A stretch of DNA of 64,000 nucleotides from Nanobdellati archaeon (lineage in GTDB: Archaea; Nanobdellota; Nanobdellia; CSSed11-243R1), in the NCBI GenBank assembly GCA_027007025.1, contig JALTFL010000004.1, positions 4,773 to 68,772 on the forward strand. Reading direction: 5' to 3'. The translations under genes and the position numbers were made by a program. This document shows, in pieces, positions 1 through 64,000 of the stretch. How positions within the stretch are numbered: the stretch's first letter is position 1; each line of letters starts with the position of its first letter. The notes under the pieces are model-generated. The model was not told the DNA's origin and searched no databases. It saw nothing but the letters and a program-made list of their open reading frames with translations.

Positions 1-159
1 AGATTCATAATCTTTTATTGATTTAAGCGCATTATCAACATTCACAATATCCCCTAACGAGTATAATTGTCAAGTGATTAAAAATTTTTCTAAAGTATAT
101 AATATACTCAGGAATATCATTGAAGATGATTAAAATGATAATAAAACAAAGAAACAAAA

Positions 160-245
160 AAAATTTCTTTCTTTAGCGCAGGTTTCTTAACACCCTTCTT
201 TAGAAAAGAAGCGCGTCCGGAAGAAAAGAAATGAAGTATAATTAA
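160..245. repeat. Hairpin-repeat region downstream of EF-1alpha; contains motif tttctttctttagcgcaggtttctt and palindrome cttcttt-aga-aaagaag
   Basis: Motif shared with 16424-16445 (inverted), 17988-18010 and 22697-22720; pyrimidine-arm/purine-arm inverted repeats read directly. Confidence 0.5.
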
Positions 246-280
246 AATAAAACACAAAGAAAAAAGAAAGAAAAGTGCAA

Positions 281-1546
281 TTAGCGCTTCACAATGTCAA
301 TTGCGAAGCCTGCACCGACTGTTTCACCCATGTCTCTTACCGCGAAGCTTGAAAGTTTTGGAATCTCGCTTCTCTTTTCAATTACCAATGGCTTCTGCGG
401 TTCAAGAACAACAACTGCTGCGTCACCAGTCTTAAGCATATCTGGGTTTTCCTGTGCTACCTGTCCTGTTCTTGGGTCAAGCTTCTGCTTCAACTCCTTG
501 AACTTGACTGGCACTTGTGTTGTATGTGCGTGCAATACAGGTGTGTAACCCTTGCTTATTGCTGTTGGGTGGTGCAAAATAACTATTTGCGCCGTGAACT
601 CCTTTGCAACTGTCGGTGGTTTCTCAACCGGACCAAGCACATCCCCTCTTTTTATCTGTTCCTTCGTGACACCACGTACGTTGAAACCAATGTTGTCACC
701 TGGCTTTGCTTCCTGCATCTGCTCATGGTGCATTTCAATTGACTTTACTTCTCCTGAAACATCTGCTGGTTCGAATATTACTTTCTGCCCGACTTTCATT
801 ACACCTGTCTCGACTCTGCCTACAGGTACTGTACCAATACCTGTGATTGAATAGACATCCTGAATTGGAAGTCTAAGTGGCAAGTCGACTGGCTTTTCTG
901 GCTCTTTAAGCGAATTAAGAGCTTCCAATATTGTTGGTCCTGTCCACCATGACATCTTGTCGCTCTTCTTCGTTACATTGTCACCTTCAAGAGCACTTAT
1001 CGGGATAAATGTAATTTCGCCTGTTTTAAAGCCGGCGGTCTTCAAGAATTTCTCAAGTTCTCCCTTCACCTTATTAAATGCATCTTCTTTGTAATCAACA
1101 GTGTCCATCTTGTTTATCGCAATTATAAACTGCTTTATACCAAGAACTTTTGCAAGAAATGCGTGTTCCTTTGTCTGTGGCTGGATTCCCTCCTTTGCTG
1201 CCACAACAAGAATTGCTGCATCTGCCTGTGCCGCACCGGTAATCATGTTTTTAATAAAGTCCCTGTGCCCTGGCGCGTCAATTATAGTAAAGTAATATTT
1301 ATCTGTCTCAAACTTCATGTGGGACAAATCTATTGTGACACCCCTTGTTCTTTCTTCACGAGTCGCGTCAAGTACATATGCGAACTCGAATGTTGATTTA
1401 CCCAAAGCTGCTGCTTCTTTCTTTAATCTATCAATATCCTGTTGTGTGATAGTACCTGTTTCGAAGAGCAACCTACCAACCAAGGTTGATTTACCATGGT
1501 CTACGTGGCCGATTACGACCAAATTTATGTGTGGTTTTGCTGCCAT
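281..1546 (-). CDS. tuf: Translation elongation factor 1-alpha (aEF-1A)
   Basis: GTPase G1 motif [18 protein letters not shown]; full-length 421 aa. Confidence 0.95.
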
Positions 1547-1712
1547 TTTACATAACCTCCTAATTTTCAGTTGAATATTCTTAGAGCAACTAAATAATAA
1601 GGTTTTAAAAATATTGCGGTTATCTCAAAGCGCAAAACAATCATCAAAAGACAATTATTTTTTAATTATCTTCTTAGTAAGATTTATAAAGGGTTTTGAA
1701 TTGAAAAATGGT

Positions 1713-2153
1713 ATGGCTAATAAACCAAGAGGATTGAATGCAGGAAAAAAACTTAGACAAAGAAGGAAAAGTTTTCTGTTCGCAAAAAAAGACTTAAAGA
1801 ACATGAAGACAAAAAAATACAAGAAAACAGACCCTCTTGAAGGCTCGCCTGCAGCGAGGGGAATCATACTTCAAAAAATGGAAATAGAGGTAAAGCAGCC
1901 ACATTCAGGTTTAAGAAAGTGTGTCAAGGTTCAAGTTGCCAAAAATGGCAGAACCGTAACTGCATACGCAGGTTACGGACCCGGCGCAATAAAGTTCATA
2001 GATGAACACAACGAAGTCGTAATTGAAAGAATGGGCGCGCCACAGAGAAGAGCCTTTGGCGACATGCCGGGTGTAAAATTTAGAGTCATAAAAGTTAATG
2101 GAGTTTCAATAAACGAGCTCGTAAAGGGAAGAAAAGAAAAGCCAATGCGTTAG
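1713..2153 (+). CDS. rps12: Ribosomal protein S12 (uS12)
   Basis: MANKPRGL...PNSALRKC-like core (KQPHSGLRKCVKVQ), typical archaeal S12 length from internal ATG at 1713; ORF track start 1614 probably too far upstream. Confidence 0.85.
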   Translation: MANKPRGLNAGKKLRQRRKSFLFAKKDLKNMKTKKYKKTDPLEGSPAARGIILQKMEIEVKQPHSGLRKCVKVQVAKNGRTVTAYAGYGPGAIKFIDEHNEVVIERMGAPQRRAFGDMPGVKFRVIKVNGVSINELVKGRKEKPMR

Positions 2154-2167
2154 TAGTGTGATATAAA

Positions 2168-2764
2168 ATGGTTGAAATAAAAATGTTTGAAAAGTATGAT
2201 ATGAACATCGAAGTAATGGACCCTGGATTGAAAAGCTCCATAAACTTGAAACCTCTTTTTGTTCCTCAAACCTTTGGGAGACACGCAAGCCAAAGGTTCG
2301 CAAAAAGCAACGTCAATATTGTCGAAAGATTCATGAACAAGCTCATGTCACCTGGACACAAAGGAAAGAAGCACTGGAGGACAAGCGAGTTCAATTCCGG
2401 AAAGTCGCAGACTGTATATAATATTACCAAAAAAACATTTGAGATAATTGAAAAACAGACAGGCAAAAACCCTGTTGAAGTTCTTGTAAGGGCTGTCGAA
2501 AACTCGGCGCCAAGAGACGAAGTAACAGTAATTGAAATGGGTGGAATCAGAGTTCCAAAGCAGGTTGACACTTCCCCCCAAAGGAGAGTTGACTTGGCGT
2601 TAAGGTGGATAACGCAGGGTGCGTTTCAGGCAGTGGCGGACAAAAAAGTCCCAATCGAGAAAGGATTAGCAAACGAAATAATCGCTGCAAGCAAGGAAGA
2701 CCAGAAATCATTCGCGTTGTCAAAGAAAGTCGAAGTCGAAAGGCAAGCGGCAGCTTCAAGGTAA
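2168..2764 (+). CDS. rps7: Ribosomal protein S7 (uS7)
   Basis: Immediately follows S12 as in the conserved S12-S7 operon; S7-like length and composition. Confidence 0.85.
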   Translation: MVEIKMFEKYDMNIEVMDPGLKSSINLKPLFVPQTFGRHASQRFAKSNVNIVERFMNKLMSPGHKGKKHWRTSEFNSGKSQTVYNITKKTFEIIEKQTGKNPVEVLVRAVENSAPRDEVTVIEMGGIRVPKQVDTSPQRRVDLALRWITQGAFQAVADKKVPIEKGLANEIIAASKEDQKSFALSKKVEVERQAAASR

Positions 2765-2898
2765 TCTTTTTCTTAAGAAGAAAAAGCTTAACCAAAAAGA
2801 AATTTTTCTCTTAGTTAGCCCGTGTCCAACGAGGCTTTGTTCGGCACAAGCAACAAAGTCACTCTGTTTTTTCTAAAGAAAAAGTGGGTAGGCAATTA

Positions 2899-3492
2899 TT
2901 ATTTTTTAAACATTTCTCTCGTACGTTGAATATCTTCCTTGGTTATATTACTCAAAACATTGTCGTAATAACTAATTGCCTTATAATTACCATCTAATGT
3001 TGGGAAAGAATAAATCAAAGGCAATATACCTTCATTATCCCATTCCTTCTTATTGAGCATATGTGTAACATATTCTAACGACTCAACACCAAGTTGATAT
3101 ACTCTTTTAACACCATCTCCTTCTAGGTCTATATTCATACCTCTTGTAACTCCGCTGACAAGTCTAATATATGATAACAAAAAAGGAAGTACATCATCCC
3201 TCTCTGTGTTATAGAATATTTTTGCAAGTGAGGAATAAGATTCTCCACAAGTTAGTAAGGATATTAATTCAGTGGTTTCTGTTAGCAAACTTCTTCCATC
3301 ATTAAGCATAAATTCATAAGTTTTTATTTCATCAATTCTATATTTTTCAGCACCAGAATAGTCTTTTCTCCTTACTAATTGACTCGCGGTGCTGCCAATT
3401 CGATTAACTCTACTAAAAAATTCTTTACCCCATAAAGGTATGTCTGAAAAAAGAGAGTCATCAAACTCAAACCCACTACTTTCACTACTCAT
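2899..3492 (-). CDS. Hypothetical protein, start abuts pyrG stop
   Basis: 197-aa ORF with no recognisable motif; start at 3492 directly adjoins pyrG at 3493. Confidence 0.4.
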   Translation of the reverse strand: MSSESSGFEFDDSLFSDIPLWGKEFFSRVNRIGSTASQLVRRKDYSGAEKYRIDEIKTYEFMLNDGRSLLTETTELISLLTCGESYSSLAKIFYNTERDDVLPFLLSYIRLVSGVTRGMNIDLEGDGVKRVYQLGVESLEYVTHMLNKKEWDNEGILPLIYSFPTLDGNYKAISYYDNVLSNITKEDIQRTREMFKK

Positions 3493-5127
3493 CTACAGCA
3501 CCTTTTGTTGGGGCATCTGCAAGCAAGATTTCACAAATCCCTTGAAAAGAGGCGACGGACTTTCAAAGCGCGAGTGGAATTCAGGGTGCGCCTGCGTCGC
3601 CACAAAGAATCTCTTGTCCGGCAGCTCAAGAAATTCCATCAACGTCTTGTCAGGAGAAGTTCCTGAGAAAATCAACCCACATTTTTCTAATTGTTCAATA
3701 TACTCAGGATTAACCTCGTATCTGTGCCTGTGTCTTTCGGAAACAAATTCTTCACCGTAAAGCTCGCGGACTTTTGTTCCCTCTTTGAGAACTGCAGGAT
3801 AAGCGCCAAGCCTCATGGTTGCGCCGTACTGTTTGAGCTTGATTAACTCCTTCTGCTCTGGCATGAAGTCTATAACTGGATATGGTGTGTTTGGGTCGTT
3901 CTCTGTCGTGTTTGCGCCGTCCATTCCGCATACGTCACGCGCGAACTCAATTACCGCCATCTGCATGCCATAACAGAGCCCTAGAAACGGAATGTTATTC
4001 TCACGGCAGAATTTTATAGTTTTTATTATCCCTTCCGTTCCGCTCTTGCCGAACCCACCAGGAACAATTATCCCATCATATTTTCTTAAAATATCTATCC
4101 CTTCATCTTCTATTTTTGTTGACTGTATCTGCTCAATAATAGGTTTTACCTTAAGATTTGCTGCTGCATGCTTGATTGCCTCAAGGACAGATATATAAAC
4201 ATCCTTATGTTCAGAGTTGCCGTATGAAACATATTTTCCAACAACCCCTATTTTCACAACCTTATCTGCACCTTTCATGTTATCAACTAAATCTTTCCAT
4301 TTTTGCAAATCCACTTCTTTTGGTTCTAACCCAAACTTCGAAAGGATTTTCCTGCCAAACTTCTGGTCCTTGAAAACAAGAGGAACTTCATAAACAGTTT
4401 CACAATCCGGGTCCTCAATAACATTACCTTTGTCTATAAAACACTGCTTAGAGATTTTCTCCTTGCGCGGGTCGTCCAATCTTCTGTCACTGCGCGTAAT
4501 GATAAAATCCGGAACAATACCCGTCGCCCTTAGTAATGCAGCTGCTTGCTGCGTCGGCTTTGTTTTTAATTCGCCAACATTTTTCAAAAATGGGAGATAA
4601 GTAACAAGAAGGTAAATTGACGGTATCTCCCTGCCAAGCTCTCTCGCGGCATAAAGAAAAACTTCATTTTGAATATCCCCTGTCGTACCACCTATTTCCA
4701 CAAGCACAAAATCATTGTCCTCTTCGACTGCACGTATCCTATCTTTAATCTCATTAATTATATCGGGAATTACCTCAGCGTTCTTTCCGTTGTAACCCAA
4801 CGCTCTTTCTCTGTTTATAACTGAAAGATAAATCTGCCCAGTTGTGATATTATTCCTTTTCGGAAGATTTTTGTTAAGAAATCTCTCATAGTTTCCCAAA
4901 TCCTGGTCAATCTCTCCGCCATCTTCAGTTACCCAAACCTCACCATGTTCTGTGGGGCGCATTGTTCCTGCATCTATGTTAATATAAGGATCGATTTTAA
5001 CTGCTGTAACTTTATACCCATAACTTTGGAGCAATTTACCAATAGAAGATGTGACAATCCCCTTACCAAGCCCAGAAAGAACGCCACCAATTATAAAAAT
5101 AAATTTTGCACCCATGTAGAGCATCAA
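3493..5127 (-). CDS. pyrG: CTP synthase
   Basis: N-terminal FIFIIGGVLSGLGKG synthetase P-loop, C-terminal glutamine amidotransferase region with GLCYGMQ catalytic Cys motif. Confidence 0.9.
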   Translation of the reverse strand: MMLYMGAKFIFIIGGVLSGLGKGIVTSSIGKLLQSYGYKVTAVKIDPYINIDAGTMRPTEHGEVWVTEDGGEIDQDLGNYERFLNKNLPKRNNITTGQIYLSVINRERALGYNGKNAEVIPDIINEIKDRIRAVEEDNDFVLVEIGGTTGDIQNEVFLYAARELGREIPSIYLLVTYLPFLKNVGELKTKPTQQAAALLRATGIVPDFIITRSDRRLDDPRKEKISKQCFIDKGNVIEDPDCETVYEVPLVFKDQKFGRKILSKFGLEPKEVDLQKWKDLVDNMKGADKVVKIGVVGKYVSYGNSEHKDVYISVLEAIKHAAANLKVKPIIEQIQSTKIEDEGIDILRKYDGIIVPGGFGKSGTEGIIKTIKFCRENNIPFLGLCYGMQMAVIEFARDVCGMDGANTTENDPNTPYPVIDFMPEQKELIKLKQYGATMRLGAYPAVLKEGTKVRELYGEEFVSERHRHRYEVNPEYIEQLEKCGLIFSGTSPDKTLMEFLELPDKRFFVATQAHPEFHSRFESPSPLFKGFVKSCLQMPQQKVL

Positions 5128-5226
5128 TTTATTTGCATATTAAAAAGTTTATTGTAGTATATTTATCACTACTATTAAGAGAAAAGATTTATAAAACAAA
5201 CATCCATTGAAAAAGAAGGTGCTAAC

Positions 5227-5796
5227 ATGATAAGATATTTTGAAGATTTTTTAGAAAATGAAATTAACACTCCAAAAAAATTTGGAATTGCGATGTATTT
5301 CCAAAGAGAAGTAGTAAAAAGAGGAAAATTTGGAAGGGATGAATATTTGGATTACACAAAGTTTATATCAAATCTGTCCAAAGAAAATAATATTAAAATA
5401 GCTTCTATTTTGAACTCAGAAAGTGATTGCGCAAAAGTACAAATAGTTTCAACAAGCATAGATGAATTGTTTGACAACAAAGACAGATTACAAAAAGTCT
5501 TCGAAGAAAAAGGGATACCTCATGAAGATTACATGGACATAATACTTGACCAAGACGGGATACCCATCAATTTGTCAGAGGGGCACAATCTCAAAGAAAG
5601 AGAATTGTTTAGTTCTTACCTTAGAGATGAACATGAAATTAATGTAGTGATTTATGGGAAAAACACATTTAGAGTTAACATAAACAGGGACAAGCAAGTA
5701 ATTCGAGCAATAATTTCGGCGCTCGAAGAGGTTAGATTATATGCAAAAGTAAAAAGAGCGATTCCACTTCCTGATTATTTCAATAGTAATCTTTAA
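5227..5796 (+). CDS. Hypothetical protein
   Basis: 189-aa ORF, no recognisable motif. Confidence 0.4.
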   Translation: MIRYFEDFLENEINTPKKFGIAMYFQREVVKRGKFGRDEYLDYTKFISNLSKENNIKIASILNSESDCAKVQIVSTSIDELFDNKDRLQKVFEEKGIPHEDYMDIILDQDGIPINLSEGHNLKERELFSSYLRDEHEINVVIYGKNTFRVNINRDKQVIRAIISALEEVRLYAKVKRAIPLPDYFNSNL

Positions 5797-5851
5797 AAAT
5801 AAAACTTATTTTGTTTCTTTATCAATTATTAAAATTAGTTAAGGTGATATT

Positions 5852-8026
5852 TTGGCAGAAAAAGAATCAATGCTCGAAAAAGTAAAAAAAGCTATGTGGC
5901 ACAAAGAAAGAATCAGAAATATAGGTGTAATAGCACATATCGACCACGGTAAGACAACAACAACGGACACTTTGCTTGCAGGCGCAGGTATGATTTCTTA
6001 TGAGGTTGCGACGCACGCCATGGTAACAGACTTCAAGCAGGTAGAACAAGAAAGAGGTATCACCGTCCAATCTGCCGATGTAAACATGGTACACACCTAC
6101 AAAGGTGAGGATTATTTAATCAATCTCATAGACACACCGGGGCACGTAGACTTTGGAGGAGACGTAACGAGGGCAATCCGTGCTATAGATGGGGCGCTTG
6201 TTTTGGCAGACGCCGCAGAAGGTGTCATGCCGCAGACGGAAACAGTTCTAAGACAGGCGTTGAGAGAAAAAGTAAAGCCTGTCCTTTTCATAAACAAATC
6301 CGACAGACTTATTTCAGAATTGAGGCTTACGCCTGACAAAATTCAAGAACAATTCCTAAAAATAATCTCTGACGTAAACAAATTAATCAAAGACTTAGCA
6401 CCTGAAGGATTCAAAGACAAGTGGCAGGTTAACGTCCAGGAAGGTAGCGTGGTTTTTGGAAGCGCCATGGATAAGTGGGCGCTTTCGTTCCCAATAATGA
6501 AAGAAACCGGAATTTCATTCAAAGACGTCGTTGATGCATATCAAAAAGGAGATGAAGGTGTAAAAGAATTCGCTAAAAAAGTTCCTGTTCATGTTGCCAT
6601 ATTAGATATGATTGTAAAACATTTGCCAAGTCCAGTCGAAGCCCAAAAATATAGGGTTGGAGCAATATGGCACGGCGACGTGAATTCCGAAGTTGGAAAA
6701 GCGTTAATGTCTTGCGATGAAAAAGGCCCATTGGTTATGGCTATCTCAAAAGTTGTTATGGATACCCATGCAGGGGAAATCGCTATAGCAAGAGTTTACT
6801 CTGGAACTCTTCACAGAGGAGACCAAGTTTATTTGACAGATGGAAGCCAGTCAAAGGCACAGCAGATTTACATATGGAAAGGACCTCACAAATACACAGT
6901 AGATGATGTACCCGCTGGAAACATCGTGGGTGTAGTCGGACTAAGAGGTGTTAGTTCAGGAGATACTGTTTCAACAATAAAGGGTATTGAACCATTCGAA
7001 AAAATCAAACATATATTTGAACCCGTAGTTACAAAAGCTTTCGAAGCCAAAAATCCAAAAGATTTGAATAAACTTATCGAAGCGTTAAAGAACAAAAGCA
7101 GAGAAGACCCGACACTCAAAGTAGAAATTAACGAAGAGACAGGAGAGCATCTCGTTTCTGGACTTGGTGAGTTGCACCTTGAAATTATTGAGGATGACTT
7201 GCGACGAGAGATGGGGCTAGATATAAAAACATCACCACCAATAGTCGTTTACAGAGAATCAGTTTCAAAACTCTCGCCGACAGTAGAGGGAAAATCCCCA
7301 AACAAGCACAACAAATTCCTTATGACTGTTGAACCTCTTCCAGACAAGGTATTTCAGATGATTGAAGATGGAGAAATACCAGAAGTCAAGCCAAGAAAGA
7401 AGGACGAAGAATTGTTCAAGAAACTTCAGGAAGCAGGGTTCACAAGGGATGACTCGAAGCGTGTGAAAGACATCTTCAACGGCTCGATATTGATAGACAA
7501 CACACATGGTATTGTCCACATCAACGAAGTAATAGAAATGGTAATCAGCGCATTTGAAGAAGTAATGAAAGCAGGACCTGTAGCAAAGGAACCTTGTATG
7601 AAAGTACTTGTTAGACTTGTGGATACAACCCTTCACGAAGATGCAATTCACAGAGGACCAGCACAAGTAATACCTGCAGTGAGAGAAGCAATAAGACAAG
7701 CAATGCTCCAGGCAGACCCAATATTGTACGAGCCTGTGCAGACAATTAGAATAGACTCACCGGCACAATTTATGGGTTCAATAAGCAAGATAATCCAAAG
7801 CAGAAGAGGGCAATTAATTGACATGCAGCAGGAAGGAGAGTCCATAATCGTAAAGGCGAAGCTTCCAGTAGCGGAGATGTTCGGTTTCACTGACTCCCTA
7901 AGAAGCGAAACAGAAGGAAGGGCATTTTGGTTCCTCGTGAACTCCCAGTTCGAGAAACTGTCAAGGTCGCTTCAAGCAGCAGTGATAAAGAAAATTAGGG
8001 AAAGAAAAGGACTAAAAACAGAGTAA
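5852..8026 (+). CDS. fusA: Translation elongation factor 2 (aEF-2)
   Basis: AHIDHGKTT, DTPGH, NKSDR GTPase motifs; C-terminal diphthamide-loop region DAIHRGPAQVIP. Confidence 0.95.
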   Translation: MAEKESMLEKVKKAMWHKERIRNIGVIAHIDHGKTTTTDTLLAGAGMISYEVATHAMVTDFKQVEQERGITVQSADVNMVHTYKGEDYLINLIDTPGHVDFGGDVTRAIRAIDGALVLADAAEGVMPQTETVLRQALREKVKPVLFINKSDRLISELRLTPDKIQEQFLKIISDVNKLIKDLAPEGFKDKWQVNVQEGSVVFGSAMDKWALSFPIMKETGISFKDVVDAYQKGDEGVKEFAKKVPVHVAILDMIVKHLPSPVEAQKYRVGAIWHGDVNSEVGKALMSCDEKGPLVMAISKVVMDTHAGEIAIARVYSGTLHRGDQVYLTDGSQSKAQQIYIWKGPHKYTVDDVPAGNIVGVVGLRGVSSGDTVSTIKGIEPFEKIKHIFEPVVTKAFEAKNPKDLNKLIEALKNKSREDPTLKVEINEETGEHLVSGLGELHLEIIEDDLRREMGLDIKTSPPIVVYRESVSKLSPTVEGKSPNKHNKFLMTVEPLPDKVFQMIEDGEIPEVKPRKKDEELFKKLQEAGFTRDDSKRVKDIFNGSILIDNTHGIVHINEVIEMVISAFEEVMKAGPVAKEPCMKVLVRLVDTTLHEDAIHRGPAQVIPAVREAIRQAMLQADPILYEPVQTIRIDSPAQFMGSISKIIQSRRGQLIDMQQEGESIIVKAKLPVAEMFGFTDSLRSETEGRAFWFLVNSQFEKLSRSLQAAVIKKIRERKGLKTE

Positions 8027-8073
8027 ACTTTTTCTCTTTTTATTTAAATTTTTGATTTCAAATAACAGAAGTA

Positions 8074-8511
8074 TTAATTTTGAGACGATTGAAGAATAAC
8101 TTCATCAATGCCAAAGTATTTTTTAGCTAATTCTCTAACGTTCTTAAGCTTTGATTTAACCATGCCAAGTTTTTCCCTTGATGGAGAGATGTAAAGAACT
8201 TTCGTGCCGTCAGATTTTTCGGCGACATATACATTGTTCAACTTCGCCGGCCTAAGCAAATTCGCGGCAAACTTTAGGGGGTCGCTTGAAAATTCAAGTA
8301 TTTCAATCCTTTTTTTCATCTTATCACTGAAGCGCTTTATGTTAATCCCACCTTTTCCTATCGCTATGCCTGCCTGTCCTTCCGCAACAATAAATGTGAT
8401 TTTGTCCTTGTCTTTGTTGACTATACAGTCCTTTACAGACGCACCTGTCAAGTTTTCAAAAGAAGTTATAAGTCCAATATCCTCAATAGACAATTTAATT
8501 TTATTCGCCAT
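8074..8511 (-). CDS. nusA: Archaeal NusA-like KH-domain protein
   Basis: KH-type GxxG motif (GIAIGKGGINIKR); position next to L30e and rpoA''. Confidence 0.8.
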   Translation of the reverse strand: MANKIKLSIEDIGLITSFENLTGASVKDCIVNKDKDKITFIVAEGQAGIAIGKGGINIKRFSDKMKKRIEILEFSSDPLKFAANLLRPAKLNNVYVAEKSDGTKVLYISPSREKLGMVKSKLKNVRELAKKYFGIDEVILQSSQN

Positions 8512-8794
8512 TTTTACTTTCCTTCAGAAGAGCAGCCACCAAAATTGGATGGGCACGCTTGCATTTTATCCCTAAATCCTTGCTTGTTCCACTGAATTTC
8601 TTAAGCTCCACGCCTGCAAGTTCTGAGTAATGAATCAAATCATTGACTAACTGCTCTGGAGCATTTGAAGAGAAAACAACTTCCTTAGCGTTCCCCATCT
8701 TCAACGCCTTTAAGACACTTTTTGAACCAAAGGTAACTTTTTTTGTTTCCAACATCTTGATAAATTCCGATGATAAGTCTTTTATTTCTATCAT
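8501..8794 (-). CDS. rpl30e: Ribosomal protein L30e (eL30)
   Basis: About 97 aa, L30e-like core; conserved position between rpoA'' and nusA. Confidence 0.8.
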
Positions 8795-9909
8795 TTCTCT
8801 TCCTCCTTCTTAACCTTAAGGTTGACAATTCCTGTCCCGACAGGAATAGGCTGATTAATCATCACATTTTCCACAACGCTTGTTAAATTGTCAACTTCCG
8901 CTGAAACCGCCGCGTGGAACAGATGCTTCAACGGCACCTCGAAGCTCGCCCTTGCCAAAACAGAAGCTTTTCCTCCGCTGACACCATAACGCCCAATTCC
9001 TTTTATAGTTCCTTCGTATGTCATAACATCTGAAACCAGCATTATGTGTCTTGGATCCACTTCAATACCCTGGTTGTTCAGGACATTAAGAGTTTCTTCA
9101 ATTATGACTTCGCGGGCTGCCTCAACGCCAAAAACGCTAAGAACTTCAAATATATTATTTGTTGTTGTATTCTCAATATCAACTTCGGGAAGTCGAAGAA
9201 TATCCTTCAAGTTGGAACCTGCCGTTTTGATTATCCATCTATCTCCCTGCTTCATTGGAAGAACTTGTTTGATACCATCAATTCCACCAACATGAATCCC
9301 CTTGAGTTTAACTTTAAGCTTGTAAATTTGTTTTATATCCACATCTTCGCCTTTTGGCTTTATGTTTATCTTGTACGAGCCGGTTGTTATCTTATACCCC
9401 TTAAACTCCTCAGAGATTATCTTTTGTATCTTCTTTTCAGTCAAATGGTACTTCCTCAAAATCTCAGGGTTTAGTTCCACTTCAACCCTCATCCTAAGCA
9501 AGTCAACATCAATTGATTTTATTACGTCGTCAAGCTTTATTTCCAAAATTTTAAAGGCAATATCCTCAACTTTCTTCTCGCTTGTGGCATAGGATGGCTT
9601 AAGATATACAATCATTGATGGTGTGCTTGGTTCTCTCTTTGCATCGAAGATTTCAATCATACGCGGCAAACCCTGTGTAACTGTCATCTCCATAGCTCCC
9701 GCAAGCCATTTCGTACGCAAGGTAAGCTGTGTACCTGGCTCACCGATGGACTGTGCAGCAACCACACCAACCGCTTCTCCCGGATCAATTAATGACTTTT
9801 CATATTGCTTCTCAGCGATTTTTCTGAGTTTCTCTACTTGTGCCTTATTAAGTTTAAGGGTTTCCTTAAGTTCTTTTAATTGTTCGTCTACAGATTGAGG
9901 GAATATCAT
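8791..9909 (-). CDS. rpoA2: DNA-directed RNA polymerase subunit A''
   Basis: [20 protein letters not shown] motif; follows rpoA'. Confidence 0.9.
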
Positions 9910-12542
9910 TTGAGCACATCCTCCTTTGGAATTAACAACTTTCCATTGTCTGATTTTGACACGTCAATTCCATCGCCGCCATATACAAACTGAACGATTC
10001 TTCCTGACGCATCCCTAACAGTTCTATCATATTCCACCTTCAAGTCCTGAAGGGCATTGACAAGCCTTCTTTGAAGATAACCTGATTTAGGCGTTCTCAT
10101 AGATGTATCCATAATTGTGTCCCTACCTGTGATAGCGTTGAAGAAAAATTCTGTTGGATTCAATCCTCCTTTATAGGAGTGCCTAACAAATCCGCCTGCG
10201 GCAGGACCAACATCGCCCCACTTGAAATGTGAAAGCGTCCTGTTCCTATATCCTCTCCTTATTCTTGTTCCTCTCAAGCTAAGCTGTCCTACTGACGCTG
10301 ACATAAGGGACAAATTAAGCAATGAACCTCTCGCACCTGACTGTGCCATTATCAGGGTTGAATTATTTTGCTTCAAATATCTCTCGACAATCCTTCCCGT
10401 CTTGTTTCTTGCCCTGTTTATTGCTTCGATTATCTTGAATTCAAGAGTTTCTCTAACAGTTCTCCCTGGATATGCACGCATTTTTCCTTCCTCAAATTCG
10501 CTTATGAATTTGTCAATGTTCTTCTCGGCAAAGTCAAATGCTTCCTTAATTTCCTTGACTGCATCTGATGGCAAATCTGTGTCCGTGACAGATGTTGTGA
10601 AACCAATCATTTGCAAATAAGCAATACCCAATAAAGATGCCCTTTGAATGAAATCTATAGCTTCCTTGTGTCCATACTTATTTATTATTGCCTGGATTAA
10701 CTTACCCTTCGGCGCCTCGGGACCTATTGCATTTACATCAATCACACCCTGCTTCAATTCCCCTTTTTCAATTATAACCTGTGCATATTTACAATTAGGA
10801 TCCTTGCAGTGCGGGTGTTTTGGACAGTTCTTTGAACGTCCCCTATAATTTACATTAGGCAGTATCATTGAAAAGATTTGTCTGCCTGTGTAATACTTGA
10901 CGCCGTTCTTTTTGGCGGCAGATTTTTTTGGAAGTTCACTAACACCGGCCTGCGCAAGCAAGAAAGCTGCGTCTTCCTGTGATATCAAATTGTCCTCGTC
11001 CTTTGTAAGCAAGTAGTTACCTGTTATCTGGTCCTGAATCGCACCAATAATTGGAAGTCCGTAACGAGGTGTGACCATATTGCTCGCGACGCTGACAAGA
11101 ATTTCAGCTTCAGCCCTCGCTTCCTCCGTCTGAGGAACATGTAAGTTCATCTCGTCACCATCGAAGTCAGCGTTATATGGTGGTGTTGCACTTAAGTTTA
11201 GCCTGAATGTTTTAAATGGGAGCACTCTAACTTTGTGCGCCATGATGCTCATCCTATGAAGAGAAGGCTGTCTATTGAACAACGCAATGTCTCCATCTTT
11301 TAAATGCCTCTCAACAATGAATCCTGGAGCGAGCTCTTCAAGTATTGTTTCTCTTGTTTCGTCTGAAATTACCCTGCGCTTTCCATCAGGGGTTATAACA
11401 TAATTCGCACTTGGATATTTGTCAGGTCCATTTTTGACATATTCCTTCATCTGCTTTAAGTTCCACTCAGTAACTCTTTCTGGAACAGTTAATTCTTTTG
11501 CGATTACAAGTGGAACTCCAACTTCGTCAACTGCCAACTTTGAATCTGGAGATATTACTGTTCTTGCCGAGAAATTCACACGCTTACCAGCAAGGTTTCT
11601 TCTGAATCTTCCTTCTTTGCCTTTGATTCTTTCAGCGAGAGTCTTAAGCGGGCGTCCGCTTCTGTGCCTTGCGGGTGGAACCTGCGCTATGTTATTGGCG
11701 AAAAATGTGGTAACATGGTATTGAAGCAAATCCCACAAATCTTCAACTATGATTTCTGGTGCTCCGGCGCTTAAATTCTCATAAAGCCTTTGATTTGTCC
11801 TAACTATATCACTAAGCTTATGAGTCAAATCGTCTTCGCTTCTCTCACCTGATTCAAGCGTTATTGAGGGACGCATCGATACAGGTGGTACTGGCAAAAC
11901 AGTAAGAACCATCCATTCAGGTCTTCCTGCTGCTGGCGAAATTCCCAAAAGTTCTGAATCAGTGTCAGGAACTTTTTTCAGCCTTTCAAGAACATCAATT
12001 GGTGTAAGCTTCTTGTTTTTCTCAGTAAATGTGTAAGGCTTAACTAACTTGACTCTTTCCTGTTTCGCCCCGCAATGCGGACATTTCTTTATCAACTTTG
12101 TTTTGTTCAATATCTCTTTTAGTATCCCTGCCCTTACGCGGGCGTCTCCCTTTGCGTCTCTCAATTTCTCGAGCCATTTGTCAATGTCCGCCTGTGGCAA
12201 AAGCAACCTTCCACATTCAGAGCATGTACTTCTTAAAAATGAGTAAACTAAGGGGATATACCTAATATGAAAAACAGGTCTCGCAAGTTCGATATACCCA
12301 AAGTGTCCAGGGCATTCATTTACCTTTCCACCGCAGGTTCTACATCTCAACCCTGGGTCTATGACACCCATCCTTAAATCCATCAATGAACCGTCAACAG
12401 GATAACCATCCGCATCGTAAAGCTCAGGAGTCACAACTTTCACGACAGACATTTTCTTAATCAATTTTGGCGAAAGCATTTTAAATTCTATCGAATCAAT
12501 TTTATTTTTCGCTATTTTATTTACTTCTTCGTTGATTATCAT
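9906..12542 (-). CDS. rpoA1: DNA-directed RNA polymerase subunit A'
   Basis: 878 aa; N-terminal zinc clusters, [10 protein letters not shown] catalytic Mg-binding motif. Confidence 0.95.
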
Positions 12543-14353
12543 TTTTCAACCTCGAACTTTGGTTTAATATTCAACTTTGGATAGATACCCATAGATTTTA
12601 ATTCGTCAAGGAGCAACTTGAAGGCATATGCCATCTCGACAAATTCAATTGGTGCGTCTTCTCCGCAAACAGGGCAGATTGTCTTGTTCTTGAACTTGTT
12701 GTAAATCGCAACCATACCACATTTTTTACATATAGGCACAATCGTTCTATCAGAATCAAATCTTTCTTTAAGCAACAATGCTGAACCATGCGCGACGAAG
12801 CAATCCTTCTCCATCTCTCCAAGCCTAAGTCCTCCTTCCTTTGCGCGTCCTTCTGTAGGCTGCCTTGTCAGCAACTGTACTGGACCTCTGCTTCTTGCAT
12901 GCAACTTATTTGCTACCATGTGCTTCAATCTATAATAATACTGACTTCCAACAAATATCTTAGCCTCAAAGCGTCTGCCTGTTCTCCCATCATACATCTC
13001 TTCAGTTCCATCTTCCCTGAAGCCTGCTTCTTTAAGCATTCTTCTTAATGTAAATTCATCCACGCTTTGAAATGCAGTTGCATCCACGTTTTTACCATTT
13101 AAAGCGCCGACTTTTCCACCTATAATTTCTATAAGGTGTCCTATAGTCATACGCGTTGGAATAGAGTGCGCCGAGAAAATTATATCTGGAACAATTCCAT
13201 CTTCTGTGAATGGCATATCTTCCTCAGGAACAATCAAACCAATTACACCTTTCTGCCCGTGCCTTGACGCGAACTTGTCACCAAGTTCCGGAATTCTTTC
13301 ATCTCTTATTTTTACTTTGACAAATTTATTTCCTTCCTCACTTTCGGAAACCAAAACACTGTCGACAACACCTTTCTCGCCGTGCGCAAGAGTTGTTGAT
13401 GTTTCCCTTTGTGCTTCCGTTCCAACTCTTAATTCTTCCAAACTTGAAAGGAATCTTGGCGGCGAAACTTTTCCTACCAAAACATCTCCCGCTTCAACTT
13501 TAACTTCTGGATAAACAATTCCGTCTTCTTCCAAATATCTATAAGCGTGTTCAGTTCTATATCCCTTAACTTCTTTGTCAGGAAGAGATATGCTATCCGT
13601 CTGTCCGCCTGGATATCTCAACTCTTCACAGACATAAGGCTTGAATGTTGTTGCCCTAAACAGTCCTCTATCTATGCTTGCCTGGTTTATGACAACCGCG
13701 TCCTGTATGTTATAACCATCAAAAGGCATTATCGCTACAATCACATTTTGTCCTACAGGATGGTCTTCAAACCTTAACAAATCATACATTTGTGTTTTGA
13801 CTATCGGGAATTGTGGGTAGTGAATTATTGAAACATCCGTATCTGCCCTTAATGGCAAATTCGCCGTATAAAGCCCCAGCGCCTGCTTTGTCATCTTAGC
13901 ACCGAGGGTTATACGATAGCTAAGAGAATTTTGAGGGTATGGAACCATGTTAGCCTGCGGACCCATGATGACTGTAGGAGAAATCTCAAGATGTGTGTGT
14001 TCAGGTGTTAATTTCTTTTCGTCAAACGCAATATACGCATTCTCTTCTTCCTCTGCATCAAGATATTCTATGACTCCCTCTTTTACCAAATCATCCCATG
14101 TAATCTCATTTTTCTTCAATTTTTCAATGTGTTCTTTCGTCAGAAGGGACTTACCATTTTTCACAATTATTAATGGCCTTCTCGCCCTTCCCTTATCTGA
14201 CAAAATATAAACGCTGTCTTCTTCTTTGAAGAACGCGACATTTGTTTCGGAAGGCAACCTTCCATCTCTGCGCATTTCTTTGATTTCGCTGACTAACTTC
14301 TTAGGATTATCGTGAGTTCCTACAAACTTTCCGTTCAAAAAGATATTTGCCAT
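12539..14353 (-). CDS. rpoB1: DNA-directed RNA polymerase subunit B' (C-terminal half of split RpoB)
   Basis: GDKFASRHGQKG motif, C-terminal zinc ribbon CKKCG...CPVCG. Confidence 0.9.
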   Translation of the reverse strand: MANIFLNGKFVGTHDNPKKLVSEIKEMRRDGRLPSETNVAFFKEEDSVYILSDKGRARRPLIIVKNGKSLLTKEHIEKLKKNEITWDDLVKEGVIEYLDAEEEENAYIAFDEKKLTPEHTHLEISPTVIMGPQANMVPYPQNSLSYRITLGAKMTKQALGLYTANLPLRADTDVSIIHYPQFPIVKTQMYDLLRFEDHPVGQNVIVAIMPFDGYNIQDAVVINQASIDRGLFRATTFKPYVCEELRYPGGQTDSISLPDKEVKGYRTEHAYRYLEEDGIVYPEVKVEAGDVLVGKVSPPRFLSSLEELRVGTEAQRETSTTLAHGEKGVVDSVLVSESEEGNKFVKVKIRDERIPELGDKFASRHGQKGVIGLIVPEEDMPFTEDGIVPDIIFSAHSIPTRMTIGHLIEIIGGKVGALNGKNVDATAFQSVDEFTLRRMLKEAGFREDGTEEMYDGRTGRRFEAKIFVGSQYYYRLKHMVANKLHARSRGPVQLLTRQPTEGRAKEGGLRLGEMEKDCFVAHGSALLLKERFDSDRTIVPICKKCGMVAIYNKFKNKTICPVCGEDAPIEFVEMAYAFKLLLDELKSMGIYPKLNIKPKFEVEK

Positions 14354-14354
14354 T

Positions 14355-15860
14355 TTATTTTACCCTCTTAAGTCCTGCCTTTTGCAACTTTGAAACTATA
14401 TCCTCATCACTAACTTCAGGCTCAGTAGATATCTCACAGGTGATAGCAAGATTCTTTCTAAGTCCTACATTCACACCCTCCGGCGTTTCAGAAGTACATA
14501 ACCTTCCCCAATGAGTTGGGTGTAAGTCACGCGCCTCGAAGTTCTCCCTGCTTGCAGTAAGAAGGGAAACAACTCTCCTTATATGTGAAATTGTCGCGTA
14601 ATAATTAAGCCTGTCCAAGTGCTGTGAAATACCATGCCTATCACCTATCCATTCGCCAGTCGCAAGAGCACTTCTTAATCTTGATGTCAATAATTGTGAG
14701 CGCACTACAGACTGCAAGTTTGGAATTCTACCGCGCTTTACCAATCTTTCAAAATTATATTTGGCATCGCCGACAAGCATTCTAAACGAAAACCTAAACA
14801 AATTCTCAAGCAAGTCCCCGCTTAATCTAAGTCTTTTATTGGCGTAATGATCCTTATCATCCGGCTCGACTTCCCCATATGATAAAAGAAGAAGTTTCTT
14901 AACAGCCCTTGCCAAGAAAAGCGCCTTTAGCATTCTGGATTCCGGGGTATGTCCTATATGCGGCAAGAAAAATCTGTCAATCATTTCTTCCGCTCTTTCG
15001 ATTCTCTTCTCTGGAATCATTATGCCCATTGTTTTGCCAATAGCTTCCAATGCATTTGCACTCTTTTTCATGCCGCTGGCTTCATACAAATTAATATACA
15101 AATCTGATGAAAATTTACTTTCCGTGGATATTGCTTCGATTATGTCTTTGTCTTTTGTCATTCCAAGGGCTTTCATCAAAAGGGCGAATGGAATTTTCTG
15201 CAACTTTGTAAATGAAACATAAACTGTGCCATCTTTTGCTTTTTCTAATGTGTGAGGAATATTATACTGTCCATCCTCACTAAATATCTTACCAACATAA
15301 GGGTAAGTTCCTGTTTTTTGGACATCAACCAAAAGTTTGTTTGTAACTAAATCCTCAACAATCACAACGACTCTTTCTGTTCCATTGATTATGAAATATC
15401 CTCCTGGGTCATCGGGGTCTTCCCCTATGTCAATTAATTCATCTCTAGTTAATCCATTTAGATAACAGTTGTCAGAATGGAGCATTATTGGGAGGCTCCC
15501 AACTTGTATGACTTGTTTATCCTTCTCTTCACCGCCTTGAACTATGCTCATTTCTAATAAAATGGGGGCTTCATAAGTCAAGTTTCTTAGACGAGCTTCA
15601 ATTGGATGCACCTCTCTTCTAGAACCATCCGCTTCTTTTACAATGGGTTTTTCAACCCATATTTTACCAAGCTTTATTTTTAAGTCTCTGACACCTATAG
15701 GAAGAATGTCTGGTATTATCTCCCCAACTTCGTTTACGACTCTCTGCATTCCAAATTTTATGAACTTGTTGAATGATTTTATATTGTGGTCTGTAAATGA
15801 ATGATAATCAAAATACTTTTTCAGCAAAAATTGAGATGTTTCTTTATCCACGGATTCCAC
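14355..15860 (-). CDS. rpoB2: DNA-directed RNA polymerase subunit B'' (N-terminal half of split RpoB)
   Basis: 501 aa immediately upstream of B'; split-rpoB arrangement. Confidence 0.9.
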   Translation of the reverse strand: MESVDKETSQFLLKKYFDYHSFTDHNIKSFNKFIKFGMQRVVNEVGEIIPDILPIGVRDLKIKLGKIWVEKPIVKEADGSRREVHPIEARLRNLTYEAPILLEMSIVQGGEEKDKQVIQVGSLPIMLHSDNCYLNGLTRDELIDIGEDPDDPGGYFIINGTERVVVIVEDLVTNKLLVDVQKTGTYPYVGKIFSEDGQYNIPHTLEKAKDGTVYVSFTKLQKIPFALLMKALGMTKDKDIIEAISTESKFSSDLYINLYEASGMKKSANALEAIGKTMGIMIPEKRIERAEEMIDRFFLPHIGHTPESRMLKALFLARAVKKLLLLSYGEVEPDDKDHYANKRLRLSGDLLENLFRFSFRMLVGDAKYNFERLVKRGRIPNLQSVVRSQLLTSRLRSALATGEWIGDRHGISQHLDRLNYYATISHIRRVVSLLTASRENFEARDLHPTHWGRLCTSETPEGVNVGLRKNLAITCEISTEPEVSDEDIVSKLQKAGLKRVK

Positions 15861-16125
15861 CTACTACTACTCTATAATACTTTGATAACCCTGCTATCTT
15901 ATTTTTCCTCGTAAACTCAATTATATCGCCGACTTTTGCTTCGAGCGCTTTTACAACAGGGTCCGACGGAAGAATTAAAGGCAACTGTCTCTTTGAGATG
16001 TTATATTTCTCCATAAATTCCCTTTGTTCATCCTCGGATAAAACTCTACATTCAGGAACTAATTTGCTCTTAAAAATATCTATTGGTTTTTCTTCCTTTG
16101 TAGATTTTTTAGATGCCATAATCAC
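15844..16125 (-). CDS. rpoH: DNA-directed RNA polymerase subunit H (Rpb5 homologue)
   Basis: Small protein with YNISKRQLP...VVKALEAKVGDIIEFTR; first gene of the rpoH-B-A cluster. Confidence 0.8.
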   Translation of the reverse strand: MIMASKKSTKEEKPIDIFKSKLVPECRVLSEDEQREFMEKYNISKRQLPLILPSDPVVKALEAKVGDIIEFTRKNKIAGLSKYYRVVVGGIRG

Positions 16126-16180
16126 AACTCTCCTTTATATTCCTCCAATGCTTTTCCCAAGAATTGAAAGTCAAAATGAA

Positions 16181-16294
16181 TGGGCCCGGGGGGATTCGAA
16201 CCCCTGGCCTCCTGGTTAAAAGCAACACCTTCAAATCCAATTTTATTAGAATGAATTTGAAACAGGCGCTCTGACCAGGCTGAGCTACGGGCCC
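16181..16294 (-). tRNA. tRNA-Lys (anticodon UUU) with a roughly 39-nt intron at a non-canonical position in the anticodon stem
   Basis: Minus strand reads GGGCCCG-TA-GCTC-AGCCTGGTCA-GAGC-G-CCTG[intron]G-CTTTTAA-CCAGG-AGGCC-AGGGG-TTCGAAT-CCCCC-CGGGCCC-A; acceptor stem 7 bp, canonical D-arm and T-loop; one A:C mismatch at the top of the T-stem. Confidence 0.6.
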
Positions 16295-16380
16295 AAGCTA
16301 AATTTTTAGAATTTGATAGAATATTCTGCATAAATTGTTCGTGAGAGGCATCAAGCATACTTTTGTGAGTTTTTTTCTCA

Positions 16381-16500
16381 TTTATATACCTTTCTATGCA
16401 CTTTCTCTTTCTTAGAAATAAAGAGAACCTGCGCTAAGAGAAAGAATTTCTTCCGGCAAAACCTTTCTTTGGAAAAGAAAGCTGCAGGAAAGAAAGAAGA
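16381..16500. repeat. Hairpin-repeat region (ttctcttt-cttagaaat-aaagagaa; gaacctgcgctaagagaaag; ctttcttt-ggaa-aagaaag)
   Basis: Inverted repeats with pyrimidine and purine arms; contains the shared 20-nt motif in inverted orientation. Confidence 0.5.
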
Positions 16501-16504
16501 AAAA

Positions 16505-17749
16505 CTAATTGTATTCAGGGTTAGTTACTCTGCCCATGAATAGAATTTCGCCCGTATTTTTGTCCTCGATTATAAACATGAATGGATGATTTGCCCTAAA
16601 AACAGGTTGATGCATCTGAACAGCTGTAATCCCAACCGATACTTCTGTCGCAGCTGCTGCTTCCGTTCCCTCTTCATTTACATCAATGTATGCTTGGTGG
16701 ATTACACTTTGTATTAACAATCCACCTTTCTTTGACATACCAGTTAAATCCGCACCATATGAAAATGGTGTTGGCATTCCCATTTCCTTCAAATCATTTG
16801 CCATAAAATATTTTGTTTCAAATTTAAACCTCGGCAGGTAAACCCTAACTTCCTCACTGTGAAGCTTGCTTGTCAAATCATTTATTTTTTCAACGCTCAA
16901 ACTGTTTTCAAAATCATCTAAACTTCTTGGCAAGAAAACAATCATCGACAAGTTTCCTTTATATGGCAGCTCTAAAACTTGCGTTTCATTTTTTTCATAG
17001 TATGGAAAATCTTCTTTTATATACATCATATCAACAGAAATGTTGCCATCTGGTGTGATAAAATCTTCTTTGTGGGTTGCATTTTTGTTAAACTGGTGGC
17101 TCCAGTTTCCCTTGAAGTAAATCGCATTCGTCAAGACAAGGCGCGTTGCGGAGTTTAGTACTCCTTTCGGAATCAAGTCCTTTATTTTTCCGTTTGTCTG
17201 CTGTTCAATCCAAGTGTTTATTATATTACGTGCAGATTCCTCATCCGCAAAATTTAGATTTGTAACTTTTCCGCCATAAAATTCTTCAATTATATCAAAG
17301 TAATGCTGTGAAAACGGAAAATCTTTCTGCGCCCAAAGGGCGTTTGCAGTTCGCAAGGTATAATTCTCATTTGGAGTGTTGAGTATGTTGTAAATATGCG
17401 CGAACGAAGTCCTCAGCTCGCTCGTATTTCCAGGAAAATAAAAGACATTTTTTATTTCCTTCGCAGTTCTTCCGCGGGCACCCTCATAAACCATAGCAAA
17501 AGCAGATGATATGCTGTATGGCGAAAAGAAAACATTCTGATTTTCAAACTCTGTTGAGTATTTCTTGTACAAATCAATTGCGAACTTGTTGTTTGCTTCC
17601 GCAACCGCATTGAATCCTTGCGAAGTCCAACCACTATCCTTTAAGATAATAGCGTCTTTTGAAGTGATATTCTTTGGAGTAGTTACGCAGCCAAACACAA
17701 TCGCAACAGCGAATATAACCACAATTCCCATCAAAAATTTCGAGTTCAT
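16505..17749 (-). CDS. Serpin (serine protease inhibitor), secreted with lipobox-like signal
   Basis: Hinge EEGTEAAAAT, C-terminal PFMFIIEDKNTGEILFMGRVTNP, N-terminal hydrophobic segment ending FGC. Confidence 0.85.
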   Translation of the reverse strand: MNSKFLMGIVVIFAVAIVFGCVTTPKNITSKDAIILKDSGWTSQGFNAVAEANNKFAIDLYKKYSTEFENQNVFFSPYSISSAFAMVYEGARGRTAKEIKNVFYFPGNTSELRTSFAHIYNILNTPNENYTLRTANALWAQKDFPFSQHYFDIIEEFYGGKVTNLNFADEESARNIINTWIEQQTNGKIKDLIPKGVLNSATRLVLTNAIYFKGNWSHQFNKNATHKEDFITPDGNISVDMMYIKEDFPYYEKNETQVLELPYKGNLSMIVFLPRSLDDFENSLSVEKINDLTSKLHSEEVRVYLPRFKFETKYFMANDLKEMGMPTPFSYGADLTGMSKKGGLLIQSVIHQAYIDVNEEGTEAAAATEVSVGITAVQMHQPVFRANHPFMFIIEDKNTGEILFMGRVTNPEYN

Positions 17750-17945
17750 ATATCTTGTAATACACTAGAATATATTAAGATTTCCATGACTTCAAAATCA
17801 ATAGAAATCATCTTCGTTTTCTGTTCCTATTCTTCTTCCTGCCGCGGCTCTTCTGTTTTATGATGTCTTTTCTCTTTAACCGCTTTCCTTTCCGCTTTCC
17901 CTTTCTTGATTTTGGCTGAATTGTTTTCATAAAAACACCTAGAGT

Positions 17946-17953
17946 AAAAAAAA
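17946..17953 (-). terminator. Oligo-T (T8) run immediately 3' of tRNA-Asp
   Basis: Eight T on the minus strand two nt after the discriminator base; archaeal-type oligo-T terminator. Confidence 0.4.
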
Positions 17954-17954
17954 G

Positions 17955-18195
17955 CGCCCCGACCGGGACTTTCAAACACTCGCCAAGTTTCTCTCTTAGC
18001 GCAGGTTCTCTCTTTTCAAAGAGAGAAAGTGCTTTTGAACCCGGGTCCCCGGCTTGCTGCACTCCGGAATTTCTTCCGCTGGCGCTTCTTTCTAAGAAGA
18101 GCCGTTCGACAGACCGGGATCCTAGACCAACGTCCAACCACTTTCTTTCCGTGAACTCTTTCTTTGGAAAGAAAGGGTTCCTAGACTATCGGGGC
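17955..18195 (-). tRNA. tRNA-Asp (anticodon GUC) with three introns (D-loop, anticodon loop 37/38, T-loop)
   Basis: Acceptor GCCCCGA/TCGGGGC, discriminator G; exon pieces GTCTAG...TTGGTCTAGGAT-C-CCGGT-CTGTCG[48-nt intron]A-GCCGG-GGAC-CCGGG-TTCAAA[intron]T-CCCGG; introns carry hairpin repeats; D-loop exon boundaries uncertain. Confidence 0.6.
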
Positions 18196-18238
18196 ACTAA
18201 CAAAAATGATGGACTACTCCATTTAAAAAAGTTTTGAG

Positions 18239-18398
18239 TCCCAGCGGCCGGACTTTCGAAGCCCACCCTGAGTTTCTTTCCCTCAAGGCTCTCTTTTTGA
18301 AAGAAAGGCTTGGTCGAACCAGCAACCTCACGGTTTCAACGATGGATTTCTCCACCATACCACTACAGCCGTGCGCTCTACCATTGAGCTACGCTGGG
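18239..18398 (-). tRNA. tRNA-Tyr (anticodon GUA) with two introns (anticodon loop 37/38, about 28 nt; T-loop, about 60 nt)
   Basis: CCCAGCG-TA-GCTC-AATGGTA-GAGC-G-CACGG-CTGTAG[intron]A-CCGTG-AGGTT-GCTGG-TTCGA[intron]..-CCGGC-CGCTGGG-A; C1:G72 and A73 as expected for archaeal tRNA-Tyr; anticodon intron contains a GGTGGA-GAAA-TCCATC tetraloop hairpin. Confidence 0.65.
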
Positions 18399-18457
18399 AC
18401 AAATCATTTAGACATCCGTAGGTTTAAAAGTTTTTCTTAAAATAAAAAAGAAAAAGA

Positions 18458-19888
18458 TTACTCGACTTCTATCGCGAGCACGTTTGAGAATTCTTCAACC
18501 TTTTCTCCATTCGCATCCTTGAATTCTACTTTGGCAGGAGAGAACCCAATATGTCCTAAAACCTCAACAGAAGTCCTTATCTTATACGAAAGTACTCTTT
18601 CTTCCTTCGGTTTTATACTCTCAATTTCCCATGTTACATTTTTCTTCTTTCCTTTCTTCTTGATTTCGCCGGGTATTGTTCCATAATCCCTAACTTCCTT
18701 GACAAACGCTGGAAGAGGATCGTATACTTTTACGTGCCTTAACTCGTTGTTAGTCAAGTTCTTGACTTTTATCTGAATCTTCAAGTCCATGAATCCTGGG
18801 TATCTCTTGTAGTCTACAATCTCTTTTCTCACAGTAACTTTTCTAGTCATATACCAAAACGCTGCAATTACTGCAACAGCGGCAAAAGGAATTATGAGAA
18901 TTGGAATATAACTAATTGTATAAGTGACAACCACTTCCGATTGCGGGTTAACACTTAATTTCCAAATTATCTTTCCATTTTCAAAAGAATACCCTTCTGT
19001 CATGCTCGTCGCCAGTGATTTTTCTATCCCTGAAACAGAAGAAGAAACAACACAGTTTGCAACATCAGTTCCTGTGTTTCTTACATTTGCAACATACTTT
19101 TTCCCAAGTAAATTCACAGAAGTATGCTCATTAATTACACAGTTTGAATAACTTACAACGTTAGCAACAGCATTTCCCTTTGAAGTTACATTTCCTGCAA
19201 ATAATAAAGACACCGTAAATGTATGATTGCCTGGAGATGCAGATTCAGGAAGAGTTAAGTTATCTACTGTGATTGTAGTTGTTCCCTCGCTGATATTTTG
19301 ATTATCAACTCTATATGAAAATCCTTCAATATCAGATGTAATCTCCATTGGAACAACAACTGTCTCAACAGGGTTGTATACTTCAAAACTAATTGAAAAG
19401 GGATTCCGTGGATCCAACACCTGTGGATTAATTGTTACTTTATTTATGTTAACCGACTCAAATAATTTTGGAGACTTTAAGATTTCACCCTGCAAGTAAA
19501 TTGGAGGATTTAAGGAATTGCCTTTGTCATCAAAAACCAGCAGTTTAATAAGTATCTTTCCTGGCTTTTGGTCTGACTTGACTGTAAGTGCAACATGGAT
19601 CAGCTGCTCATCGCCAGGGTTTAACGTCAAAACGCTTGGTGTAATATCAGTCAATCCTGTGAAAAGAACATTCAAGCTTAGTTTAATTGGAGATGAACCA
19701 TCATTCCTTAGAGTAACATTATACTCTAATTTGTCTCCTGGCTTTGCCTTGTCGTTAATTACCCCAACACTGTATTTGATATTTGACAAATCGTCTGCCT
19801 TTGCGGCACTTAAAATGCTAAAAAACATTACTGCAAAAAGTAAAGATAACATTATTTTTTTGGATACCATGTGATAACTTAATTCCAA
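18458..19888 (-). CDS. Cell-surface protein: signal peptide, large extracellular region, C-proximal transmembrane anchor and lysine-rich cytoplasmic tail
   Basis: N-terminal hydrophobic signal, many N-x-S/T sequons, hydrophobic helix IPILIIPFAAVAVIAAFWYM followed by RK-rich segment. Confidence 0.6.
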   Translation of the reverse strand: MELSYHMVSKKIMLSLLFAVMFFSILSAAKADDLSNIKYSVGVINDKAKPGDKLEYNVTLRNDGSSPIKLSLNVLFTGLTDITPSVLTLNPGDEQLIHVALTVKSDQKPGKILIKLLVFDDKGNSLNPPIYLQGEILKSPKLFESVNINKVTINPQVLDPRNPFSISFEVYNPVETVVVPMEITSDIEGFSYRVDNQNISEGTTTITVDNLTLPESASPGNHTFTVSLLFAGNVTSKGNAVANVVSYSNCVINEHTSVNLLGKKYVANVRNTGTDVANCVVSSSVSGIEKSLATSMTEGYSFENGKIIWKLSVNPQSEVVVTYTISYIPILIIPFAAVAVIAAFWYMTRKVTVRKEIVDYKRYPGFMDLKIQIKVKNLTNNELRHVKVYDPLPAFVKEVRDYGTIPGEIKKKGKKKNVTWEIESIKPKEERVLSYKIRTSVEVLGHIGFSPAKVEFKDANGEKVEEFSNVLAIEVE

Positions 19889-19978
19889 GATATTTATAAA
19901 TTCTTTGATGTCAAATATATCAACTTAAGCAGAGATGACTATTTAAACAACCATGTTTTTCTAAAAATTGGTGATGAA

Positions 19979-20197
19979 ATGGCAAAAATAATTCATGATA
20001 AGGAAAAATGTATAGGATGTGGATACTGTGCTTCACTATGCCCGGAGCATTGGGAGATGGGAAATGATGGAAAGGCACACTTAAAAGATGGCAAAGAAAT
20101 CAAACCCAACTTGTTTGAAAAAGAAGTAAAAGACATTGGGTGCAACAAACAAGCCGAAGAACATTGCCCAACTCATGCAATCAAAATCGAGGAGTGA
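19979..20197 (+). CDS. Small 4Fe-4S ferredoxin
   Basis: CIGCGYCASLCP cluster motif plus distal C...CP; 72 aa. Confidence 0.7.
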   Translation: MAKIIHDKEKCIGCGYCASLCPEHWEMGNDGKAHLKDGKEIKPNLFEKEVKDIGCNKQAEEHCPTHAIKIEE

Positions 20198-20202
20198 AAG
20201 AA

Positions 20203-21564
20203 ATGGAAATAAATGCCGCATATGAAATTAAAGCTAAGTCTAAACTATTGATTATACTCAAAAAAAATAAAGAAGAGAGAATAGATATCCTAAATGGCAA
20301 TCAAAATGCAGAAAGAGTTGTAGAATTAAGTACTAAATTTTCGGCAGAAGATTTAAGAAAAGCAGGTGCAAAAGCCATCAGTCTCGCCAAGCAGCTCAAA
20401 GTGGATGAAATAACAATCATAATTCCAAGCATCAAAGATTATGAAATAGCAGGACAAAGCGTGTCTGAAGGAATTATATTAGCAGATTATGACTTTGACA
20501 AATTCAAATCCAAAAAGGATGACAAAAAGATAAAAAAAGTTTTGATAGTAACATCCCACCCAATTAAAGTTGAAAAGGGAATTCAAAAAGGGAAAATTAT
20601 TGGAAAATATGTATGCTGCGCAAGGGATTTGGTAAACAACCCTTCAAATCACGCAACTCCTTCCAAACTCGCAAAAAAAATAAAGGATATTTCAAAAATC
20701 AATAAACTAAAGGTAAAAGTATACAACGAAAAGGAAATGCAAAAAATGAAAATGGGTTGCCTGCTTGGCGTCGCGCAAGGCAGTAGCAAAGAACCAAAAA
20801 TGATTGTTATTGAATATTGGGGAAATAAAAAAAGCAAAGAGTTTTATTCCCTTGTTGGCAAGGGAGTCACATTTGATTCCGGCGGAATTTCGCTAAAGCC
20901 TTCTGATAGAATGAATGAAATGAAAGGGGACATGGCTGGCGGGGCTGCCGTGGCGTGTGGAATAAACGCAATTGCAAAACTCAAACTCCCCGTAAATGTT
21001 ATGGGTGTAATACCTTGCGTCGAGAATATGCCGGGTGGAAATGCAATGAAACCGGGCGACGTACTGACTTCCATGTCCGGAAAGACAGTCGAGGTTATGA
21101 ACACCGACGCGGAAGGAAGGCTTGCCCTTGCGGACGCGATTTATTTTATATCCAAAAAGAAGCCAAAGGCAATAATGGACATTGCAACTCTGACTGGCGC
21201 ATGTGTGGTTGCATTAGGTTATAACGTTGCAGGAATTATGGGCAACAATGAAAATCTCTTAAAATCGGTTTTTAACGCAGGTGCCAAAACAAATGAAAAG
21301 GTGTGGAATCTACCATTATTTGATGAGTATAGTAACGCGATAAAAAGCAACATTGCCGACATAAAGAACATAGGCTACGAAGGCGGAGCGGCGGGAGCAA
21401 TCACGGCGGCGGCGTTCCTGAAGGAATTTGTCGGTAAAACCCCTTGGGTGCACATCGATATGGCAGGAACATTTTGGGCAAAGGAAAACAAGGATTACTT
21501 GAAAAAAGGCGCGACAGGGTGGGGAGTAAGACTTTTTGTGGAATTGTTTAATTCCCTATCCTAA
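20203..21564 (+). CDS. pepA: Leucyl aminopeptidase (M17 family)
   Basis: NTDAEGRLALADA signature; start taken at internal ATG (MEINAAYE) rather than ORF-track start 20140. Confidence 0.85.
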   Translation: MEINAAYEIKAKSKLLIILKKNKEERIDILNGNQNAERVVELSTKFSAEDLRKAGAKAISLAKQLKVDEITIIIPSIKDYEIAGQSVSEGIILADYDFDKFKSKKDDKKIKKVLIVTSHPIKVEKGIQKGKIIGKYVCCARDLVNNPSNHATPSKLAKKIKDISKINKLKVKVYNEKEMQKMKMGCLLGVAQGSSKEPKMIVIEYWGNKKSKEFYSLVGKGVTFDSGGISLKPSDRMNEMKGDMAGGAAVACGINAIAKLKLPVNVMGVIPCVENMPGGNAMKPGDVLTSMSGKTVEVMNTDAEGRLALADAIYFISKKKPKAIMDIATLTGACVVALGYNVAGIMGNNENLLKSVFNAGAKTNEKVWNLPLFDEYSNAIKSNIADIKNIGYEGGAAGAITAAAFLKEFVGKTPWVHIDMAGTFWAKENKDYLKKGATGWGVRLFVELFNSLS

Positions 21565-21732
21565 TTTTTTTTCTGTATAAAGAGCATATAATCATCACCC
21601 ACATAAACAAATTAACAGGCGACACAAAACATAGAATTGCAATTAAAAGTGCGTGCCACTTATCCTTTTGAAGAAAATCAACTATGTCATCACCTAAATT
21701 TGCGCATAATCTAAACCACTTTTTCAATGAAA

Positions 21733-22656
21733 TCACCTGGAGAATTCCTTCCTTAAGATATCAACTGAAAAATATATTAATATTGCCAGCAGAGTTGCCT
21801 TGCAAACTATAAAAAAAGTTGGGATTAAGTTCAAATCAACTTGACGAGGTATATGCCCTAAGGATACATCTATTCCGTTGCCGGATACACAAACTCTTGT
21901 GTACGTAACATTGTTATCATTACCCAAATTCACATACTTTACCCCTTCTTTTTCAAAAACAAAGTCTTTCTCATTTGATGAAATTACAAGAGTGACATTT
22001 TTCTCCCTGAATAAATAATCCAAGAGTTTCCCGTCTGGTGTTTCATACTTACTCTCTGACGGATTTATTATAGGATTATTCATTATTATTACTTTATTTT
22101 TAGCATTATCTGAAAGGGATTTATTCAACCAATTATACTGGTCTATATCAATGCTCCCCAAGCTGTTGTCTAATATAATAAACAATGAATTTGAAGTATT
22201 AAACGAAAAATAAGGATTACCAAAAATCGATTTAAACATTAAATCACTCCCATATGGGCTTTCGCTGCTGCCTATCCCAAAAATAGTAGGAACATCATAT
22301 CTCCTTGCGTTGTGAACAAATTGAGAATACTCTTCGATTATACCTTCGTCTATGAAGTTTCCATCTATCACAACAAATGAGGAATCACCACTTAAATTCA
22401 AAAAATGGTTGAATATATATATATCTCCGTTAATGTTGCCTATTACGGAAAAGCAATAGTTTGAATCATTTTTTATATCACTTATCTGATGATTATTCCA
22501 ATTGTTAGCCGGAGGGATATAACCTATTACAATAATACTCACAAGAATAGCTACAACAAGCACCATCATCCATTTATTTTCCATTTTCAGCAATATTCTA
22601 AATAAGGACACAAATTTAAAAGTTATGAAACTACTAAAAAAATCCTTTCTTTCCAA
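21733..22656 (-). CDS. Hypothetical membrane-anchored protein
   Basis: N-terminal and C-terminal hydrophobic helices, N-x-S/T sequons; no confident family assignment. Confidence 0.45.
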   Translation of the reverse strand: MERKDFFSSFITFKFVSLFRILLKMENKWMMVLVVAILVSIIVIGYIPPANNWNNHQISDIKNDSNYCFSVIGNINGDIYIFNHFLNLSGDSSFVVIDGNFIDEGIIEEYSQFVHNARRYDVPTIFGIGSSESPYGSDLMFKSIFGNPYFSFNTSNSLFIILDNSLGSIDIDQYNWLNKSLSDNAKNKVIIMNNPIINPSESKYETPDGKLLDYLFREKNVTLVISSNEKDFVFEKEGVKYVNLGNDNNVTYTRVCVSGNGIDVSLGHIPRQVDLNLIPTFFIVCKATLLAILIYFSVDILRKEFSR

Positions 22657-22684
22657 GAAAAAGTGTTCGAGTCTTTTTGAAAAA

Positions 22685-22895
22685 GCCCGACAGAAAACTT
22701 TCTCTTAGTGCAGCTTCTCTTTTCTAAAGAGAAGATGCTTCTTTTGGTAAAGCTTTTCCAACACCCTTCTTAGAAAGAAGCATACGGAAGAAACCCCGCT
22801 TTCTTTCTCTTAGCCCATGTTCTCTTTCTTTTAAGAAGGAGAAAAATTTTTTCTTTTCCGGACGCGCTTTTCTTTTTTCTAAAAAGAAAAGGGTG
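22685..22895. repeat. Hairpin-repeat region 3' of tRNA-Pro, with a degenerate tRNA-3'-end-like segment
   Basis: Hairpins cttctctt-ttcta-aagagaag and cttttcttttt-tcta-aaaagaaaag; motif ctcttagtgcagcttctc; minus strand ends GTCGGGCTTTTT, resembling the tRNA-Asp 3' end. Confidence 0.5.
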
Positions 22896-22899
22896 TTAG

Positions 22900-23131
22900 T
22901 GGGGCCGCCGAGATTTGAATTCCCGGACCATGCCAACTTCTTTTCCGTTGACGCTTTTCTTTTAAGAAAAGGGTCACTCGGGACCACGTGCATTCCAGGG
23001 TTTCTTTGGTTGAGCTTTCTTTCCCAAAGAAAGATCACCCCAGGCACGCATCCTAGACCAAGTTGTCTGCTCTTTTCTCCCTCTTTTGGTAGAGCTTTTC
23101 TCGGGAGAAAAGGCCTCTAGACCACGGCCCC
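22900..23131 (-). tRNA. tRNA-Pro (anticodon GGG) with three introns (D-loop, anticodon loop 37/38, T-loop 54/55)
   Basis: Acceptor GGGGCCG/CGGCCCC, discriminator A; GTCTAG...TTGGTCTAGGAT-G-CGTGC-CTGGGG[intron]T-GCACG-TGGTC-CCGAG-T[intron]TCAAAT-CTCGG; introns contain hairpins ctttcttt-ccc-aaagaaag and cttttctc-ggg-agaaaag. Confidence 0.6.
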
Positions 23132-23163
23132 ACAGTTAAATTAAAGAACAAATTATTTTAAAA

Positions 23164-23415
23164 TTATTTTGGAACAACAATTTCAAGATGAGAAGATGTC
23201 CACCGATATAAAATTCCATTTTCGTATACAAAAACTTTATCTTCCATAACCAAGGGATTCTGTCCGTATTTCATTTTGTCTCTAATTAGCCCCATTAAAT
23301 CTGTAGAAATATAATATTCTCCATATATGGGCAGCTCTTTTTTTCTTCCGAAAATATTTACTTCAACATTGCTTCTCTTAGAGAATAAGTCGTCAATTGA
23401 AGAAGTGTTACCCAT
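23164..23415 (-). CDS. Hypothetical protein
   Basis: 83-aa ORF immediately downstream of the helicase gene. Confidence 0.35.
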   Translation of the reverse strand: MGNTSSIDDLFSKRSNVEVNIFGRKKELPIYGEYYISTDLMGLIRDKMKYGQNPLVMEDKVFVYENGILYRWTSSHLEIVVPK

Positions 23416-23417
23416 AC

Positions 23418-25562
23418 CTAAAAGTCATCAATCTTAGAATTTAAACTTTTCTTTGTTACTTGTCCCCTTATCTTTTCGGCAGTTTTTCTGCCGACAATAG
23501 ATGCAAGCTTCTCAATCGGCGCCTTCTTGACGTCAGCGAGAGTTTTTATGCCGGCGCGGTAAAGCTTCCTCGCCCTGACTCTCCCAACGCCCTTGAGAGC
23601 GAGAAGATTAAGTAATTCTTCCTTTGCGCCGTTCTTCATCCTCAGGCGCAGCTTGTTAAGCGGAAGAAGCAAGTCCTTTACTTTCATTATTCTCGCGAGC
23701 TCGTAAGCGGAGTAAAGCAGCCAATCCGAGATATAAATCCTGTTTCTCAATACTCCCGGCGTCTCCTTGTATTCTTCCAGAATGGACGCGTCCGTTTTCT
23801 CGTTTATCCAGTCAAATAGCATCAATGATGTCTTAAAGGCGCGCACCCATACTTCATAATCCAAATCCCATGGGCTCGGCTCCTCAATTTCATCCGAAAA
23901 GTCAAGGTATTTGTTTTGGAGCTCTGTGAATTCCCTCGGCGAAACCCTGAGCAAAGGAAACATCTCGTTGCACGAGCATATTGAGTGAATCCAGAACATC
24001 TCGTTTTTCCTTCCGGATTTTATTTTTTCTATCAGCAAGTGCGCGGACTCTGGGTCGATATACAGCTCGGCAACCCTCTTGCCAATTCGGGTTGGGAGCA
24101 ATTTTTCTTTGGTGGAAGAAACAAAACCATATTTCAGAAGCAGTCCAATCACCTTGTCAAGCTTGACTTCAATTTTTCCCATATCGGCGTACTGCTGGGC
24201 GAAAAACGTCTTCGAGAAAAATTTCAACAGATTTTTTCTGCTCGAAACTTCCCCGCTCGCAATCAGTCCCAAAACCTGCATCCTCAAAATCGGTTCCGCG
24301 GAAAGCTTGGAATAAATTTCCTCCGGATTTCCTTTTACATACTTTTCAAAAATTTCATCCTTTTCAATTTCGGAGCGCGCAATCATAATCGCCCTGCCTT
24401 CTCTGTCAAACTTCGGGCGTCCAGCGCGTCCAAACATCTGCTGAACTTCAAGCACGGGCAGCCAGTTGCTTCCGTAGTCAGGGGAATATCTTTTAAGGTC
24501 TCTGACGAGAACTGTGTGGCTTGGAAGATTTACCCCGAAAGCAAGAGTCGGTGTCGCGGATATCAGTTTTATCAGTCCTTTCTTGAAAGCGTCTTCAATC
24601 ATCCTTTGCTGCTTGCTAACAAGTCCGGCATGGTGAAAAGCCGTCCCGTGCTTAACACATTCACTCAAAATTTCGCATTGCCTCGTCGGCGACTCAAGAA
24701 CATGCAGAATGTCATAACTCAACTTTTCAAGCTTTTCTCTTTCTTCTTCCGTCAGATATTTGTCGACTATTTTTTTGGCGTTCTTAGCGACTGCCTCGGC
24801 GTTCCTTCTACTCGAAAGGAAAACAAGAATCTGCTTTTTCATCTCAAGAGTGTCTTTTATTATTTGGTGCTCCGGCAGTTTTGCCTCCGGAAGTTTTTTT
24901 ACCTTGTCCTCAAAGTAAAGTTTCCCGTCAAGGTAAACACCATACTCCAACTCCACAGGGCGATATGTGCTCCTCACAAGGCTGGCATTGAGCCATTCTG
25001 ACAGCTCATCCGCGTTCTGTATTGTCGCGGATAGGGCTATAAGCTGGGCGTCCTTGCAGAACTCCTTAAGTCTCGTTATCAACACTTCAAGGGTAGGTCC
25101 CCTATCGGGCTGGTCAAGCACGTGTATTTCATCTATAACTATAGTGTTTACTTCGCGCAGCCAAGGCACATTGTGCCTCATAAGGGAATCCAGCTTCTCG
25201 TTCGAGCACACAATTATATCTGCCTTTTGAAGCCACGGGTCGCTCGAGTCAAAGTCACCTATCGACAGCATAACATTTAGAAAAGGATATCTTTCCTTGA
25301 ACTCATTGTACTTCTCGGAAGCGAGAGACCTCAAGGGCGTCAGATAAATTGCCTTTCCGCCTTTTGTCAAAATATTGTTGACAATCGCAATCTCGGCGAC
25401 AAGAGTCTTACCGCTCGCGGTCGGGCTGGCTATAACTAAATTTTTGCCCTCAAGAAGTCCCTCGTTAATCGCAAGCTCCTGGGGGGGACGAAAACTTTCT
25501 ATGTCTTTTAATCTATCATAGAGTTCTTTCGGGAGTTTATGCTTTATGTGTATCGGCTTCAC
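23418..25562 (-). CDS. hel308: Ski2-like DNA helicase (Hel308/Hjm family)
   Basis: Walker A ASPTASGKT, DEIH box, C-terminal helix-hairpin-helix LLALKGVGRVRARKL. Confidence 0.8.
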   Translation of the reverse strand: MKPIHIKHKLPKELYDRLKDIESFRPPQELAINEGLLEGKNLVIASPTASGKTLVAEIAIVNNILTKGGKAIYLTPLRSLASEKYNEFKERYPFLNVMLSIGDFDSSDPWLQKADIIVCSNEKLDSLMRHNVPWLREVNTIVIDEIHVLDQPDRGPTLEVLITRLKEFCKDAQLIALSATIQNADELSEWLNASLVRSTYRPVELEYGVYLDGKLYFEDKVKKLPEAKLPEHQIIKDTLEMKKQILVFLSSRRNAEAVAKNAKKIVDKYLTEEEREKLEKLSYDILHVLESPTRQCEILSECVKHGTAFHHAGLVSKQQRMIEDAFKKGLIKLISATPTLAFGVNLPSHTVLVRDLKRYSPDYGSNWLPVLEVQQMFGRAGRPKFDREGRAIMIARSEIEKDEIFEKYVKGNPEEIYSKLSAEPILRMQVLGLIASGEVSSRKNLLKFFSKTFFAQQYADMGKIEVKLDKVIGLLLKYGFVSSTKEKLLPTRIGKRVAELYIDPESAHLLIEKIKSGRKNEMFWIHSICSCNEMFPLLRVSPREFTELQNKYLDFSDEIEEPSPWDLDYEVWVRAFKTSLMLFDWINEKTDASILEEYKETPGVLRNRIYISDWLLYSAYELARIMKVKDLLLPLNKLRLRMKNGAKEELLNLLALKGVGRVRARKLYRAGIKTLADVKKAPIEKLASIVGRKTAEKIRGQVTKKSLNSKIDDF

Positions 25563-25586
25563 AAACTAAGAAAATTTCGGCTATTT

Positions 25587-25928
25587 TTAATCTTTGGGGT
25601 ATTGTCCAATAATGCCATATTTTTCCTTAAAAGTTAACAAATCAGGATAAGGTTCAAACAACACATTTCCATGACTGATATTAACATATAAAAAACCTTC
25701 ATGAAGTCCTACGCTAACTTTGCCAACACTTACTTTCTGGTTCAAAGCGTCGATTACAAGAGTGTGCTTCCCAAATTTTAATCGGGTGTAGGATTTAATG
25801 AAATATTCTTTTTTAATTGGATTTATCAAAACGCTATCATCTTCACCAGCGATAATTACCTTTACAAAATTTTCGGGAAGTTCAACAATTGACTTGTCCG
25901 ACGAGACAATTATTTCAAGCGTATCCAA
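25587..25928 (-). CDS. Hypothetical protein
   Basis: 113-aa ORF, no recognisable motif. Confidence 0.35.
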   Translation of the reverse strand: MDTLEIIVSSDKSIVELPENFVKVIIAGEDDSVLINPIKKEYFIKSYTRLKFGKHTLVIDALNQKVSVGKVSVGLHEGFLYVNISHGNVLFEPYPDLLTFKEKYGIIGQYPKD

Positions 25929-26763
25929 CTAATTCACCTTTGATAGCAGTTGCTCTTGATAATCCATCTGAACCTTTTTCAAGGGCAAACAATTCATTTT
26001 TAACCTTTCCCCGTCTCAAATAAGATTCACTTATTGAAAGCGAACCGTTCGCAAGAACAGAGAGGTTATATATCCCTCCAAGAACAGTATCTTTATTCAA
26101 CGTAAATGGCGGAAGGACAATGGATACCACAGGCACACTTCCGTTTGCAAAATGCACTTCCTGTGTATCCACACTTATGTACTTGCTATGTGTATGCCCG
26201 CCTATAGCATAAATAACATCCACATCCGGAAATTCTTTCTTTATTTCCCCAATCAATTTTATATCATAACCCTTGTGGAAGTACAAAGGGTAGTGACGTA
26301 ATGCAACTGCAACATCGCCGATGTCTGATTCCACCACGAGATAATACATCAAATTTTCATTAATAGGATGTACAAACTTCATATCAGATTTAGGACCAAA
26401 TCTCCCATAACCCCATTTAGTTAAAGCTGGCTGTAACCTATTAAGATTCTGACTGTAAAAATTTGGAACACCCTTTTTGTAATAGCTTTTTATTACTCTA
26501 TACTCATCCCCAAGATTATCTTTAATTACGCTCATGTCATGATTCCCAAGTATTGAAACAAAAGGAATATCAATGTCACGAACTGCATCTGCAATTCTAC
26601 GCGCATATTTCCCCTCGTTGTCGCCTCCATTGATAACATAATCATAATCCCCATACATCAACAATTCCGAAAGGGTTGGAACAGCATCCTTTCTTGAAAC
26701 GCTTACATGAGTATCAGAAAAGAAGCCAATTTTTAGAAGTTCATCGAGTTCATCGCCATCCAC
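25915..26763 (-). CDS. Metallophosphoesterase (calcineurin-like)
   Basis: Motifs FFSDTH, GGDN, GNHD, GGHTH characteristic of the calcineurin-like phosphoesterase fold. Confidence 0.75.
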   Translation of the reverse strand: MDGDELDELLKIGFFSDTHVSVSRKDAVPTLSELLMYGDYDYVINGGDNEGKYARRIADAVRDIDIPFVSILGNHDMSVIKDNLGDEYRVIKSYYKKGVPNFYSQNLNRLQPALTKWGYGRFGPKSDMKFVHPINENLMYYLVVESDIGDVAVALRHYPLYFHKGYDIKLIGEIKKEFPDVDVIYAIGGHTHSKYISVDTQEVHFANGSVPVVSIVLPPFTLNKDTVLGGIYNLSVLANGSLSISESYLRRGKVKNELFALEKGSDGLSRATAIKGELVGYA

Positions 26764-26832
26764 TAAAACACCTCCTTAATTTTTATACACACTCGTTGTT
26801 TATATTTTTACCTCAAATTTTTCAAGAACAAT

Positions 26833-28092
26833 ATGGTAAGTTTTTTAATTAACAACTTGTTAAAAAATAACATGAAATCTAACTTAAAAATGGCAAAAAA
26901 AGCACAATATGCCGCAACAATTATTTTGATTGGTATGGCTGCGTTGTTTGTAATTTATACAATTTTAGCTTATCCAGAGGAAAAAGCAAGAATTCTCAAT
27001 ATAACTATTCCCAATGAAACAAATATATCTACTTCCCCTCTCGGAGAAGGAACAAGTTTAATATTCAGCAGCGGGGAAATAAGTGAAATCGGAAGGTCAT
27101 CTGGGGAAACTGTGTTCTCTTTCGGAATGCCAAATGCTTACGTAGCATACCCTGTTGATGAAAAAATTATAGATGATAGTAATATCTCCCTAAGAGCATC
27201 TGTACTAAAAGGGAGCATATCTTATTTTTCAGCAGATAATATAAACCTAGAAAACACAAAAGATGTGTTGATAAAATTAAATATAACTCAATTAAGCGGC
27301 AATCCAAAACTAATTGTGTTTCTTAACGGCTCAAGCATATTTGAGAATACCATCACAAACACAGGCGAAATAAACATTCGCGTGTCAAAAACACTGCTTG
27401 GCGAAAATAATCCCATTACATTGAAAGTCGAGCACAATGGCGCGTTTTGGACTACAAACACTCTAAATGCAAATGTCAAAATTGTACAGGAATATTACAA
27501 CCCTATCAATGTAATAGATGAAAAATATATATCTCTTGGACAAACAAATATAAAAGGAAATGAATTAAGCATATCTTTCATGCCAACTAAAGCCATTAGC
27601 GATGGAGATTTAATCGTCAAGGTCAACGGGAAAATTATATTCTCCGGAAAGGTAGAGGAAGGAAAAATATTCACCATAACCCAGAGATTTGATGAAAGCA
27701 ATATTAAGGTTGGAGATAATACAATAACATTCGAAGCAGACAAAGGCGGAGTGTATAATCTAACAAATGTCAAATTTGAATTTGTTGCAGTTACCACACC
27801 CGCAACCAACAAAATTTATTCCTTTGACATCCCAAATAAGTATTTAACATCTCAAAACGAGATTATACTTGGATTAAAAGTCGACAAGATTATAAAACCA
27901 GGATATATCTATGCAAAACTAGGAGACAAAGGACCTATTTATTACTTTGAAGACAGCGACCTCGCTTCGGGTGCGTGGTCCTATGCTGTTCTTGACAAAA
28001 CATACCTCAAAGAATTGGGGAACAAGCTTATAGTTGATTCTCCAAATGGAAGATATAGGTTAACAGGATTAGTGATAATCGCGAAGGAGTAG
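26833..28092 (+). CDS. Membrane-anchored extracellular protein (N-terminal TM, glycosylation sequon-rich)
   Basis: Hydrophobic anchor AATIILIGMAALFVIYTILA followed by many N-x-S/T sites. Confidence 0.5.
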   Translation: MVSFLINNLLKNNMKSNLKMAKKAQYAATIILIGMAALFVIYTILAYPEEKARILNITIPNETNISTSPLGEGTSLIFSSGEISEIGRSSGETVFSFGMPNAYVAYPVDEKIIDDSNISLRASVLKGSISYFSADNINLENTKDVLIKLNITQLSGNPKLIVFLNGSSIFENTITNTGEINIRVSKTLLGENNPITLKVEHNGAFWTTNTLNANVKIVQEYYNPINVIDEKYISLGQTNIKGNELSISFMPTKAISDGDLIVKVNGKIIFSGKVEEGKIFTITQRFDESNIKVGDNTITFEADKGGVYNLTNVKFEFVAVTTPATNKIYSFDIPNKYLTSQNEIILGLKVDKIIKPGYIYAKLGDKGPIYYFEDSDLASGAWSYAVLDKTYLKELGNKLIVDSPNGRYRLTGLVIIAKE

Positions 28093-28121
28093 AAGTATTA
28101 ATTTAAATTTTTTGTATACTT

Positions 28122-29756
28122 ATGAATATAAAGTCATCTCTTGCCATATTAACCACCTGGATAAAAGAAAATGGAGCAAAAGAAGAAATTTTAATAAGTC
28201 AATTAATTGACAATCAAGGCACAGTTAAAGAAGTTAAGGATGCAGCAAGATTTCTAAAAGAATATATCAACAATTTAGTAAATGCAGCTAATATTGTTTG
28301 TAAAGAAATAAAATTAAATAAAACCGCCAAAGTAAAAAAAGTTTATATAAATACAATAGAAGGTGAGTATGCATACTTCAATATAATAACTGGGAAGTTG
28401 TCTCTAAATATATACTTATTATATGAAGGATTATTATCAAAAGGACTATTTTTTATCCCATTTACAATATTCCATGAGATTGGACATTCTCTCCAAAAAG
28501 AGTTATTAAAAACAATAGAATCCACCAAAGGATACTCAGAAAAGGCAGTAAAATTACGAAAAGATGAGCTCGAGAACACATATAGGATAATCATAAGTAA
28601 TTTTAATGGGTTATACGAAATATTTGGGACTATTTTCCATAAATTACCTGAAGACAGCAGGCAATCAAGCCAAATAAAAGAAATCATTTCCTTAATTGTT
28701 GAGGATGTAAAATATTTTGAAGAAACTATGAATAATATGAATTATATATTCCCCGATATAAAAGGATTGAATCAAATAAAAAAAATTATCAATGAAATGA
28801 TAAAAACATTAGATTCAATTAAGGATTACTTAAATGAGGTAATTGATACAAACAATTTATCTGACATCCAAAAGATAAAAGGCAGAATTAACAAATATTT
28901 CACTGCGCTGCACATATACATAAATACATTTTATAACATCATCTCAGACAGAGAATTTATCGAATTGATGTATGCAATATCATTTTCAAACATATTGCTA
29001 GACTCATATGCCGACTTCTTTGCGATAGTCGCCCTCTCAGAATTATTCAGAGGAGAACCGATAGGCCAATTTTATTTAAGGTTTAGTCAATACAAAAAAT
29101 ACACAAGCAAAGCGTATCCACTTAGAGCTCTTATTTTATATGATAATCCCTCATTTATCAAAAAAGAATTAATCACTACTTTATCTATTGGGATAACGTC
29201 TAAAAAAATTGGACAGATATACAGAAAATTGCTAAAGTTAGAAGGATATCTTAAAAAGTACAGTAAATTAACAGAAGAAGAAAAGAATGTATTGGAGGAA
29301 GATTTTGGAAAATTTTTAAATGAATTGGACAAAGATAAGAATTACATTGTAAATTCACTGGAAGAAATTACAAATATAATTTTTGAATATTACAACAAGT
29401 TAATAAGCTCACTCGAAGGAAAGCACATAGGATTCACTAACTTGAGTAGTGTACATCACAGAATTCTTAGCGAGATAAGTTCTCTAAAAGCTTCAAAAGG
29501 AATATCTAATGAAAGCATTAAAAGAATAATGATTGAATTATTAAATGCAGATGAAGTTGCAGGAAACATTTTTGAATCAATTGAAAAACATGAAAGTAAA
29601 GAAAAAGTCAATGAAATATTATCAAAATTTGGGGCTGTGGATGCAGATTACAACAAGTATATCAACAAACTAAAAGATGTTTATCATAAAATTGATAAGA
29701 TGGATATAAATAGATTAATCAAGGAAATTAACATTCTTAAAAACATTGTTGAATAA
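28122..29756 (+). CDS. Hypothetical protein with HEIGH (HExxH) zinc-metallopeptidase-like motif
   Basis: FHEIGHSLQKE motif; remainder is helical and low-complexity; no signal peptide seen. Confidence 0.45.
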   Translation: MNIKSSLAILTTWIKENGAKEEILISQLIDNQGTVKEVKDAARFLKEYINNLVNAANIVCKEIKLNKTAKVKKVYINTIEGEYAYFNIITGKLSLNIYLLYEGLLSKGLFFIPFTIFHEIGHSLQKELLKTIESTKGYSEKAVKLRKDELENTYRIIISNFNGLYEIFGTIFHKLPEDSRQSSQIKEIISLIVEDVKYFEETMNNMNYIFPDIKGLNQIKKIINEMIKTLDSIKDYLNEVIDTNNLSDIQKIKGRINKYFTALHIYINTFYNIISDREFIELMYAISFSNILLDSYADFFAIVALSELFRGEPIGQFYLRFSQYKKYTSKAYPLRALILYDNPSFIKKELITTLSIGITSKKIGQIYRKLLKLEGYLKKYSKLTEEEKNVLEEDFGKFLNELDKDKNYIVNSLEEITNIIFEYYNKLISSLEGKHIGFTNLSSVHHRILSEISSLKASKGISNESIKRIMIELLNADEVAGNIFESIEKHESKEKVNEILSKFGAVDADYNKYINKLKDVYHKIDKMDINRLIKEINILKNIVE

Positions 29757-29795
29757 AACTTTTTAAATCAAAACAACCTTTAATTTTCGGTATAA

Positions 29796-31349
29796 ATGGG
29801 ATTAGGAAGAGATTTAATTGGCGGAGGAAAAGGAATTACCCCTAAAAAGAATGACAATGCAAATAAAGAAATAAAAGAGGAAGCCGAAAAAGTTTTTTTA
29901 AATAATGAAGGCGGAAACCATCCAAACGTCAGTATGAGTGGATCAGAAATAATAAGATCCTCCGGTGCAATAATGTTCTTCATAGGTATCGCATTGGGAT
30001 TCTTTTTTGGATTACAATTTCTTGCAATAGCAATATTAGGTATAATTTTATTCATAATAGCCCCTTACATTCACATACCAAGTGGCGAAGCACTAATAAC
30101 AATATTCATAATTGGGGGAGTTGTATTAATAGGTGTTGTTTGGTTTTTTGGTGTCGGCGGCGGACAGGCAACCGCAGGAATGGGGAATAGAGTAGGTGAA
30201 AGCTTTAGTGGATTATTCAACAACTATTTATTTAGAAGTATTGGAAATATGTTAAAGAATCCATTTGGAATAGGTGTAACTGGCGGTAAATATGAAGAAC
30301 AAGAGCAAAAAACAAAAGCCCCTCCAAACCAAGCATTTTCAATTAGCATAAGAGGTAATGTAAATACTGCTAAGATGAATCAACATTCATTGACATTTAT
30401 AGTAACTATCAAAAATCTCGGGAGTAGTAAGATAAATGAATTACATCTTCAATTGAATTCCTTGACACCATATGACAATTGCTTAGTAATCCCTGATGGA
30501 AATGAACGAATAATAAAAAATATAGCTCCATTCTCAACAAGAGAAGTTGTATTCTCCGGCGGATGGATTGATTTGAATAAAGTCAAAGAAGTGATTATAG
30601 ATAATGTGTTAAAACCAAATACAAACACACCGATTTATATACGTGCAACAGCGTGGACATATTATCCAACAGCATCTAGATTAGCAGTAGAAAGAATGAA
30701 AAGCGATTTTGGAGTCTTGTTGATAAAAAATAATGCCCTCAGGCAAAAATCAACAGGAGCTATCTATAAATATGGTTCTGCAATGACGATTGACATGGAC
30801 ATAGGCCCACAACCAATCCTTGATAATTCCAATTCTGCTGCATTATTGTTAAAATGGCAAAATGTTGGCAATGGAAATATGAAATCAAATATGTCCCCCA
30901 TGTTATTTATTGTCACTCCAAAAGATTTCGGAAAGTGTATACCTGCAGGGTATATAGCTTACAAAGATGCAGAAAATTTACAATGTGACAAGACAAAAGA
31001 TAGCGCGGCAGGGTGTATCGTCTGCGACAACGAATTAGTTAACAGTTGGTGTGATAAAAATAGTAAAGTATGGACAGATATATCTAAATACACACCAGAC
31101 GCACTTTCCACATTAGAGTGGGTGTGTGATGTAGCTAAAAATGGTGAAAAACACGTCTGTGGCACAACTGATTTAACTATGGAATTTAATGTATTCACTT
31201 GCAGTTTAAATGTGCCTAAGATAAGCACAACGGAAGATATTGTTACAGATTATATAACAACTATAGCCACATATCCTTATGAAGTTAACTCTCAAACTGT
31301 AAAAGTTAATACGTTCTGCACAAGTGACCAAACAGGGTGTGGTGGATAA
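29796..31349 (+). CDS. Polytopic membrane protein with Cys-rich extracellular C-terminal domain
   Basis: Several hydrophobic helices in the first 130 aa; about 10 Cys in the C-terminal 120 aa. Confidence 0.5.
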   Translation: MGLGRDLIGGGKGITPKKNDNANKEIKEEAEKVFLNNEGGNHPNVSMSGSEIIRSSGAIMFFIGIALGFFFGLQFLAIAILGIILFIIAPYIHIPSGEALITIFIIGGVVLIGVVWFFGVGGGQATAGMGNRVGESFSGLFNNYLFRSIGNMLKNPFGIGVTGGKYEEQEQKTKAPPNQAFSISIRGNVNTAKMNQHSLTFIVTIKNLGSSKINELHLQLNSLTPYDNCLVIPDGNERIIKNIAPFSTREVVFSGGWIDLNKVKEVIIDNVLKPNTNTPIYIRATAWTYYPTASRLAVERMKSDFGVLLIKNNALRQKSTGAIYKYGSAMTIDMDIGPQPILDNSNSAALLLKWQNVGNGNMKSNMSPMLFIVTPKDFGKCIPAGYIAYKDAENLQCDKTKDSAAGCIVCDNELVNSWCDKNSKVWTDISKYTPDALSTLEWVCDVAKNGEKHVCGTTDLTMEFNVFTCSLNVPKISTTEDIVTDYITTIATYPYEVNSQTVKVNTFCTSDQTGCGG

Positions 31350-32527
31350 TGATGAAACATAAAGAATGGATATTGATTGTATTATTGTTTTTATTAGTCG
31401 TTTCTTTCGGATGTGTTGGCGAATCCAAACCAACAAATGAAACAAAGTTAGATGTGGAACAAGGAGTTGGTGTCGTTGGTAAGCTTAAATTTGACGAATT
31501 GCACCCCGGACTTGAAGGGTATATATCATTGGATGTAAGAAGCAACCTCGAAGGTGAAGGTGCTGGCAACGTTTTAATTGCGATAGATAATGTGAACCCC
31601 TTTAAAATAGTTGAATGTGGAGTAGTGCATAACAATGCAAATGACAATAGAAAATGTTCAGGACAACTTGACTTAGACAAAGGATTACCTGTAAGGGAAC
31701 ACAAAACAAGGCAACTTGTTCCTGGAAATGAAATAAATGTATTTTGGAGATTGAAAGCTCCAGGAAAAGATGAAATCTCTAATATCGCACTAAAACATCC
31801 ATTATATTATACTGTGTCATATGATTATAACGTAAAATTCCACCAAAACATTGTCTTTATGTCGCAAAATGAAATGATTAAGCGGAGACAAGCCGGTGAG
31901 GATTACATGATTTCAGGAGAATCAGGAAACACAGCAGGTGAGTTGAGATTTTCCGGCTCAACACAACAACCTATTATTTACTTCTTTGATTATGGTCCGC
32001 ATGAAAAAGAAGAATCTACTTTTTCATTCGCTACTCAATACCTCGTCGAAAACAAAGGAAAAGGATTTCCAATATCTGATGTTGTAGTCTTATTGGAATA
32101 CCCAAAAGATGGTATAGCTTTAGATGATAGTACACCTGAAGGAACACCAAACTATCAAGTCTATGGATGGCACAAATGGAATAATTGGGACGGTAAGATT
32201 TTATTGGATGATGGAAGTAGTATTGATTGCAGAACGGGCGATGAAAACAATCCACAAATAAACTGTAAGATATGGGTTGAGCAAACATTGGGAGATGACT
32301 TTAAAAAAATTGATACTACACATCTAATTGCAAAAGTCATTAAGAGAGAAAATTTTGTGGATTCATTTTCAATATACGCTCCATTTGTTATGACAGGTAA
32401 GGAAAGAACACACTTAAGGGATAGTAATATCCCCATGAAGATATACCCATTCAATGTCTATGCGATGTATAGATATTTCACAATTGGAAAAGATTATATT
32501 ACAGTATACCCTGTTAGGGGGATATAG
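31337..32527 (+). CDS. Secreted lipobox protein
   Basis: N-terminus LIVLLFLLVVSFGCVGES. Confidence 0.5.
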   Translation: MWWIMMKHKEWILIVLLFLLVVSFGCVGESKPTNETKLDVEQGVGVVGKLKFDELHPGLEGYISLDVRSNLEGEGAGNVLIAIDNVNPFKIVECGVVHNNANDNRKCSGQLDLDKGLPVREHKTRQLVPGNEINVFWRLKAPGKDEISNIALKHPLYYTVSYDYNVKFHQNIVFMSQNEMIKRRQAGEDYMISGESGNTAGELRFSGSTQQPIIYFFDYGPHEKEESTFSFATQYLVENKGKGFPISDVVVLLEYPKDGIALDDSTPEGTPNYQVYGWHKWNNWDGKILLDDGSSIDCRTGDENNPQINCKIWVEQTLGDDFKKIDTTHLIAKVIKRENFVDSFSIYAPFVMTGKERTHLRDSNIPMKIYPFNVYAMYRYFTIGKDYITVYPVRGI

Positions 32528-32540
32528 GAGGTAAGATAAA

Positions 32541-33398
32541 ATGAAAAAGGAAGGATTAATTATTTTAATTGCACTGTTTGCATTAGCATTCACATTTGGA
32601 TGTACAATGGGTGGTGAAAAGTCAAATAACACCAACACCGGCAATGGATATACCCTGAAAGTAAGTCCAAAAAATGTAATCTCGGAGGGAGTAATTACAA
32701 TAGATTTGAGATTAAAGAATATATTTGACAACGACATGAATAATGTCGAAGCAAGTATAAAGGATATACCTTCAACTTTCACGGGCACAGAAAAGGTAGA
32801 AGGTGTTACAATTGTAAAAGGTCAAGAATATCCGATGATATGGAGTATAACTGCACCAAGTACGGATTTAAAACAAAGCATAAATCCGAAAGTGGAAGTT
32901 TGCTTTGATTACACAACTAACTTTTATTTTGATACAGCATTAGTGCCAAGGGACAAGGCAACAGAAGAAGTTCAGGTGCAAAGCGGGTATTCGAACGGAC
33001 CTATCTCAGTAACACAAATGGGACTTGACAAAATATTCCTTAAAGAGGATGGAACTGGATTTATAACAGGTTCACTGGATATCAAAAATAACTGGCAGGG
33101 GCATATACAATCAATTAATAAAATAACAATAACCCCAAGTGGATTGACAGGCGGCATCAAATACGCAAGCTGTGGAGGGGACACCGTAACAACAATAACC
33201 CCAAGTACAGCAAACTGTGATATATTAAATAATAATTTGGCAATTGGAGATGGATTGATAACAACAATCAAATTAAGCACGACATCAGGCGGAAGCAGTA
33301 TATCCACTGAAAGGACAAATGGAGAAGTTGATTACACCTACTGTTATGATATACCATTAGGAACAATAACTGTCTGTCCTGTAGGACAAAGATGTTAG
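32541..33398 (+). CDS. Secreted lipobox protein, paralogue of 33408..34349
   Basis: N-terminus ALFALAFTFGCTMGG; shared CFDYTT...VP.D block with the downstream gene. Confidence 0.55.
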   Translation: MKKEGLIILIALFALAFTFGCTMGGEKSNNTNTGNGYTLKVSPKNVISEGVITIDLRLKNIFDNDMNNVEASIKDIPSTFTGTEKVEGVTIVKGQEYPMIWSITAPSTDLKQSINPKVEVCFDYTTNFYFDTALVPRDKATEEVQVQSGYSNGPISVTQMGLDKIFLKEDGTGFITGSLDIKNNWQGHIQSINKITITPSGLTGGIKYASCGGDTVTTITPSTANCDILNNNLAIGDGLITTIKLSTTSGGSSISTERTNGEVDYTYCYDIPLGTITVCPVGQRC

Positions 33399-33407
33399 GT
33401 GGATTAA

Positions 33408-34349
33408 ATGAATAAAAAAATTTTGTTTGCATTTTCTTTATTGTTTTTGTTAGCTCTCTCTCTTGGGTGTATAGGAGGAAATAAAAATAGTAATAACAAC
33501 GCCCAAGCTACAAGCGGAACATTAAATGCTACAATATTGATAAACGGTGTTCAAAGGAATAATATGGTACTAGTGTCTGAACAAAACGCACAAATTGGAT
33601 TAAAACTCAAGAACAATGGAAATGAACCAATTGAAAATGTTACTGGGCGTGTTCTCGGATGTCTTAATTCAAGCGATGCATTTACCGAAGAAGTTTTGCC
33701 ACATACTCAAAAGTATCTAAGCTGGGATGTTAAAGCCCCAGAACTTGGAGAAGGCGAGAAAATAAACTGTCCGACTACAATAAGAATCTGCTTTGATTAC
33801 ACCACGAAAGGATACACCGATTTGGTATTTGTACCCGAAGATTATAATGAAGCCCCCCCTTCACCAAGCTACACTGTTTCGGGCGACTACCTTGGTATAA
33901 ATTATAAATTTGGAGTCGCAAGAGTTATGAAACAAGGAGATAATGAGATGAATGGAGAGATAACAATTAATAACATAGGCGATGGATGGGTAGATTATAT
34001 AAATTACACGAATGGAGTGTCTTTGAATACACTAAGAAAAGTAAATATAACCCTTATAGGGGATAACATTGCAATATCCAAATTCGGTGGATTGGATCAA
34101 AGTGAATTAAGTAATTGGTTGAGCAACGACAAAAAAACACTAATACTCACAGCGGACAACACAAAAGAGGGGTATAGTTATCTTACAAAACTTGTGCAGG
34201 GCAAAAGTTTATTCTTGAAACTCAACATAAATGTAACCAACCCAAACAGCTTCCAAGATGGAACAAAGATATACCAGCTTAGAACAGAAATAAATTATGG
34301 TTATTGTATTGACATAGCAACATTAGACACAACATTGAGTGGAAGGTAA
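33408..34349 (+). CDS. Secreted lipobox protein, paralogue of 32541..33398
   Basis: N-terminus LLFLLALSLGCIGGN; ICFDYTTKGYTDLVFVPED block. Confidence 0.55.
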   Translation: MNKKILFAFSLLFLLALSLGCIGGNKNSNNNAQATSGTLNATILINGVQRNNMVLVSEQNAQIGLKLKNNGNEPIENVTGRVLGCLNSSDAFTEEVLPHTQKYLSWDVKAPELGEGEKINCPTTIRICFDYTTKGYTDLVFVPEDYNEAPPSPSYTVSGDYLGINYKFGVARVMKQGDNEMNGEITINNIGDGWVDYINYTNGVSLNTLRKVNITLIGDNIAISKFGGLDQSELSNWLSNDKKTLILTADNTKEGYSYLTKLVQGKSLFLKLNINVTNPNSFQDGTKIYQLRTEINYGYCIDIATLDTTLSGR

Positions 34350-35114
34350 CTAACCGATATAAGATGGATTTGATGTAACTTCAACATCATTTTTTATTAT
34401 TTTTTTTCTCTTTACCACTTTCGGAATTTGTTGTATGTTAACGCTGAACTTCAATTCTTTGTCTGAGATTTTTAATCCAAAATATTTAGATAAAATCTTT
34501 ATTATCTCGCGAGCAGCAGGAATCCCGATTTTTGAAGTCACAAGAGACTCTGCAAGCAGTGCAAAACCATTAATTCCCCTCAATTCTCCAAGCCCAAGCA
34601 ATAGACCTGCCGCGCCGATTAGAATGATTGAACCTTTCCTATCAAAACGCACCCCGAGCTTTTTTAATTTGCTAATATACTTCTTGTCTGTGAACGCGCC
34701 GTAAACTTTTGGATTAGGAACATTAATCTTAGACGAAATCCCGCCGAGAGTTATAATCTCCTTTACCCCAGCTGATTTGGCTATGTCTAATATTTTATCT
34801 GAAAAAGCATAACTTGAATATTCATCTGCCGGCTGAACGTCGCTAACCACAAAAATGATATCGCTTCCTTTTTTTCGCTTAGCGTAATAAAACTCAATCT
34901 TTGGCATCTGCAGTTTGTGCTCACCAGTCAAAAAAACAGAATTTGGAAAATAGTAAGAATAAACTTCAAGGAATTTCTTTGCATTTAATTTTTCAATTAG
35001 CACATCAACAACTATTCTCGCGACATTACCTACACCAGGAAGCCCCTCGATTAAAATAGGTTTTCTCAATTTCGGCTTTCTTCCAATTTTTTTAACAATA
35101 AATTCATCACTCAT
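34350..35114 (-). CDS. Proteasome assembly chaperone (PAC2) family protein
   Basis: N-terminal ILIEGLPGVGNVA motif typical of the PAC2 family. Confidence 0.5.
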   Translation of the reverse strand: MSDEFIVKKIGRKPKLRKPILIEGLPGVGNVARIVVDVLIEKLNAKKFLEVYSYYFPNSVFLTGEHKLQMPKIEFYYAKRKKGSDIIFVVSDVQPADEYSSYAFSDKILDIAKSAGVKEIITLGGISSKINVPNPKVYGAFTDKKYISKLKKLGVRFDRKGSIILIGAAGLLLGLGELRGINGFALLAESLVTSKIGIPAAREIIKILSKYFGLKISDKELKFSVNIQQIPKVVKRKKIIKNDVEVTSNPSYIG

Positions 35115-35293
35115 AACAATCCCTCTTTCTGTAAGATTTCCCTGCGCATCTTACGCCTATATCTCGCAACATTCTCTTTCGGCGAATAACGTGGAGGCGC
35201 TTTGACAATTGTTTTTGCTCCGCATCTCGGGCAAACTTCTTCTAATGTATATTCTTTGCAATTCGGACAATATCTTATCTTGTTCATTTGCAA
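35111..35293 (-). CDS. nop10: H/ACA ribonucleoprotein subunit Nop10
   Basis: CPNC...CPRCG zinc ribbon followed by PPRYSP; 60 aa. Confidence 0.8.
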   Translation of the reverse strand: MQMNKIRYCPNCKEYTLEEVCPRCGAKTIVKAPPRYSPKENVARYRRKMRREILQKEGLL

Positions 35294-36078
35294 GGACCTA
35301 CAACATCAAATTTTATTTTGTTTTTTGAAGCAAATTTATCGACTTCCTTGAAAAGCTTCTCGAAAAACGACTCGCCCATCTTGTAGTTTTTTATAGTTAT
35401 CCCTAAAGAGTATCTTGGGGAAGAAATATACCTTATTTTCATTTCAACACCGTTTTTTTTGGCAATAGCGTAAATTTTCTCAAAAAGTTTTCTTATTTTA
35501 ACAATAGCATCCCCCTCATAACTACTGACATCCACAATTTTACACAGCTTAACCATCTGGGATTTCAACTGATTGTAAATTTGATTGTAAAGCTCATCTT
35601 TCCACTTTTTTGGCAAGTCCAATTCTTTTATAAGCTCTGGACCTTCTCGCTTGATTTCATTCGAAAAATCACTCAATGTGTCAAATTCCTGAAGTATGAT
35701 ACCACCAATTTTTTTTAATCCTCCTTTGGGGTCTTCCTTAAAATTCCTTGCAATAGACTCAATAAGTTTTTCCATTCTTCTTTCTATCTTTATTTCATTA
35801 AGTTTTCTCTTTGTCTCCGCATTAGTAACTCTCTTCAACGAAACATCGATATGTCCATTGGGTTTTACCTCAAGAACTTTGCAAACTATTTTTTTTCCCT
35901 CAGATATGTGGTCCTTTATATTCTTTACCCACCTTGAGGATATTTCAGAAACATGAAGCATCGCCTCTAAATTGTTGAACTCATCAAGTATGACAAAAGC
36001 TGCGTGAGGCAGAATTTTCTTTACAGTGCAAACCAATAGTTCTCCTTTTTCAGGCTTGCCTTCTCTTTTAAAAAACAT
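35284..36078 (-). CDS. eif2a: Translation initiation factor 2 alpha subunit (aIF2-alpha)
   Basis: N-terminal S1 domain, about 264 aa; conserved L44e-S27e-aIF2alpha-Nop10 neighbourhood. Confidence 0.75.
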   Translation of the reverse strand: MFFKREGKPEKGELLVCTVKKILPHAAFVILDEFNNLEAMLHVSEISSRWVKNIKDHISEGKKIVCKVLEVKPNGHIDVSLKRVTNAETKRKLNEIKIERRMEKLIESIARNFKEDPKGGLKKIGGIILQEFDTLSDFSNEIKREGPELIKELDLPKKWKDELYNQIYNQLKSQMVKLCKIVDVSSYEGDAIVKIRKLFEKIYAIAKKNGVEMKIRYISSPRYSLGITIKNYKMGESFFEKLFKEVDKFASKNKIKFDVVGPCK

Positions 36079-36163
36079 AGAATAAAGAATTTAAGGAGGT
36101 ATTATAAATCTTTTGCGAAAGCTTTCCAACCAAAAAAGAGTGTGATTCTTTTAAAGAAATAAA

Positions 36164-36352
36164 TTATTCAAGAACTTCAAGAACTTTTGCCTTGATTTTT
36201 GTCTTACCGCCAGTTGGAGTAGCCAAGACATTTCCGCAAACAAGGCACTTGACTTCGGAAGCAGCCTTGCCGAATATAACTTGTTCGTTCTTGCATTTGT
36301 TGCACTTAACTTTTATAAATTTACTTTTGGGAGAAATTATTATTTCCATCAC
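36164..36352 (-). CDS. rps27e: Ribosomal protein S27e (eS27)
   Basis: C4 zinc finger CNKC...CLVCG; 62 aa. Confidence 0.8.
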
Positions 36353-36651
36353 TTAACACCAACCATCTCAAATTTTTTAGCCCTGAAACCCTGTTTTCTC
36401 ATATGCATCTTCCCGCATTCTGAGCACTTGTACCTCAAGTCTATCTTCTTCGTCAACTTTACACCCCACTTCTTTGAGTTTTCCGGCTTTGGACGTGGGA
36501 AACCTGTATAACCATCAATTTTCCTTTCATACCTTCTAGCACCTATAGTTAATTTCCCTCTTTTCTTACCTGATTTAACTTGTACTAATTTATGTTTTGT
36601 TTTTTTCTTACAATACGGGCAGTATCTATTGATTTCCTTTGGTATCTTCAT
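36349..36651 (-). CDS. rpl44e: Ribosomal protein L44e (eL42)
   Basis: CPYCKK...CSECGK zinc ribbon, basic; start taken at MKIPKEIN (ORF track extends to 36675). Confidence 0.8.
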
Positions 36652-37258
36652 TATCATCACTTTCCTTAATTTCAATAGCTTTTCCTTCCTTTATTAAGAT
36701 TTCCCCGACGTCTAATGGGAGACTCCCATCATCATCTTTGTTAAAAGGACCATATGTTTCCCCATCCTTCCACAAAAACGCAGGTATGTCTTCGATAAAT
36801 TTCAGCTTTTTTAAACCTTTTTCTTCTTCTTTTTCCTCTCTTTTTATATCAATCGAAGGGGGTGCTTCAAATTTAGACATAAATCTATTCGTATACTCAT
36901 TAACAGTATTTATTATAGAGTTATACATATCCTCCTCTTCAGGAAGCATGTTCTCGGTATTATGAACCCTTGCGGAAAGGTTGTTCAGTGCCTGCATGAC
37001 AATTTTCCTTCTTCTTCTGCTACATATATCCTCAATTATCCTTTTGACATTTCTTAATTCATACTCATTCTTTTCTATTGCCTGCGATGAGAAAACATTA
37101 TTTTTGTCCTTATTTTCATCGATTATCTTTTCCTTATTAGAGATATATTCCTTAATCTTTAAAAAGAAATCAGGAGTTAATTCTTGCAGTGCCCTGTTGT
37201 CCCTCTCCAGCGCCTGTATTTTTCTTATCTCCTCATATGAAATTACTTCACTAGTCAT
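36626..37258 (-). CDS. Probable GINS subunit (Gins51/Gins15-like)
   Basis: Helical N-terminus YEEIRKIQALERDNRALQELTPDFF; located between primase and L44e, as in the conserved primase-GINS pairing. Confidence 0.45.
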   Translation of the reverse strand: MTSEVISYEEIRKIQALERDNRALQELTPDFFLKIKEYISNKEKIIDENKDKNNVFSSQAIEKNEYELRNVKRIIEDICSRRRRKIVMQALNNLSARVHNTENMLPEEEDMYNSIINTVNEYTNRFMSKFEAPPSIDIKREEKEEEKGLKKLKFIEDIPAFLWKDGETYGPFNKDDDGSLPLDVGEILIKEGKAIEIKESDDNEDTKGNQ

Positions 37259-38535
37259 TTCCTTCTCATCCTTTTCATTTTCTTAAATGGGTACACCACA
37301 GGGTTTTTGATTTTCTCACATGTCTTATCTGGTGTACATATCCCCAAGTCTAAGTAATAATTTTGATTCTTGCACCCCGGCGGAAGATATGAACCTTTCA
37401 CCTTTTTATGCCAATTGAGCTGGGAGTTTATATAACTTTCCCGAAGCGGCTCCGGATTGTGCTTGTTCCACTCAAAAACTTCTTTTTTTATGGACTCAAA
37501 GTCCCATCCTACACTTCTCAAGAAATTAATCAAAATGAAAAGGGCTCTCTTGCGTCCATCCTCTAATCCCTTGTAAATGTTCTTTATACACGGCGGGAAA
37601 AACTCTTTTGGGATTGCCTCCTTTGGAATTTCGAAGTCCCCATTAAGCTCTTTTATCTCATTTTTGACATCCTGGTTCATCTTCCAATCAAAAGCCTGTA
37701 TAAAAAGCTGCTTTGCCTCGTTGACTTTGAACCTGTCCAAAAACCCGAGGTTAACTTCAACATTTCTGTACTCCGCCGATTTTTTATCAAATGACAAAAT
37801 ATCCTTTTTGCGTATTGGGATAGAAACAAGCCATGTTTTTTCATTAAAAGTGTATGGCATCCTAAAAAGGTGACGGGACGAAATAGCTACAGTATCTATA
37901 TCCAGAAGTTTATAAGGGTCAAGCTCTCCACCCGCAACAACTTCATCAAATTTCTTTCCTGTTCTTTTCAATATTTTTTTTATATCTCCATCTTCAAACT
38001 GCAAAATTTGCTCGGCAAGCTGGCTTTTTATCATATCACGTATATATCCTGCGATAATTCGTGCACCTTCGGGGAAAAGCAAGCGTGTTTCCTGCCCATT
38101 TATCTCCCTTGGAAATGATTCAAAAGGAATACCTATATGGAAACCCGTTCCTCCGCTAAATTTAACAGAATAATTTTTAATGCCGTGAAATTCAATGGCA
38201 TCACATATCAAATTGGCGCAAATTTTAGAGTATTCCAAATGGCGAGAGTCAATGTCAAATATCAAGTCCCATCCGGTCCTAAGCTCGTCAAGTTCTTTCT
38301 TTTTTATATCCTGCCTAAGCAAAAGTGGGTTTTTCCATCTCTCCATCGAGGCGTGGAAAGAAGTAGCCCCCCTTCTAGCTAATTGAACTATGTCATCTTC
38401 GTATATTAAAGAATCTGGACGTTTACCTACTTTATCATTAAATCGCGTAACTATTTCTCTGCCTCTGGCAAGTGCAAGAATTGCAGATTGTACTTTAGTA
38501 TTTGAATAAAATCTTATTATATCTGATAGATGCAT
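37255..38535 (-). CDS. priS: DNA primase catalytic subunit PriS with C-terminal Cys-containing extension
   Basis: LIFDIDS and SGGTGFHI catalytic motifs; C-terminal about 110 aa contains four Cys (PPC, PPGC, GIC, TC). Confidence 0.7.
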   Translation of the reverse strand: MHLSDIIRFYSNTKVQSAILALARGREIVTRFNDKVGKRPDSLIYEDDIVQLARRGATSFHASMERWKNPLLLRQDIKKKELDELRTGWDLIFDIDSRHLEYSKICANLICDAIEFHGIKNYSVKFSGGTGFHIGIPFESFPREINGQETRLLFPEGARIIAGYIRDMIKSQLAEQILQFEDGDIKKILKRTGKKFDEVVAGGELDPYKLLDIDTVAISSRHLFRMPYTFNEKTWLVSIPIRKKDILSFDKKSAEYRNVEVNLGFLDRFKVNEAKQLFIQAFDWKMNQDVKNEIKELNGDFEIPKEAIPKEFFPPCIKNIYKGLEDGRKRALFILINFLRSVGWDFESIKKEVFEWNKHNPEPLRESYINSQLNWHKKVKGSYLPPGCKNQNYYLDLGICTPDKTCEKIKNPVVYPFKKMKRMRRK

Positions 38536-38623
38536 AAGGTAAGATAAGATTGAGAATTATTAAAACCTTACGATAAAACAAATTAGCAACCTTAATAAAT
38601 GTCATCCCTTTTCAAATGTTAAA

Positions 38624-39535
38624 ATGGTATTGGAATTATTGATATTTGCTATAAGTATTGTTGCGGTAATCTCATCAGTTGATTTTACTTCAAAGTCCAT
38701 TTCAAGCTTAGCCGATAGAATGGGTGTCCCAAAATATCTTGTAAGCACAATAATCCTCTCAATTATTGTATCCTTACCTGCCTTTTTAGCTATGATTTAC
38801 TCAAATTTATTTAATGTGCCAACTCTTGGTTTCTCGACGCTCATTGGGTTTTCAATAGGTGTTTTGACAATAGTGATGGGTATTATATTGATAAAAGATG
38901 AAGTGCCAATCGAGTATGAAAGGTATAGAAATGCAACATTTATGTGGGCTGCTACCATACTTTTTTTCGTAGTTAGCTTGGACCAGCTGATTGACAGGAT
39001 GGACGCATTATTTTTGTTGGCACTATTTTTATTTTATGGAATGTATGTTTATTACCGCACAAAAAACGCCAAGGAGTATACATACACGAAGGGAATGCCT
39101 TTCAACAAGGTTCTCTTGATTCCAGCGATAGCAACTATCATTATAAGCGTATTCGCGTGCGTAGCTGCAATATCCATCATGAGTTACAACTTTGTTATAC
39201 CATCCGCGCTGTTTAGTCTTACAATTTTCGGAACATTGCTCGCATTGCCACTAATAGACCTAACAAAAATATTCAAGGCTCCTATTTTAACCTTCGACAG
39301 CGTGCTTGGAAGCATCGTTGTTACGTTAACATTGATACCCGCTATCGCGGCGTTGGTTAAACCTATCCCTTATAACCTAAATTACAATTATGGGTTCTTA
39401 CCTTTGCTGTTTTTGAGTATCATTTCATTGTCATTCGCGATTTCAACAAGGCTAAAATCAAAGATACACAAAAAAACCGGCATTGCCCTATTGGCATCAT
39501 ATGTAGTTTATATTCTCCTGATTTTGTTTAGTTAG
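38624..39535 (+). CDS. Polytopic integral membrane protein
   Basis: Eight or more hydrophobic helices across 303 aa. Confidence 0.5.
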   Translation: MVLELLIFAISIVAVISSVDFTSKSISSLADRMGVPKYLVSTIILSIIVSLPAFLAMIYSNLFNVPTLGFSTLIGFSIGVLTIVMGIILIKDEVPIEYERYRNATFMWAATILFFVVSLDQLIDRMDALFLLALFLFYGMYVYYRTKNAKEYTYTKGMPFNKVLLIPAIATIIISVFACVAAISIMSYNFVIPSALFSLTIFGTLLALPLIDLTKIFKAPILTFDSVLGSIVVTLTLIPAIAALVKPIPYNLNYNYGFLPLLFLSIISLSFAISTRLKSKIHKKTGIALLASYVVYILLILFS

Positions 39536-39570
39536 AAAAGTTTTTATAGTTGTAACTCCTTAGTAATAAT

Positions 39571-40221
39571 ATGAAAACCTTACTGCTTATATCAATATCA
39601 TTATTGATGATTTCAATAGTATATGCCACAAATGTAGATACTACAATCCCTCGTGATGTATATAAAAATGAATATTTTAACATCACACTAAACGTAAATT
39701 CTGATTCTAGCAAGTTGGATATAGCAGAGTTTATACCCAAAGACTGGAAAATTTCAGAATGGAGTACCTCACCAGAAACAAGCACGACACTTAACTCTAA
39801 TCTTCAAAGTTTTATGGGAAAAGAAAGGATGATGTACCATTGGAAGTTTAATTCCGCTCAACACAAATTCAAAATTAATATGAAGGTTTTGGCCAAAGGG
39901 AAGGGGGAATTTGAGTTTATCACTTTGTGGATAACACCAAAGGAATTCGATAAAATTTCTAAGAGTGTTAGTGTAACTGAAAAACCCGCGACAACATCAA
40001 CCATAACCGGGCACGCAATAGCTATTGAAAACAAAAATACAAACAGTACTGCACAAAACACTACGCATACCATCCAGATTAACACTACATACACACAACA
40101 TAATCTAACGCAGCAAAATGAAACACCCATAAACGAAAATTATGAAACACAGACTCACAAAGAAAATGCACTCTCTATGATATTTTCAACATTAAAAATC
40201 TGGATATCTAATTTATTCTAA
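39571..40221 (+). CDS. Secreted protein with Thr/Asn/Gln-rich C-terminal region
   Basis: N-terminal signal MKTLLLISISLLMISIVYA; low-complexity T/N/Q tail. Confidence 0.45.
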   Translation: MKTLLLISISLLMISIVYATNVDTTIPRDVYKNEYFNITLNVNSDSSKLDIAEFIPKDWKISEWSTSPETSTTLNSNLQSFMGKERMMYHWKFNSAQHKFKINMKVLAKGKGEFEFITLWITPKEFDKISKSVSVTEKPATTSTITGHAIAIENKNTNSTAQNTTHTIQINTTYTQHNLTQQNETPINENYETQTHKENALSMIFSTLKIWISNLF

Positions 40222-40226
40222 TAAAA

Positions 40227-40973
40227 TTAATCGGTGTCGACTCTTGGGGCGAGGATGAAACTCAACTGGTACTTGTCAATTTTGTTGCAGTCCAGCCTTA
40301 AAGGATAATCCGTTGAAAAGTTCACAACTATTTTATCCGTCGGCTTGACGCCTTTCAGTATTTTTTCCATATAATCTATTGAATACTTCGACTTTTGCTC
40401 GCCGTCTGTCTCAAGAGAGACCAAACTTGGAGAATCCTTCGCCAGTTCCAACTGCGTTTCTGAGATATCTCCAAACGATTTAATCACAAAGGAATTTGCA
40501 TTTGCTTCAAGAACAACGCAGTCAGAAACCATTGACGCATCCTTCACACCATCTTTCAAAACGTTTGCAAAAAGTTCCACCTTAGACTTAAACGACAATG
40601 ACGGCATGTTGTGGCTTCCATGTGGGGTGTCTATTAGCGGAATTGAAAAATTCCTCTTGAAGTCCCCCACCATACTTATCTTTAACTTGCTCTCGGAGAG
40701 CTCAAGTTTTATCTTGTCATTAGCTCTTGCTCTTTTTAAAATAGAAACAAAGTTTGGAAGATTAATTGTCATTTCGCTTTCTTCCTCAAAGTTGTATTCC
40801 AAAAATGCGCTCGGAAGAATCTTAAAAATAACCATAGCAACCGAGGCGGGGTCCATGGCAATCAAATCCAACCCATTCTTGCTTACCTTAAATGTTCCTT
40901 CATTTATCAATAAAGAAATGGCATCCAAACTGTCTTTGAGTACTGAGATATCCTGAATTAATGCCTTAAACAT
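40227..40973 (-). CDS. pcn: DNA polymerase sliding clamp (PCNA)
   Basis: 248 aa with PCNA-like two-domain layout and acidic C-terminus. Confidence 0.8.
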   Translation of the reverse strand: MFKALIQDISVLKDSLDAISLLINEGTFKVSKNGLDLIAMDPASVAMVIFKILPSAFLEYNFEEESEMTINLPNFVSILKRARANDKIKLELSESKLKISMVGDFKRNFSIPLIDTPHGSHNMPSLSFKSKVELFANVLKDGVKDASMVSDCVVLEANANSFVIKSFGDISETQLELAKDSPSLVSLETDGEQKSKYSIDYMEKILKGVKPTDKIVVNFSTDYPLRLDCNKIDKYQLSFILAPRVDTD

Positions 40974-40996
40974 AAATCACCCCTTTTAACATCAAT

Positions 40997-41185
40997 TTAA
41001 TATGATGACAACACAGCGCCAATTATTGTTATGATTACCCCCACAATAAGCACCAACAAATTTCCTGAAATACCCATAACTCCTGGAAGATTAATTCCTA
41101 AATCAATGCCCAACGGCAAAAATCCAGCCAATAAAGCACCTAACACTGCAATGATTATACCAATTATCAACACAATTATCTTCAT
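40997..41185 (-). CDS. Small hydrophobic membrane protein
   Basis: 62 aa, two hydrophobic helices rich in G/I/L/V. Confidence 0.35.
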   Translation of the reverse strand: MKIIVLIIGIIIAVLGALLAGFLPLGIDLGINLPGVMGISGNLLVLIVGVIITIIGAVLSSY

Positions 41186-41199
41186 AATATCACTAATTA

Positions 41200-41535
41200 T
41201 TAATCACTCTTCAACTTTAAATATTTTTCATATAACTCGGGATTTAGCTTTGAAAAATCCTGAACAATTTCACCCCGTAGTTCAACGGTTTCTCCTTCAA
41301 GTGGAGGTATAACAACACCCATAACTCTTATGAGTTTTCCAACTTCAATTTTGTTGAATTCATCAGGCTCCAACAAAATTCTCAATGTTGAACCCCCATC
41401 GTCTATCACAATAGACATATTTGAAGCATCCTTCTCAATTACAGTTCCTATAACCTTAACACGTATGTCTGTGGAATTAAGCTCTGAAATCCTTTTTTCA
41501 AATGCGACATTTCTCCTTTTTCTTTCGGATTTCAT
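41200..41535 (-). CDS. OB-fold nucleic-acid-binding protein
   Basis: Start at ATG overlapping the TFS stop (cTGATGAaa); beta-rich RVKVIGTVIEKD...LRILLEPDEF pattern consistent with an OB fold. Confidence 0.45.
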   Translation of the reverse strand: MKSERKRRNVAFEKRISELNSTDIRVKVIGTVIEKDASNMSIVIDDGGSTLRILLEPDEFNKIEVGKLIRVMGVVIPPLEGETVELRGEIVQDFSKLNPELYEKYLKLKSD

Positions 41536-41843
41536 CAGCTGTACTCCCTCCAAACATGCCCACACTTGGTGCATTTGTAAAATCTTGTTGGCGGTTCGTC
41601 GGCAGCTCTTGTCTGAACAACCCAAAAGTAAGCTTCATTGTTTCCACACTTCGGACATTTCGCCTTTGTCTTTGGATGAACCTCAGGATTTTCTTTGGCA
41701 ACCTTCACAGTCTTATCTTTTTTCTTAGACTGCTTTTCTTTTATCTTACCTTCCTTTCCTTTTTTGAGGGTGTAACCACAACTAGAACAAACCAACTTCC
41801 CATTCTTATTTATGATAATACTCCCACATTTAGGACAAAACAT
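41535..41843 (-). CDS. tfs: Transcription factor S (TFS)
   Basis: N-terminal zinc ribbon CPKCG...CSSCG; C-terminal TFIIS-type ribbon CPKCG..QTRAADEPPTRFYKCTKCG with acidic hairpin. Confidence 0.75.
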   Translation of the reverse strand: MFCPKCGSIIINKNGKLVCSSCGYTLKKGKEGKIKEKQSKKKDKTVKVAKENPEVHPKTKAKCPKCGNNEAYFWVVQTRAADEPPTRFYKCTKCGHVWREYS

Positions 41844-41878
41844 AAATTGTTAGAAAAGAATAAGGGTTAAAAACTTTT

Positions 41879-42478
41879 CTAAAAAGGAACTAATTTTGAA
41901 AAAATTACTTTCGGCCATCCCAAATAAGGTACTTTTGCGACCAATTTCCCGCGCACTTCCCTGTAGGGGATGTCCTTTTCAAGCGACATTATCATAGGAT
42001 TAGCATCACCTTTTGTTGTGTAAAAGTAATCATTCCCAATCTTTTTGACATACATAACTCTATGGATTATCTGTCCTCTAGAAGAATAAAAGAGAATTAC
42101 ATCGCCTACATGTATCTCACTCGCAGGTACTTTTTTAACTGCTATGACATCACCTACATTTAAACCGTTCAGATAAGGCCAATTTTCTACTTCGCTTTTA
42201 TTAAAACCATTGAACTCAAGCCAGTCATAAAAAGTATGGTCTGTCAAAGCGTCATGATGCATGGAACCTGATACCACAGCTGCAATATCAGAATATCCAG
42301 TTACAAGAAGAACCCCTGGAAACACAGCAAATTTCAATAGCACAAATGCAATAATTATAAAAGCAGTATAGCTTGCTACACTTTCTTCCTCCCAAAGAAA
42401 ATGCCAAACTTTTTTCAAAGATTTTTTTACGGAAAATGCTTTCTTCGGATCATGTATCTTTTCGCCTTCTTCTTCCAT
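41879..42478 (-). CDS. Signal peptidase I (archaeal Sec11 type)
   Basis: N-terminal TM anchor, SGSMHHDAL nucleophile-region motif, GDVI and GDAN boxes. Confidence 0.7.
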   Translation of the reverse strand: MEEEGEKIHDPKKAFSVKKSLKKVWHFLWEEESVASYTAFIIIAFVLLKFAVFPGVLLVTGYSDIAAVVSGSMHHDALTDHTFYDWLEFNGFNKSEVENWPYLNGLNVGDVIAVKKVPASEIHVGDVILFYSSRGQIIHRVMYVKKIGNDYFYTTKGDANPMIMSLEKDIPYREVRGKLVAKVPYLGWPKVIFSKLVPF

Positions 42479-42556
42479 TTCAAATCCTTCTTTATGACAT
42501 TAATTTTTGTTTAGCAATGGTTTATATTGTTTTCTAATAATATCAAAGAATAAAAA

Positions 42557-42829
42557 TTAAATCTTTTTTATTTCCGTCTCAAGCTTTGAAAGTTTCTTTT
42601 GAAGCCTTTCAATTGCTTTTTTTATTGCGGTTCTTGGCGTCCCTTTTGACATTGAAACTGTGAAAATTGCGTCCTTCACAAGGGGATGCTCAATTGTATA
42701 TCCCGCAAACTCCACAGACTCGTCATTAAAAAGCTCATTTCTAATAAGATTCAAAATTGTGTGCGTCTCGCCCTTTACCTTGAACTTAATTTTATTTTTT
42801 TCTTCTTCTAGTATTTCAATTTCAACCAT
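42557..42829 (-). CDS. rpoL: DNA-directed RNA polymerase subunit L (Rpb11 homologue)
   Basis: GETHTILNLIRNEL...VEFAGYTIEHPL motif; start at MVEIEIL. Confidence 0.8.
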   Translation of the reverse strand: MVEIEILEEEKNKIKFKVKGETHTILNLIRNELFNDESVEFAGYTIEHPLVKDAIFTVSMSKGTPRTAIKKAIERLQKKLSKLETEIKKI

Positions 42830-42899
42830 ACTCAAACCACGCATTTGGGCATTTTAAAAGTTTTCTATATCACTAATTATTTAAACCATTAGCAATATT

Positions 42900-43922
42900 T
42901 TGGTGTATATGAAAAAAGAATTCAAACACAAAAAGCGCAAACACGCAAAATCCAAGGAGAAAAAACGCGCTAAGAAGCAAGTTGAAAGAGAACCAGTTGT
43001 CATAAAAGTAACTCCATTCGGACTCTTCGCGTTTCACAAAAACAAGCTTGTCAAGAAAAGCATTTGGAAAGAAAACGAGGCGGCTGAGAATTTCTTCAAA
43101 AGAGATGAACTCATAAAAGAATTTAGGTCAAAAGTAGGCATACGCGCTAAATACGAAACTCATTCCATTTTTGGGAGTGAACTCGAGGATTTCGCAAAAA
43201 AACAAGGAATTAAATTCAACTTCCAGAAATTCATGATAGAATTTACAAAACTAAAGATAAAAGCAGGGCTCTCAAAGGATAGAATAATTATACAGGCAGT
43301 CAACACATTTGAAGAGCTCAACAAAATGATTAACATGATGTATGAAAAGCTAAGGGAATGGTACGGATTGTATTGGCCGGAAAGCGTCGAGAAAACAAAA
43401 ACCATTGATGAATTCCTGGAGATAGTCGGCAAAAGGCGCGACGGACAAAGCATGGGCTTTGAATTTGAGGAAGAAGACTTGGAGATAATAGGTGTTACCA
43501 GCGAAGAACTCAAATCCATGATTTCGCTCAAGGAGAAAATATCAAAATATATAGAAAAAGTGATGTCTAAAACAGCACCTAATATGACAAAAGTAGCGGG
43601 TGCTATAGTGGGTGCAAAGTTGATATCAATTGCTGGTGGTATGGAAAAACTCGCCGAAATGCCGTCATCAACAATACAGATACTCGGAGCGGAAAAGGCA
43701 CTATTTAGACATATAAGAAAGGGAACCAAACCACCAAAGTATGGAGTGCTTTTGTCCCACGAGCTCATGAAGAAAGTTAATCTTAAAAAGCGTGGAAAGC
43801 TGGCGCGCATATTGTCCGCCAAGATATCCATTGCCGCAAGAGTGGATTTTTACTCCAAAGGAAGAGATATTATCTGGAAAGGACTTTTGGATGACATAAA
43901 TGAAAAAATAAAAAGAATCTGA
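42900..43922 (+). CDS. nop5: C/D box sRNP protein Nop5 (Nop56/58 homologue)
   Basis: NOP domain GAEKALFRH...KPPKYG; lysine-rich N-terminus. Confidence 0.8.
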   Translation: MVYMKKEFKHKKRKHAKSKEKKRAKKQVEREPVVIKVTPFGLFAFHKNKLVKKSIWKENEAAENFFKRDELIKEFRSKVGIRAKYETHSIFGSELEDFAKKQGIKFNFQKFMIEFTKLKIKAGLSKDRIIIQAVNTFEELNKMINMMYEKLREWYGLYWPESVEKTKTIDEFLEIVGKRRDGQSMGFEFEEEDLEIIGVTSEELKSMISLKEKISKYIEKVMSKTAPNMTKVAGAIVGAKLISIAGGMEKLAEMPSSTIQILGAEKALFRHIRKGTKPPKYGVLLSHELMKKVNLKKRGKLARILSAKISIAARVDFYSKGRDIIWKGLLDDINEKIKRI

Positions 43923-43953
43923 TAGAAATCTTTTTAAATGATTGTAAAATCGT

Positions 43954-44598
43954 ATGGGTACTGGAGGTTATACCATGACAATACAGATAGATGAACAATC
44001 TAAGGAAAACGTGAAAAAAATCCTTGAAGGATTGGAAAAAGAAACAAAAATAATGTTCTTTGAAGGCGAAAACTGCCAAACATGCCCGGACGTAAAAGAA
44101 TTAATAACAATGGTTGAAGAATTGAGCAACGGCAAGCTGAAAGTCGAATACCATAACATAAGCGAAGACATCGCAAAAGAGATGAAAGTTGACAAGGCAC
44201 CAGCAATAGTGATGGGAAACGTAAGATATTATGGGATGCCATCAGGGCATGAATTTGGTCCTTTTGTCGAGATGATTGTTTTTGTGTCAAAGGGAGAAAA
44301 TATACTTCAAGACAGCACAATCAAAAAGATAAAGAAAATTGACAAGCCAGTAAGACTACAGGTATTTATAACACCAACATGTCCGTACTGTCCTAAGGCG
44401 GTAATAATAGCACACATGTTCGCAATCGCCAACAAGAACATAACTTCAGACATGGTAGAAGCAATTGAATTTCCAAAGGAATCCCAAAAGTATGGAGTAA
44501 TGGCTGTTCCAAAAATAGTCATAAACGAAAAGCACAGCTTTGAGGGAGCATATCCTGAGGAAGCTTTCGCGGACGAAGTGCTCAAGGCAGTCGAGTAA
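43954..44598 (+). CDS. Protein disulfide oxidoreductase with two thioredoxin-like units
   Basis: Two CxxC active sites (CQTC and CPYC) about 100 aa apart. Confidence 0.6.
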   Translation: MGTGGYTMTIQIDEQSKENVKKILEGLEKETKIMFFEGENCQTCPDVKELITMVEELSNGKLKVEYHNISEDIAKEMKVDKAPAIVMGNVRYYGMPSGHEFGPFVEMIVFVSKGENILQDSTIKKIKKIDKPVRLQVFITPTCPYCPKAVIIAHMFAIANKNITSDMVEAIEFPKESQKYGVMAVPKIVINEKHSFEGAYPEEAFADEVLKAVE

Positions 44599-44633
44599 AC
44601 ACTTTTTTAAACTTTTATTTTATTTCGTTTTCT

Positions 44634-45041
44634 ATGAATACAAGAAAAGTTTCAGTAGTCGTGTTTTACACAGAAGACAAAAAAATCCTTCTCCAAGACA
44701 GGAGGAACATGAGCAAATTTGGGGAAGAATGGGGATTCTTCGGCGGAGGAATTGAAGACGGGGAAACACCCGAAGACGCCCTTGTCAGGGAGATAAGAGA
44801 AGAGTTAACATATGACTTGCGCGACTTCATATTTATAGGAGATGCATTTGGAATAGTTGACAGCGAACACTCAGTCGAGGCGTACGTTTTCATATCCCCG
44901 CTAGACGACAAGCAGAAACATTTCAAACAAAAAGAAGGAGCAGGAATGAAACTTTTCACGATTGAGGAAGCGGAGAAACTGAAATTGATGCCAGGAATAG
45001 ACAAAGAGATTTTAAAGCTTGTTAAGGAGAAGTTAATATGA
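44634..45041 (+). CDS. NUDIX hydrolase
   Basis: Nudix box GGGIEDGETPEDALVREIREELT. Confidence 0.8.
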   Translation: MNTRKVSVVVFYTEDKKILLQDRRNMSKFGEEWGFFGGGIEDGETPEDALVREIREELTYDLRDFIFIGDAFGIVDSEHSVEAYVFISPLDDKQKHFKQKEGAGMKLFTIEEAEKLKLMPGIDKEILKLVKEKLI

Positions 45042-45712
45042 AAATCACAAAATCAAAATACGAAGGGATATTTCTAGTTGAAAATGGCAAGAAAAAAATT
45101 GCCACCATCAACTTGGTTCCGGGATACACGCCGTTCAGCGAACAAACAGTCAAGCAGGATGGAAAAGAATACAGGATTTGGAACCCTCACCGCTCGAAGT
45201 GGGCTGCGGCAATAATGAAGAACATAAAAAAATTCTCCCTAAAGAAAGGAGACAACGTATTGTACTTGGGCGCGGCATCCGGGCAGAGCGCGTCATACAT
45301 CTCAGACATAGTCGGGAAGGAAGGAAAAGTTTTTTGCATTGACATTGCGCCTCGCGTTATGAGGGACTTGATATTCGTCGCGGAGAAAAAGGAAAACATG
45401 GTTCCTATACTCGCCGACGCGACAAACCCAAAAGAGTACGAGTTCATCGGCAAGGTTGATTTCATATTCCAGGATGTTGCCATGCCAAACCAGGTTGAAA
45501 TCCTGAAAAGAAACGCACACTTTCTCAAAGATGGCGGGCAGATTCTGCTTGCCGTCAAATCAAGAAGTATAGACGTGACTGCAAAGCCCAGCGACATATT
45601 CGCAAAAGTCGAGCATCAGCTCGCGAAGGATTTTGACATAATCGACAAGAAAAGGCTCGAGCCGTATGAGATGGACCACATCGTATTTCTTTTAAGCAAA
45701 AAGGTTAAATAA
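45038..45712 (+). CDS. flpA: Fibrillarin (C/D box sRNP 2'-O-methyltransferase)
   Basis: SAM-binding LYLGAASGQSASYISD, fibrillarin-like length. Confidence 0.9.
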   Translation: MKITKSKYEGIFLVENGKKKIATINLVPGYTPFSEQTVKQDGKEYRIWNPHRSKWAAAIMKNIKKFSLKKGDNVLYLGAASGQSASYISDIVGKEGKVFCIDIAPRVMRDLIFVAEKKENMVPILADATNPKEYEFIGKVDFIFQDVAMPNQVEILKRNAHFLKDGGQILLAVKSRSIDVTAKPSDIFAKVEHQLAKDFDIIDKKRLEPYEMDHIVFLLSKKVK

Positions 45713-45742
45713 GGTGTCGCGTTCAAACAAAGAGGGGTAAGT

Positions 45743-46501
45743 ATGAATAAAAAAATATTTTTGGCAATTGCATTTGTAGCAGTCATATTTGTATTTGGAT
45801 GTGTAGGTGCAAAGAAGATTCCATTAAGAGAAAATAAGTCTAATATGGTGGTTGGTAACAACACTGCGAATGTTGTTGTAAATACACCTGTTGTCAAGGA
45901 TATAGATATAAATTATTTCACATTCCACCCGAACATACTAAAAATTTCTCCTGGAACAACCGTTGTCTGGAAGAACCAGGACGATGATGTTATTTATGAA
46001 GTCGTAAGCGGACACATTGAAGGATACAAGGAATTCCAAACAAATTTGTTTGACAGCGGAGAAATGGGTTATGGGAACAGCTTCAATTACACTTTTGACA
46101 AAGAAGGAGATTACCCATTCTACCTGAAAGGACATGTCAACATACAGGGGATTATAATTGTCGGAAATGGAAATGACACCCCAATTGAAATAAGAAGTCC
46201 TCATTTTGTCGGCTCGACGCCTCCACACAACAAAACACTTGATTCCCTCAATGAGATTTGGATAACATTCAACGCACAGATAAGCAATCAAAGCACAATC
46301 ACGGTGTATGATGTTAAAAACCACAAAATCGTTGAGCCAACTGAAAGCGGAGTTGATATATCCAATAACTTGAGGTTATTCGCAAAGTTTAATTCTCTTG
46401 AACCGTCCGAATACAAAGTGGAATATTATGAAGTAATAGGCAATGAGAGGGCGTATGGGCAGTTTTTCTTCGACATTGCGAAAAATTTAAAAACAGATTA
46501 G
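45743..46501 (+). CDS. Secreted lipobox protein with cupredoxin-like beta-sandwich region
   Basis: N-terminus AVIFVFGCVGAKK; TFHPNILKISPGTTVVW...GHVNIQGIIIV resembles a cupredoxin fold but has no Cys ligand. Confidence 0.4.
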   Translation: MNKKIFLAIAFVAVIFVFGCVGAKKIPLRENKSNMVVGNNTANVVVNTPVVKDIDINYFTFHPNILKISPGTTVVWKNQDDDVIYEVVSGHIEGYKEFQTNLFDSGEMGYGNSFNYTFDKEGDYPFYLKGHVNIQGIIIVGNGNDTPIEIRSPHFVGSTPPHNKTLDSLNEIWITFNAQISNQSTITVYDVKNHKIVEPTESGVDISNNLRLFAKFNSLEPSEYKVEYYEVIGNERAYGQFFFDIAKNLKTD

Positions 46502-46559
46502 TAATAATATAAGAAATATATTCTCATCACAACAAGCAATGAGAAAGGGGTGATTTAAA

Positions 46560-48179
46560 ATGGCAGACAACAATCAACAACCAATATTCATTTTACCGGA
46601 AGGGTATAAGAGACAGATGGGTAAAGACGCCCAGAGAACAAATATAATGGCCGCAAGGATTGTGGCGGAGACAATACGGACAACATTGGGTCCAAAAGGG
46701 ATGGACAAAATGCTTGTCGACACATTGGGAGACGTCGTAATAACAAACGACGGAGTCACAATCCTGAAAGAAATGGAAATAGAACATCCCGCCGCAAAGA
46801 TGATGGTGGAAATCGCCGAAACCCAAGAGGAAGAAGTCGGCGACGGAACCACAACGGCAGTAATTCTCGCGGGCGAGCTTTTGAAAAGGGCAGAGGACTT
46901 GCTTGACCAGGAGATTCACCCGACGATAATCGCGCACGGCTTTGAGATGGCTGCTGACAAGGCGGCAGAAATTCTAGAAAAAATTGCCATAAAGATAAAT
47001 CCAGATGAAACTGAAATGCTAGAAAAAATCGTAAAAACCGCGATGACTGGAAAAGGCTCGATTGCAATAAGAGAAAAACTCAACAAAATAATTGTGAGCG
47101 CTGTGAAGGAAGTCGCGGAAAAAACGGATGAAGGAATTGTGATTGATGTTGACAATATAAAACTCGAAAAGAAAACTGGTGGTGGAGTTAGTGACACAGA
47201 ATTAATCAAGGGGATCACAATCGACAAGGAGAGGGTCCACTCGGAAATGCCAAAGACCGTCAAGGATGCTAAGATACTTGTAATCGAAACACCGCTTGAG
47301 GCAAAAGAAACTGGCTCCGACACACAGATAAGAATAAACACACCCGAACAGCTGAAAGCATTCATAGCAGAAGAAGAGAATCAACTAAAGGATATGGTTG
47401 AGAAAATAAAATCTGTAGGTGCAAATGTTGTCTTCTGCCAAAAGGGCATTGATGACGTAGCTCAGCATTTTCTTGCGAAGGAGGGCATCTACGCGTGCAG
47501 AAGAGTCAAGCGCTCAGACATAGAAAAGCTCGCGAAGGCGACGGGTGCCAAGATTGTCTCGACTATTGATGATTTAAGCGAAAGCGACTTGGGATATGCG
47601 GGGCTCGTTGAGGAAAGAAAAATATCCGGAGAGGCAATGACATTTGTTAGAAACTGCAAGAATCCAAAGGCAGTTACAATTTTGATACGCGGTGGAACAG
47701 AGCATGTCGTCGACGAAGTTGAAAGGGCAATTCAGGACGCAATAGGAGACTTAGCATCGGTTTTAGAGAACAGCAAAATTGTTGCCGGCGGAGGAGCACC
47801 AGAGATTGAAGTCGCTAAGGAAATACGAAAATTCGCAGCATCTCTAGGAGGTAGAGAACAGCTTGCAGCGCAGGCATTCGCGGATGCCATGGAATCTATT
47901 CCAAGAACCCTTGCTGAGAACGCAGGGCTGGACCCAATAGATATGCTTGTCAATCTCAAAGCAGCCCACGAGGAAGGAAAATTGTGGGCAGGAATAGACA
48001 TCGCAAAGGGAGAAATAGTTGACATGCTTAATGGTGATGTTATTGAGCCACTGAAAGTAAAGACACAAGCAATAAAATCCGCAAGCGAAGTAGCGATAAT
48101 GATATTAAGAATTGACGATGTAATCGCAGCGGGCAAGTTAAGCAAGGATAATATGCCTCAAAGTATGCCCGGCATGTAA
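46560..48179 (+). CDS. ths: Thermosome subunit (group II chaperonin)
   Basis: [20 protein letters not shown] and ITNDGVTIL motifs. Confidence 0.95.
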
Positions 48180-48236
48180 TTTTCTTTTTTTCTATATTTT
48201 TCTAAAGGTTTTTATATTACATTTAATTTAAAATAA

Positions 48237-48638
48237 TTGGTGAGGCTGATGGCTAAAGAAAAAAAATACGAATTAATTCCAGCATCAACTTTAAACAAAT
48301 TCAAAAAAGAGTTTAAGGATATAGAAAGTGAAGAAGACAAGCTGGAGAGGATGGAAAGAAAAATAAATTTATTATCAAAAAATATCGAAGAATCAATGAA
48401 AGTTAATATCGAGCTCCAGGAAAAAGTCGCAGAGATGATGATATATATTTCTCAGCTTGTGGAAATAATGGGGAAACACCCTTCAAAAACAAAAAAAAGT
48501 GAGGATGAATTTCAAACTCTTGCCGAGCAGAACAAAGAGCTCACAGATACATTAAGAAATCTTGAAGAACAGCTCAAAAAAGAGGAGCTTAGAGCCTCTA
48601 TACGGAAAGCATTGAGCAAAGTGAGGGCGATTAAATGA
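48237..48638 (+). CDS. Coiled-coil protein
   Basis: 133 aa, heptad-like K/E-rich sequence; stop overlaps the next start (ATGA). Confidence 0.45.
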   Translation: MVRLMAKEKKYELIPASTLNKFKKEFKDIESEEDKLERMERKINLLSKNIEESMKVNIELQEKVAEMMIYISQLVEIMGKHPSKTKKSEDEFQTLAEQNKELTDTLRNLEEQLKKEELRASIRKALSKVRAIK

Positions 48639-48736
48639 AGAAAGGACTAACACCTCAGGTTGCCATGTTCCTCTTGGTGTCTCTCGTAGTAATAATCATT
48701 CTAATAGGAATTGTTTGGATGAAAGTGCTAAGTTAA
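48635..48736 (+). CDS. 33-aa hydrophobic peptide with pilin-like (class III signal-like) N-terminus
   Basis: MKKG|LTPQVAMFLLVSLVVIIILIGIVWMKVLS; start overlaps upstream stop and the next gene starts 2 nt after its stop; below the ORF-track size cutoff. Confidence 0.3.
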   Translation: MKKGLTPQVAMFLLVSLVVIIILIGIVWMKVLS

Positions 48737-48737
48737 A

Positions 48738-49982
48738 ATGGAAGAAACAAATGTTCAAGAAATTGAAACTTATCCTTTGGTTGTGTTTAATTACGGTGGG
48801 AATGAAATAAAATTCGCGGAAGCCACGATATGTAATAATTCCAATGAATTAAAATATTGTGTAAATGAAATCGAACTTGAGGAACATGAAAGCGATATTT
48901 ACTATGAAATCCTAAAACGAATAAAAAAAATTGACAAGGAAAAAAACCTAAGAAAGTTAAGTCAACAAGATGCGTTCAGGTTCATAGACTATAAAATAAA
49001 AGAAACTTGTCATGAGATGAGAGAAGATATTTCCACTCAAGAGAAGACAAGGATAAAATATTTTCTATATAAAAATTACTTTGGATTCGGAGAAATTGAG
49101 CCATTGTTTTATGACAAGGACGTAAAATATATTTTCTGCGAGCGTCCTGGATTGCCGATTTACATTTTTCACAAAAATCCAAGATATGGATTTATGAAAA
49201 CAAACATCGTACTGAGGAGCATAAGAGAATACAAACTGATATCTGAAAATCTCAAATTGAAATCTAAAAAGCTGAGAGAATCTCCTGATTTCTTTGGCAT
49301 ATTGGAGGACAAACAAGTGGTTGAAGTGAGTGATTCTCATAGAGAATTTAGCATAACCCGCTTCTCAAAAATGCCGACATCCCCAAGAGATATGGTAAAA
49401 CTAAAACTAATTCGGAGGGATGTTTTGGTGTATCTATATAGGATAATCAAAAATAGAGGTTCTGTGCTTATCATTGGAGGAAACTCATCCCAAAGAATTC
49501 AATTAGCTAATTCATTGGCTCTCCTTACCGACAAAAAACTGAAAGCAGTCATCTTTGAAAAAACACCCAGTATCATCCTGCCACACAATGACGCATACTA
49601 CAAAGTGCTTCCGCTTTATGAAAAAAAACATAAACACGTGATAAAAGAATACTTGAGGAAAAATCCAGAGCTAGTAATCTCAGCAGAGATTGAAACAAAC
49701 AAGCAAACAATAAAAAACATAAAACATAAGTGTCAAACATTCATAACTATTGAAGCAAACGATTTGGACAATGCAATTAAAATACTTAACAATGAAGTAC
49801 CTGCACCGTGGATATCCTACATAGATGTCATAGTAAAAATAAAGGAATCAATTGGATGGCCACGTGTAGACGAAATTTATGAAATTACAGCATATGACGC
49901 CCAGTCAAAAATGCTTATGATATCTCCAATTTTTTACAACAATGTTTTGAGAAAAAGCAAATTACTTAGCCAGCAAAGTTAA
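48738..49982 (+). CDS. Secretion-ATPase-like protein (FlaI/VirB11/TadA-like layout) with degenerate P-loop
   Basis: VLIIGGNSSQRIQLANSLALL...KAVIFEKTPSIILPHND occupies the position and spacing of Walker A plus the IEDT box, but the GxxGSGKT residues are replaced. Confidence 0.4.
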   Translation: MEETNVQEIETYPLVVFNYGGNEIKFAEATICNNSNELKYCVNEIELEEHESDIYYEILKRIKKIDKEKNLRKLSQQDAFRFIDYKIKETCHEMREDISTQEKTRIKYFLYKNYFGFGEIEPLFYDKDVKYIFCERPGLPIYIFHKNPRYGFMKTNIVLRSIREYKLISENLKLKSKKLRESPDFFGILEDKQVVEVSDSHREFSITRFSKMPTSPRDMVKLKLIRRDVLVYLYRIIKNRGSVLIIGGNSSQRIQLANSLALLTDKKLKAVIFEKTPSIILPHNDAYYKVLPLYEKKHKHVIKEYLRKNPELVISAEIETNKQTIKNIKHKCQTFITIEANDLDNAIKILNNEVPAPWISYIDVIVKIKESIGWPRVDEIYEITAYDAQSKMLMISPIFYNNVLRKSKLLSQQS

Positions 49983-51152
49983 TTCGCCGTCAGTCAACCC
50001 AAATTCTTCCTTGATATGTTTCTTCTTGACTTTCTTTGTCTTTATCAAAATCTTTAACAGGGGAACATAATCCTTCAAAAAGACGCTTGATGAAACATGA
50101 AATTTGGGGGCTATCTTTCTGGATGTTGATTTCATAGAACTTCTTAAATTTTTGCTCTGCGACAACTTAAGGAGCCTTGATGGAAAAGCATACCTCACAA
50201 ATCTCTTGCTCTTGACTGGGGCATTTATATTTATACCTGCAGTGGACAAAATTTTGGCATATTTGTAAAATCCGTAATACTGCCTACGCCTTATCCTGCC
50301 TAAAAATACATCGCTTCTGGAAACATTTTCATAAGCACCAGCAATAGTTATTGGATTTGTGTACTCATTGCAGATGTTCTCAGAAACCCATAGTATACCA
50401 GTATTCAAATCTATGTCCGCTACATCAAACACAATAAGCACGTCCATCGAAAATGGAGACTTAAATATTTTCTGCATTGCTGAGAAGACATTCTTTTTTA
50501 TATTCCTGTCGCACAAAAAGACATTGTCCTTTGTAAGTTTATTGTCAATTGCAATCGATGCTTCCAAATCATTTATTGCTGCCCTTAAATCTCCGTCTGA
50601 AGATTTAGCGAGCAATTCAACTGCGCTATAATCATACTCAATTCCTTCTGAGTTAAGAATTGAAATTAACTTAGCCATAATCTCCTTGTAAGTCAGTTTT
50701 CTGAACTCAACCTTTTCACAATACGGACGTAAGAATTTAAACTTTTGATTCCAAAAATCAAGCCCAATAACAACAACAGGCACACCAGACTTTCGTATAA
50801 GCTCTGCTACTTTAGCAATAGAACGTGAATTTAGAGAATCTATTCCATCTATCAAAACCAATCGTTTTTTCCCAAAGATACTGGCGGTGTTTATAGAGTT
50901 ACTTATTAAGGAATCCATTTTTTCTGTATCTCTCAAATCGTCCGCCGTAAGTTGTATTACTTCATAATCCATTTCTTTTATTATCACACGAATTGAAGCC
51001 GTCTTGCCGACGCCCGGCTGTCCAAATATAAACAAACCCTTTTTCTTTTTATGTGACTCTAAAAAATTGATAATTTTAGATATAGCCAGCTTTTGCCCTA
51101 CTATCTCATCTATCTTCTTTGGAGAATATTTAATCAATAAATTTGTCATCAT
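49962..51152 (-). CDS. rfcL: Replication factor C large subunit
   Basis: Walker A FGQPGVGKT, AAA+ clamp-loader layout, lysine-rich C-terminus. Confidence 0.8.
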   Translation of the reverse strand: MMTNLLIKYSPKKIDEIVGQKLAISKIINFLESHKKKKGLFIFGQPGVGKTASIRVIIKEMDYEVIQLTADDLRDTEKMDSLISNSINTASIFGKKRLVLIDGIDSLNSRSIAKVAELIRKSGVPVVVIGLDFWNQKFKFLRPYCEKVEFRKLTYKEIMAKLISILNSEGIEYDYSAVELLAKSSDGDLRAAINDLEASIAIDNKLTKDNVFLCDRNIKKNVFSAMQKIFKSPFSMDVLIVFDVADIDLNTGILWVSENICNEYTNPITIAGAYENVSRSDVFLGRIRRRQYYGFYKYAKILSTAGININAPVKSKRFVRYAFPSRLLKLSQSKNLRSSMKSTSRKIAPKFHVSSSVFLKDYVPLLKILIKTKKVKKKHIKEEFGLTDGELTLLAK

Positions 51153-51766
51153 ACCAAACCGTTTTTCTTAAGAATTTTCATAAGTCTGTCCATATCAAGC
51201 TTTCCGGAGCCTTTTATCATTTCTAAATCCGAAATATCGTTTTCGTCGTCGTTGTTCATTTTTGAAAAGTAAATTTCTTCCAAAGGCGCGACTCTAAAAA
51301 ATCCTTTCCCACTCTTTCCTCTTCCGAAGTAACCCCATATTTCCTTGACATCGGAATCAAAAATGCTTTTTGAAAATACCATCTCTTTATCATTATAATT
51401 CAATGTATAAGATTTTCCATCAAATTTTCCTAAGACAATGTTTATCCTTATATCTCCACTTGGTGATGATTTTTTAGATTTTATAACATCTTGAGTTATG
51501 GAATAAATTGTGTAATTCATCTTGAAAAGAAGTTCAAGAATTTTGTTTTTCGCAGAAGCGTCCGAAATTATAATCCCCGTTGGAACGTGTTTTGTTTGTA
51601 TCCCTCTGGCAAGAAGGGCATATTCACCAAAGACACAGTATTTTATCTTCAGGGTATCAAATAAATTCCCCATTTTAGTCATTTCTTCTAGACATGCCCT
51701 TTCCAACTTTTGCTTATCCACAAACATTTCAATCAACCGCCGCGAATTGAGCAAGAAGAGACTCAA
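51149..51766 (-). CDS. Hypothetical protein inserted between rfcS and rfcL
   Basis: 205 aa; overlaps the rfcS stop and the rfcL start; no recognisable motif. Confidence 0.4.
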   Translation of the reverse strand: MSLFLLNSRRLIEMFVDKQKLERACLEEMTKMGNLFDTLKIKYCVFGEYALLARGIQTKHVPTGIIISDASAKNKILELLFKMNYTIYSITQDVIKSKKSSPSGDIRINIVLGKFDGKSYTLNYNDKEMVFSKSIFDSDVKEIWGYFGRGKSGKGFFRVAPLEEIYFSKMNNDDENDISDLEMIKGSGKLDMDRLMKILKKNGLV

Positions 51767-52679
51767 TTTGAAGATACTCGTCAGAACCTTCCACTATCCT
51801 AAACTCATATTCCCCAATCTTGTCTATCAATTTTATTTTCTTCCTATCATCAATATCCATATCCCAAACAATTTTGTTTATCAACTTTATGACATCCAAA
51901 CCGCTTAATCCATATTTTAACATAACATCAAGCATCCTGTCCTTCGCTTTTTTTATGTCTCCTTTGACCGCAGTCTCAAGAATCTCCTTCATCTCTTTTG
52001 GCTTTGCTATCCCTGCAACCGAATAAACAGATTCTTCAGAAATATTTTTGTCCAAAGCCGAACAGCTTTGAAGTATGTTTGTAACTTTTCTCAAATCACC
52101 ATCGCTTGAGTCAATTACAGCTTGAATTGCCTTGTCATCAATTTTTAGTTTTTCCTCTTTGGCAATCCTATTTATGTAATTCTTGACATCTTCCTCACTC
52201 AAAGGTTTAAATCTGAAAACAACACATCTTGATTGGATTGGAAGGATAATTTTTGATGAATAATTACAATCCAAAATGAATCTACAGGTTGTAGTATATT
52301 TTTCCATCATCCTTCTGAGAGCGTGCTGAGCTTCGCTTGTGAGGGCGTCGGCTTCGTCAAGAAGGATAATTTTAAAAGGTGCATCAATGGGCTTTGTTCT
52401 CGCAAAGTCCTTTACTTTTGTGCGTATCATATCAATACCCCTCTCATCACTCGCGTTCATCTCAAGGAAGTTTGAGTGCCAATTGTCTCCAAAAAGCTCC
52501 TTAGCCATAGCCATTGCACACGTGGTTTTTCCAACTCCTGCTGGTCCAGCGAAAAGAAGGTGTGGCACATTCTTGTTTTTTACAAAAGCAGAAAGCCTAT
52601 TCACAATCTCCTTCTGTCCAACCACGTCATCTAGTTTGGAAGGGCGGTATTTTTCTGTCCAAATTTCAAGCTTATCCAT
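51729..52679 (-). CDS. rfcS: Replication factor C small subunit
   Basis: FAGPAGVGKTT, LLDEADALT, SRC motif QSRCVVF. Confidence 0.9.
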   Translation of the reverse strand: MDKLEIWTEKYRPSKLDDVVGQKEIVNRLSAFVKNKNVPHLLFAGPAGVGKTTCAMAMAKELFGDNWHSNFLEMNASDERGIDMIRTKVKDFARTKPIDAPFKIILLDEADALTSEAQHALRRMMEKYTTTCRFILDCNYSSKIILPIQSRCVVFRFKPLSEEDVKNYINRIAKEEKLKIDDKAIQAVIDSSDGDLRKVTNILQSCSALDKNISEESVYSVAGIAKPKEMKEILETAVKGDIKKAKDRMLDVMLKYGLSGLDVIKLINKIVWDMDIDDRKKIKLIDKIGEYEFRIVEGSDEYLQIESLLAQFAAVD

Positions 52680-52773
52680 GATAATTAATCAAAAAGACAC
52701 TACATTAAAACTTTTGCGGAAAGGTTAAAAACTAAGGGAAATCTTTATAGCATCTGAGCATTTTGGTGATTTT

Positions 52774-55700
52774 ATGAAAAAGTATAGCCCCAAGGAAACA
52801 GAAGAGGAAATACTTAAATTTTGGACTAAAAATAAGATATACAAAAAGCAGAAAGAATTGGGCAAGGATGGTCCTAAATTCTACTGGCTCTGCGGTCCGC
52901 CTTATACTTCGGGAAAATTCCACGTAGGGCACTTCTGGAACTATGCTTCGCTAAAAGACCCGCTGTTTAGATACAAAAGAAAACAAGGTTTTGACGTTTG
53001 GGACAGAGGTGGATGGGACATGCACGGACTACCCACTTCTAGAAAAGTCATGGCAAAGCTCGGCATAAAAACAAAAGACGAAATCGAAAGCTTTGGAGTA
53101 GGAAAATTCGTAAAAGAATGCGAAAATTTCTCAAAAGAAACAATGGAAAAGATGACAAAAGATTACGTGAGATGGGGTGTCTGGTTCGACCACAAAAATG
53201 CATACATGCCTATCACAAACGACTTCATGGAAGGCGTATGGTGGGGCATTAAAAAGGCATGGGAAAATGGATTTTTGTATGAAGGCAAGAAAGTTATGGC
53301 ATGGTGCCCTGAAAGCGAAACAGTCGCGGCAAAACACGAGCTGGAGTACAAAGAGGTTACTGATGATTCGATATTTTTGAAATTCAAAATCAAAGGGGAG
53401 GAAAAAACATTTCTCGTTATATGGACGACAACGCCGTGGACAATACCATTCAATCTTGGCGTGATGGCAAATCCGGATATAACCTATACTTATGCAAGGG
53501 CGGGCGACGAAACATGGATTGTCGCAAAGGAACTTCTTGAAAAAGTTTCAGAAGTTGCAAACATCAAATTGGAGCCCATCAAAGAAATCCAAGGAAAGGA
53601 ACTTGAGAGTATTGAATATGAACCTTTCCTAAAAGATGATATCCCAAAAATCAAGGAGTTACAAAAAGAAAACAAATGGGCATTCAAAGTTCTCCTATCA
53701 AAAGAATACGTCGAAACTACTTCGGGAACAGGACTCGTGCACTGTGCTCCAGGATGTGGTCCTGAAGATTATGAAGTGGGACGGAAATATAAACTCCCTG
53801 CCTTCAACGAAGTTGACTCAAAAGGATATTTTCCTAAAGATATGGGTGTTTTCAGCGGATGGAGAGCTAGATTTGATGACAAGAAATTTATACAATTCTT
53901 CAAAGAGAAAGGGAACCTTGTCGCCGTCCAAAAATACAAACATGAGTATCCTTTCCATGAGCGCTCAAAGTCACCAGTTATATTCAGGACAACAAAGCAG
54001 TGGTTCTTCGCAGTGGAAAAAATAAAAGACAAACTTTTGAAGTGGAACAAAAAAGTGAAATGGATTCCAAAGTGGGCAGGTGAAAAAACATTTGACAATT
54101 GGATTGCAAACCTCAAGGATATAAGCATAACAAGGCAGAGATATTGGGGGACACCTATTCCCATATGGAAATGCGAAAAATGTGATAACTATACTGTTGT
54201 TGGCTCGCTTGACGAATTGAAAAAACTCTCAGGAAAGAAGCCAAAAAGCATGCACAAACCATGGATAGATGAAATTACATTCAAATGCGACAAGTGTGGA
54301 GGCACAATGAAAAGGATTCCTGACATCGGCGATGTTTGGTTAGACGCAGGATGCACATCATGGATTTCATTGTATTTCCCGCAAAGAAAGGACTTAATGG
54401 AAAAGTATTGGCCCGCAGATTTCATACTCGAAGCAAAAGACCAGATAAGAGGGTGGTTTAACTTGCTCTTTGATACAGCAGGTGTCACGGGACTTGGAAT
54501 TCCTTTCTTAAATTCTTACATGACTGGTTGGGTAAACGATGCCAAGGGAAGAAAAATGTCCAAGAGTCTTGGCAACATCATCGACCCGTATGAAGTCGTC
54601 GATAAGTTTGGAACGGACACAGTCAGGTATTATATGATGGGTGCGGCGCAGCCAGGAGTTGACATGAACTACAACCACCGCGACATAGAAGTTAAGTTCA
54701 GAAACATTTCAATCCTTTGGAATATTCACAACTACTTAATTGACTTTGTTAATACAAATAAGTTGAAACTGCCTAAAAATCCAAAACTTGGAATTGAAGA
54801 AAAATACATCCTTTCTAGGACGCACAGCACAATAAAGAAAGTTACTGAGTTGTATGACAATTACAAATTAAACGAAGTGCCCATTGAAATCGAAAAATTA
54901 TTCCTTGACTTAAGCAGAGTATATATCAAATCCATTAGGGACAAAGCAAGCAGCGGAACAAAAGAGGAAAAAGAAGCAGTCGCATTTGCGATTTACGAAA
55001 GCTTAATCGCTGTTTTAAACATGTTTGGAACTGTGGCGCCTTTCGTTTGCGACAAAATGTATCAAAATCTTAAGCCCGTTTTTAATCTTAAACAAAAGTC
55101 AATCCAGCTTTTCAAGTGGCCAGAGGCAAACGAAGAATTAATAGATGAAACTATTGAAAGAAGCGTTGAAACTGCTAACGAGATAATAACAGGCATTCTC
55201 TCAATAAGAGACAAAAAGGGAATTGGCGTGAGATGGCCGCTAAGCAAAGCTCTTGTTTACTCCAATGACGAGCTGAACTTGGACAAAATAAAAAGTATTA
55301 TCCTTAATCAAACAAATGTTAAAGAGATAAAACAAATCAAACGCTCGCCGGAGTGGATAAAACTTCAAATTAAGGTGCGACATGGCAACCTCGCCAAGAA
55401 ATTCAAGGGACTTGAGCCAAAAATAGTCGGCACGCTGATTCAAATGAGCCCGGAATCCGTTAAGTCAAAACTAGATAAGGAAGGTAAGTTCGAAATTGAT
55501 GTCGACGGGGAAAGATATGAGGTGAACTCCAATGATGTATATATAGAGGAAATAATGCCTGAAGAGTGGGGCAGCGTCAATATGACAAATGGGAAGGTAT
55601 ATCTCAATTTATCCCAAAACAACGAACTTCTTGCGGAAGGATTCGCCCGTGAAATAGCGAGAAGAATACAGGATTTAAGAAAGGAGCTAAAACTCAGCAA

Positions 55701-55905
55701 AACCGACAAGGCTAGAGCTACAGTAATCATCTCAGATGATAAACTAAGGAGTAAAATAAAGCCATATCTGTCAAAATTGGAAAATAAAACAGGAACTTCT
55801 ATAAGTGTTATTGCTGAAGGCACGCCAAATGAAAAAGTTACAAAAGAGATTAAAATCAAAGGAAAGCACATAATCGTTGGATTATCCCCTAAAAAAATTT
55901 TATAA
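52774..55905 (+). CDS. ileS: Class I aminoacyl-tRNA synthetase, most likely isoleucyl-tRNA synthetase
   Basis: HIGH-type FHVGH, GWDMHGLP, KMSKSLGN; 1043 aa is typical of archaeal IleRS; LeuRS not fully excluded. Confidence 0.6.
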   Translation: MKKYSPKETEEEILKFWTKNKIYKKQKELGKDGPKFYWLCGPPYTSGKFHVGHFWNYASLKDPLFRYKRKQGFDVWDRGGWDMHGLPTSRKVMAKLGIKTKDEIESFGVGKFVKECENFSKETMEKMTKDYVRWGVWFDHKNAYMPITNDFMEGVWWGIKKAWENGFLYEGKKVMAWCPESETVAAKHELEYKEVTDDSIFLKFKIKGEEKTFLVIWTTTPWTIPFNLGVMANPDITYTYARAGDETWIVAKELLEKVSEVANIKLEPIKEIQGKELESIEYEPFLKDDIPKIKELQKENKWAFKVLLSKEYVETTSGTGLVHCAPGCGPEDYEVGRKYKLPAFNEVDSKGYFPKDMGVFSGWRARFDDKKFIQFFKEKGNLVAVQKYKHEYPFHERSKSPVIFRTTKQWFFAVEKIKDKLLKWNKKVKWIPKWAGEKTFDNWIANLKDISITRQRYWGTPIPIWKCEKCDNYTVVGSLDELKKLSGKKPKSMHKPWIDEITFKCDKCGGTMKRIPDIGDVWLDAGCTSWISLYFPQRKDLMEKYWPADFILEAKDQIRGWFNLLFDTAGVTGLGIPFLNSYMTGWVNDAKGRKMSKSLGNIIDPYEVVDKFGTDTVRYYMMGAAQPGVDMNYNHRDIEVKFRNISILWNIHNYLIDFVNTNKLKLPKNPKLGIEEKYILSRTHSTIKKVTELYDNYKLNEVPIEIEKLFLDLSRVYIKSIRDKASSGTKEEKEAVAFAIYESLIAVLNMFGTVAPFVCDKMYQNLKPVFNLKQKSIQLFKWPEANEELIDETIERSVETANEIITGILSIRDKKGIGVRWPLSKALVYSNDELNLDKIKSIILNQTNVKEIKQIKRSPEWIKLQIKVRHGNLAKKFKGLEPKIVGTLIQMSPESVKSKLDKEGKFEIDVDGERYEVNSNDVYIEEIMPEEWGSVNMTNGKVYLNLSQNNELLAEGFAREIARRIQDLRKELKLSKTDKARATVIISDDKLRSKIKPYLSKLENKTGTSISVIAEGTPNEKVTKEIKIKGKHIIVGLSPKKIL

Positions 55906-55948
55906 ACTTTACCCTTCTTTATAAAGCAACGAATTTTCTGGTGATAAG

Positions 55949-56602
55949 ATGATTAAGACAATAAAAAAGAAAAAAACAGCTTCTAAAAAGAGAACTGCTA
56001 AAAAAACTGTAAAAAAAACAACTAAAAAAGCAGTCAAAACCGCATCTAAAAAATCAACAAAATCCAAAAAACCGACATATACAATCCAAAATGTTGTGGC
56101 TTCAGCAAGCTTACACCATGATATCCCTCTTGAAAAGGTAACAATCAAACTCCCAAACACGGAATATAATCCCGAACAGTTTCCGGGATTAGTATTGCGA
56201 TTGATGAAAGGAAAAACGGCACTTATATTCTCATCCGGAAAGATAGTGTGCACCGGAGCGAAGTCAGAAACAGAATTGAAAGAAACTGTAAAGATGATTA
56301 TAAAAGAACTAAAAAAAGTAAACATAATAATACGCAGGAAACCGGACATTACAATCCAAAATATGGTTGCGTCAGGCGACATAAATATGACATTGAACCT
56401 CAACAAGCTCGCATTCAAGCTTGAAAACGCAGAGTATGAACCTGAACAATTTCCAGGACTTGTTTACAAAGTCCCAAATTCACACATAACTTTCTTGCTG
56501 TTCGGCACAGGAAAAATAGTCTGTACCGGCGCTAAAAATGAGAAGGAAATAAAAGACGCAATTCATAAATTGGTACTAACACTCAAGAAGATAAGTAAAT
56601 AA
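55949..56602 (+). CDS. tbp: TATA-box-binding protein with about 40-aa lysine-rich N-terminal extension
   Basis: Two TBP direct repeats (IQNVVASASL...GKIVCTGAKSE and IQNMVASGDI...GKIVCTGAKNE) preceded by a K/T/A-rich tail. Confidence 0.85.
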   Translation: MIKTIKKKKTASKKRTAKKTVKKTTKKAVKTASKKSTKSKKPTYTIQNVVASASLHHDIPLEKVTIKLPNTEYNPEQFPGLVLRLMKGKTALIFSSGKIVCTGAKSETELKETVKMIIKELKKVNIIIRRKPDITIQNMVASGDINMTLNLNKLAFKLENAEYEPEQFPGLVYKVPNSHITFLLFGTGKIVCTGAKNEKEIKDAIHKLVLTLKKISK

Positions 56603-56632
56603 TGTTCTCTTTGAGATAAACTATAAGGGGTA

Positions 56633-58681
56633 TTGCTCATGAACGAGAAAGCAGCTAGTTTTGAAGATGGGGTAATCGAAAAATTCGAAGAATTCATTAA
56701 CAAAAGGTATCTTTCCAATTTAAGCACAGCCCTAAACACGGGCATGCATTCTCTGATTGTGGATTTTACCGAACTTGACAAGTTCGACCCCGAGCTCACA
56801 GATTTTCTCATTGAACAACCCGAAGATGCTATAAAATTATTCCAGTCAGCACTCAAAAGAATCGAAATGGTTCCTGAAGATGAAGAATTAAACATCAGGT
56901 TCTCAAACATTCCCGAGAGCAAAAGAATTCTCATAAGAGATATACGAAGCAAACATATAGATAAAATGGTTTCAATTGAAGGACTCATAAGACAGGCATC
57001 AGATGTTAGGCCTGTCTCAAGAATTATAACCTTTGAATGTCCTGCATGCGGAACTAAAATTGATATGCCCCAATCCGGAACGACAATCAAAGAACCAACA
57101 GTTTGTGTGAATTGTGGAAGACGTGGAAAGTTCAAATTAGTCGATAAAACATTAGTTGACACACAAAGAATTGTTTTAGAAGAATCACCTGAACAACTTG
57201 CAAGCGATGCTCAGCCAAGAAGAATGAGCATTTTCTTAACTGACGATTTGGTGGACCCAAAAATTGAAAAGAAAACTGTCCCAGGTAGTAGAGTTATAAT
57301 TACGGGTATCGTAAAAGAAATACCAATTGTGGATAGGGGAACAAAAAGCACGAGATTTGATTTGATAATAAATGCAAACAACATTGAGCCTTCCGAAAAA
57401 GAATTTGACGAGATAGAACTCACACCAGAAGACAAAAAAATAATAGAAGACATGTCAAAGGATCCCTTGATAAATAAAAAATTGATAAACTCAATAGCCC
57501 CAAGCATTTATGGATATGAAACCATCAAAGAAGCAATTGTTCTGCAATTGTTTGGTGGGATAAGGACAAAAAGGCCTGACGAAACGAATGTTAGAGGAGA
57601 TATACACATTTTATTAGTCGGAGACCCTGGTGTAGCTAAGTCACAATTGTTGAAATATGTCTCAGCTGTGGCACCAAAGGCTAGATACGTATCAGGAAAA
57701 GGCGCAAGCGGCGCGGGATTAACTGCATCCGTAGTCAAAGATGAATTCTTAAAAGGATGGTCCCTTGAAGCAGGAGCTATTGTCCTCGCGAACAAAGGTA
57801 TTTGCTGTATAGACGAAATTGACAAGATGGAAAAGGAAGATAGGGTTGCAATGCACGAAGCGATGGAACAACAAACAATCACAATCGCAAAGGCAAATAT
57901 ACACTCAACCCTAAGAGCAGAAACGACAATTCTCGCGGCGGCAAACCCAAAGTTCGGAAGGTTCGACCCTTACAGGCCCATCGCGGACCAAATTGACATG
58001 CCACCAACCTTGATTTCAAGATTTGATTTAATATTCCCAATTAGAGATATCCCTGACAAAGATAGAGACAGCAAACTTGCAGAACATATACTTTCATCAT
58101 TCAGAAAACCCGAGAAATTAGTTCCGGAAATATCCCCTGAATTAATGAGAAAATATATCGCATACGCGAAGAGGTACATACATCCAAAACTTTCTAAAGA
58201 AGCATCTGATGAAATAAAATCCTTTTTCGTTGGACTCCGTTCTCAAAAGAGTAGAGGTGATGAGGAACTTAAACCAATCCCAATATCGGCAAGACAACTT
58301 GAAGCTATGGTAAGATTATCACAGGCATCCGCCAAAATTAGACTCAGTAATATAGTGGAAGGAAAAGATGCGAGAAGAGGAATTAGAATTATGAAATACT
58401 GTCTAAACAAAGTGGGGATGGATACAGAGACAGGAGAATTAGATATTGATAGAATTGCTACAGGTATATCCACTTCCCAAAGAAATAAGATAATGACTGT
58501 GAGAAACATAATCAGAGAATTAGAGTCGAGATACGGCGCCAATGTTCCTCTAGCAGATGTCATCGATGCGGCAAAATCAAAAGGAATAGATGAATCCCGT
58601 ATAGAAGAGATTATTGAAAAGATGAAAAGAAGCGGCGAACTTTTCGAACCAAAGCACGGCGTAATAAGACGCATGCCCTAA
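56633..58681 (+). CDS. mcm: MCM replicative helicase
   Basis: Zinc finger CPACG...CVNCG, Walker A GDPGVAKSQLL, Walker B CIDEIDKM. Confidence 0.9.
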   Translation: MLMNEKAASFEDGVIEKFEEFINKRYLSNLSTALNTGMHSLIVDFTELDKFDPELTDFLIEQPEDAIKLFQSALKRIEMVPEDEELNIRFSNIPESKRILIRDIRSKHIDKMVSIEGLIRQASDVRPVSRIITFECPACGTKIDMPQSGTTIKEPTVCVNCGRRGKFKLVDKTLVDTQRIVLEESPEQLASDAQPRRMSIFLTDDLVDPKIEKKTVPGSRVIITGIVKEIPIVDRGTKSTRFDLIINANNIEPSEKEFDEIELTPEDKKIIEDMSKDPLINKKLINSIAPSIYGYETIKEAIVLQLFGGIRTKRPDETNVRGDIHILLVGDPGVAKSQLLKYVSAVAPKARYVSGKGASGAGLTASVVKDEFLKGWSLEAGAIVLANKGICCIDEIDKMEKEDRVAMHEAMEQQTITIAKANIHSTLRAETTILAAANPKFGRFDPYRPIADQIDMPPTLISRFDLIFPIRDIPDKDRDSKLAEHILSSFRKPEKLVPEISPELMRKYIAYAKRYIHPKLSKEASDEIKSFFVGLRSQKSRGDEELKPIPISARQLEAMVRLSQASAKIRLSNIVEGKDARRGIRIMKYCLNKVGMDTETGELDIDRIATGISTSQRNKIMTVRNIIRELESRYGANVPLADVIDAAKSKGIDESRIEEIIEKMKRSGELFEPKHGVIRRMP

Positions 58682-58707
58682 CCCACCTTCTCTTTAGAAA
58701 AGAGAAG

Positions 58708-60042
58708 TTGGACCAAGAGAAATGTGATATGATGAGTGAAAATATTCCATACGATGCAATTGAAAAAAAAGATTCTGAGATTTTCAAGTACTTAAATCTT
58801 GAAGTTGAAAGACAAAAGGAAGTTCTCAACATGATTCCTTCCGAGAATTATGTCTCAAAGGCTGTGCTTGAAGCCAGCGGAAGTATCCTAACAAACAAAT
58901 ACGCTGAAGGTTATCCAGGAAAAAGATATTACCAGGGCATGTCAAATGTCGACGAGATTGAAAAGATTGCAATCGAAAGGGCGAAAAAACTTTTCGGGGC
59001 AGAGCACGCAAATGTCCAGCCATACTCTGGAAGCCCGGCGAACGCGGCAATTTATTACGCTCTTTTGAAACCCGGAGACAAGATAATGGGAATGCGACTC
59101 GACATGGGCGGACACCTTACGCACGGGCACAACGTCAATTTCTCGGCGCGTTTTTACAAGTCAACACCTTATGTTCTCGACAAGGAAACCCAAATGCTTG
59201 ATATGGACGAAATAAGAAAACTTGCAATCAGAGAAAAACCGAAATTGATAATTTCTGGTTATACAGCATATCCGCGAAAAATTCCATTCAAGGAGTTTCA
59301 TGAGATAGCTGAAGAAGTCGGCGCGTATTCAATGGCGGACATTTCCCACATATCTGGATTGATTGTCGGAGGCGTTCATCCTTCACCTTTTCCATTCACG
59401 GATGTTGTCATGACAACAACACACAAGACGCTTAGAGGTCCACGCGGGGCAATTATTCTCTCAAAAAAAGAGGACAGACTCGCGAATGTTGAAGGGCTTG
59501 ACGAAAAGAAGGCAAAAAGGGCAAAGAATCTCGCCTTGAAAATTGACAGGGCTGTTTTTCCCGGACTGCAGGGAGGACCACACATGAACGTAATCGCCGC
59601 GAAGGCAGTAGCCTTTGAGGAGGCAATGACGCCGGAGTTCAAGGATTACGCGAAACAGGTTGTAACAAACGCAAAAGTGCTTGCGGAAACTCTTCTTGAC
59701 AACGGCGTAAAACTTGTTACTGGCGGAACTGACAACCATTTGATTTTAATTGACTTGACACCTATTGGCGTCGGGATTGGAAAGGAAGTCGCTGTCGCCC
59801 TTGAAAACGCGGGCATAGTCGCGAACATGAACACAATTCCATACGACCCGTCAACGCCGTTCAAGCCGTCGGGATTGAGAATCGGGACTCCGCTTTTGAC
59901 AACACGCGGAATGAAAGAGGAAGAAATGCAAATAATCGGCGAGTGGATTTCAAGAATAATCCTCAACAGAAAAGACGCCGCGCTCCAAAAGAAAACAAAA
60001 GAAGAAGTCAAAGCGCTCTGCGAGAAATTTCCTTTTTACTAA
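58708..60042 (+). CDS. glyA: Serine hydroxymethyltransferase
   Basis: PLP-lysine motif TTTHKTLRGPRG. Confidence 0.9.
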   Translation: MDQEKCDMMSENIPYDAIEKKDSEIFKYLNLEVERQKEVLNMIPSENYVSKAVLEASGSILTNKYAEGYPGKRYYQGMSNVDEIEKIAIERAKKLFGAEHANVQPYSGSPANAAIYYALLKPGDKIMGMRLDMGGHLTHGHNVNFSARFYKSTPYVLDKETQMLDMDEIRKLAIREKPKLIISGYTAYPRKIPFKEFHEIAEEVGAYSMADISHISGLIVGGVHPSPFPFTDVVMTTTHKTLRGPRGAIILSKKEDRLANVEGLDEKKAKRAKNLALKIDRAVFPGLQGGPHMNVIAAKAVAFEEAMTPEFKDYAKQVVTNAKVLAETLLDNGVKLVTGGTDNHLILIDLTPIGVGIGKEVAVALENAGIVANMNTIPYDPSTPFKPSGLRIGTPLLTTRGMKEEEMQIIGEWISRIILNRKDAALQKKTKEEVKALCEKFPFY

Positions 60043-60059
60043 AAATAAAAAAGTTTGAA

Positions 60060-60350
60060 TTACTTTCGCAAATATTCACTCTTCTCTTTCAAAGCATTGA
60101 CATATGCTCCAAGGATTTCTTTTGCACCTTCAGATAATCTATATTTGTCATTCTCTATCAAATTCTGTACATACGCTGTAACAAGTGCATATGCACCATC
60201 TAATTTGATACCTTCAGGTGCATTATCCAACGCTACAACTGCTAATGGGAGAATCTGTAAATCTCTTGGTAGTCCTTTCTCCGAAAGAGCTTCAACATCC
60301 CTCAAAAAATCTGAAAGTTCCTCTTTATTCTTTTCAGTCATATCTATCAC
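60060..60350 (-). CDS. Hypothetical protein
   Basis: 96 aa, helical, no motif recognised. Confidence 0.35.
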   Translation of the reverse strand: MIDMTEKNKEELSDFLRDVEALSEKGLPRDLQILPLAVVALDNAPEGIKLDGAYALVTAYVQNLIENDKYRLSEGAKEILGAYVNALKEKSEYLRK

Positions 60351-60397
60351 CCTATGCTCACTAAAAAGTAGTAATATTTAAATATTTCGATAGTTAA

Positions 60398-61015
60398 ATG
60401 ACAAGTATGGTATTCACAGAAAAATCATTAGAGGAATGTCTTGAAGAAATTGGATTTGATAAAGATAATTTAGTTAAGCGAAGATTATCAGATCGTGAAA
60501 GAGAGCTATGGAAAATTTCAACAGGAGAATATCCTGGAGAATATAGACTACCTCATTTAATAGACGTTACTTCTCCGCCAATCCGTGGGGATATACACAA
60601 ACAAATATTAGATGGTGGAAGTTTAGAAATAAACTATTCAGTAAATGTAACATTAGATAGCTATATAAGCGAGCTGAAAGACGTTGACAAGATAGCTTTT
60701 ATCTTTCTAAAAAAGCTACCAAAAAGACCGGACATCTTTTTCTTTTCCGAAGTTTTTACCAACTGCATAGAATGGGGAAATGACAACGAGGGAAAGCTAG
60801 ACATCCACATATGGGCCACCAACAAAGGAAGTCTAACTGCGATCACTCAAAAGAACGAATGGGACTATAAGAAGTATATCAGCGATTTCAAAAATGAAAT
60901 AGCAAAACCGAAAGGTGGAGGAGCGGGAATGTGGGTAATTGACAAAAGTCCCTATGAAGTTGGATATACAAACAACGGCCGAACCACATACATTTTAATA
61001 ACAAAAAAATGGTAA
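60398..61015 (+). CDS. Hypothetical protein
   Basis: 205 aa, no motif recognised. Confidence 0.4.
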   Translation: MTSMVFTEKSLEECLEEIGFDKDNLVKRRLSDRERELWKISTGEYPGEYRLPHLIDVTSPPIRGDIHKQILDGGSLEINYSVNVTLDSYISELKDVDKIAFIFLKKLPKRPDIFFFSEVFTNCIEWGNDNEGKLDIHIWATNKGSLTAITQKNEWDYKKYISDFKNEIAKPKGGGAGMWVIDKSPYEVGYTNNGRTTYILITKKW

Positions 61016-61112
61016 AATGAAATACAGACTCATCGAAAAATCAATATAATAATATTTTAGTTAGAAAAAACCTATTTATTTAACAATCACATCAAACTTC
61101 TACTTCATCTAT

Positions 61113-62573
61113 TTACATATTAAATCCTTTATATGCATTAACTTTCCAAATGGATTTATACTTTCCATCATTGACTTCTTCGGGAAGCATATCTGCGATT
61201 GCAAAAATCGGCTTCTTTTCCCCAACAATATAGTTTATGTCCTCAATCTCTTCCGGCGACATAATAACATCAACCATAACAGTTCCATCCTTAGGTAAGT
61301 TAGAGGATGTCTTTCTTGGATTGTAAAGATGGATGTCTTTGCCAAGATTCTTTGAGATGGTATATCCAAGTGGAATTATGTTATTAGTTGCTCCTACTTT
61401 TTCCATTAAAATTGGTGTTGCACCTATATCTTTTAATCCATTTTCAAGATTTTTCAAAAATAATTTATTCTGTGGATTGGATGTAACTGAATGTGGAATG
61501 TCTATCGAGATTGGAGAATTTCCATAAGGAGTCACAAATAAACCTCTAAAATCACTTAGCCCCATAAACAAACCATTAACTGTTGATGAATTAAAATAGT
61601 TGAGGACAAAGCTTTCTCTTAATGTTTCGACAAACTGTCTTAGTTTGTTTGACATCTCCTCTGGAATTTGTTCTTCATCTTTATTATAAACTATATCTTT
61701 TTTTTCTTCAACAAGCTCATTTAATTTTTTGTATTCATTTTCAGGAATATTCTGATACAAAAAGTCGTAATGCAAGTAGTAAAACAATGCAGTACCAAAA
61801 GATTCAACCCCACGGGATCTTGCTTTCTGTAGATTGTAAATATTTTTTGTAAGCTGATATCTCTCACTCTGAGCATATTCAATTTCAACTTTTCTCATAT
61901 CTTTTTCAAAATTCTCTTGCAATGAATTGTTCTTCCAATCAACAAACACAGCATCTACATTATTAGGATGAATTTCTTGGTATATTAATTCGCTAAAAGC
62001 GTATTCTGGACCCGATTCAAAATTGTCAACCACAAATAATGTTTTTTTAGAGTGGCCCATTTTACCATTTTTAGAGTATCTATATAATAAATGCCTTGGA
62101 CTGCGAATCACAAAATTTTTTGACTCGCTTTGATTGACAAGCTCGGATAAAAACACAAGAGAACTAAGTCCTTCTTTACGCGGCTCCAAGAGAACGACTT
62201 GCTCAAATTTGTTTTCATTTATGTAATCCAACAATTCAGAAAATATTTTGTCCATGTTTTCTTTTTTCCCAATTTCCTGCGATGGAACAAAACTAAAAGA
62301 ATTGTATTCATCTACCAACTCATCTATAAATTTGCCATCAAATGGCGGCATGAGGAGATAGTCTTTAACGCCTTTAACTAACCTACTCATCTTCTCTTTA
62401 TTCATATAACCTCCCGTAGAATTATACAACAGATATTCCAAAATTAACCCGTCAAAAAGATAATTAATATCTTTTGAATTTAAATTTTCATTATTCATGG
62501 ATTCTAAGAAATCTTTTTTAATCGTTGAAATCGCTTTAACAGCCCCATCTAGATTATTATCAGACAATTTCAT
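61113..62573 (-). CDS. Hypothetical protein
   Basis: 486 aa, no signal peptide or motif recognised. Confidence 0.4.
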   Translation of the reverse strand: MKLSDNNLDGAVKAISTIKKDFLESMNNENLNSKDINYLFDGLILEYLLYNSTGGYMNKEKMSRLVKGVKDYLLMPPFDGKFIDELVDEYNSFSFVPSQEIGKKENMDKIFSELLDYINENKFEQVVLLEPRKEGLSSLVFLSELVNQSESKNFVIRSPRHLLYRYSKNGKMGHSKKTLFVVDNFESGPEYAFSELIYQEIHPNNVDAVFVDWKNNSLQENFEKDMRKVEIEYAQSERYQLTKNIYNLQKARSRGVESFGTALFYYLHYDFLYQNIPENEYKKLNELVEEKKDIVYNKDEEQIPEEMSNKLRQFVETLRESFVLNYFNSSTVNGLFMGLSDFRGLFVTPYGNSPISIDIPHSVTSNPQNKLFLKNLENGLKDIGATPILMEKVGATNNIIPLGYTISKNLGKDIHLYNPRKTSSNLPKDGTVMVDVIMSPEEIEDINYIVGEKKPIFAIADMLPEEVNDGKYKSIWKVNAYKGFNM

Positions 62574-62644
62574 TATACCACCTCACAAGTTAAACTACAC
62601 AATCTAATAAAAACTTTTTGTAATTCAAGAGTGTAAAAAATAGT

Positions 62645-63943
62645 TTAAATCAACCCCTTCTTGATTTTTTCCTCGAGGCGCAATTCCGCTTTTAGTCTGC
62701 CGAGCTCGTCGTCGCTCATGTTGCAAACCATGTATTTAGTCAAAAGCGGAAACTTTTCTTTCATTATTATGTACATCTGCCGCACTATGTTCCTGTATGA
62801 CTCATGCGCCTGCGGCGTCGTCCTTATCTTGACCAAATGGTACATCTCTCTCAAGTTTGCAGTCATCAAGTATCTTTTCTTAAACGCCAGCGGAACAATA
62901 TACTGTGCTTCGTAAGGATACTTTTCGTAAATTTTTCTGAAAAGCTTGTCCGCCTTCTGCATTATCTTGTCAAACTCTTCCTTAAATCCGGCTTCAACTA
63001 TGTCTTTTGGAATCGAATATCCGTTAAAAGTTGTAGTCATCTGCGGCGTCTGAGTGCAGATTCTGTGTCTCTGCAAGTCCCTGAACGCGCCATAATCCAT
63101 TAAGATATCCCAAGTGAAATAAACATGCTCAAGCTCGCGCATGGGCCAGTCGTGCGGACCCATCTTTTCCAAATAGCTATCAAATACTTTTTCTTTCTCT
63201 TTTTTTGGCATCTCTTTAACTTTATTTAAAACTTTTTCCATTGGCGCGTTTGAATACTTGTAAATAATCGCTGCAACAACTAAATCGTCAATGTCTTCCG
63301 AATGAGAAATCAAATTGACGGGTGTGCCACTCTCTTTTTCAAAATTATATTCTTTGACAAGCTCGCGCATATTGCTGTTGGTTTCAGATAGGTAATCATC
63401 TCTGTCGGCGTACTTCAAAAGGGATGGCAAAACCTTTTTTCCTTCCTCTCTAAGCATCTTTCCAATAACCTGCATCTTGTTTATCGGATGCGAAAGCAAC
63501 TTCTTTATGCCGTGGGCGAGTTCCCTAGCGTTGACTGTCCACCCCAAGCTCGTCATTGTCGCGGCAGGCAGGACATATCTAACAGCGTCAAACCTTCTGG
63601 CGGCGCACGCGCGCTCCCACGCTTTCTCTAATTGTCCCTCAGCAAGAGGCGCCGTCTTCTTCACATATTCCAAGACTGGCTCCTGGAGCTTTTCATAAAA
63701 GTCAAACAGCTCGTTAATCATATTCTCGACTTCCTCGCCGAACTCAGAATTTTTTAATTTTTCATCTATATAAAAAGAGTTCCTGTTGAAGTGAACATAT
63801 CTTGTTGACTTTTCTATGAAGGATGAAAGGCGGTTGTCCTCAATTACCTTTGTCGCTAAAATACTTACTCCCTCCAGCCCTATTCCGACGACTGCGCCTT
63901 CCGCGACTGAGGCGTGCCCATATCCGAGAACCCACTTGTCCAT
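62645..63943 (-). CDS. thyX: FAD-dependent thymidylate synthase (ThyX-like, apparently two-domain)
   Basis: RHR motif (LQRHRICTQT) in the C-terminal half, ThyX-like GYGHASV and S..RY elements in the N-terminal half; N-terminus lies near the window edge. Confidence 0.6.
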   Translation of the reverse strand: MDKWVLGYGHASVAEGAVVGIGLEGVSILATKVIEDNRLSSFIEKSTRYVHFNRNSFYIDEKLKNSEFGEEVENMINELFDFYEKLQEPVLEYVKKTAPLAEGQLEKAWERACAARRFDAVRYVLPAATMTSLGWTVNARELAHGIKKLLSHPINKMQVIGKMLREEGKKVLPSLLKYADRDDYLSETNSNMRELVKEYNFEKESGTPVNLISHSEDIDDLVVAAIIYKYSNAPMEKVLNKVKEMPKKEKEKVFDSYLEKMGPHDWPMRELEHVYFTWDILMDYGAFRDLQRHRICTQTPQMTTTFNGYSIPKDIVEAGFKEEFDKIMQKADKLFRKIYEKYPYEAQYIVPLAFKKRYLMTANLREMYHLVKIRTTPQAHESYRNIVRQMYIIMKEKFPLLTKYMVCNMSDDELGRLKAELRLEEKIKKGLI

Positions 63944-64000
63944 GAATTTAATTGCCTTGTTTATGGCATTGTCAATTCTTATCTGTGATTCTTTGTTCTT

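Follow-up and report, generated by a model that had tools for sequence, protein, structure and literature searches.

A DPANN tRNA-Lys(UUU) gene with a very probable bulge-helix-bulge intron inside the anticodon stem

[quoted passage not shown] BHB introns at non-canonical positions of archaeal tRNA genes are reportedly treated in work by Marck and Grosjean from 2003 and by Sugahara and colleagues from 2008, and the usual view is that they are recent, lineage-specific gains. [quoted passage not shown] Split tRNA-Lys(CUU) genes of N. equitans, Staphylothermus marinus and Staphylothermus hellenicus are joined at position 30/31 via a canonical hBHBh' motif, and a 3' half was at first taken for a tRNA-Leu(CAA) of low score (Chan et al. 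2011, PMC3218864). For introns within the anticodon stem there is experimental support, with splicing confirmed by cDNA sequencing for the Aeropyrum pernix tRNA set, including the anticodon-stem intron of tRNA-Trp(CCA), and a synthetic precursor of Sulfolobus tokodaii tRNA-Leu(CAG) cut by EndA in vitro (PMC4307357). Multi-intron tRNA genes are known in Asgard archaea (Freyarchaeia and Atabeyarchaeia), and Asgard genomes in which 92-95% of the tRNA genes contain introns are reported (PMC11291895). A review lists 30/31 among the non-canonical intron positions of archaeal tRNAs (Yoshihisa 2014, PMC4090602), and the rarity implied by a sequence-only reading of the locus described here was thus overstated.

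Our data concern a tRNA-Lys(UUU) gene in a 64-kb stretch of DNA, the whole of which is referred to as the window. We consider it very probable that this is a functional archaeal gene with one protein-spliced BHB intron that interrupts the 5' strand of the anticodon stem at the non-canonical 30/31 site. The intron is of a familiar archaeal type and ordinary within it: short, protein-spliced, framed by an hBHBh' motif and situated away from 37/38. Scientifically it is nothing new in kind. Its host is an uncultured DPANN archaeon, unlike those of the classic cases (Crenarchaeota/Thermoproteales and Nanoarchaeum), and its motif has the strict 3-4-3 form whereas many non-canonical introns have a relaxed one. 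With the split tRNA-Lys(CUU) genes it shares the amino acid, the 30/31 junction, the canonical hBHBh' motif and a mis-call as Leu(CAA); the split genes, however, are two separately transcribed halves with a CUU anticodon, and the present gene is contiguous, with a UUU anticodon and a 39-nt cis intron. A. pernix tRNA-Trp(CCA) and S. tokodaii tRNA-Leu(CAG) likewise have an anticodon-stem intron with borders that fit a BHB-like structure, but those cases, in other tRNAs and another phylum, were verified experimentally, whereas splicing is deduced here from the sequence. The Asgard tRNA-Lys(UUU) genes (L001, L005, L007, L010 and L022) likewise precede rpoB and have a 30/31 intron in which the H helix is the same; they carry two extra introns (D loop and T arm), in contrast to the single intron here. 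A literature search, which could not be keyed to '30/31', found no paper naming a cis intron at this site of tRNA-Lys(UUU).

The gene was located by a match to the Rfam tRNA family RF00005 at 16294..16181 on the minus strand (49.5 bits, E = 1.4e-07, gathering score 29), the sole Rfam match in the window at or above the gathering threshold. The alignment runs end to end (model positions 1-71), assigns a 42-nt insert to the anticodon region and reproduces exactly the coordinates of the sequence-only reading, which had given no strand. ARAGORN in its default mode detected zero tRNA genes in the whole window. On the minus strand the 114-nt locus reads GGGCCCGTAGCTCAGCCTGGTCAGAGCGCCTG / TTTCAAATTCATTCTAATAAAATTGGATTTGAAGGTGTT / GCTTTTAACCAGGAGGCCAGGGGTTCGAATCCCCCCGGGCCCA (exon 1 / intron / exon 2), with the following parts.

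16181..16294, minus strand: whole tRNA-Lys(UUU) gene (pre-tRNA body, 114 nt), from the RF00005 match of 49.5 bits and from ARAGORN on the spliced form
16263..16294, minus strand: exon 1, tRNA positions 1-30, with the 5' strand of the acceptor stem, D arm, G26 and 27-30 CCUG, from the sequence and splice reconstruction
16224..16262, minus strand: 39-nt intron between tRNA positions 30 and 31, UUUCAAAUUCAUUCUAAUAAAAUUGGAUUUGAAGGUGUU, from stem restoration, bounded by the two BHB bulges
16181..16223, minus strand: exon 2, positions 31-73, with G31, CUUUUAA, CCAGG, 5-nt variable loop, T arm, 3' strand of the acceptor stem and A73
16218..16220, minus strand: anticodon UUU (positions 34-36), from the ARAGORN cloverleaf of the spliced sequence

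Excision of exactly 39 nt (16224-16262; pre-tRNA nucleotides 33-71) leaves 75 nt, which ARAGORN folds into a canonical cloverleaf for tRNA-Lys(ttt). The stems are GGGCCCG/CGGGCCC (acceptor, followed by A73), GCTC/GAGC (D) and CCTGG/CCAGG (anticodon), and the loops are CTTTTAA (anticodon), TTCGAAT (T) and AGGCC (variable, 5 nt). Because the D loop has 10 nt, nucleotide 32 of the pre-tRNA corresponds to standard position 30, which puts the intron at 30/31. The predicted 75-nt product joins ...GCGCCUG-GCUUUUAA..., and has a 5-bp anticodon stem capped by the 7-nt loop CUUUUAA, in which U33, the anticodon UUU and a purine at position 37 are all present, together with the short variable loop of a class I tRNA. 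Only removal of 16224-16262 restores the CCUGG/CCAGG stem, and neighbouring cuts fail to do so. The proposal that loss of about 39 nt would yield this loop and stem is confirmed. The lone blemish of the cloverleaf is an A49.C65 mismatch in the T stem (an NC mark in the Rfam alignment), where the orthologue L008 has A49-U65. We infer the lysine identity of the tRNA from its anticodon alone.

BHB folding of the junctions had been put forward as a check on this intron and gave a positive result. We scanned the pre-tRNA for hBHBh' motifs, with a 4-bp helix between two 3-nt bulges and a cut site behind nucleotide 2 of both bulges, and found a strict 3-4-3 BHB at the junction pair 32|33 and 71|72, flanked by an outer helix h of 4 bp and an inner helix h' of 10 bp. 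Its elements are listed here.

16269..16272, minus strand: outer helix h, 5' strand, A21 G22 A23 G24, pairing with C32 U33 U34 U35 at 16219-16222
16265..16268, minus strand: central BHB helix H, 5' strand, C25 G26 C27 C28, pairing with intron GGUG, 4/4
16262..16264, minus strand: 5' bulge U29 G30 / U, cut after G30, from the BHB scan and the archaeal hBHBh' geometry
16230..16261, minus strand: inner helix h', 10 bp, UUCAAAUUCA / UGGAUUUGAA, closing a 12-nt loop, from the BHB scan
16226..16229, minus strand: central BHB helix H, 3' strand, intron GGUG, from pairing and homologue covariation
16223..16225, minus strand: 3' bulge U U / G31, cut before G31, from the BHB scan

All four pairs of helix H (CGCC/GGUG) are formed, one of them a G.U pair. 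The motif coincides with the single junction pair that restores the cloverleaf, and splicing at its bulges yields a canonical tRNA with all stems paired bar A49.C65. Of 2000 shuffles of the 114 nt, only 11 contained a strict BHB at any position with minimum helix lengths of 3 bp (h) and 7 bp (h'). A scan tolerating paired bulge nucleotides also returned registers 31/72 and 33/70, the products of which (73 and 77 nt) have broken stems; among these two and 32/71, only 32/71 gives the 75-nt cloverleaf.

The pre-tRNA folds more stably than its dinucleotide shuffles (z = -4.1). With the BHB enforced the folding energy is -46.4 kcal/mol, 2.4 above the unconstrained minimum of -48.8 kcal/mol; with the D stem retained it is -42.0 kcal/mol. 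The minimum-energy fold has a slightly shifted register in which internal loops replace the 3-nt bulges. From these energies it follows that both the D stem and the anticodon stem of the precursor must unpair before the BHB motif can form, as is usual for non-canonical introns.

The same 114 nt can also be read as a tRNA-Leu(CAA) gene whose intron follows position 37, the canonical place. ARAGORN with its intron option (-i) makes this call at the locus, and the bases following CCUG, U UUCAAAU, do look like an anticodon loop. That call contains a U31.C39 mismatch in the anticodon stem, however, and its 37/38 junctions lack a BHB, given that the scan placed candidates only at exon-1 ends 31-33, 42, 64 and 65, not at 39. 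Moreover a class II tRNA such as tRNA-Leu has a long variable arm, whereas the variable loop here has 5 nt; both the mismatched stem and the missing arm had been anticipated from the letters. The CAA triplet is also missing in syntenic orthologues with differing introns (L008 and L023), the bases after CCTG in L008 being TTCAGCT, and the same low-scoring mis-call is on record for the 3' half of the Staphylothermus split tRNA-Lys(CUU) (PMC3218864). Since CAA is not conserved among the orthologues, it would be an accident of this intron's inner helix, and the leucine reading is effectively refuted by the sequence, with next to no probability left to it. The tRNA-Lys(UUU) reading has a practical consequence: tRNA finders run in bacterial mode miss the gene and an intron-aware one mis-assigns it as Leu(CAA), so that a genome annotated in this way would seem to be without a tRNA-Lys(UUU) and to have a spurious tRNA-Leu.

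On the preferred reading, transcription of the gene would start at a promoter of its own, a short way ahead of the rpoH-rpoB-rpoA operon. The resulting pre-tRNA would form no cloverleaf around the intron; instead, as sequence and covariation suggest, positions 21-24 would pair with 32-35 (h), positions 25-28 with the GGUG at the end of the intron (H), and the intron would close on itself (h', 10 bp), leaving the bulges U29 G30/U and U U/G31. By the established archaeal pathway, EndA would then cut after the second nucleotide of each bulge and an RtcB-type ligase would join G30 to G31, with release of the 39-nt intron. In silico, the 75-nt product is predicted to refold into the canonical cloverleaf with anticodon UUU. 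By our own reasoning, EndA of any architecture should accept the motif because it is strict and because BHB recognition can proceed independently of the mature domain. Cleavage of strict motifs by typical alpha4 enzymes is described as confined to the canonical position (PMC3239211).

The gene lies 55 nt upstream of rpoH (ORF start 16125), which is followed by a split rpoB ('' and '), rpoA', rpoA'', an L7Ae/L30e-family ribosomal protein and a NusA-like KH-domain protein. Other genes in the window code for EF-1alpha, EF-2, S12, S7, PCNA, RFC, MCM, TBP, Nop56, fibrillarin and a thermosome subunit, and by its sequence it is clearly archaeal chromosome. Synteny with two Nanoarchaeota MAGs, L002 and L008, places the host within DPANN, in the Nanoarchaeota/Woesearchaeota radiation. 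Neither EndA (tRNA_int_endo) nor an RtcB ligase was found among the 60 ORFs of the window. Two flanking elements accompany the gene.

16313..16338, minus strand: conserved upstream block CAATTTAT..AGAAWWTTCTATCAA, putative BRE/TATA promoter, from a three-way alignment with L002 and L008
16170..16180, minus strand: T-rich trailer TTCATTTTGAC in the tRNA-rpoH spacer, candidate oligo-T termination or processing site, from the sequence only

The upstream block lies 19-44 nt ahead of the mature 5' end and is near-invariant in the alignment of the window with L002 and L008, while the nearby spacer has diverged; we infer a promoter function for it. The trailer is possibly an oligo-T terminator or a processing site. 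Directly upstream of the tRNA gene, also on the minus strand, is a full-length serpin gene (16505-17749; Pfam Serpin, E = 1.3e-124) whose product has a signal-like segment at the N-terminus; the gene is kept in the relative L002.

Homologues were sought by a pattern scan of a genome collection at one genome per species, which gave 24 hits, about 13 of them discarded as chance matches or tandem bacterial tRNA genes. The nearest relative, L002 ('Nanoarchaeota archaeon AUK188'), aligns colinearly with 8 kb of the window (71-78% nucleotide identity), and the second Nanoarchaeota MAG, L008 (AUK136), is syntenic as well. The intron of L002 has 39 nt at the same 30/31 site, its stems kept through A>G and G>A changes and its loop diverged. 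Introns at this site have 27 nt in L008, 21 nt in L023, 17 nt each in L016, L017 and L019, and 29-30 nt in the tRNA-Lys(UUU) of five Asgard genomes (Freyarchaeota and Jordarchaeia). Helix H is fully paired in all of these genes, and the sequences of h' are unrelated. Nanoarchaeota, Woesearchaeota and Asgard genomes are all represented among these syntenic tRNA-Lys(UUU) orthologues upstream of rpoH. In two of the Woesearchaeota MAGs, L017 (6741-6800) and L019 (634-690), the gene has the 30/31 intron and ends after the T loop; the 3' strands of the T stem and acceptor stem were found neither before rpoH nor within the 8-kb loci, and these two cases may represent split tRNAs, deletions or assembly artefacts.

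A metagenome scan in which the sequence of the anticodon stem was left unconstrained gave at least 120 loci. With L002, L008 and the window itself, 123 matches were listed (120 of them metagenome loci), and 35 were dropped as chance hits or tandem bacterial tRNA genes. An intron at 30/31 is present in 88 of the 123 matches listed, with a strict BHB in 77 of the 88 and, among the matches listed, lengths of 14-42 nt. The variants of helix H comprise CGCC/GGUG, CACC/GGUG, CACU/AGUG, CGGC/GCCG, CAUC/GAUG, CGAC/GUCG, CGAU/GUCG, CGCG/CGCG and CAGC/GCUG. The search patterns demanded CTTTTAA together with portions of both the D arm and the T arm, so that conservation of these elements is built in and only the intron, H and h' were free to vary.

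In 52 distinct cores, pre-filtered for at least three H pairs, 94.7% of the cells were paired, against 74.5% in shuffles and 25.2-54.3% with slid partners. The covariation score of this set was 0.568, compared with 0.167 in shuffles (none of 500 reaching 0.568) and 0.035-0.138 with slid partners. Double-sided changes were seen in seven of the 12 pairs, namely three of the four H pairs (26, 27 and 28) and all four h' pairs; the remaining five were invariant or changed on one side only. Helix h is paired in all 52 cores, but three of its four pairs are invariant and one varies one-sidedly in a single sequence, and so h yields no covariation evidence. Because the set had been filtered on H pairing, a separate check was run on 35 distinct sequences in which the site was set at 30/31 by the anticodon-stem criterion alone; here H was paired at four of four positions in 34 of 35 (chance about 2%). 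These comparisons point to maintenance of the BHB motif by compensatory change. [quoted passage not shown]

We also considered that the locus might be a decaying tRNA-Lys pseudogene, broken by a 39-nt insertion and no longer processed. The A49.C65 mismatch fits such decay, and the locus is known from sequence alone, with another tRNA-Lys(UUU) gene possible beyond the 64-kb window. Yet the 39-nt insertion builds a strict splicing motif, the exons are otherwise flawless and the promoter-like block upstream is conserved. Furthermore, orthologues in distant lineages are interrupted at the same site and in the same syntenic position, with compensatory changes that keep the motif, a combination that indicates purifying selection on splicing. 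Decay is on this evidence very improbable.

A further alternative accepts splicing as described and adds a second role for the intron, as a modification guide RNA, a stable circular RNA or a barrier to integration of mobile elements. Some archaeal tRNA introns are box C/D guides, for example that of Haloferax tRNA-Trp, and the intron has been kept at 30/31 in many lineages. On reading the 39 nt, however, C (RUGAUGA) and D (CUGA) boxes are absent, and the intron sequence outside the helices is unconserved even between the two closest relatives. The 14-42 nt range of lengths among the matches listed also speaks against a sequence-specific function, and we give such a role little credence.

The order tRNA-Lys, rpoH, rpoB is found in at least 37 loci, with RpoB'' 40-89% identical to that of the window (the set includes L001, L002, L008, L023, L025, L034, L038, L084, L114 and L119). 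Judged from these loci, the linkage of tRNA-Lys(UUU) with rpoH and rpoB is deeply conserved, as it reaches lineages with RpoB'' only 40-50% identical, Asgard MAGs among them. The orthologous gene stands immediately upstream of rpoH-rpoB in DPANN, in Asgard and in many unplaced metagenomic lineages. This context bears on whether the 30/31 intron of tRNA-Lys(UUU) is old and vertically inherited rather than a recent lineage-specific gain, a tentative reading that we would entertain without favouring it; the data are compatible with an ancient, cross-phylum orthologous intron and do not establish one. Positions 21-24 of tRNA-Lys (AGAG) are intrinsically complementary to CUUU of the anticodon loop (CUCU in the CUU isoacceptor), so that the outer BHB helix is supplied 'for free', and this built-in complementarity may favour 30/31 as an insertion site. 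A cis intron at 30/31 could also be the form from which the split tRNA-Lys(CUU) genes arose. The recurrence of the site in syntenic tRNA-Lys genes across phyla thus has a modest bearing on the age of non-canonical introns and of split tRNAs.

Each of the three tRNA genes found in the window has at least one interruption, and two have more than one. A tRNA-Tyr(GUA) at 18239-18398 on the minus strand was missed by ARAGORN and scores 28.4 bits with Rfam against a cutoff of 29. Reconstructed, it has 72 nt, a C1-G72 pair, A73 and a clean cloverleaf. Its first intron (28 nt, 18335-18362) is at 37/38, where the H helix has one mismatch, and its second (60 nt, 18253-18312) is at 59/60 in the T loop, with a strict BHB (h = 5, H = UUCG/CGAA, h' = 6). 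A tRNA-Pro(GGG) at 22900-23131, also on the minus strand, was undetected by ARAGORN or Rfam and has 75 nt after removal of three inserts. One, of about 55 nt in the D loop (about 23062-23116), has uncertain borders, possibly with H = GUCU/AGAC; the others are at 37/38 (45 nt, 22993-23037) and at 53/54 (57 nt, 22920-22976), the latter with a relaxed HBh' motif without an outer helix. These introns were solved by hand and checked with ARAGORN, which gave a clean cloverleaf, and a combinatorial search with strict BHB motifs at 22.9-23.1 kb did not reconstruct the tRNA-Pro. Read from these genes, the window shows a DPANN lineage that would rely heavily on protein-mediated tRNA splicing, and the relaxed motifs and multiple interruptions suggest a splicing endonuclease of broad specificity. 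In line with this, DPANN alpha4 enzymes with an L3 loop accompany increased tRNA gene disruption (PMC5829648).

Perfect short hairpins with one all-pyrimidine and one all-purine arm (for example CTTTCTTT-GGAA-AAGAAAG) occur 11 times in the window, where 0.15 are expected from shuffles. Eight of the 11 belong to the three tRNA loci, in introns or flanking DNA. The hairpins may serve as signals for processing or termination, or they may represent an intron or spacer module that propagates. A second repeat, of about 30 nt (AAAGAGAAC-CTGCGC-TAAGAGAAAGAA), has no Rfam match and is present in four copies, all of them intergenic beside tRNA genes.

16463-16481, 18006-18027, 18158-18175, 22714-22734, 22867-22891, 22954-22971, 23015-23033 and 23095-23112: pyrimidine/purine hairpins at tRNA loci
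195, 2766 and 58687: pyrimidine/purine hairpins elsewhere in the window
16417-16448 (plus strand), 17985-18016, 22685-22722 and 22801-22831 (minus strand): copies of the repeat of about 30 nt

Apart from the tRNA loci, the plus strand at 26833-34349 contains six consecutive ORFs of 285-544 aa with no Pfam match, in the lowest-GC part of the window (28.5-36%). Several of them open with a signal-peptide or lipobox-like sequence (...LGC/FGC...), and the first has a pilin-like class III signal, KKAQ/YAATIILIG. By sequence features they are probably a lineage-specific cell-surface gene cluster.

What the first reader, a model, noticed from the sequence alone, without database searches (positions are those of the whole stretch)
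16381..23112. Family of purine/pyrimidine-arm hairpin repeats shared between tRNA introns and intergenic DNA
At least 12 short inverted repeats of the form (pyrimidine arm)-loop-(purine arm), for example ctttcttt-gg-aaagaaag, cttttcttttt-tcta-aaaagaaaag and cttctctt-ttcta-aagagaag, occur at 160-245, 16381-16500, 17760-18200 and 22685-23112. A roughly 20-nt motif cTTTCTCTTAGCGCAGGTTCTC recurs four times (about 160, 16424 inverted, 17988, 22697), and companion motifs cccttcttt-aga-aaagaag and gcgcgtccggaagaaaag recur in both orientations. The elements sit inside the tRNA-Asp, tRNA-Tyr and tRNA-Pro introns and in spacers next to tRNA and EF-1alpha genes. This looks like a mobile or intron-derived element family, or a set of protein-binding palindromes; it is not a CRISPR array.
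Basis: seen in the sequence. Interest (0 to 1): 0.75.

Follow-up and report, generated by a model that had tools for sequence, protein, structure and literature searches.

The report
Triplex-type hairpin repeats in tRNA introns
The repeats are real: each is a short pyrimidine/purine hairpin followed by a mirror-image purine strand, the sequence signature of a known kind of three-stranded ("intrastrand triplex") DNA repeat, and in this tiny archaeon they fill the unusual tRNA introns as well as spacers and are swapped, gained and lost between close relatives.

Summary
The window, from a DPANN "Nanoarchaeota" genome, holds about 19 copies of one module: pyrimidine arm, 2-4 nt loop, complementary purine arm, 5-9 nt linker, then a second purine block.

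That is the defining layout of class II "potential intrastrand triplex" repeats (PIT, BoxC, TM motifs), known in bacteria with no assigned function. An unbiased scan with an asymmetric arm gave mirror versus direct tails 99 to 3.

Seven well-formed copies and one degenerate copy sit in the introns of tRNA-Pro, tRNA-Asp and tRNA-Tyr, all in the same orientation. The rest lie just after genes or tRNAs.

In relatives with about 85% Hel308 identity the exons are unchanged but the introns are not:
- module arms and third strand change together;
- the D-loop introns of tRNA-Pro and tRNA-Asp are swapped;
- one relative has an intronless orthologue;
- the five-module array after tRNA-Pro is absent.

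Best reading: a fast-turnover, structure-defined DNA repeat tolerated only in spacers and spliced-out introns. Whether a triplex forms in vivo, and what the repeat does, is unproven. This is a new variant of a known kind in a new setting.

The parts
160..191 (+). Degenerate half-module (pyrimidine run, AGCGCAGG linker, short pyrimidine run) next to module 1, downstream of EF-1alpha.
   Evidence: Sequence. It lies beyond 3 mismatches of the 20-nt motif.
192..231 (+). Module 1: CCCTTCTTT-aga-AAAGAAG, linker cgcgtcc, third strand GGAAGAAAAGAAA. It is antisense to the local genes.
2764..2802 (+). Module 2, starting 1-2 nt after the stop codon of ribosomal protein S7: CTTTTTCTT-aag-AAGAAAAAG, linker cttaacc, third strand AAAAAGAAA.
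2803..2886 (-). Long-linker variant just after ORF 2899-3492. It has a hairpin TTTTTCT/AGAAAAA, a conserved insert of about 50 nt with its own hairpin, and a tail AAGAGAAAAA.
   Evidence: A similar element occurs in L254.
16398..16446 (+). Module 3 (linker cctgcgct, third strand AAGAGAAAG) in the serpin/tRNA-Leu spacer, antisense to the local genes.
16447..16485 (-). Module 4 in the serpin 3' flank: CTTTCTTT hairpin, linker gttttgcc, third strand GGAAGAAA.
17955..18195 (-). tRNA-Asp(GTC) gene with three introns (D-loop, 37/38, T-loop).
   Evidence: the eye parse gave an undetermined anticodon gtcg; tRNA-Asp(GTC) was called for 144 of 729 variants with boundaries moved by at most 1 nt.
17985..18030 (-). 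Module 5 in the tRNA-Asp T-loop intron: TTCTCTCTTT-ga-AAAGAGAGAA, linker cctgcgct, third strand AAGAGAGAAA (mirror match 10/10).
18070..18101 (-). Module 6 in the tRNA-Asp anticodon-loop intron: CTTCTT-aga-AAGAAG, linker cgccagc, third strand GGAAGAAA.
   Evidence: It is 90% identical to the L130 orthologue.
18141..18178 (-). Module 7 in the tRNA-Asp D-loop intron: CTTTCTTT-cc-AAAGAAAG, linker agttcac, third strand GGAAAGAAAG.
18239..18398 (-). tRNA-Tyr(GTA) gene. The canonical intron has no module; the T-loop intron has one.
18262..18306 (-). Module 8 in the tRNA-Tyr T-loop intron. The purine arm has decayed; the linker ccttgag and third strand GGAAAGAAA are intact.
   Evidence: The L130 orthologue is intact.
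22643..22663 (-). Hairpin-only copy (TTTCTT-gga-AAGAAA) at the end of the array.
22698..22737 (-). Module 10: CTTCTCTTT-aga-AAAGAGAAG, linker ctgcact, third strand AAGAGAAAG.
22738..22759 (-). Truncated copy: GGAAAAG, linker ctttacc, AAAAGAAG, with no pyrimidine arm.
   Evidence: The linker is identical to the ANME-1 consensus.
22761..22793 (+). Module 11 in opposite orientation: ACACCCTTCTT-aga-AAGAAG, linker catac, third strand GGAAGAAA.
22799..22846 (-). Module 12: an imperfect 11-nt hairpin, linker catgggct, third strand AAGAGAAAGAAAG.
22847..22897 (-). Module 13, starting 3 nt after the tRNA-Pro 3' end: CTTTTCTTTTT-aga-AAAAAGAAAAG, linker cgcgtcc, third strand GGAAAAGAAAAAA (mirror match 11/11).
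22900..23131 (-). tRNA-Pro(GGG) gene with three introns (D-loop, 37/38, 53/54).
22937..22975 (-). Module 14 in tRNA-Pro intron 3: CTTTTCTT-aa-AAGAAAAG, linker cgtcaac, third strand GGAAAAGAAG (mirror score 8, direct score 6).
23001..23036 (-). Module 15 in tRNA-Pro intron 2: CTTTCTTT-ggg-AAAGAAAG, linker ctcaacc, third strand AAAGAAA, followed by ccc.
23070..23114 (-). Module 16 in tRNA-Pro intron 1: CTTTTCTC-cc-GAGAAAAG, linker ctctacc, third strand AAAAGAGGGAGAAAAGAG.
   Evidence: It is 89% identical to the L130 tRNA-Asp intron 1.
58684..58722 (+). Module 17 between the MCM stop codon and the SHMT start: CTTCTCTTT-aga-AAAGAGAAG, linker ttggacc, third strand AAGAGAAA.

Best explanation
What it is. 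The elements are an A/T-rich family of class II 'potential intrastrand triplex' repeats. They have the same architecture as bacterial BoxC/PIT/TM motifs but are not their sequence relatives.

Each module reads 5'-pyrimidine arm, short loop, complementary purine arm, 5-9 nt linker, purine block that mirrors the purine arm-3'.

Inferred fold. When that strand is single-stranded, as the non-template strand in a transcription bubble or the lagging-strand template, the two arms form a hairpin. The third block can fold back antiparallel to the purine arm in the major groove, forming A*A:T and G*G:C reverse-Hoogsteen triples. The complementary strand has the matching pyrimidine-motif layout.

Inferred behaviour. 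This is a structure-defined, non-coding DNA repeat that turns over quickly by recombination or gene conversion among copies. It persists only where it does no harm. One such place is spacers right after stop codons or tRNA 3' ends. The other is the apical part of bulge-helix-bulge tRNA introns, whose exon-specific flanks ensure that the module is spliced out.

In this DPANN lineage nearly every non-canonical tRNA intron is built around such a module, so module spread and intron gain or exchange are probably the same process.

Shown versus inferred. Shown: the architecture, its excess over chance, the mirror covariation, the intron location and the turnover between relatives. Inferred: triplex formation in vivo, action at the DNA level, and the mechanism of spread.
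For: Architecture and excess over chance:
- An ITxF-like census of the window finds 12 class II motifs (stems of at least 7) against 0.05 in shuffles, and 0 class I motifs.
- Pyrimidine-first hairpins number 10 against 0.13; purine-first hairpins number 0.

Mirror third strand:
- In 16 window modules the tail matches its own arm better than other modules' arms (0 of 2000 permutations). Mirror is at least as good as direct in 15 of 16.
- In 117 candidate modules (hairpin plus purine tail) from archaeal loci, mirror wins wherever the arm is asymmetric. Examples: A5GA4 to A4GA5; GAAGAAAG to GAAAGAAG.
- The unbiased test fixed an asymmetric arm (CTTTTCTT/AAGAAAAG) and allowed any purine tail. It gave 136 modules in 113 metagenome loci: mirror AAAAGAA in 107, direct AAGAAAA in 11, exclusive counts 99 against 3, p=7e-26.

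Literature: PMC4666352 defines class II as pyrimidine block, purine block, then reverse-Hoogsteen block. It reports such motifs as abundant, intergenic, lacking promoter or terminator activity, not associated with a transposase, and linked to local genomic instability.

Intron residence: in-silico splicing restores tRNA-Pro, tRNA-Asp and tRNA-Tyr.

Turnover between relatives:
- In L130 (Hel308 86% identical) the exons are identical but the arms, loop and third strand have changed together.
- The D-loop introns are swapped. Window Pro intron 1 is 89% identical to L130 Asp intron 1 but 70% to L130 Pro intron 1.
- The third tRNA-Asp intron sits at a different position with a different module.
- L253 has an intronless orthologue and no array.
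- Two further tRNAs of the L130 genome carry five more module introns.

DNA-level hint: in 214 distinct modules the stem extension is 86-88% Watson-Crick, and G.T pairs (16) are no commoner than A.C pairs (23). There is thus no RNA wobble signature.

No Rfam family matches the modules.
Against: - No experiment here shows that a triplex forms. For BoxC, in vivo footprinting did not detect one (PMC4666352).
- In many bacterial and ANME-1 copies a 4-5 bp Watson-Crick stem extension separates the purine arm from the third block, leaving only 1-3 unpaired nt. That is sterically awkward for a fold-back triplex unless the extension melts.
- Orientation is biased to the sense strand: 16 against 3 in the window (my count; binomial p=0.004) and 49 against 19 in the metagenome set. 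A purely DNA-level selfish repeat does not predict this. For the archaeon, avoidance of oligo-T terminators on the sense strand could explain it: intron modules never have T5, 0 of 15, against 5 of 11 intergenic ones (Fisher p=0.007, my count).
- Placement 0-20 nt after stop codons hints at a function at the RNA or translation level.
- Copies in the metagenome test are not all phylogenetically independent.
- The mechanism of spread is unknown.
Confidence: 0.55

Rival explanations
1. RNA-level structural element. In transcripts the hairpin plus purine strand folds into a compact triple-helix or pseudoknot-like cap. In introns this cap compacts the intron so that the short flanks can form the bulge-helix-bulge motif, or it stabilises the excised circular intron. 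After stop codons it blocks 3'-to-5' decay or marks a processing or termination site.
For: - Sense-strand orientation bias: 8 of 8 window introns, 16 against 3 overall in the window, and 49 against 19 in metagenome copies.
- The hairpin foot lies 0-20 nt after stop codons of unrelated genes.
- In about 10 of 16 intron modules the 2-3 nt after the third strand are Watson-Crick complementary to the hairpin loop: CCA/TGG, GGG/CCC, GGA/TCC, CC/GG.
- The modules are enclosed by intron flanks that can form an HBh'-type motif. By eye, Pro intron 3 pairs CCCG:CGGG and GACC:GGTC, with 3-nt bulges AG^T and AA^T.
Against: - According to the literature cited in PMC4666352, purine-motif triple helices do not form in RNA.
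- There is no G.U wobble enrichment in the helices.
- A formal test of loop/after-tail complementarity is not significant: 11 of 32 against 7.2 expected, with 389 of 5000 shuffles reaching it.
- Copies occur in both orientations within one array (22761-22793 against its neighbours).
- RNAfold prefers pairing the pyrimidine arm with the tail only when arms are symmetric. With asymmetric arms that pairing is imperfect, whereas the mirror match is perfect.
- An intronless orthologue exists, so the introns are dispensable.
Confidence: 0.2
2. Non-autonomous transposable element (MITE, REP or PATE-like). An enzyme that recognises the hairpin, such as an HUH/Y1 transposase of the IS200/IS605 or RAYT type, moves it, inserting after stop codons and into tRNA genes.
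For: - Multi-copy, in both orientations, with presence/absence differences between relatives.
- REP-like position after stop codons.
- Arrays of modules occur (bacterial arrays).
- Linkers such as cTTTACc, TTGATc and TCAAc resemble IS608/ISDra2 target or cleavage tetranucleotides. This resemblance is from my memory and was not tested.
Against: - No target-site duplication is visible when the filled site (window) is compared with the empty sites (L130, L253) after tRNA-Pro.
- The two 'arms' are separated by only 2-4 nt, so they are not the ends of an element.
- The sequence of the arms varies freely while the three-way symmetry is kept. This is unlike the binding sites of one transposase.
- The same architecture occurs across many bacterial and archaeal phyla.
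- No transposase domain was found among the 20 window proteins scanned, but most ORFs were not scanned.
- PMC4666352 found no mobility genes near BoxC.
Confidence: 0.12
3. Binding sites for a protein, either a DNA-binding dimer on the palindrome plus a third half-site, or an RNA-binding protein such as an Sm/Hfq-like factor on the A/G-rich strand.
For: The module has a palindromic core plus a third related block at fixed spacing. The base before the third block is conserved: C in 95 of 107. Purine blocks fit (ARN)n-like motifs; this last point is my own knowledge and was not tested.
Against: Arm sequences differ between copies within one genome (CTTTCTTT, CTTTTCTT, CTTCTCTTT, TTCTCTCTTT and others) with compensating changes. 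A sequence-specific protein would not tolerate that. Mirror symmetry is not produced by the symmetry of protein dimers.
Confidence: 0.08
4. Chance by-product of low-complexity purine/pyrimidine tracts, or a simple local duplication.
For: The arms are low-complexity and A/T-rich. PMC4666352 notes that A/T-rich triplex motifs are common in scrambled genomes.
Against: Counts are 12 against 0.05 and 10 against 0.13. The 20-mer has 4 hits against 0 expected. Polarity is strict (0 purine-first hairpins). The mirror preference is 99 to 3. Copies lie at 0.2, 2.8, 16-18, 22-23 and 58.7 kb, and in other genomes.
Confidence: 0.02

Closest known systems
Potential intrastrand triplex (PIT) elements, also called BoxC or TM-ECO motifs, of class II (Hoyne and Maher 2000/2002; Holder et al. 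2015, PMC4666352)
   Same: Three consecutive blocks lie on one strand: pyrimidine block, complementary purine block, and a third purine block that mirrors the second. The motifs are multi-copy, non-coding and in excess over shuffled genomes. They occur in either orientation, with no linked mobility gene and with local sequence instability between relatives.
   Different: - The window family is A/T-rich with variable arms. BoxC is a G/C-rich, nearly invariant consensus (CCCTCNCCC..GGGNGAGGG..GGGNGAGGG).
- The second loop is 5-9 nt, against 3 nt in BoxC and 1-6 nt in ITxF.
- The host is a DPANN archaeon.
- Copies lie inside tRNA introns and directly after stop codons.
- There is a strong sense-strand bias, whereas BoxC was reported unbiased.
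Transposed tRNA intron families of Thermoproteales (Fujishima et al. 2010, as summarised in PMC4090602)
   Same: Multiple introns occur per tRNA at non-canonical positions (D-loop, 53/54, T-loop). Introns in different tRNAs and at different positions share sequence. Gain is recent, judged from close relatives. The mechanism is unknown and thought to act at the DNA level.
   Different: The lineage is different (DPANN). The shared intron core here is a defined triplex-type module that also populates intergenic DNA. The review does not report such a module or such intergenic copies for Thermoproteales.
G-rich repeat with an adjacent C-tract in Methanomicrobiaceae that folds as an antiparallel triplex or G-quadruplex in vitro (PMC8044849)
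   Same: It is an archaeal, intergenic, recurrent motif able to form a hairpin plus an antiparallel purine third strand.
   Different: It is G/C-rich, with the third strand 5' of the hairpin (class I-like), it has G4 potential, and it is not found in introns.
REP/BIME elements of bacteria
   Same: They are short palindromic repeats found singly or in clusters just downstream of stop codons.
   Different: REPs have no mirror third strand, and they carry a conserved 5' tetranucleotide recognised by RAYT. Neither REP feature is seen here.
MALAT1/ENE-type RNA triple helices
   Same: The complementary strand of each module has the same strand topology: Hoogsteen pyrimidine strand, Watson-Crick pyrimidine strand, then purine strand.
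   Different: That strand is the antisense strand in 16 of 19 window copies. There is no evidence of such RNAs, and no poly(A) or RNase P-generated end.

Membership tests
Class II intrastrand triplex motif (PIT / ITxF definition) | A pyrimidine block followed on the same strand by a Watson-Crick complementary purine block (hairpin). | tested here: met
   There are 17 such hairpins with arms of at least 6. For arms of at least 8 the count is 10 against 0.13 in shuffles.
Class II intrastrand triplex motif (PIT / ITxF definition) | A third, 3'-located purine block that is a mirror repeat of the purine block (antiparallel A*A:T and G*G:C). | tested here: met
   - Mirror is at least as good as direct in 15 of 16 window modules, with 0 of 2000 permutations reaching the observed match.
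- The unbiased scan gave 99 mirror against 3 direct.
- Orthologous introns keep the mirror rule after the arms change.
Class II intrastrand triplex motif (PIT / ITxF definition) | Stems of at least 6-8 nt; loops of 0-10 nt (Hoyne and Maher) or 1-6 nt (ITxF). | tested here: met
   Stems are 6-11 nt and loop 1 is 2-4 nt. Loop 2 is 5-9 nt, which is inside the Hoyne and Maher limit, but several copies exceed the ITxF limit of 6 (definitions).
Class II intrastrand triplex motif (PIT / ITxF definition) | Excess over a scrambled genome. | tested here: met
   12 motifs against a mean of 0.05 in 40 dinucleotide shuffles.
Class II intrastrand triplex motif (PIT / ITxF definition) | The single strand actually folds into a triplex (CD, NMR, melting). 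| not testable with these tools
   No tool models triplexes. The fold is inferred from mirror symmetry only.
BoxC / TM-ECO sequence family | Match to the consensus CCCTCNCCC N3-6 GGGNGAGGG N3 GGGNGAGGG. | tested here: not met
   The window modules are A/T-rich with different, variable arms. They share the structural class but are not sequence relatives.
Archaeal bulge-helix-bulge tRNA introns | The intron lies within a tRNA gene, and its removal restores a canonical tRNA. | tested here: met
   ARAGORN calls tRNA-Pro(GGG) and tRNA-Tyr(GTA) after in-silico splicing. tRNA-Asp(GTC) is called only after shifting a boundary by 1 nt (144 of 729 variants); the unshifted parse gives an undetermined anticodon.
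Archaeal bulge-helix-bulge tRNA introns | A BHB or relaxed HBh' motif at both splice sites. | tested here: inconclusive
   I drew this only by eye for window Pro intron 3 and L047 intron 2 (4-bp central helix, two 3-nt bulges, 3-4 bp h'). No dedicated BHB scorer was available.
Transposed intron families (Fujishima type) | Closely similar introns in different tRNA species or at different positions, with gain or loss among close relatives. | tested here: met
   Window Pro intron 1 is 89% identical to L130 Asp intron 1. The third tRNA-Asp intron is at a different site in L130. L253 has an intronless orthologue.
MITE | Terminal inverted repeats at the element ends plus a target-site duplication. 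| tested here: not met
   The inverted arms are separated by only 2-4 nt. Comparison of filled and empty sites shows no duplication.
REP / RAYT system | A palindrome with a conserved 5' GT(A)G head and a RAYT gene in the genome. | tested here: inconclusive
   No conserved GTAG head is present. The presence of a RAYT gene elsewhere in the genome was not tested.
CRISPR array | Regularly spaced direct repeats of 24-48 nt with unique spacers. | tested here: not met
   The copies have mixed orientation, irregular spacing and variable sequence.
Intrinsic terminator | A G+C-rich hairpin followed at once by a T-run. | tested here: not met
   The hairpins are A/T-rich and are followed by a linker and a purine block.
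Any Rfam RNA family | A covariance-model match. | tested here: not met
   Only tRNA matches were found, plus two chance miRNA hits far below threshold.

The most novel reading that the evidence does not exclude
The triplex-type module may be the engine of tRNA intron gain in DPANN archaea, an 'introner' for bulge-helix-bulge introns. On this reading a self-folding hairpin-plus-third-strand cassette lands in or is copied between tRNA genes and spacers, through a structure-induced break, gene conversion or reverse splicing. The same A/T-rich architecture is kept with a 99 to 3 mirror preference right after stop codons across Bacteria and Archaea, which would reflect a still unknown, transcription-coupled function of intrastrand triplexes.
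Probability: 0.2. Interest if true: 0.85.

Novelty: new variant of a known kind. Interest (0 to 1): 0.62.

Why it matters
Intrastrand triplex repeats have been known in bacteria for 25 years, yet no function has been assigned and it is doubted that A/T-rich ones are more than chance.

Here an A/T-rich family shows strict three-way covariation, including between orthologous loci. This is evolutionary evidence that the three-block symmetry itself is maintained.

Finding the module at the core of nearly all non-canonical tRNA introns of a DPANN lineage, with swaps, replacements and an intronless orthologue among relatives about 85% identical in Hel308, gives the old question of how archaeal tRNA introns are gained and moved a concrete sequence to test.

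It also has a practical side. Standard tRNA finders miss these genes entirely, so DPANN genomes of this type will look tRNA-poor unless such introns are modelled.

Tried and rejected
- ARAGORN on the raw window found no tRNAs. Its intron mode finds only the canonical tRNA-Leu.
- Rfam found nothing on the modules, at gathering and E-value thresholds, in the window and in 18 loci.
- Viral-contig scans with the two linker motifs gave only chance matches with no hairpin, so there is no sign of a viral origin.
- Alternative Watson-Crick pairing of the tail with the pyrimidine arm was considered, because RNAfold predicts it. I rejected it as the selected feature: with asymmetric arms the tail is the mirror, not the complement.
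- A pseudoknot 'clasp' between the hairpin loop and the bases after the tail looks striking by eye in intron copies, but is not significant in a formal shuffle test. I kept it only as a lead.
- Direct repeats at intron borders as target-site duplications are inconsistent between introns. Some are palindromes needed for the splice motif.
- A gene-specific cis-regulatory element was rejected because the upstream genes are unrelated: EF-Tu, UvrA, MutL, CDC48, seryl-tRNA synthetase-like, S7, MCM.
- The apparent mirror relation between the two linker types (CGCGTCC against CCTGCGC) is not seen in ANME-1 copies, so I treat it as coincidence.
- Literature searches for triplexes in tRNA introns found nothing.

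Full report
Source and setting. The window is archaeal. It carries EF-1alpha, EF-2, split RpoB, RpoA', Hel308, MCM, ribosomal proteins S7 and S12, a serpin and an M17 peptidase. GC content is about 38%. The same EF-1alpha and Hel308 proteins occur in the NCBI MAG GCA_015522785.1 and on a 528-kb contig. The closest named Hel308 homologues are from 'Nanoarchaeota' and other DPANN archaea.

Check of the observation. Hairpins with a pyrimidine 5' arm and a purine 3' arm are strongly over-represented. With perfect arms of at least 8 there are 10 against 0.13 in dinucleotide shuffles, and with arms of at least 7 there are 12 against 0.8. The opposite polarity is absent.

The 20-nt motif has four matches with at most 2 mismatches against none expected. 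GCGCGTCCGGAA occurs twice, in opposite orientations.

ARAGORN finds no tRNA in the window, and Rfam finds only tRNA-Leu. After I removed the introns parsed by eye, ARAGORN called tRNA-Pro(GGG) and tRNA-Tyr(GTA). For the third gene that parse gave an undetermined 4-base anticodon. Shifting a boundary by 1 nt gave tRNA-Asp(GTC), in 144 of 729 boundary variants.

Two corrections are needed. The family also has copies at 2764-2886 and 58684-58722. And 17808-17930 is a small basic ORF, not a repeat.

Anatomy. Sixteen of 18 hairpins are followed, on one side only, by a 5-8 nt linker and a purine run of 7-19 nt.

The purine run covaries with the arm of its own hairpin; 0 of 2000 permutations reach the observed match. 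It fits the reversed purine arm at least as well as the direct one in 15 of 16 cases.

Mirror and direct repeats are hard to tell apart for near-symmetric arms such as AAAGAAAG, so I looked for asymmetric arms:
- In related archaeal loci the tail is always the mirror. Examples are A5GA4 to A4GA5, AAGAAAAG to AAAAGAA, GAAGAAAG to GAAAGAAG and AAAGAGAAG to AAGAGAAA.
- Block orders such as (3,1,2) to (2,1,3) exclude a phase-shifted direct repeat.
- As an unbiased test I scanned metagenome contigs for CTTTTCTT, loop, AAGAAAAG followed by any seven purines. Of 136 modules in 113 loci, 107 carry the mirror heptamer AAAAGAA and 11 the direct heptamer. Exclusive counts are 99 against 3 (p=7e-26).

An ITxF-like census of the window gives 12 class II motifs against 0.05 in shuffles, and no class I motif.

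What is known. Mirror symmetry of a purine block next to a pyrimidine/purine hairpin is the definition of a class II intrastrand triplex motif. [quoted passage not shown]

Such 'PIT', BoxC or TM motifs are reported as:
- abundant in prokaryotic genomes and intergenic;
- not associated with mobility genes, and without promoter or terminator activity;
- linked to local genomic instability.

The E. coli motif forms a stable triplex as an isolated strand in vitro, but no triplex was detected in vivo.

A G-rich repeat in Methanomicrobiaceae behaves similarly in vitro (PMC8044849).

I found no report of such motifs in tRNA introns. No Rfam family matches.

Distribution. The taxa include:
- ANME-1/Methanophagales, with many copies per genome and consensus aaacCTTTCTTTnnnAAAGAAAGctttaccAAAGAAAc;
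- several DPANN groups, Bathyarchaeota and Altiarchaeales;
- many Bacteria, including Clostridia, Selenomonadaceae, CPR, Ignavibacteria, Thermodesulfobacteriota and Lysobacteraceae.

Bacterial copies typically have a 4-bp covarying stem extension, one C, the third block, then CTTT.

Copies are mostly intergenic and often start 0-20 nt after the stop codon of unrelated genes. They are co-oriented with that gene 49 times against 19.

In 214 distinct modules the stem extension is 86-88% Watson-Crick, with no excess of G.T over A.C (16 against 23). This argues against selection on an RNA helix of one strand.

Introns and turnover. In the window, seven well-formed modules and one degenerate module lie in introns:
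- tRNA-Pro: D-loop, 37/38 and 53/54;
- tRNA-Asp: D-loop, 37/38 and T-loop;
- tRNA-Tyr: T-loop (the degenerate copy).

All have the third strand 3' on the sense strand. The canonical introns of tRNA-Tyr and tRNA-Leu lack a module.

The exon-specific flanks outside the module can form the splice motif. By eye, in Pro intron 3 the exon CCCG pairs with the intron CGGG, the bulges are AG^T and AA^T, and h' is GACC:GGTC. The module is thus an apical insert.

Relatives were fetched through Hel308 homologues.

In L130 (GCA_021162365.1, Hel308 86% identical):
- The three tRNAs have identical exons and introns at the same sites, but the module arms, loops and third strands differ and still obey the mirror rule.
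- Window Pro intron 1 is 89% identical to L130 Asp intron 1 but only 70% to L130 Pro intron 1. Window Asp intron 1 is 76% identical to L130 Pro intron 1 but 58% to L130 Asp intron 1. The D-loop introns have therefore been exchanged between two tRNA genes that share D-arm sequence.
- Pro intron 2 has been replaced (49% identity).
- The third tRNA-Asp intron lies at 53/54 with a different module.
- The array of about 240 bp and five to six modules after tRNA-Pro is absent.

In L253 (Hel308 84% identical):
- The orthologous tRNA after Hel308 has no introns and no array.
- The tRNA-Tyr T-loop intron carries the hairpin type that the window has in its tRNA-Asp T-loop intron.

Two more tRNAs on another contig of the L130 genome carry five module introns. 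L254 shows two more.

This is the pattern described as 'intron transposition' in Thermoproteales (PMC4090602). The difference here is a recognisable structural core that is shared with spacers.

Interpretation. Shown:
- the three-block architecture and its statistical excess;
- the mirror covariation within and between genomes;
- the residence in introns and spacers;
- the rapid gain, loss and exchange.

Inferred: that the symmetry is kept because a strand folds as hairpin plus third strand. No other standard nucleic-acid structure or protein symmetry requires a mirror repeat. I also infer that this happens in DNA, because purine-motif triplexes are reported not to form in RNA and there is no wobble signature.

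My best account is a structure-defined repeat that spreads and turns over by recombination. It is tolerated only in spacers and in introns that are spliced out, so in this lineage intron proliferation and module proliferation go together.

Open problems remain:
- The sense-strand bias is 16 to 3 in the window and 49 to 19 in metagenomes.
- The modules hug stop codons.
- In many copies the paired stem extension leaves only 1-3 nt before the third block.

For the archaeon the bias could simply reflect avoidance of oligo-T terminators on the sense strand. Intron modules never contain T5, whereas 5 of 11 intergenic ones do. For bacteria that explanation is weaker, so a transcription- or RNA-linked role remains a serious rival.

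A loop/after-tail 'clasp' seen by eye in about 10 of 16 intron copies did not reach significance in a formal test.

Verdict. The element belongs structurally to a known but functionally unexplained class. The new points are its A/T-rich, covarying form, its cross-domain spread just after stop codons, and above all its role as the common core of non-canonical tRNA introns in a DPANN lineage.

Noticed in passing
window 17808-17930 (minus strand): A 40-aa, extremely basic ORF, MKTIQPKSRKGKRKGKRLKRKDIIKQKSRGRKKNRNRKRR, lies just downstream of tRNA-Asp. A similar purine-rich ORF lies at the same place in L130 (about 20352-20490).
   Followed up: partly
L253 11173-11247: The intronless orthologue of tRNA-Pro in a relative has the anticodon loop CTGCGGC (anticodon GCG, which would read Arg codons) on an otherwise Pro-like body. 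It may be an anticodon shift or an assembly variant.
   Followed up: no
window 2803-2886 (minus strand); L254 about 9557-9660: A 'long-linker' version of the module carries a conserved insert of about 50 nt, CAGAGYGACTTYGTYGCTTGTGCCGARACAAAG.CTCGT. The insert has its own hairpin, one compensatory T:A to C:G change and an invariant loop GCTTGTGCCG. It may be a small RNA or a protein site nested in the element.
   Followed up: partly
L013, L025, L034, L038, L077, L099 and other ANME-1 loci; window 22738-22759; L047 1880-1900: ANME-1/Methanophagales genomes carry many copies of the same module with linkers CTTTACC or TTTGATC, and the type-2 linker TTAGCACAGG. Identical linkers occur in this DPANN lineage. 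The Nanoarchaeota MAG AUK188 and the Methanophagales MAG AUK217 come from the same sampling series. This could reflect shared constraint, transfer of the element, or a host-symbiont link.
   Followed up: partly
L036 about 970-1045; L086 about 2150-2225: In ANME-1 the module starts directly after a tRNA 3' end, as module 13 does after tRNA-Pro in the window. It does not lie inside introns there.
   Followed up: no
L143 6600-6900 (minus strand); L225 2180-2440 (minus strand): Bacterial metagenome contigs carry tandem arrays in which the module is part of a longer repeat unit of about 76 nt starting at a stop codon, or in which modules are chained head to tail.
   Followed up: no
window 4 tRNA genes (16181-16294, 17955-18195, 18239-18398, 22900-23131): Standard tRNA finders miss three of the four tRNA genes because of multiple non-canonical introns. 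Genomes of this lineage would look tRNA-deficient in automatic annotation.
   Followed up: yes
ANME-1 and window modules, first pair below the pyrimidine/purine helix: A C.C mismatch at the junction between the core helix and the stem extension is common on the class II strand, 26 against 2 for G.G. This is a strand-specific feature with no explanation so far.
   Followed up: no
protein P0006 (homologue of window 23418-25562): One Hel308 homologue (82% identical over half its length, 1222 aa) carries intein and homing-endonuclease domains. The window copy has none.
   Followed up: no

Follow-up and report, generated by a model that had tools for sequence, protein, structure and literature searches.

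The gene at positions 16505 to 17749 of the window, that is, of the whole 64,000-nucleotide stretch of DNA analyzed here, is best explained as encoding a functional inhibitory serpin that is exported, tethered outside the cell membrane, and inherited vertically in a narrow DPANN clade. We give this reading a probability of roughly 0.75.

Identity and fold of the serpin

16505 to 17749, minus strand: serpin coding sequence, 414 amino acids (open reading frame, Pfam PF00079, PDB matches, AF2/Foldseek)

We could confirm that this is a genuine full-length serpin gene with a canonical hinge (EEGTEAAAAT) and C-terminal signature, as the preliminary description had proposed, and that it is of the inhibitory type as far as its sequence tells. 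Serpin residues 51-411 cover the PF00079 profile end to end (1-370 of 370; E=1.3e-124 in the Pfam search), and solved serpin structures were matched with E-values down to 3.6e-79 in a PDB sequence search. The C-terminus reads FRANHPFMFII, in agreement with the PROSITE serpin signature. Moreover, the AF2 model (pLDDT 88, pTM 0.81) was matched by Foldseek to cleaved serpins, LEI, MENT and antichymotrypsin among them (E=1e-39, target TM 0.92-0.93, rmsd 1.5-1.6 A). The protein ranks as an ordinary representative of a large group of prokaryotic serpins that is still unstudied.

Organization of the serpin locus

16181 to 16294, minus strand: tRNA-Lys(UUU), with one 39-nt intron at 16224 to 16262 (30/31, anticodon stem) (Rfam, ARAGORN, BHB)
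16295 to 16392, minus strand: TATATAAAT box and conserved leader, about 70 nt long, preceding tRNA-Lys (nucleotide conservation)
16398 to 16504, unstranded: serpin 3' flank, with a T5/pyrimidine run and two three-tract modules (sequence, hairpins, mirror rule)
17771 to 17778, minus strand: TATA-like box TTAATATA, -29 to -22 from the ATG (position; similar AT-rich box in relatives)
17808 to 17930, minus strand: highly basic small ORF of 40 aa, MKTIQPKSRKGKRKGKRLKRKDIIKQKSRGRKKNRNRKRR (translation, orthologues)
17955 to 18195, minus strand: tRNA-Asp(GUC), with three introns (ARAGORN after splicing, BHB)
18239 to 18398, minus strand: tRNA-Tyr(GUA), with two introns (partial Rfam match, ARAGORN after splicing)

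The surroundings of the serpin are core housekeeping genes, and the interval from tRNA-Tyr to tRNA-Lys holds only tRNA-Asp, the 40-aa ORF and the serpin. Since all these genes lie on the minus strand, the serpin stands upstream of rpoH-rpoB, and not directly after the RNA polymerase operon as had been stated. An AT-rich box is found at the same distance from the serpin ATG in the related loci L001, L002 and L003, and the TATA-like box at -29 to -22 points to a promoter of the serpin's own and to a leaderless or near-leaderless mRNA. The T5/pyrimidine run follows the serpin stop codon immediately on its 3' side, and the two three-tract modules, at 16398-16448 and 16454-16495, are antisense to the serpin; this flank is a probable terminator or 3'-end structure. 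Overall, with a TATA box of its own lying about 25 nt from the ATG and T-rich sequence right behind the stop codon, the serpin gene appears to stand as a self-contained unit.

The 40-aa ORF sits between tRNA-Asp and the serpin and had no Pfam or NCBIfam match; in its orthologues at L001, L002, L003 and L167 the residues are kept while the Arg and Gly codons differ. In addition, the TATATAAAT box and leader are conserved at the nucleotide level in the window, L001, L002, L003, L167 and, partly, L085. Two further candidates in this region were rejected, namely a 78-aa ORF at 16122 to 16358, which reads through tRNA-Lys, and a split or permuted tRNA fragment at 16398-16500, where neither exon-like sequence nor 11-mers common with the mature tRNAs were found.

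Conservation of the slot and origin of the serpin

The order tRNA-Asp, 40-aa basic ORF, serpin, tRNA-Lys and rpoH-rpoB is common to five genomes, represented by the window and by loci L001/L005, L002, L003 and L167. Serpin identity in the syntenic genomes is 65-73%, and that of RpoB' is 84-89% in three of them. The syntenic serpins form one clade in a neighbour-joining tree calculated without bootstrap, in which the MAG taxon labels may include binning errors. The preliminary description had suggested that the serpin might be horizontally acquired, an idea that orthologues at a syntenic position would speak against, and such orthologues occupy the same slot in the four other genomes. We conclude that the serpin is vertically inherited within a narrow clade of DPANN archaea (labelled 'Nanoarchaeota') and is not a recent foreign insertion, and that it already held its slot in the ancestor from which at least five of the sampled genomes descend.

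An older event, in which the serpin reached the slot between tRNA-Asp and tRNA-Lys by lateral acquisition or relocation in the ancestor of the clade and was inherited vertically ever since, has a chance not far below even, and would be compatible with the functional part of our preferred explanation. It is possible because distant relatives carry other genes in the slot and because the serpin family mixes Archaea and Bacteria. None of the 80 RpoB' relatives at or below 77% identity has a serpin near rpoB in the upstream flank available (the full 8 kb in 35 cases); at L085 and L086, tRNA-Lys still adjoins rpoH and other genes occupy the serpin slot; and none of 79 other serpin loci is near rpoB. 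Moreover, a long stem leads to the serpin clade, outside of which relatives reach about 51% identity at most. Archaea and Bacteria are interleaved in the family tree, with cross-domain pairs 76-83% identical elsewhere in the family. However, loss or rearrangement in other lineages could give this pattern, because the slot is generally variable, and mis-binning of MAGs could inflate the cross-domain mixing in a tree that lacks bootstrap values. The slot, between tRNA-Asp with the small ORF and tRNA-Lys with rpoH, is rearrangement-prone.

N-terminal signal and probable surface anchor

17687 to 17749, minus strand: export signal, consisting of the n-region MNSK, the hydrophobic FLMGIVVIFAVAIVF and the lipobox-like V-F-G-C (sequence, orthologue conservation)
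17687 to 17689, minus strand: Cys21 of the lipobox-like V-F-G-C (sequence)

The serpin N-terminus, MNSKFLMGIVVIFAVAIVFGC, carries a hydrophobic stretch of 15 residues that is closed by G-C in all seven close orthologues, in which the neighbouring residues vary. Compared with the lipobox [LVI]-3 [ASTVI]-2 [GAS]-1 C+1 (PMC12462473), V(-3), G(-1) and C(+1) agree and F(-2) deviates, the orthologues having L or F at this position. A lipobox-like N-terminus is present in 82 of the 120 top serpin relatives, and many of the more distant relatives have the textbook L-[SA]-G-C. The same type of signal, a K followed by a hydrophobic stretch and [F/L]-G-C, is borne by five window proteins including the serpin, of which the four others are unrelated to it, and by a protein at locus L086; three consecutive lipobox proteins of the window, at 31337-34349, had no Pfam or NCBIfam match. 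In the AF2 model, residues 3-19 form a helix and residues 20-42 a disordered stretch. For DPANN archaea in general, AliA has been reported, and both it and lipoproteins are predicted to be widespread (PMC12462473).

Based on these results, the serpin is probably exported and anchored at the cell surface by its lipobox-like signal. The surface anchor that had been predicted from the FGC sequence is thus supported by the Cys kept in orthologues and by the frequency of the signal among relatives, while FGC itself departs from the strict lipobox at -2. That same departure favours another arrangement, which we regard as unlikely, where the N-terminus would be an uncleaved transmembrane helix (signal anchor), or the protein would be released by type-I cleavage, Cys21 staying without lipid. 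Indeed, 33 of the 120 top relatives, mostly from CPR bacteria, have a hydrophobic N-terminus without Cys and are presumably tethered nonetheless. Against it stand the Cys closing the hydrophobic stretch, which divergent orthologues retain strictly while the residues next to it vary, the recurrence of [F/L]-G-C on unrelated window proteins, and the textbook lipoboxes of the relatives.

Reactive-centre loop and proposed mechanism

16610 to 16675, minus strand: reactive-centre loop P17-P5', E359 to H380 (P17 count, SERPINB3 loop length, conservation)
16625 to 16627, minus strand: predicted P1 codon, Thr375, scissile bond Thr375-Ala376 (counted from P17)

The hinge EEGTEAAAAT comprises serpin residues 359-368, is identical in all 17 relatives aligned, and agrees with the canonical inhibitory consensus ExGTEAAAA (PMC8233489), with E at P17, G at P15, T/S at P14 and small residues at P12-P9. 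From the hinge to the C-terminal FxxxHPF motif, the loop has the length of that of SERPINB3, which fits protease translocation (17 residues from P17 to P1). The reactive loop of inhibitory type that had been proposed for this protein is supported at the level of sequence by an invariant hinge and a standard loop length. As for the P1 residue, whose assignment by alignment had been suggested, counting from P17 gives Thr375, while a gapped HMMER alignment to SERPINB3 would put P1 at Ile374, so that P1 is uncertain by one residue. Thr is found at the P1 position in all seven close orthologues and in 61 of the 118 top relatives with a recognisable hinge. With Ile-Thr at P2-P1 and neither Lys nor Arg in the loop, the predicted targets are elastase-like or subtilisin-like rather than trypsin-like proteases.

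According to the mechanism that we propose, the N-terminal signal, with its basic n-region, hydrophobic stretch and V-F-G-C, would direct the protein to Sec export, Cys21 would be lipid-modified by the archaeal lipoprotein pathway of the AliA type, and a disordered linker of about 20 residues would hold the serpin body at the cell surface. As homology and the model show, this body has the serpin fold, with the invariant small-residue hinge and a loop insertable as strand s4A. A target serine protease would cut Thr375-Ala376 or the adjacent Ile374-Thr375, and would then be trapped as an acyl-enzyme by loop insertion. We speculate that, in this way, the serpin may keep host or neighbour proteases from attacking the surface proteins of a cell that is ultra-small and attached to a host.

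It is also conceivable, at rather long odds, that the serpin is an endogenous regulator controlling a secreted or membrane protease of its own cell, in the manner of Tk-serpin and Tk-subtilisin, and not foreign proteases. As cited in PMC8233489, Tk-serpin and Pnserpin inhibit subtilisin and chymotrypsin-like proteases of endogenous type. The Ile-Thr at P2-P1 suits subtilisin-like enzymes as well. Nevertheless, neither the window nor any syntenic locus holds a serine protease gene linked to the serpin, the window ORFs scanned (120 aa or longer) include no candidate target protease, and secreted proteases are few in small DPANN genomes.

Finally, a non-inhibitory serpin acting as chaperone, carrier or storage protein is highly improbable: AF2 prefers the relaxed state, showing the loop already inserted (latent-like), but this is common for serpins and uninformative on the native state, and the canonical inhibitory hinge with its small P12-P9 residues is invariant across the family (consensus: PMC8233489) in a loop of standard length.

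The preferred reading, that of a surface-tethered inhibitor, makes the window serpin one more representative of the surface-tethered serpins of prokaryotes, a very large and uncharacterised family shared by ultra-small DPANN archaea, CPR bacteria and their neighbours; our literature search found no paper on serpins in DPANN archaea or CPR bacteria.

Interrupted tRNA genes

18130 to 18180, minus strand: tRNA-Asp intron in the D-loop (BHB geometry)
18055 to 18106, minus strand: tRNA-Asp intron at 37/38 (BHB geometry)
17969 to 18033, minus strand: tRNA-Asp intron at 59/60 (BHB geometry)
18335 to 18362, minus strand: tRNA-Tyr intron 1, at 37/38 (BHB geometry)
18253 to 18312, minus strand: tRNA-Tyr intron 2, in the T-loop (BHB geometry)

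The serpin is indeed flanked by intron-containing tRNA-Lys and tRNA-Asp/Tyr genes, as first described: after in-silico splicing of one, three and two introns, respectively, ARAGORN called Lys(ttt), Asp(gtc) and Tyr(gta), together with Pro(ggg), as canonical cloverleaf tRNAs. On the unspliced window and on the precursors, ARAGORN made no tRNA call, and Rfam at gathering score found tRNA-Lys alone in the whole window, because the introns are multiple and non-canonical. In total, nine introns were predicted across the four genes (Lys, Asp, Tyr, Pro), with boundaries fixed by anticodon-loop length and BHB geometry. The predicted splice sites fall in a pair of 3-nt bulges with a 4-bp helix between them, as in a BHB; this central helix is paired 4/4 in eight of the nine introns, including all three of tRNA-Asp, and 3/4 in tRNA-Tyr intron 1, the flanking helices being strict or relaxed. 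The tRNA-Lys gene, which scores 49.5 bits in Rfam and has the geometry H4/h4/h'10, is conserved in L001-L003 and L167, while tRNA-Tyr gives a partial Rfam match of 28.4 bits and its intron 2 forms a perfect hBHBh' (H4/h5/h'6). Near-identical introns, at 93% and 90% identity, occur in different tRNA genes, and no gene for the splicing endonuclease (EndA) was found among the scanned window ORFs of at least 120 aa. With nine introns in four genes that ARAGORN misses entirely and Rfam for the most part, it becomes clear why DPANN tRNA sets appear incomplete.

Three-tract repeat modules

A module of 45-65 nt, composed of a pyrimidine tract, a complementary purine tract and a mirror purine tract (Y, R, mirror-R), is found both as tRNA introns and as free-standing intergenic units, including those in the serpin 3' flank. 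Modules were detected by a hairpin-based scan, as a strict regular expression matched almost nothing. The window contains 11 Y/R hairpins versus about one in shuffles, and the mirror match exceeds the direct match in 16 modules and falls below it in two, often reaching the full stem length (mean match in the shuffled control, 3.5 nt). Loops are 7-8 nt long, and the second purine tract often lies in the loop of a second hairpin. Judged from its sequence, the module is clade-specific and triplex-capable, and more unusual than the serpin itself.

One tentative reading, which we hold to be doubtful, is that the module is a clade-specific mobile element spreading as endonuclease-spliceable, BHB-bounded tRNA introns and as free-standing units at the 3' ends of genes, so that the flanks of the serpin record its activity. 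As part of this same reading, its insertion targets would be D-loops, anticodon loops and T-arms of tRNA genes; two copies form the serpin 3' end, and in this orientation a triple helix of the pyrimidine motif (U.A-U / C+.G-C) would be part of the mRNA and could end transcription or make the transcript more stable. If true, tRNA-intron gain in DPANN archaea would have an identifiable agent with a defined structure, and the variable, tRNA-flanked slot with the serpin would be a product of the module's destabilising effect.

The modules also account for the repeats near the serpin. Direct repeats there are intron-module sequences, and an inverted repeat of about 50 nt, formed by the 3' flank and tRNA-Asp intron 3, brackets the gene. 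We rejected this inverted repeat as the boundary of a composite transposon or cassette, its arms being ordinary module copies in an arrangement that changes between genomes: the Asp T-loop intron is missing from L002 and the 3' modules from L003, while the copies in L001 are different ones.

The recent horizontal acquisition at a tRNA integration site that had been suggested, on an integrative element targeting the flanking tRNA genes, could invoke this inverted repeat and the fact that tRNA genes, tRNA-Asp(GUC) included, are known attB sites of archaeal viruses and plasmids (PMC4090602), but is all the same extremely improbable, given a slot syntenic in five genomes with serpins diverged to the extent stated above, a native composition (z=0.04 for GC, 0.16 for GC3 and 0.25 for codon usage), no integrase or transposase domain in the window ORFs scanned (120 aa or longer), and no partial tRNA duplicate or att-like copy near the serpin, as 11-mers of the mature tRNA-Lys, -Asp and -Tyr gave three distant chance matches in the window. 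The comparison of GC and codon usage with neighbouring genes, proposed earlier as a sign of foreign origin, thus returned none. Introns at the anticodon loop and T-arm of tRNA genes have been proposed as protection from integration (PMC4090602). With an ancestral tRNA frame, tRNA genes interrupted at exactly the positions that integrases use, and a vertically inherited cargo, the serpin locus is a clear exception to the common assumption that genes beside tRNAs mark an island.

Comparison with known systems

The modules resemble the class II intrastrand triplex motifs PIT/BoxC (Holder et al. 2015, PMC4666352) in their same-strand order Y, R, mirror-R, and in being multi-copy, intergenic and located at rearranged loci. 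The PIT/BoxC motifs, however, are bacterial and G/C-rich or A/T-rich, with tRNA not mentioned in that work, whereas copies of the window modules lie within tRNA genes as spliceable introns; the 7-8-nt loops and the frequent placement of the second purine tract in the loop of a second hairpin also set them apart, and a triplex is predicted here from the tract order. The introns themselves recall the multi-intron tRNAs and intron transposition of Thermoproteales, and the disrupted tRNAs of DPANN archaea, in that near-identical introns occupy different tRNA genes; such multi-intron genes escape standard tRNA finders (PMC4090602, PMC5829648). The window introns differ in being clade-specific three-tract repeats that are also free-standing in intergenic DNA, and such free-standing copies were not described in the literature searched.

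Among solved structures, the serpin is closest to SERPINB3/B4, leukocyte elastase inhibitor and conserpin, which are its best PDB matches (E=3.6e-79 to 1e-76, about 40% identity), have a reactive-centre loop of equal length, and are also among the best fold matches. These are eukaryotic or engineered proteins, intracellular and without signal peptide, and the high similarity to clade-B serpins is explained by the conserved serpin 'hub' and not by recent transfer (PMC8233489). The archaeal 'hub' serpins Tk-serpin (Thermococcus kodakarensis) and Pnserpin (Pyrobaculum neutrophilum), inhibitors of subtilisin-like and chymotrypsin-like proteases, share the ExGTEAAAA hinge, and intracellular housekeeping roles have been suggested for hub serpins (PMC8233489). 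They come from hyperthermophilic Euryarchaeota/Crenarchaeota, while the window serpin belongs to a DPANN genome of 38% GC and has an export and lipobox signal.

Miropin from Tannerella forsythia, like the proposed window protein, is a prokaryotic inhibitory serpin displayed as a lipoprotein on the cell surface, its suggested function being to guard proteins of the surface in a community rich in proteases (bioRxiv 10.1101/2025.09.05.674453). By count, its P1 is also Thr (-Val-Lys-Thr|Ser- versus -Gly-Ile-Thr|Ala- here, compared by description). Miropin is nevertheless bacterial, resides in a diderm outer membrane and is lipidated by the Lgt/Lsp-type route; moreover, its P2 Lys directs it to trypsin, plasmin and gingipain, in contrast to the loop of the window serpin, which has no basic residue. 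If a lipid-anchored, miropin-like inhibitor aids life on or beside protease-secreting hosts, the window serpin would be a concrete factor of host interaction that experiments could test.

Identity and surroundings of the serpin gene

The features at the centre of this analysis, including the 414-aa serpin gene, are the following:

16181..16294, minus strand, tRNA-Lys(TTT), one 39-nt intron (anticodon stem, 30/31)
16295..16392, minus strand, conserved stretch of ~70 nt between the TATATAAAT box and tRNA-Lys
16505..17749, minus strand, serpin ORF, 414 aa
-29..-22 from the serpin ATG, TATA-like box TTAATATA (window)
17808..17930, minus strand, conserved, extremely basic ORF of 40 aa, MKTIQPKSRKGKRKGKRLKRKDIIKQKSRGRKKNRNRKRR, separating the serpin from tRNA-Asp in each of the five genomes
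17955..18195, minus strand, tRNA-Asp(GTC), three introns (D-loop, 37/38, 59/60)
18239..18398, minus strand, tRNA-Tyr(GTA), two introns (37/38, T-loop)
22900..23131, minus strand, tRNA-Pro(GGG), three introns (23063..23116 in the D-loop, 22993..23037 at 37/38, 22920..22976 at 53/54)

The serpin ORF is full-length, as had been proposed in the preliminary description: it matches PF00079 end to end (Pfam, E=1.3e-124, profile positions 1-370 of 370), and solved serpin structures are matched with E-values down to 3.6e-79, with SERPINB3/B4, conserpin and leukocyte elastase inhibitor at the top. The AlphaFold2 model, built on an alignment of 17 relatives, is confident (pLDDT 88, pTM 0.81), and its predicted fold superimposes on cleaved serpins at ~1.5 A rmsd, with target TM scores of 0.92-0.93. 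In this model the reactive loop appears as a strand that is already inserted; loop-inserted AlphaFold2 models are a frequent bias with serpins, and the model thus shows only that the loop would be compatible with insertion. An identical protein is encoded by a metagenomic scaffold of 528 kb and by the MAG GCA_015522785.1. The results as a whole are consistent with the view that prokaryotic 'hub' serpins closely resemble clade B through conservation, and not through transfer from animals (Spence et al., PMC8233489).

As for its flanks, ARAGORN returned zero tRNAs when run on the whole 64-kb window, while Rfam at its gathering score gave a single tRNA (16181..16294, with a 42-nt insertion) and, below threshold, a partial match at 18307..18392. 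Once the minus strand was read and spliced in silico, ARAGORN called the Lys, Asp and Tyr genes, which bears out the tRNA identities and the presence of introns described earlier, even though these genes are interrupted far more than had been stated. A fourth hidden gene, tRNA-Pro(GGG), had been missed by both ARAGORN and Rfam; it too was called by ARAGORN after in silico splicing, and its junctions are compatible with bulge-helix-bulge (BHB) geometry. When boundaries are chosen by that geometry, eight of the nine introns in the Lys, Asp, Tyr and Pro genes have a fully paired 4-bp central helix, and the ninth has 3/4. The serpin had also been placed after the RNA polymerase operon; since the minus strand carries all these genes, it actually lies upstream of rpoH-rpoB'-rpoB''-rpoA'.

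Origin of the serpin

Synteny provides the decisive test of insertion at a tRNA gene, and for this the closest serpin relatives (P0002-P0007, 65-74% identity) were traced to their contigs. Three of these, L001 (the same as L005, 'Nanoarchaeota archaeon AUK188'), L003 and L167, carry tRNA-Asp, the small basic ORF, the serpin, tRNA-Lys, rpoH, rpoB' and rpoB'' in this order, and L001 shares with the window the upstream genes for a DUF11-like protein, a ferredoxin and an M17 peptidase. In a fourth contig, L002, three additional genes separate the serpin from tRNA-Lys. Between the window and L001-L003, identity amounts to 84-89% for RpoB' and 65-73% for the serpin.

Of 79 further serpin loci from GTDB species representatives, at about 45-55% identity, not one lies near rpoB, and none of 80 RpoB' relatives at <=77% identity carries a serpin in its available upstream flank, which spanned the full 8 kb in 35 of them. 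Of two more distant relatives at the rpoB locus, L085 (RpoB' 77%) retains the leader, tRNA-Lys and rpoH, with different genes directly upstream, and L086 (RpoB' 71%) has 5.4 kb of apparently unrelated genes between tRNA-Asp and tRNA-Lys, a tRNA-synthetase-like ORF among them. Therefore, the tRNA/rpoH frame is ancestral and encloses a variable slot, which holds the serpin in the tight clade alone. In a neighbour-joining tree, the window, L002, L003 and AUK188 group together on a long stem and never exceed ~51% identity to outside sequences, while in the rest of the tree Archaea are interleaved with Bacteria, and cross-domain pairs reach 76-83% identity (for example Patescibacteria/Aenigmatarchaeota, 77%; Woesearchaeota/Methanosarcinales, 83%); this evidence is suggestive only, because the tree is unbootstrapped and MAG labels may be wrong. 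An older lateral origin of the serpin is plausible. As a separate observation, three serpins labelled Bacteroidetes, Methanosarcinales and Methanophagales (L028, L034, L037) are 95% identical to one another, which points to a very recent transfer across domains or else to contamination of the MAG bins.

Recent horizontal acquisition, and with it the integration at a tRNA gene that the preliminary description had suggested, is not supported: orthologues hold the syntenic position, which that description had itself named as refuting evidence, composition is native (GC z=0.04, GC3 z=0.16 and codon usage z=0.25 against 51 window ORFs), no integrase or transposase domain was found among the scanned window ORFs, and no att-like sites occur near the serpin, where 11-mers of the mature tRNAs do not recur. 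Apart from the serpin, the interval from tRNA-Tyr to tRNA-Lys contains just tRNA-Asp and the small ORF, and the remaining window is core machinery (EF-1a, S12, S7, EF-2, NusA, RNAP, primase, PCNA, RFC, MCM, TBP, thermosome, IleRS). The literature also counts against the reasoning from tRNA integration: a protective effect against integration has been proposed for introns in the anticodon loop and T-arm of tRNA genes (PMC4090602).

Predicted function of the serpin and its neighbours

The hinge EEGTEAAAAT (residues 359-368) is invariant across all aligned relatives and fits the inhibitory consensus ExGTEAAAA. The reactive loop has the length of that of SERPINB3, and counting 17 residues from P17 gives Thr375 as P1 and Ala376 as P1', an assignment uncertain by one residue because the HMMER gapped alignment places P1 at Ile374. 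The counted P1 is Thr in 7/7 close orthologues (P2 is I/V/A, P1' is A/S/G) and in 61 of the 118 top relatives with a recognisable hinge. Since the loop contains neither Lys nor Arg, elastase-like or subtilisin-like proteases would be the probable targets.

The N-terminus consists of MNSK, 15 hydrophobic residues and V-F-G-C, followed in the AlphaFold2 model by a predicted disordered stretch of ~20 residues. The G-C is kept throughout the clade, and among the top 120 relatives 82 have a lipobox-like start and 33 a Cys-free hydrophobic N-terminus. In DPANN, both lipobox proteins and the lipidation enzyme AliA are reported as prevalent (PMC12462473). Sequence evidence supports the earlier proposal of an exported, anchored inhibitor. 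Position -2, which is F or L, departs from the bacterial lipobox, so that the signal is lipobox-like and only putatively a lipobox in the strict sense. The closest analogue of the serpin is miropin of Tannerella forsythia, a surface lipoprotein serpin (RCL -Val-Lys-Thr|Ser-, P1 Thr369) for which a role in shielding surface proteins within a community rich in proteases has been proposed (bioRxiv 10.1101/2025.09.05.674453). Three relatives have an AT-rich box as far from the ATG as the TATA-like box of the window, and a T5/pyrimidine run begins immediately 3' of the stop codon, so that the serpin is probably an independent, near-leaderless transcription unit.

A start of K, hydrophobic residues and [F/L]-G-C is also present on four further window proteins (31337.., 32541.., 33408.., 45743..) and on one L086 protein, which suggests that a lipoprotein signal with F or L at -2 is typical of the lineage. 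Three of them are consecutive genes (31337..34349, plus strand; 396, 285 and 313 aa) with zero Pfam or NCBIfam matches, and the fourth (45743..46501, plus strand) is cupredoxin-like. The upstream neighbour of the serpin (18458..19888, minus strand) encodes an exported protein of 476 aa with DUF11/CARDB-like Ig repeats, a hydrophobic segment in the C-terminal region and weak S-layer-like matches. L001 and L002 show it in synteny with the serpin as well, and it may form part of a surface layer or of an adhesin. The 40-aa basic ORF, with zero matches in Pfam and NCBIfam, conserves residues with differing codons across the five genomes; its product may be a small protein of ribosomal type or one that binds nucleic acids. 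The ~70-nt stretch before tRNA-Lys is conserved at the nucleotide level in the window, L001, L002, L003 and L167, and can still be recognised in L085; it may represent a small RNA or a conserved tRNA leader of unusual length.

A repeat module in tRNA introns and flanks

Homopyrimidine/homopurine hairpins are ~10-fold enriched in the window (11, versus ~1 in shuffles), and cluster in the serpin flanks and at 22660-23131, where at least five free-standing repeat units come after tRNA-Pro(GGG). In each module a short loop joins a pyrimidine tract to the complementary purine tract, and a spacer of 7-8 nt then leads to another purine tract; all three tracts co-vary from copy to copy. This second purine tract is a mirror of the first, not a direct copy: the mirror match, which often spans the full stem, is longer than the direct one in 16 modules and shorter in 2 (7 to 0 within the window alone; shuffled control for the mirror match, 3.5 nt), a count that overstates the support because orthologous copies are not independent. 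Modules were located as follows:

16398-16495, 17969-18180, 18253-18312, 22660-23116, 195-240, 2766-2810 and 58687-58730, module sites in the window (also present in L001-L003 and L167)

The module is present in seven of the nine introns, as two copies antisense to the serpin in its 3' flank, and in the 3' regions of EF-1a and S7. Its signature is clade-specific, with 21 copies in ~95 kb (window plus L001-L003) versus 2 in ~1.73 Mb of other genomes. A ~50-nt inverted repeat bracketing the serpin was set aside as a mere two copies of the module family, an arrangement not conserved in relatives.

The intron sets differ between relatives: the T-arm of tRNA-Asp has no intron in L002, one at 53/54 in L001 and two in L003. 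The first intron of the window tRNA-Pro is 93% identical to the first tRNA-Asp intron of L001 (L001:5577-5630), and the third is 90% identical to tRNA-Asp intron 3a of L003 (L003:297-355), while the first intron of the window tRNA-Asp shares only ~70% identity with its counterparts at that position in L002 and L003. Near-identical introns in different tRNAs, along with the differing sets, indicate recent intron gain, loss or transposition. The chief novelty at the locus is this putatively mobile and, by its architecture, triplex-capable intron module in the flanks, and not the serpin.

Both intron transposition in Thermoproteales (PMC4090602) and marked tRNA disruption in DPANN (PMC5829648) have been described, and parallel the introns and tRNA genes of the window. 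The tract architecture of the module is the same as that of the class II intrastrand triplex motif of PIT/BoxC elements, a class of bacterial repeats with links to the rearrangement of loci (PMC4666352); however, tRNA is unmentioned in that work, whereas the window module sits in tRNA introns.
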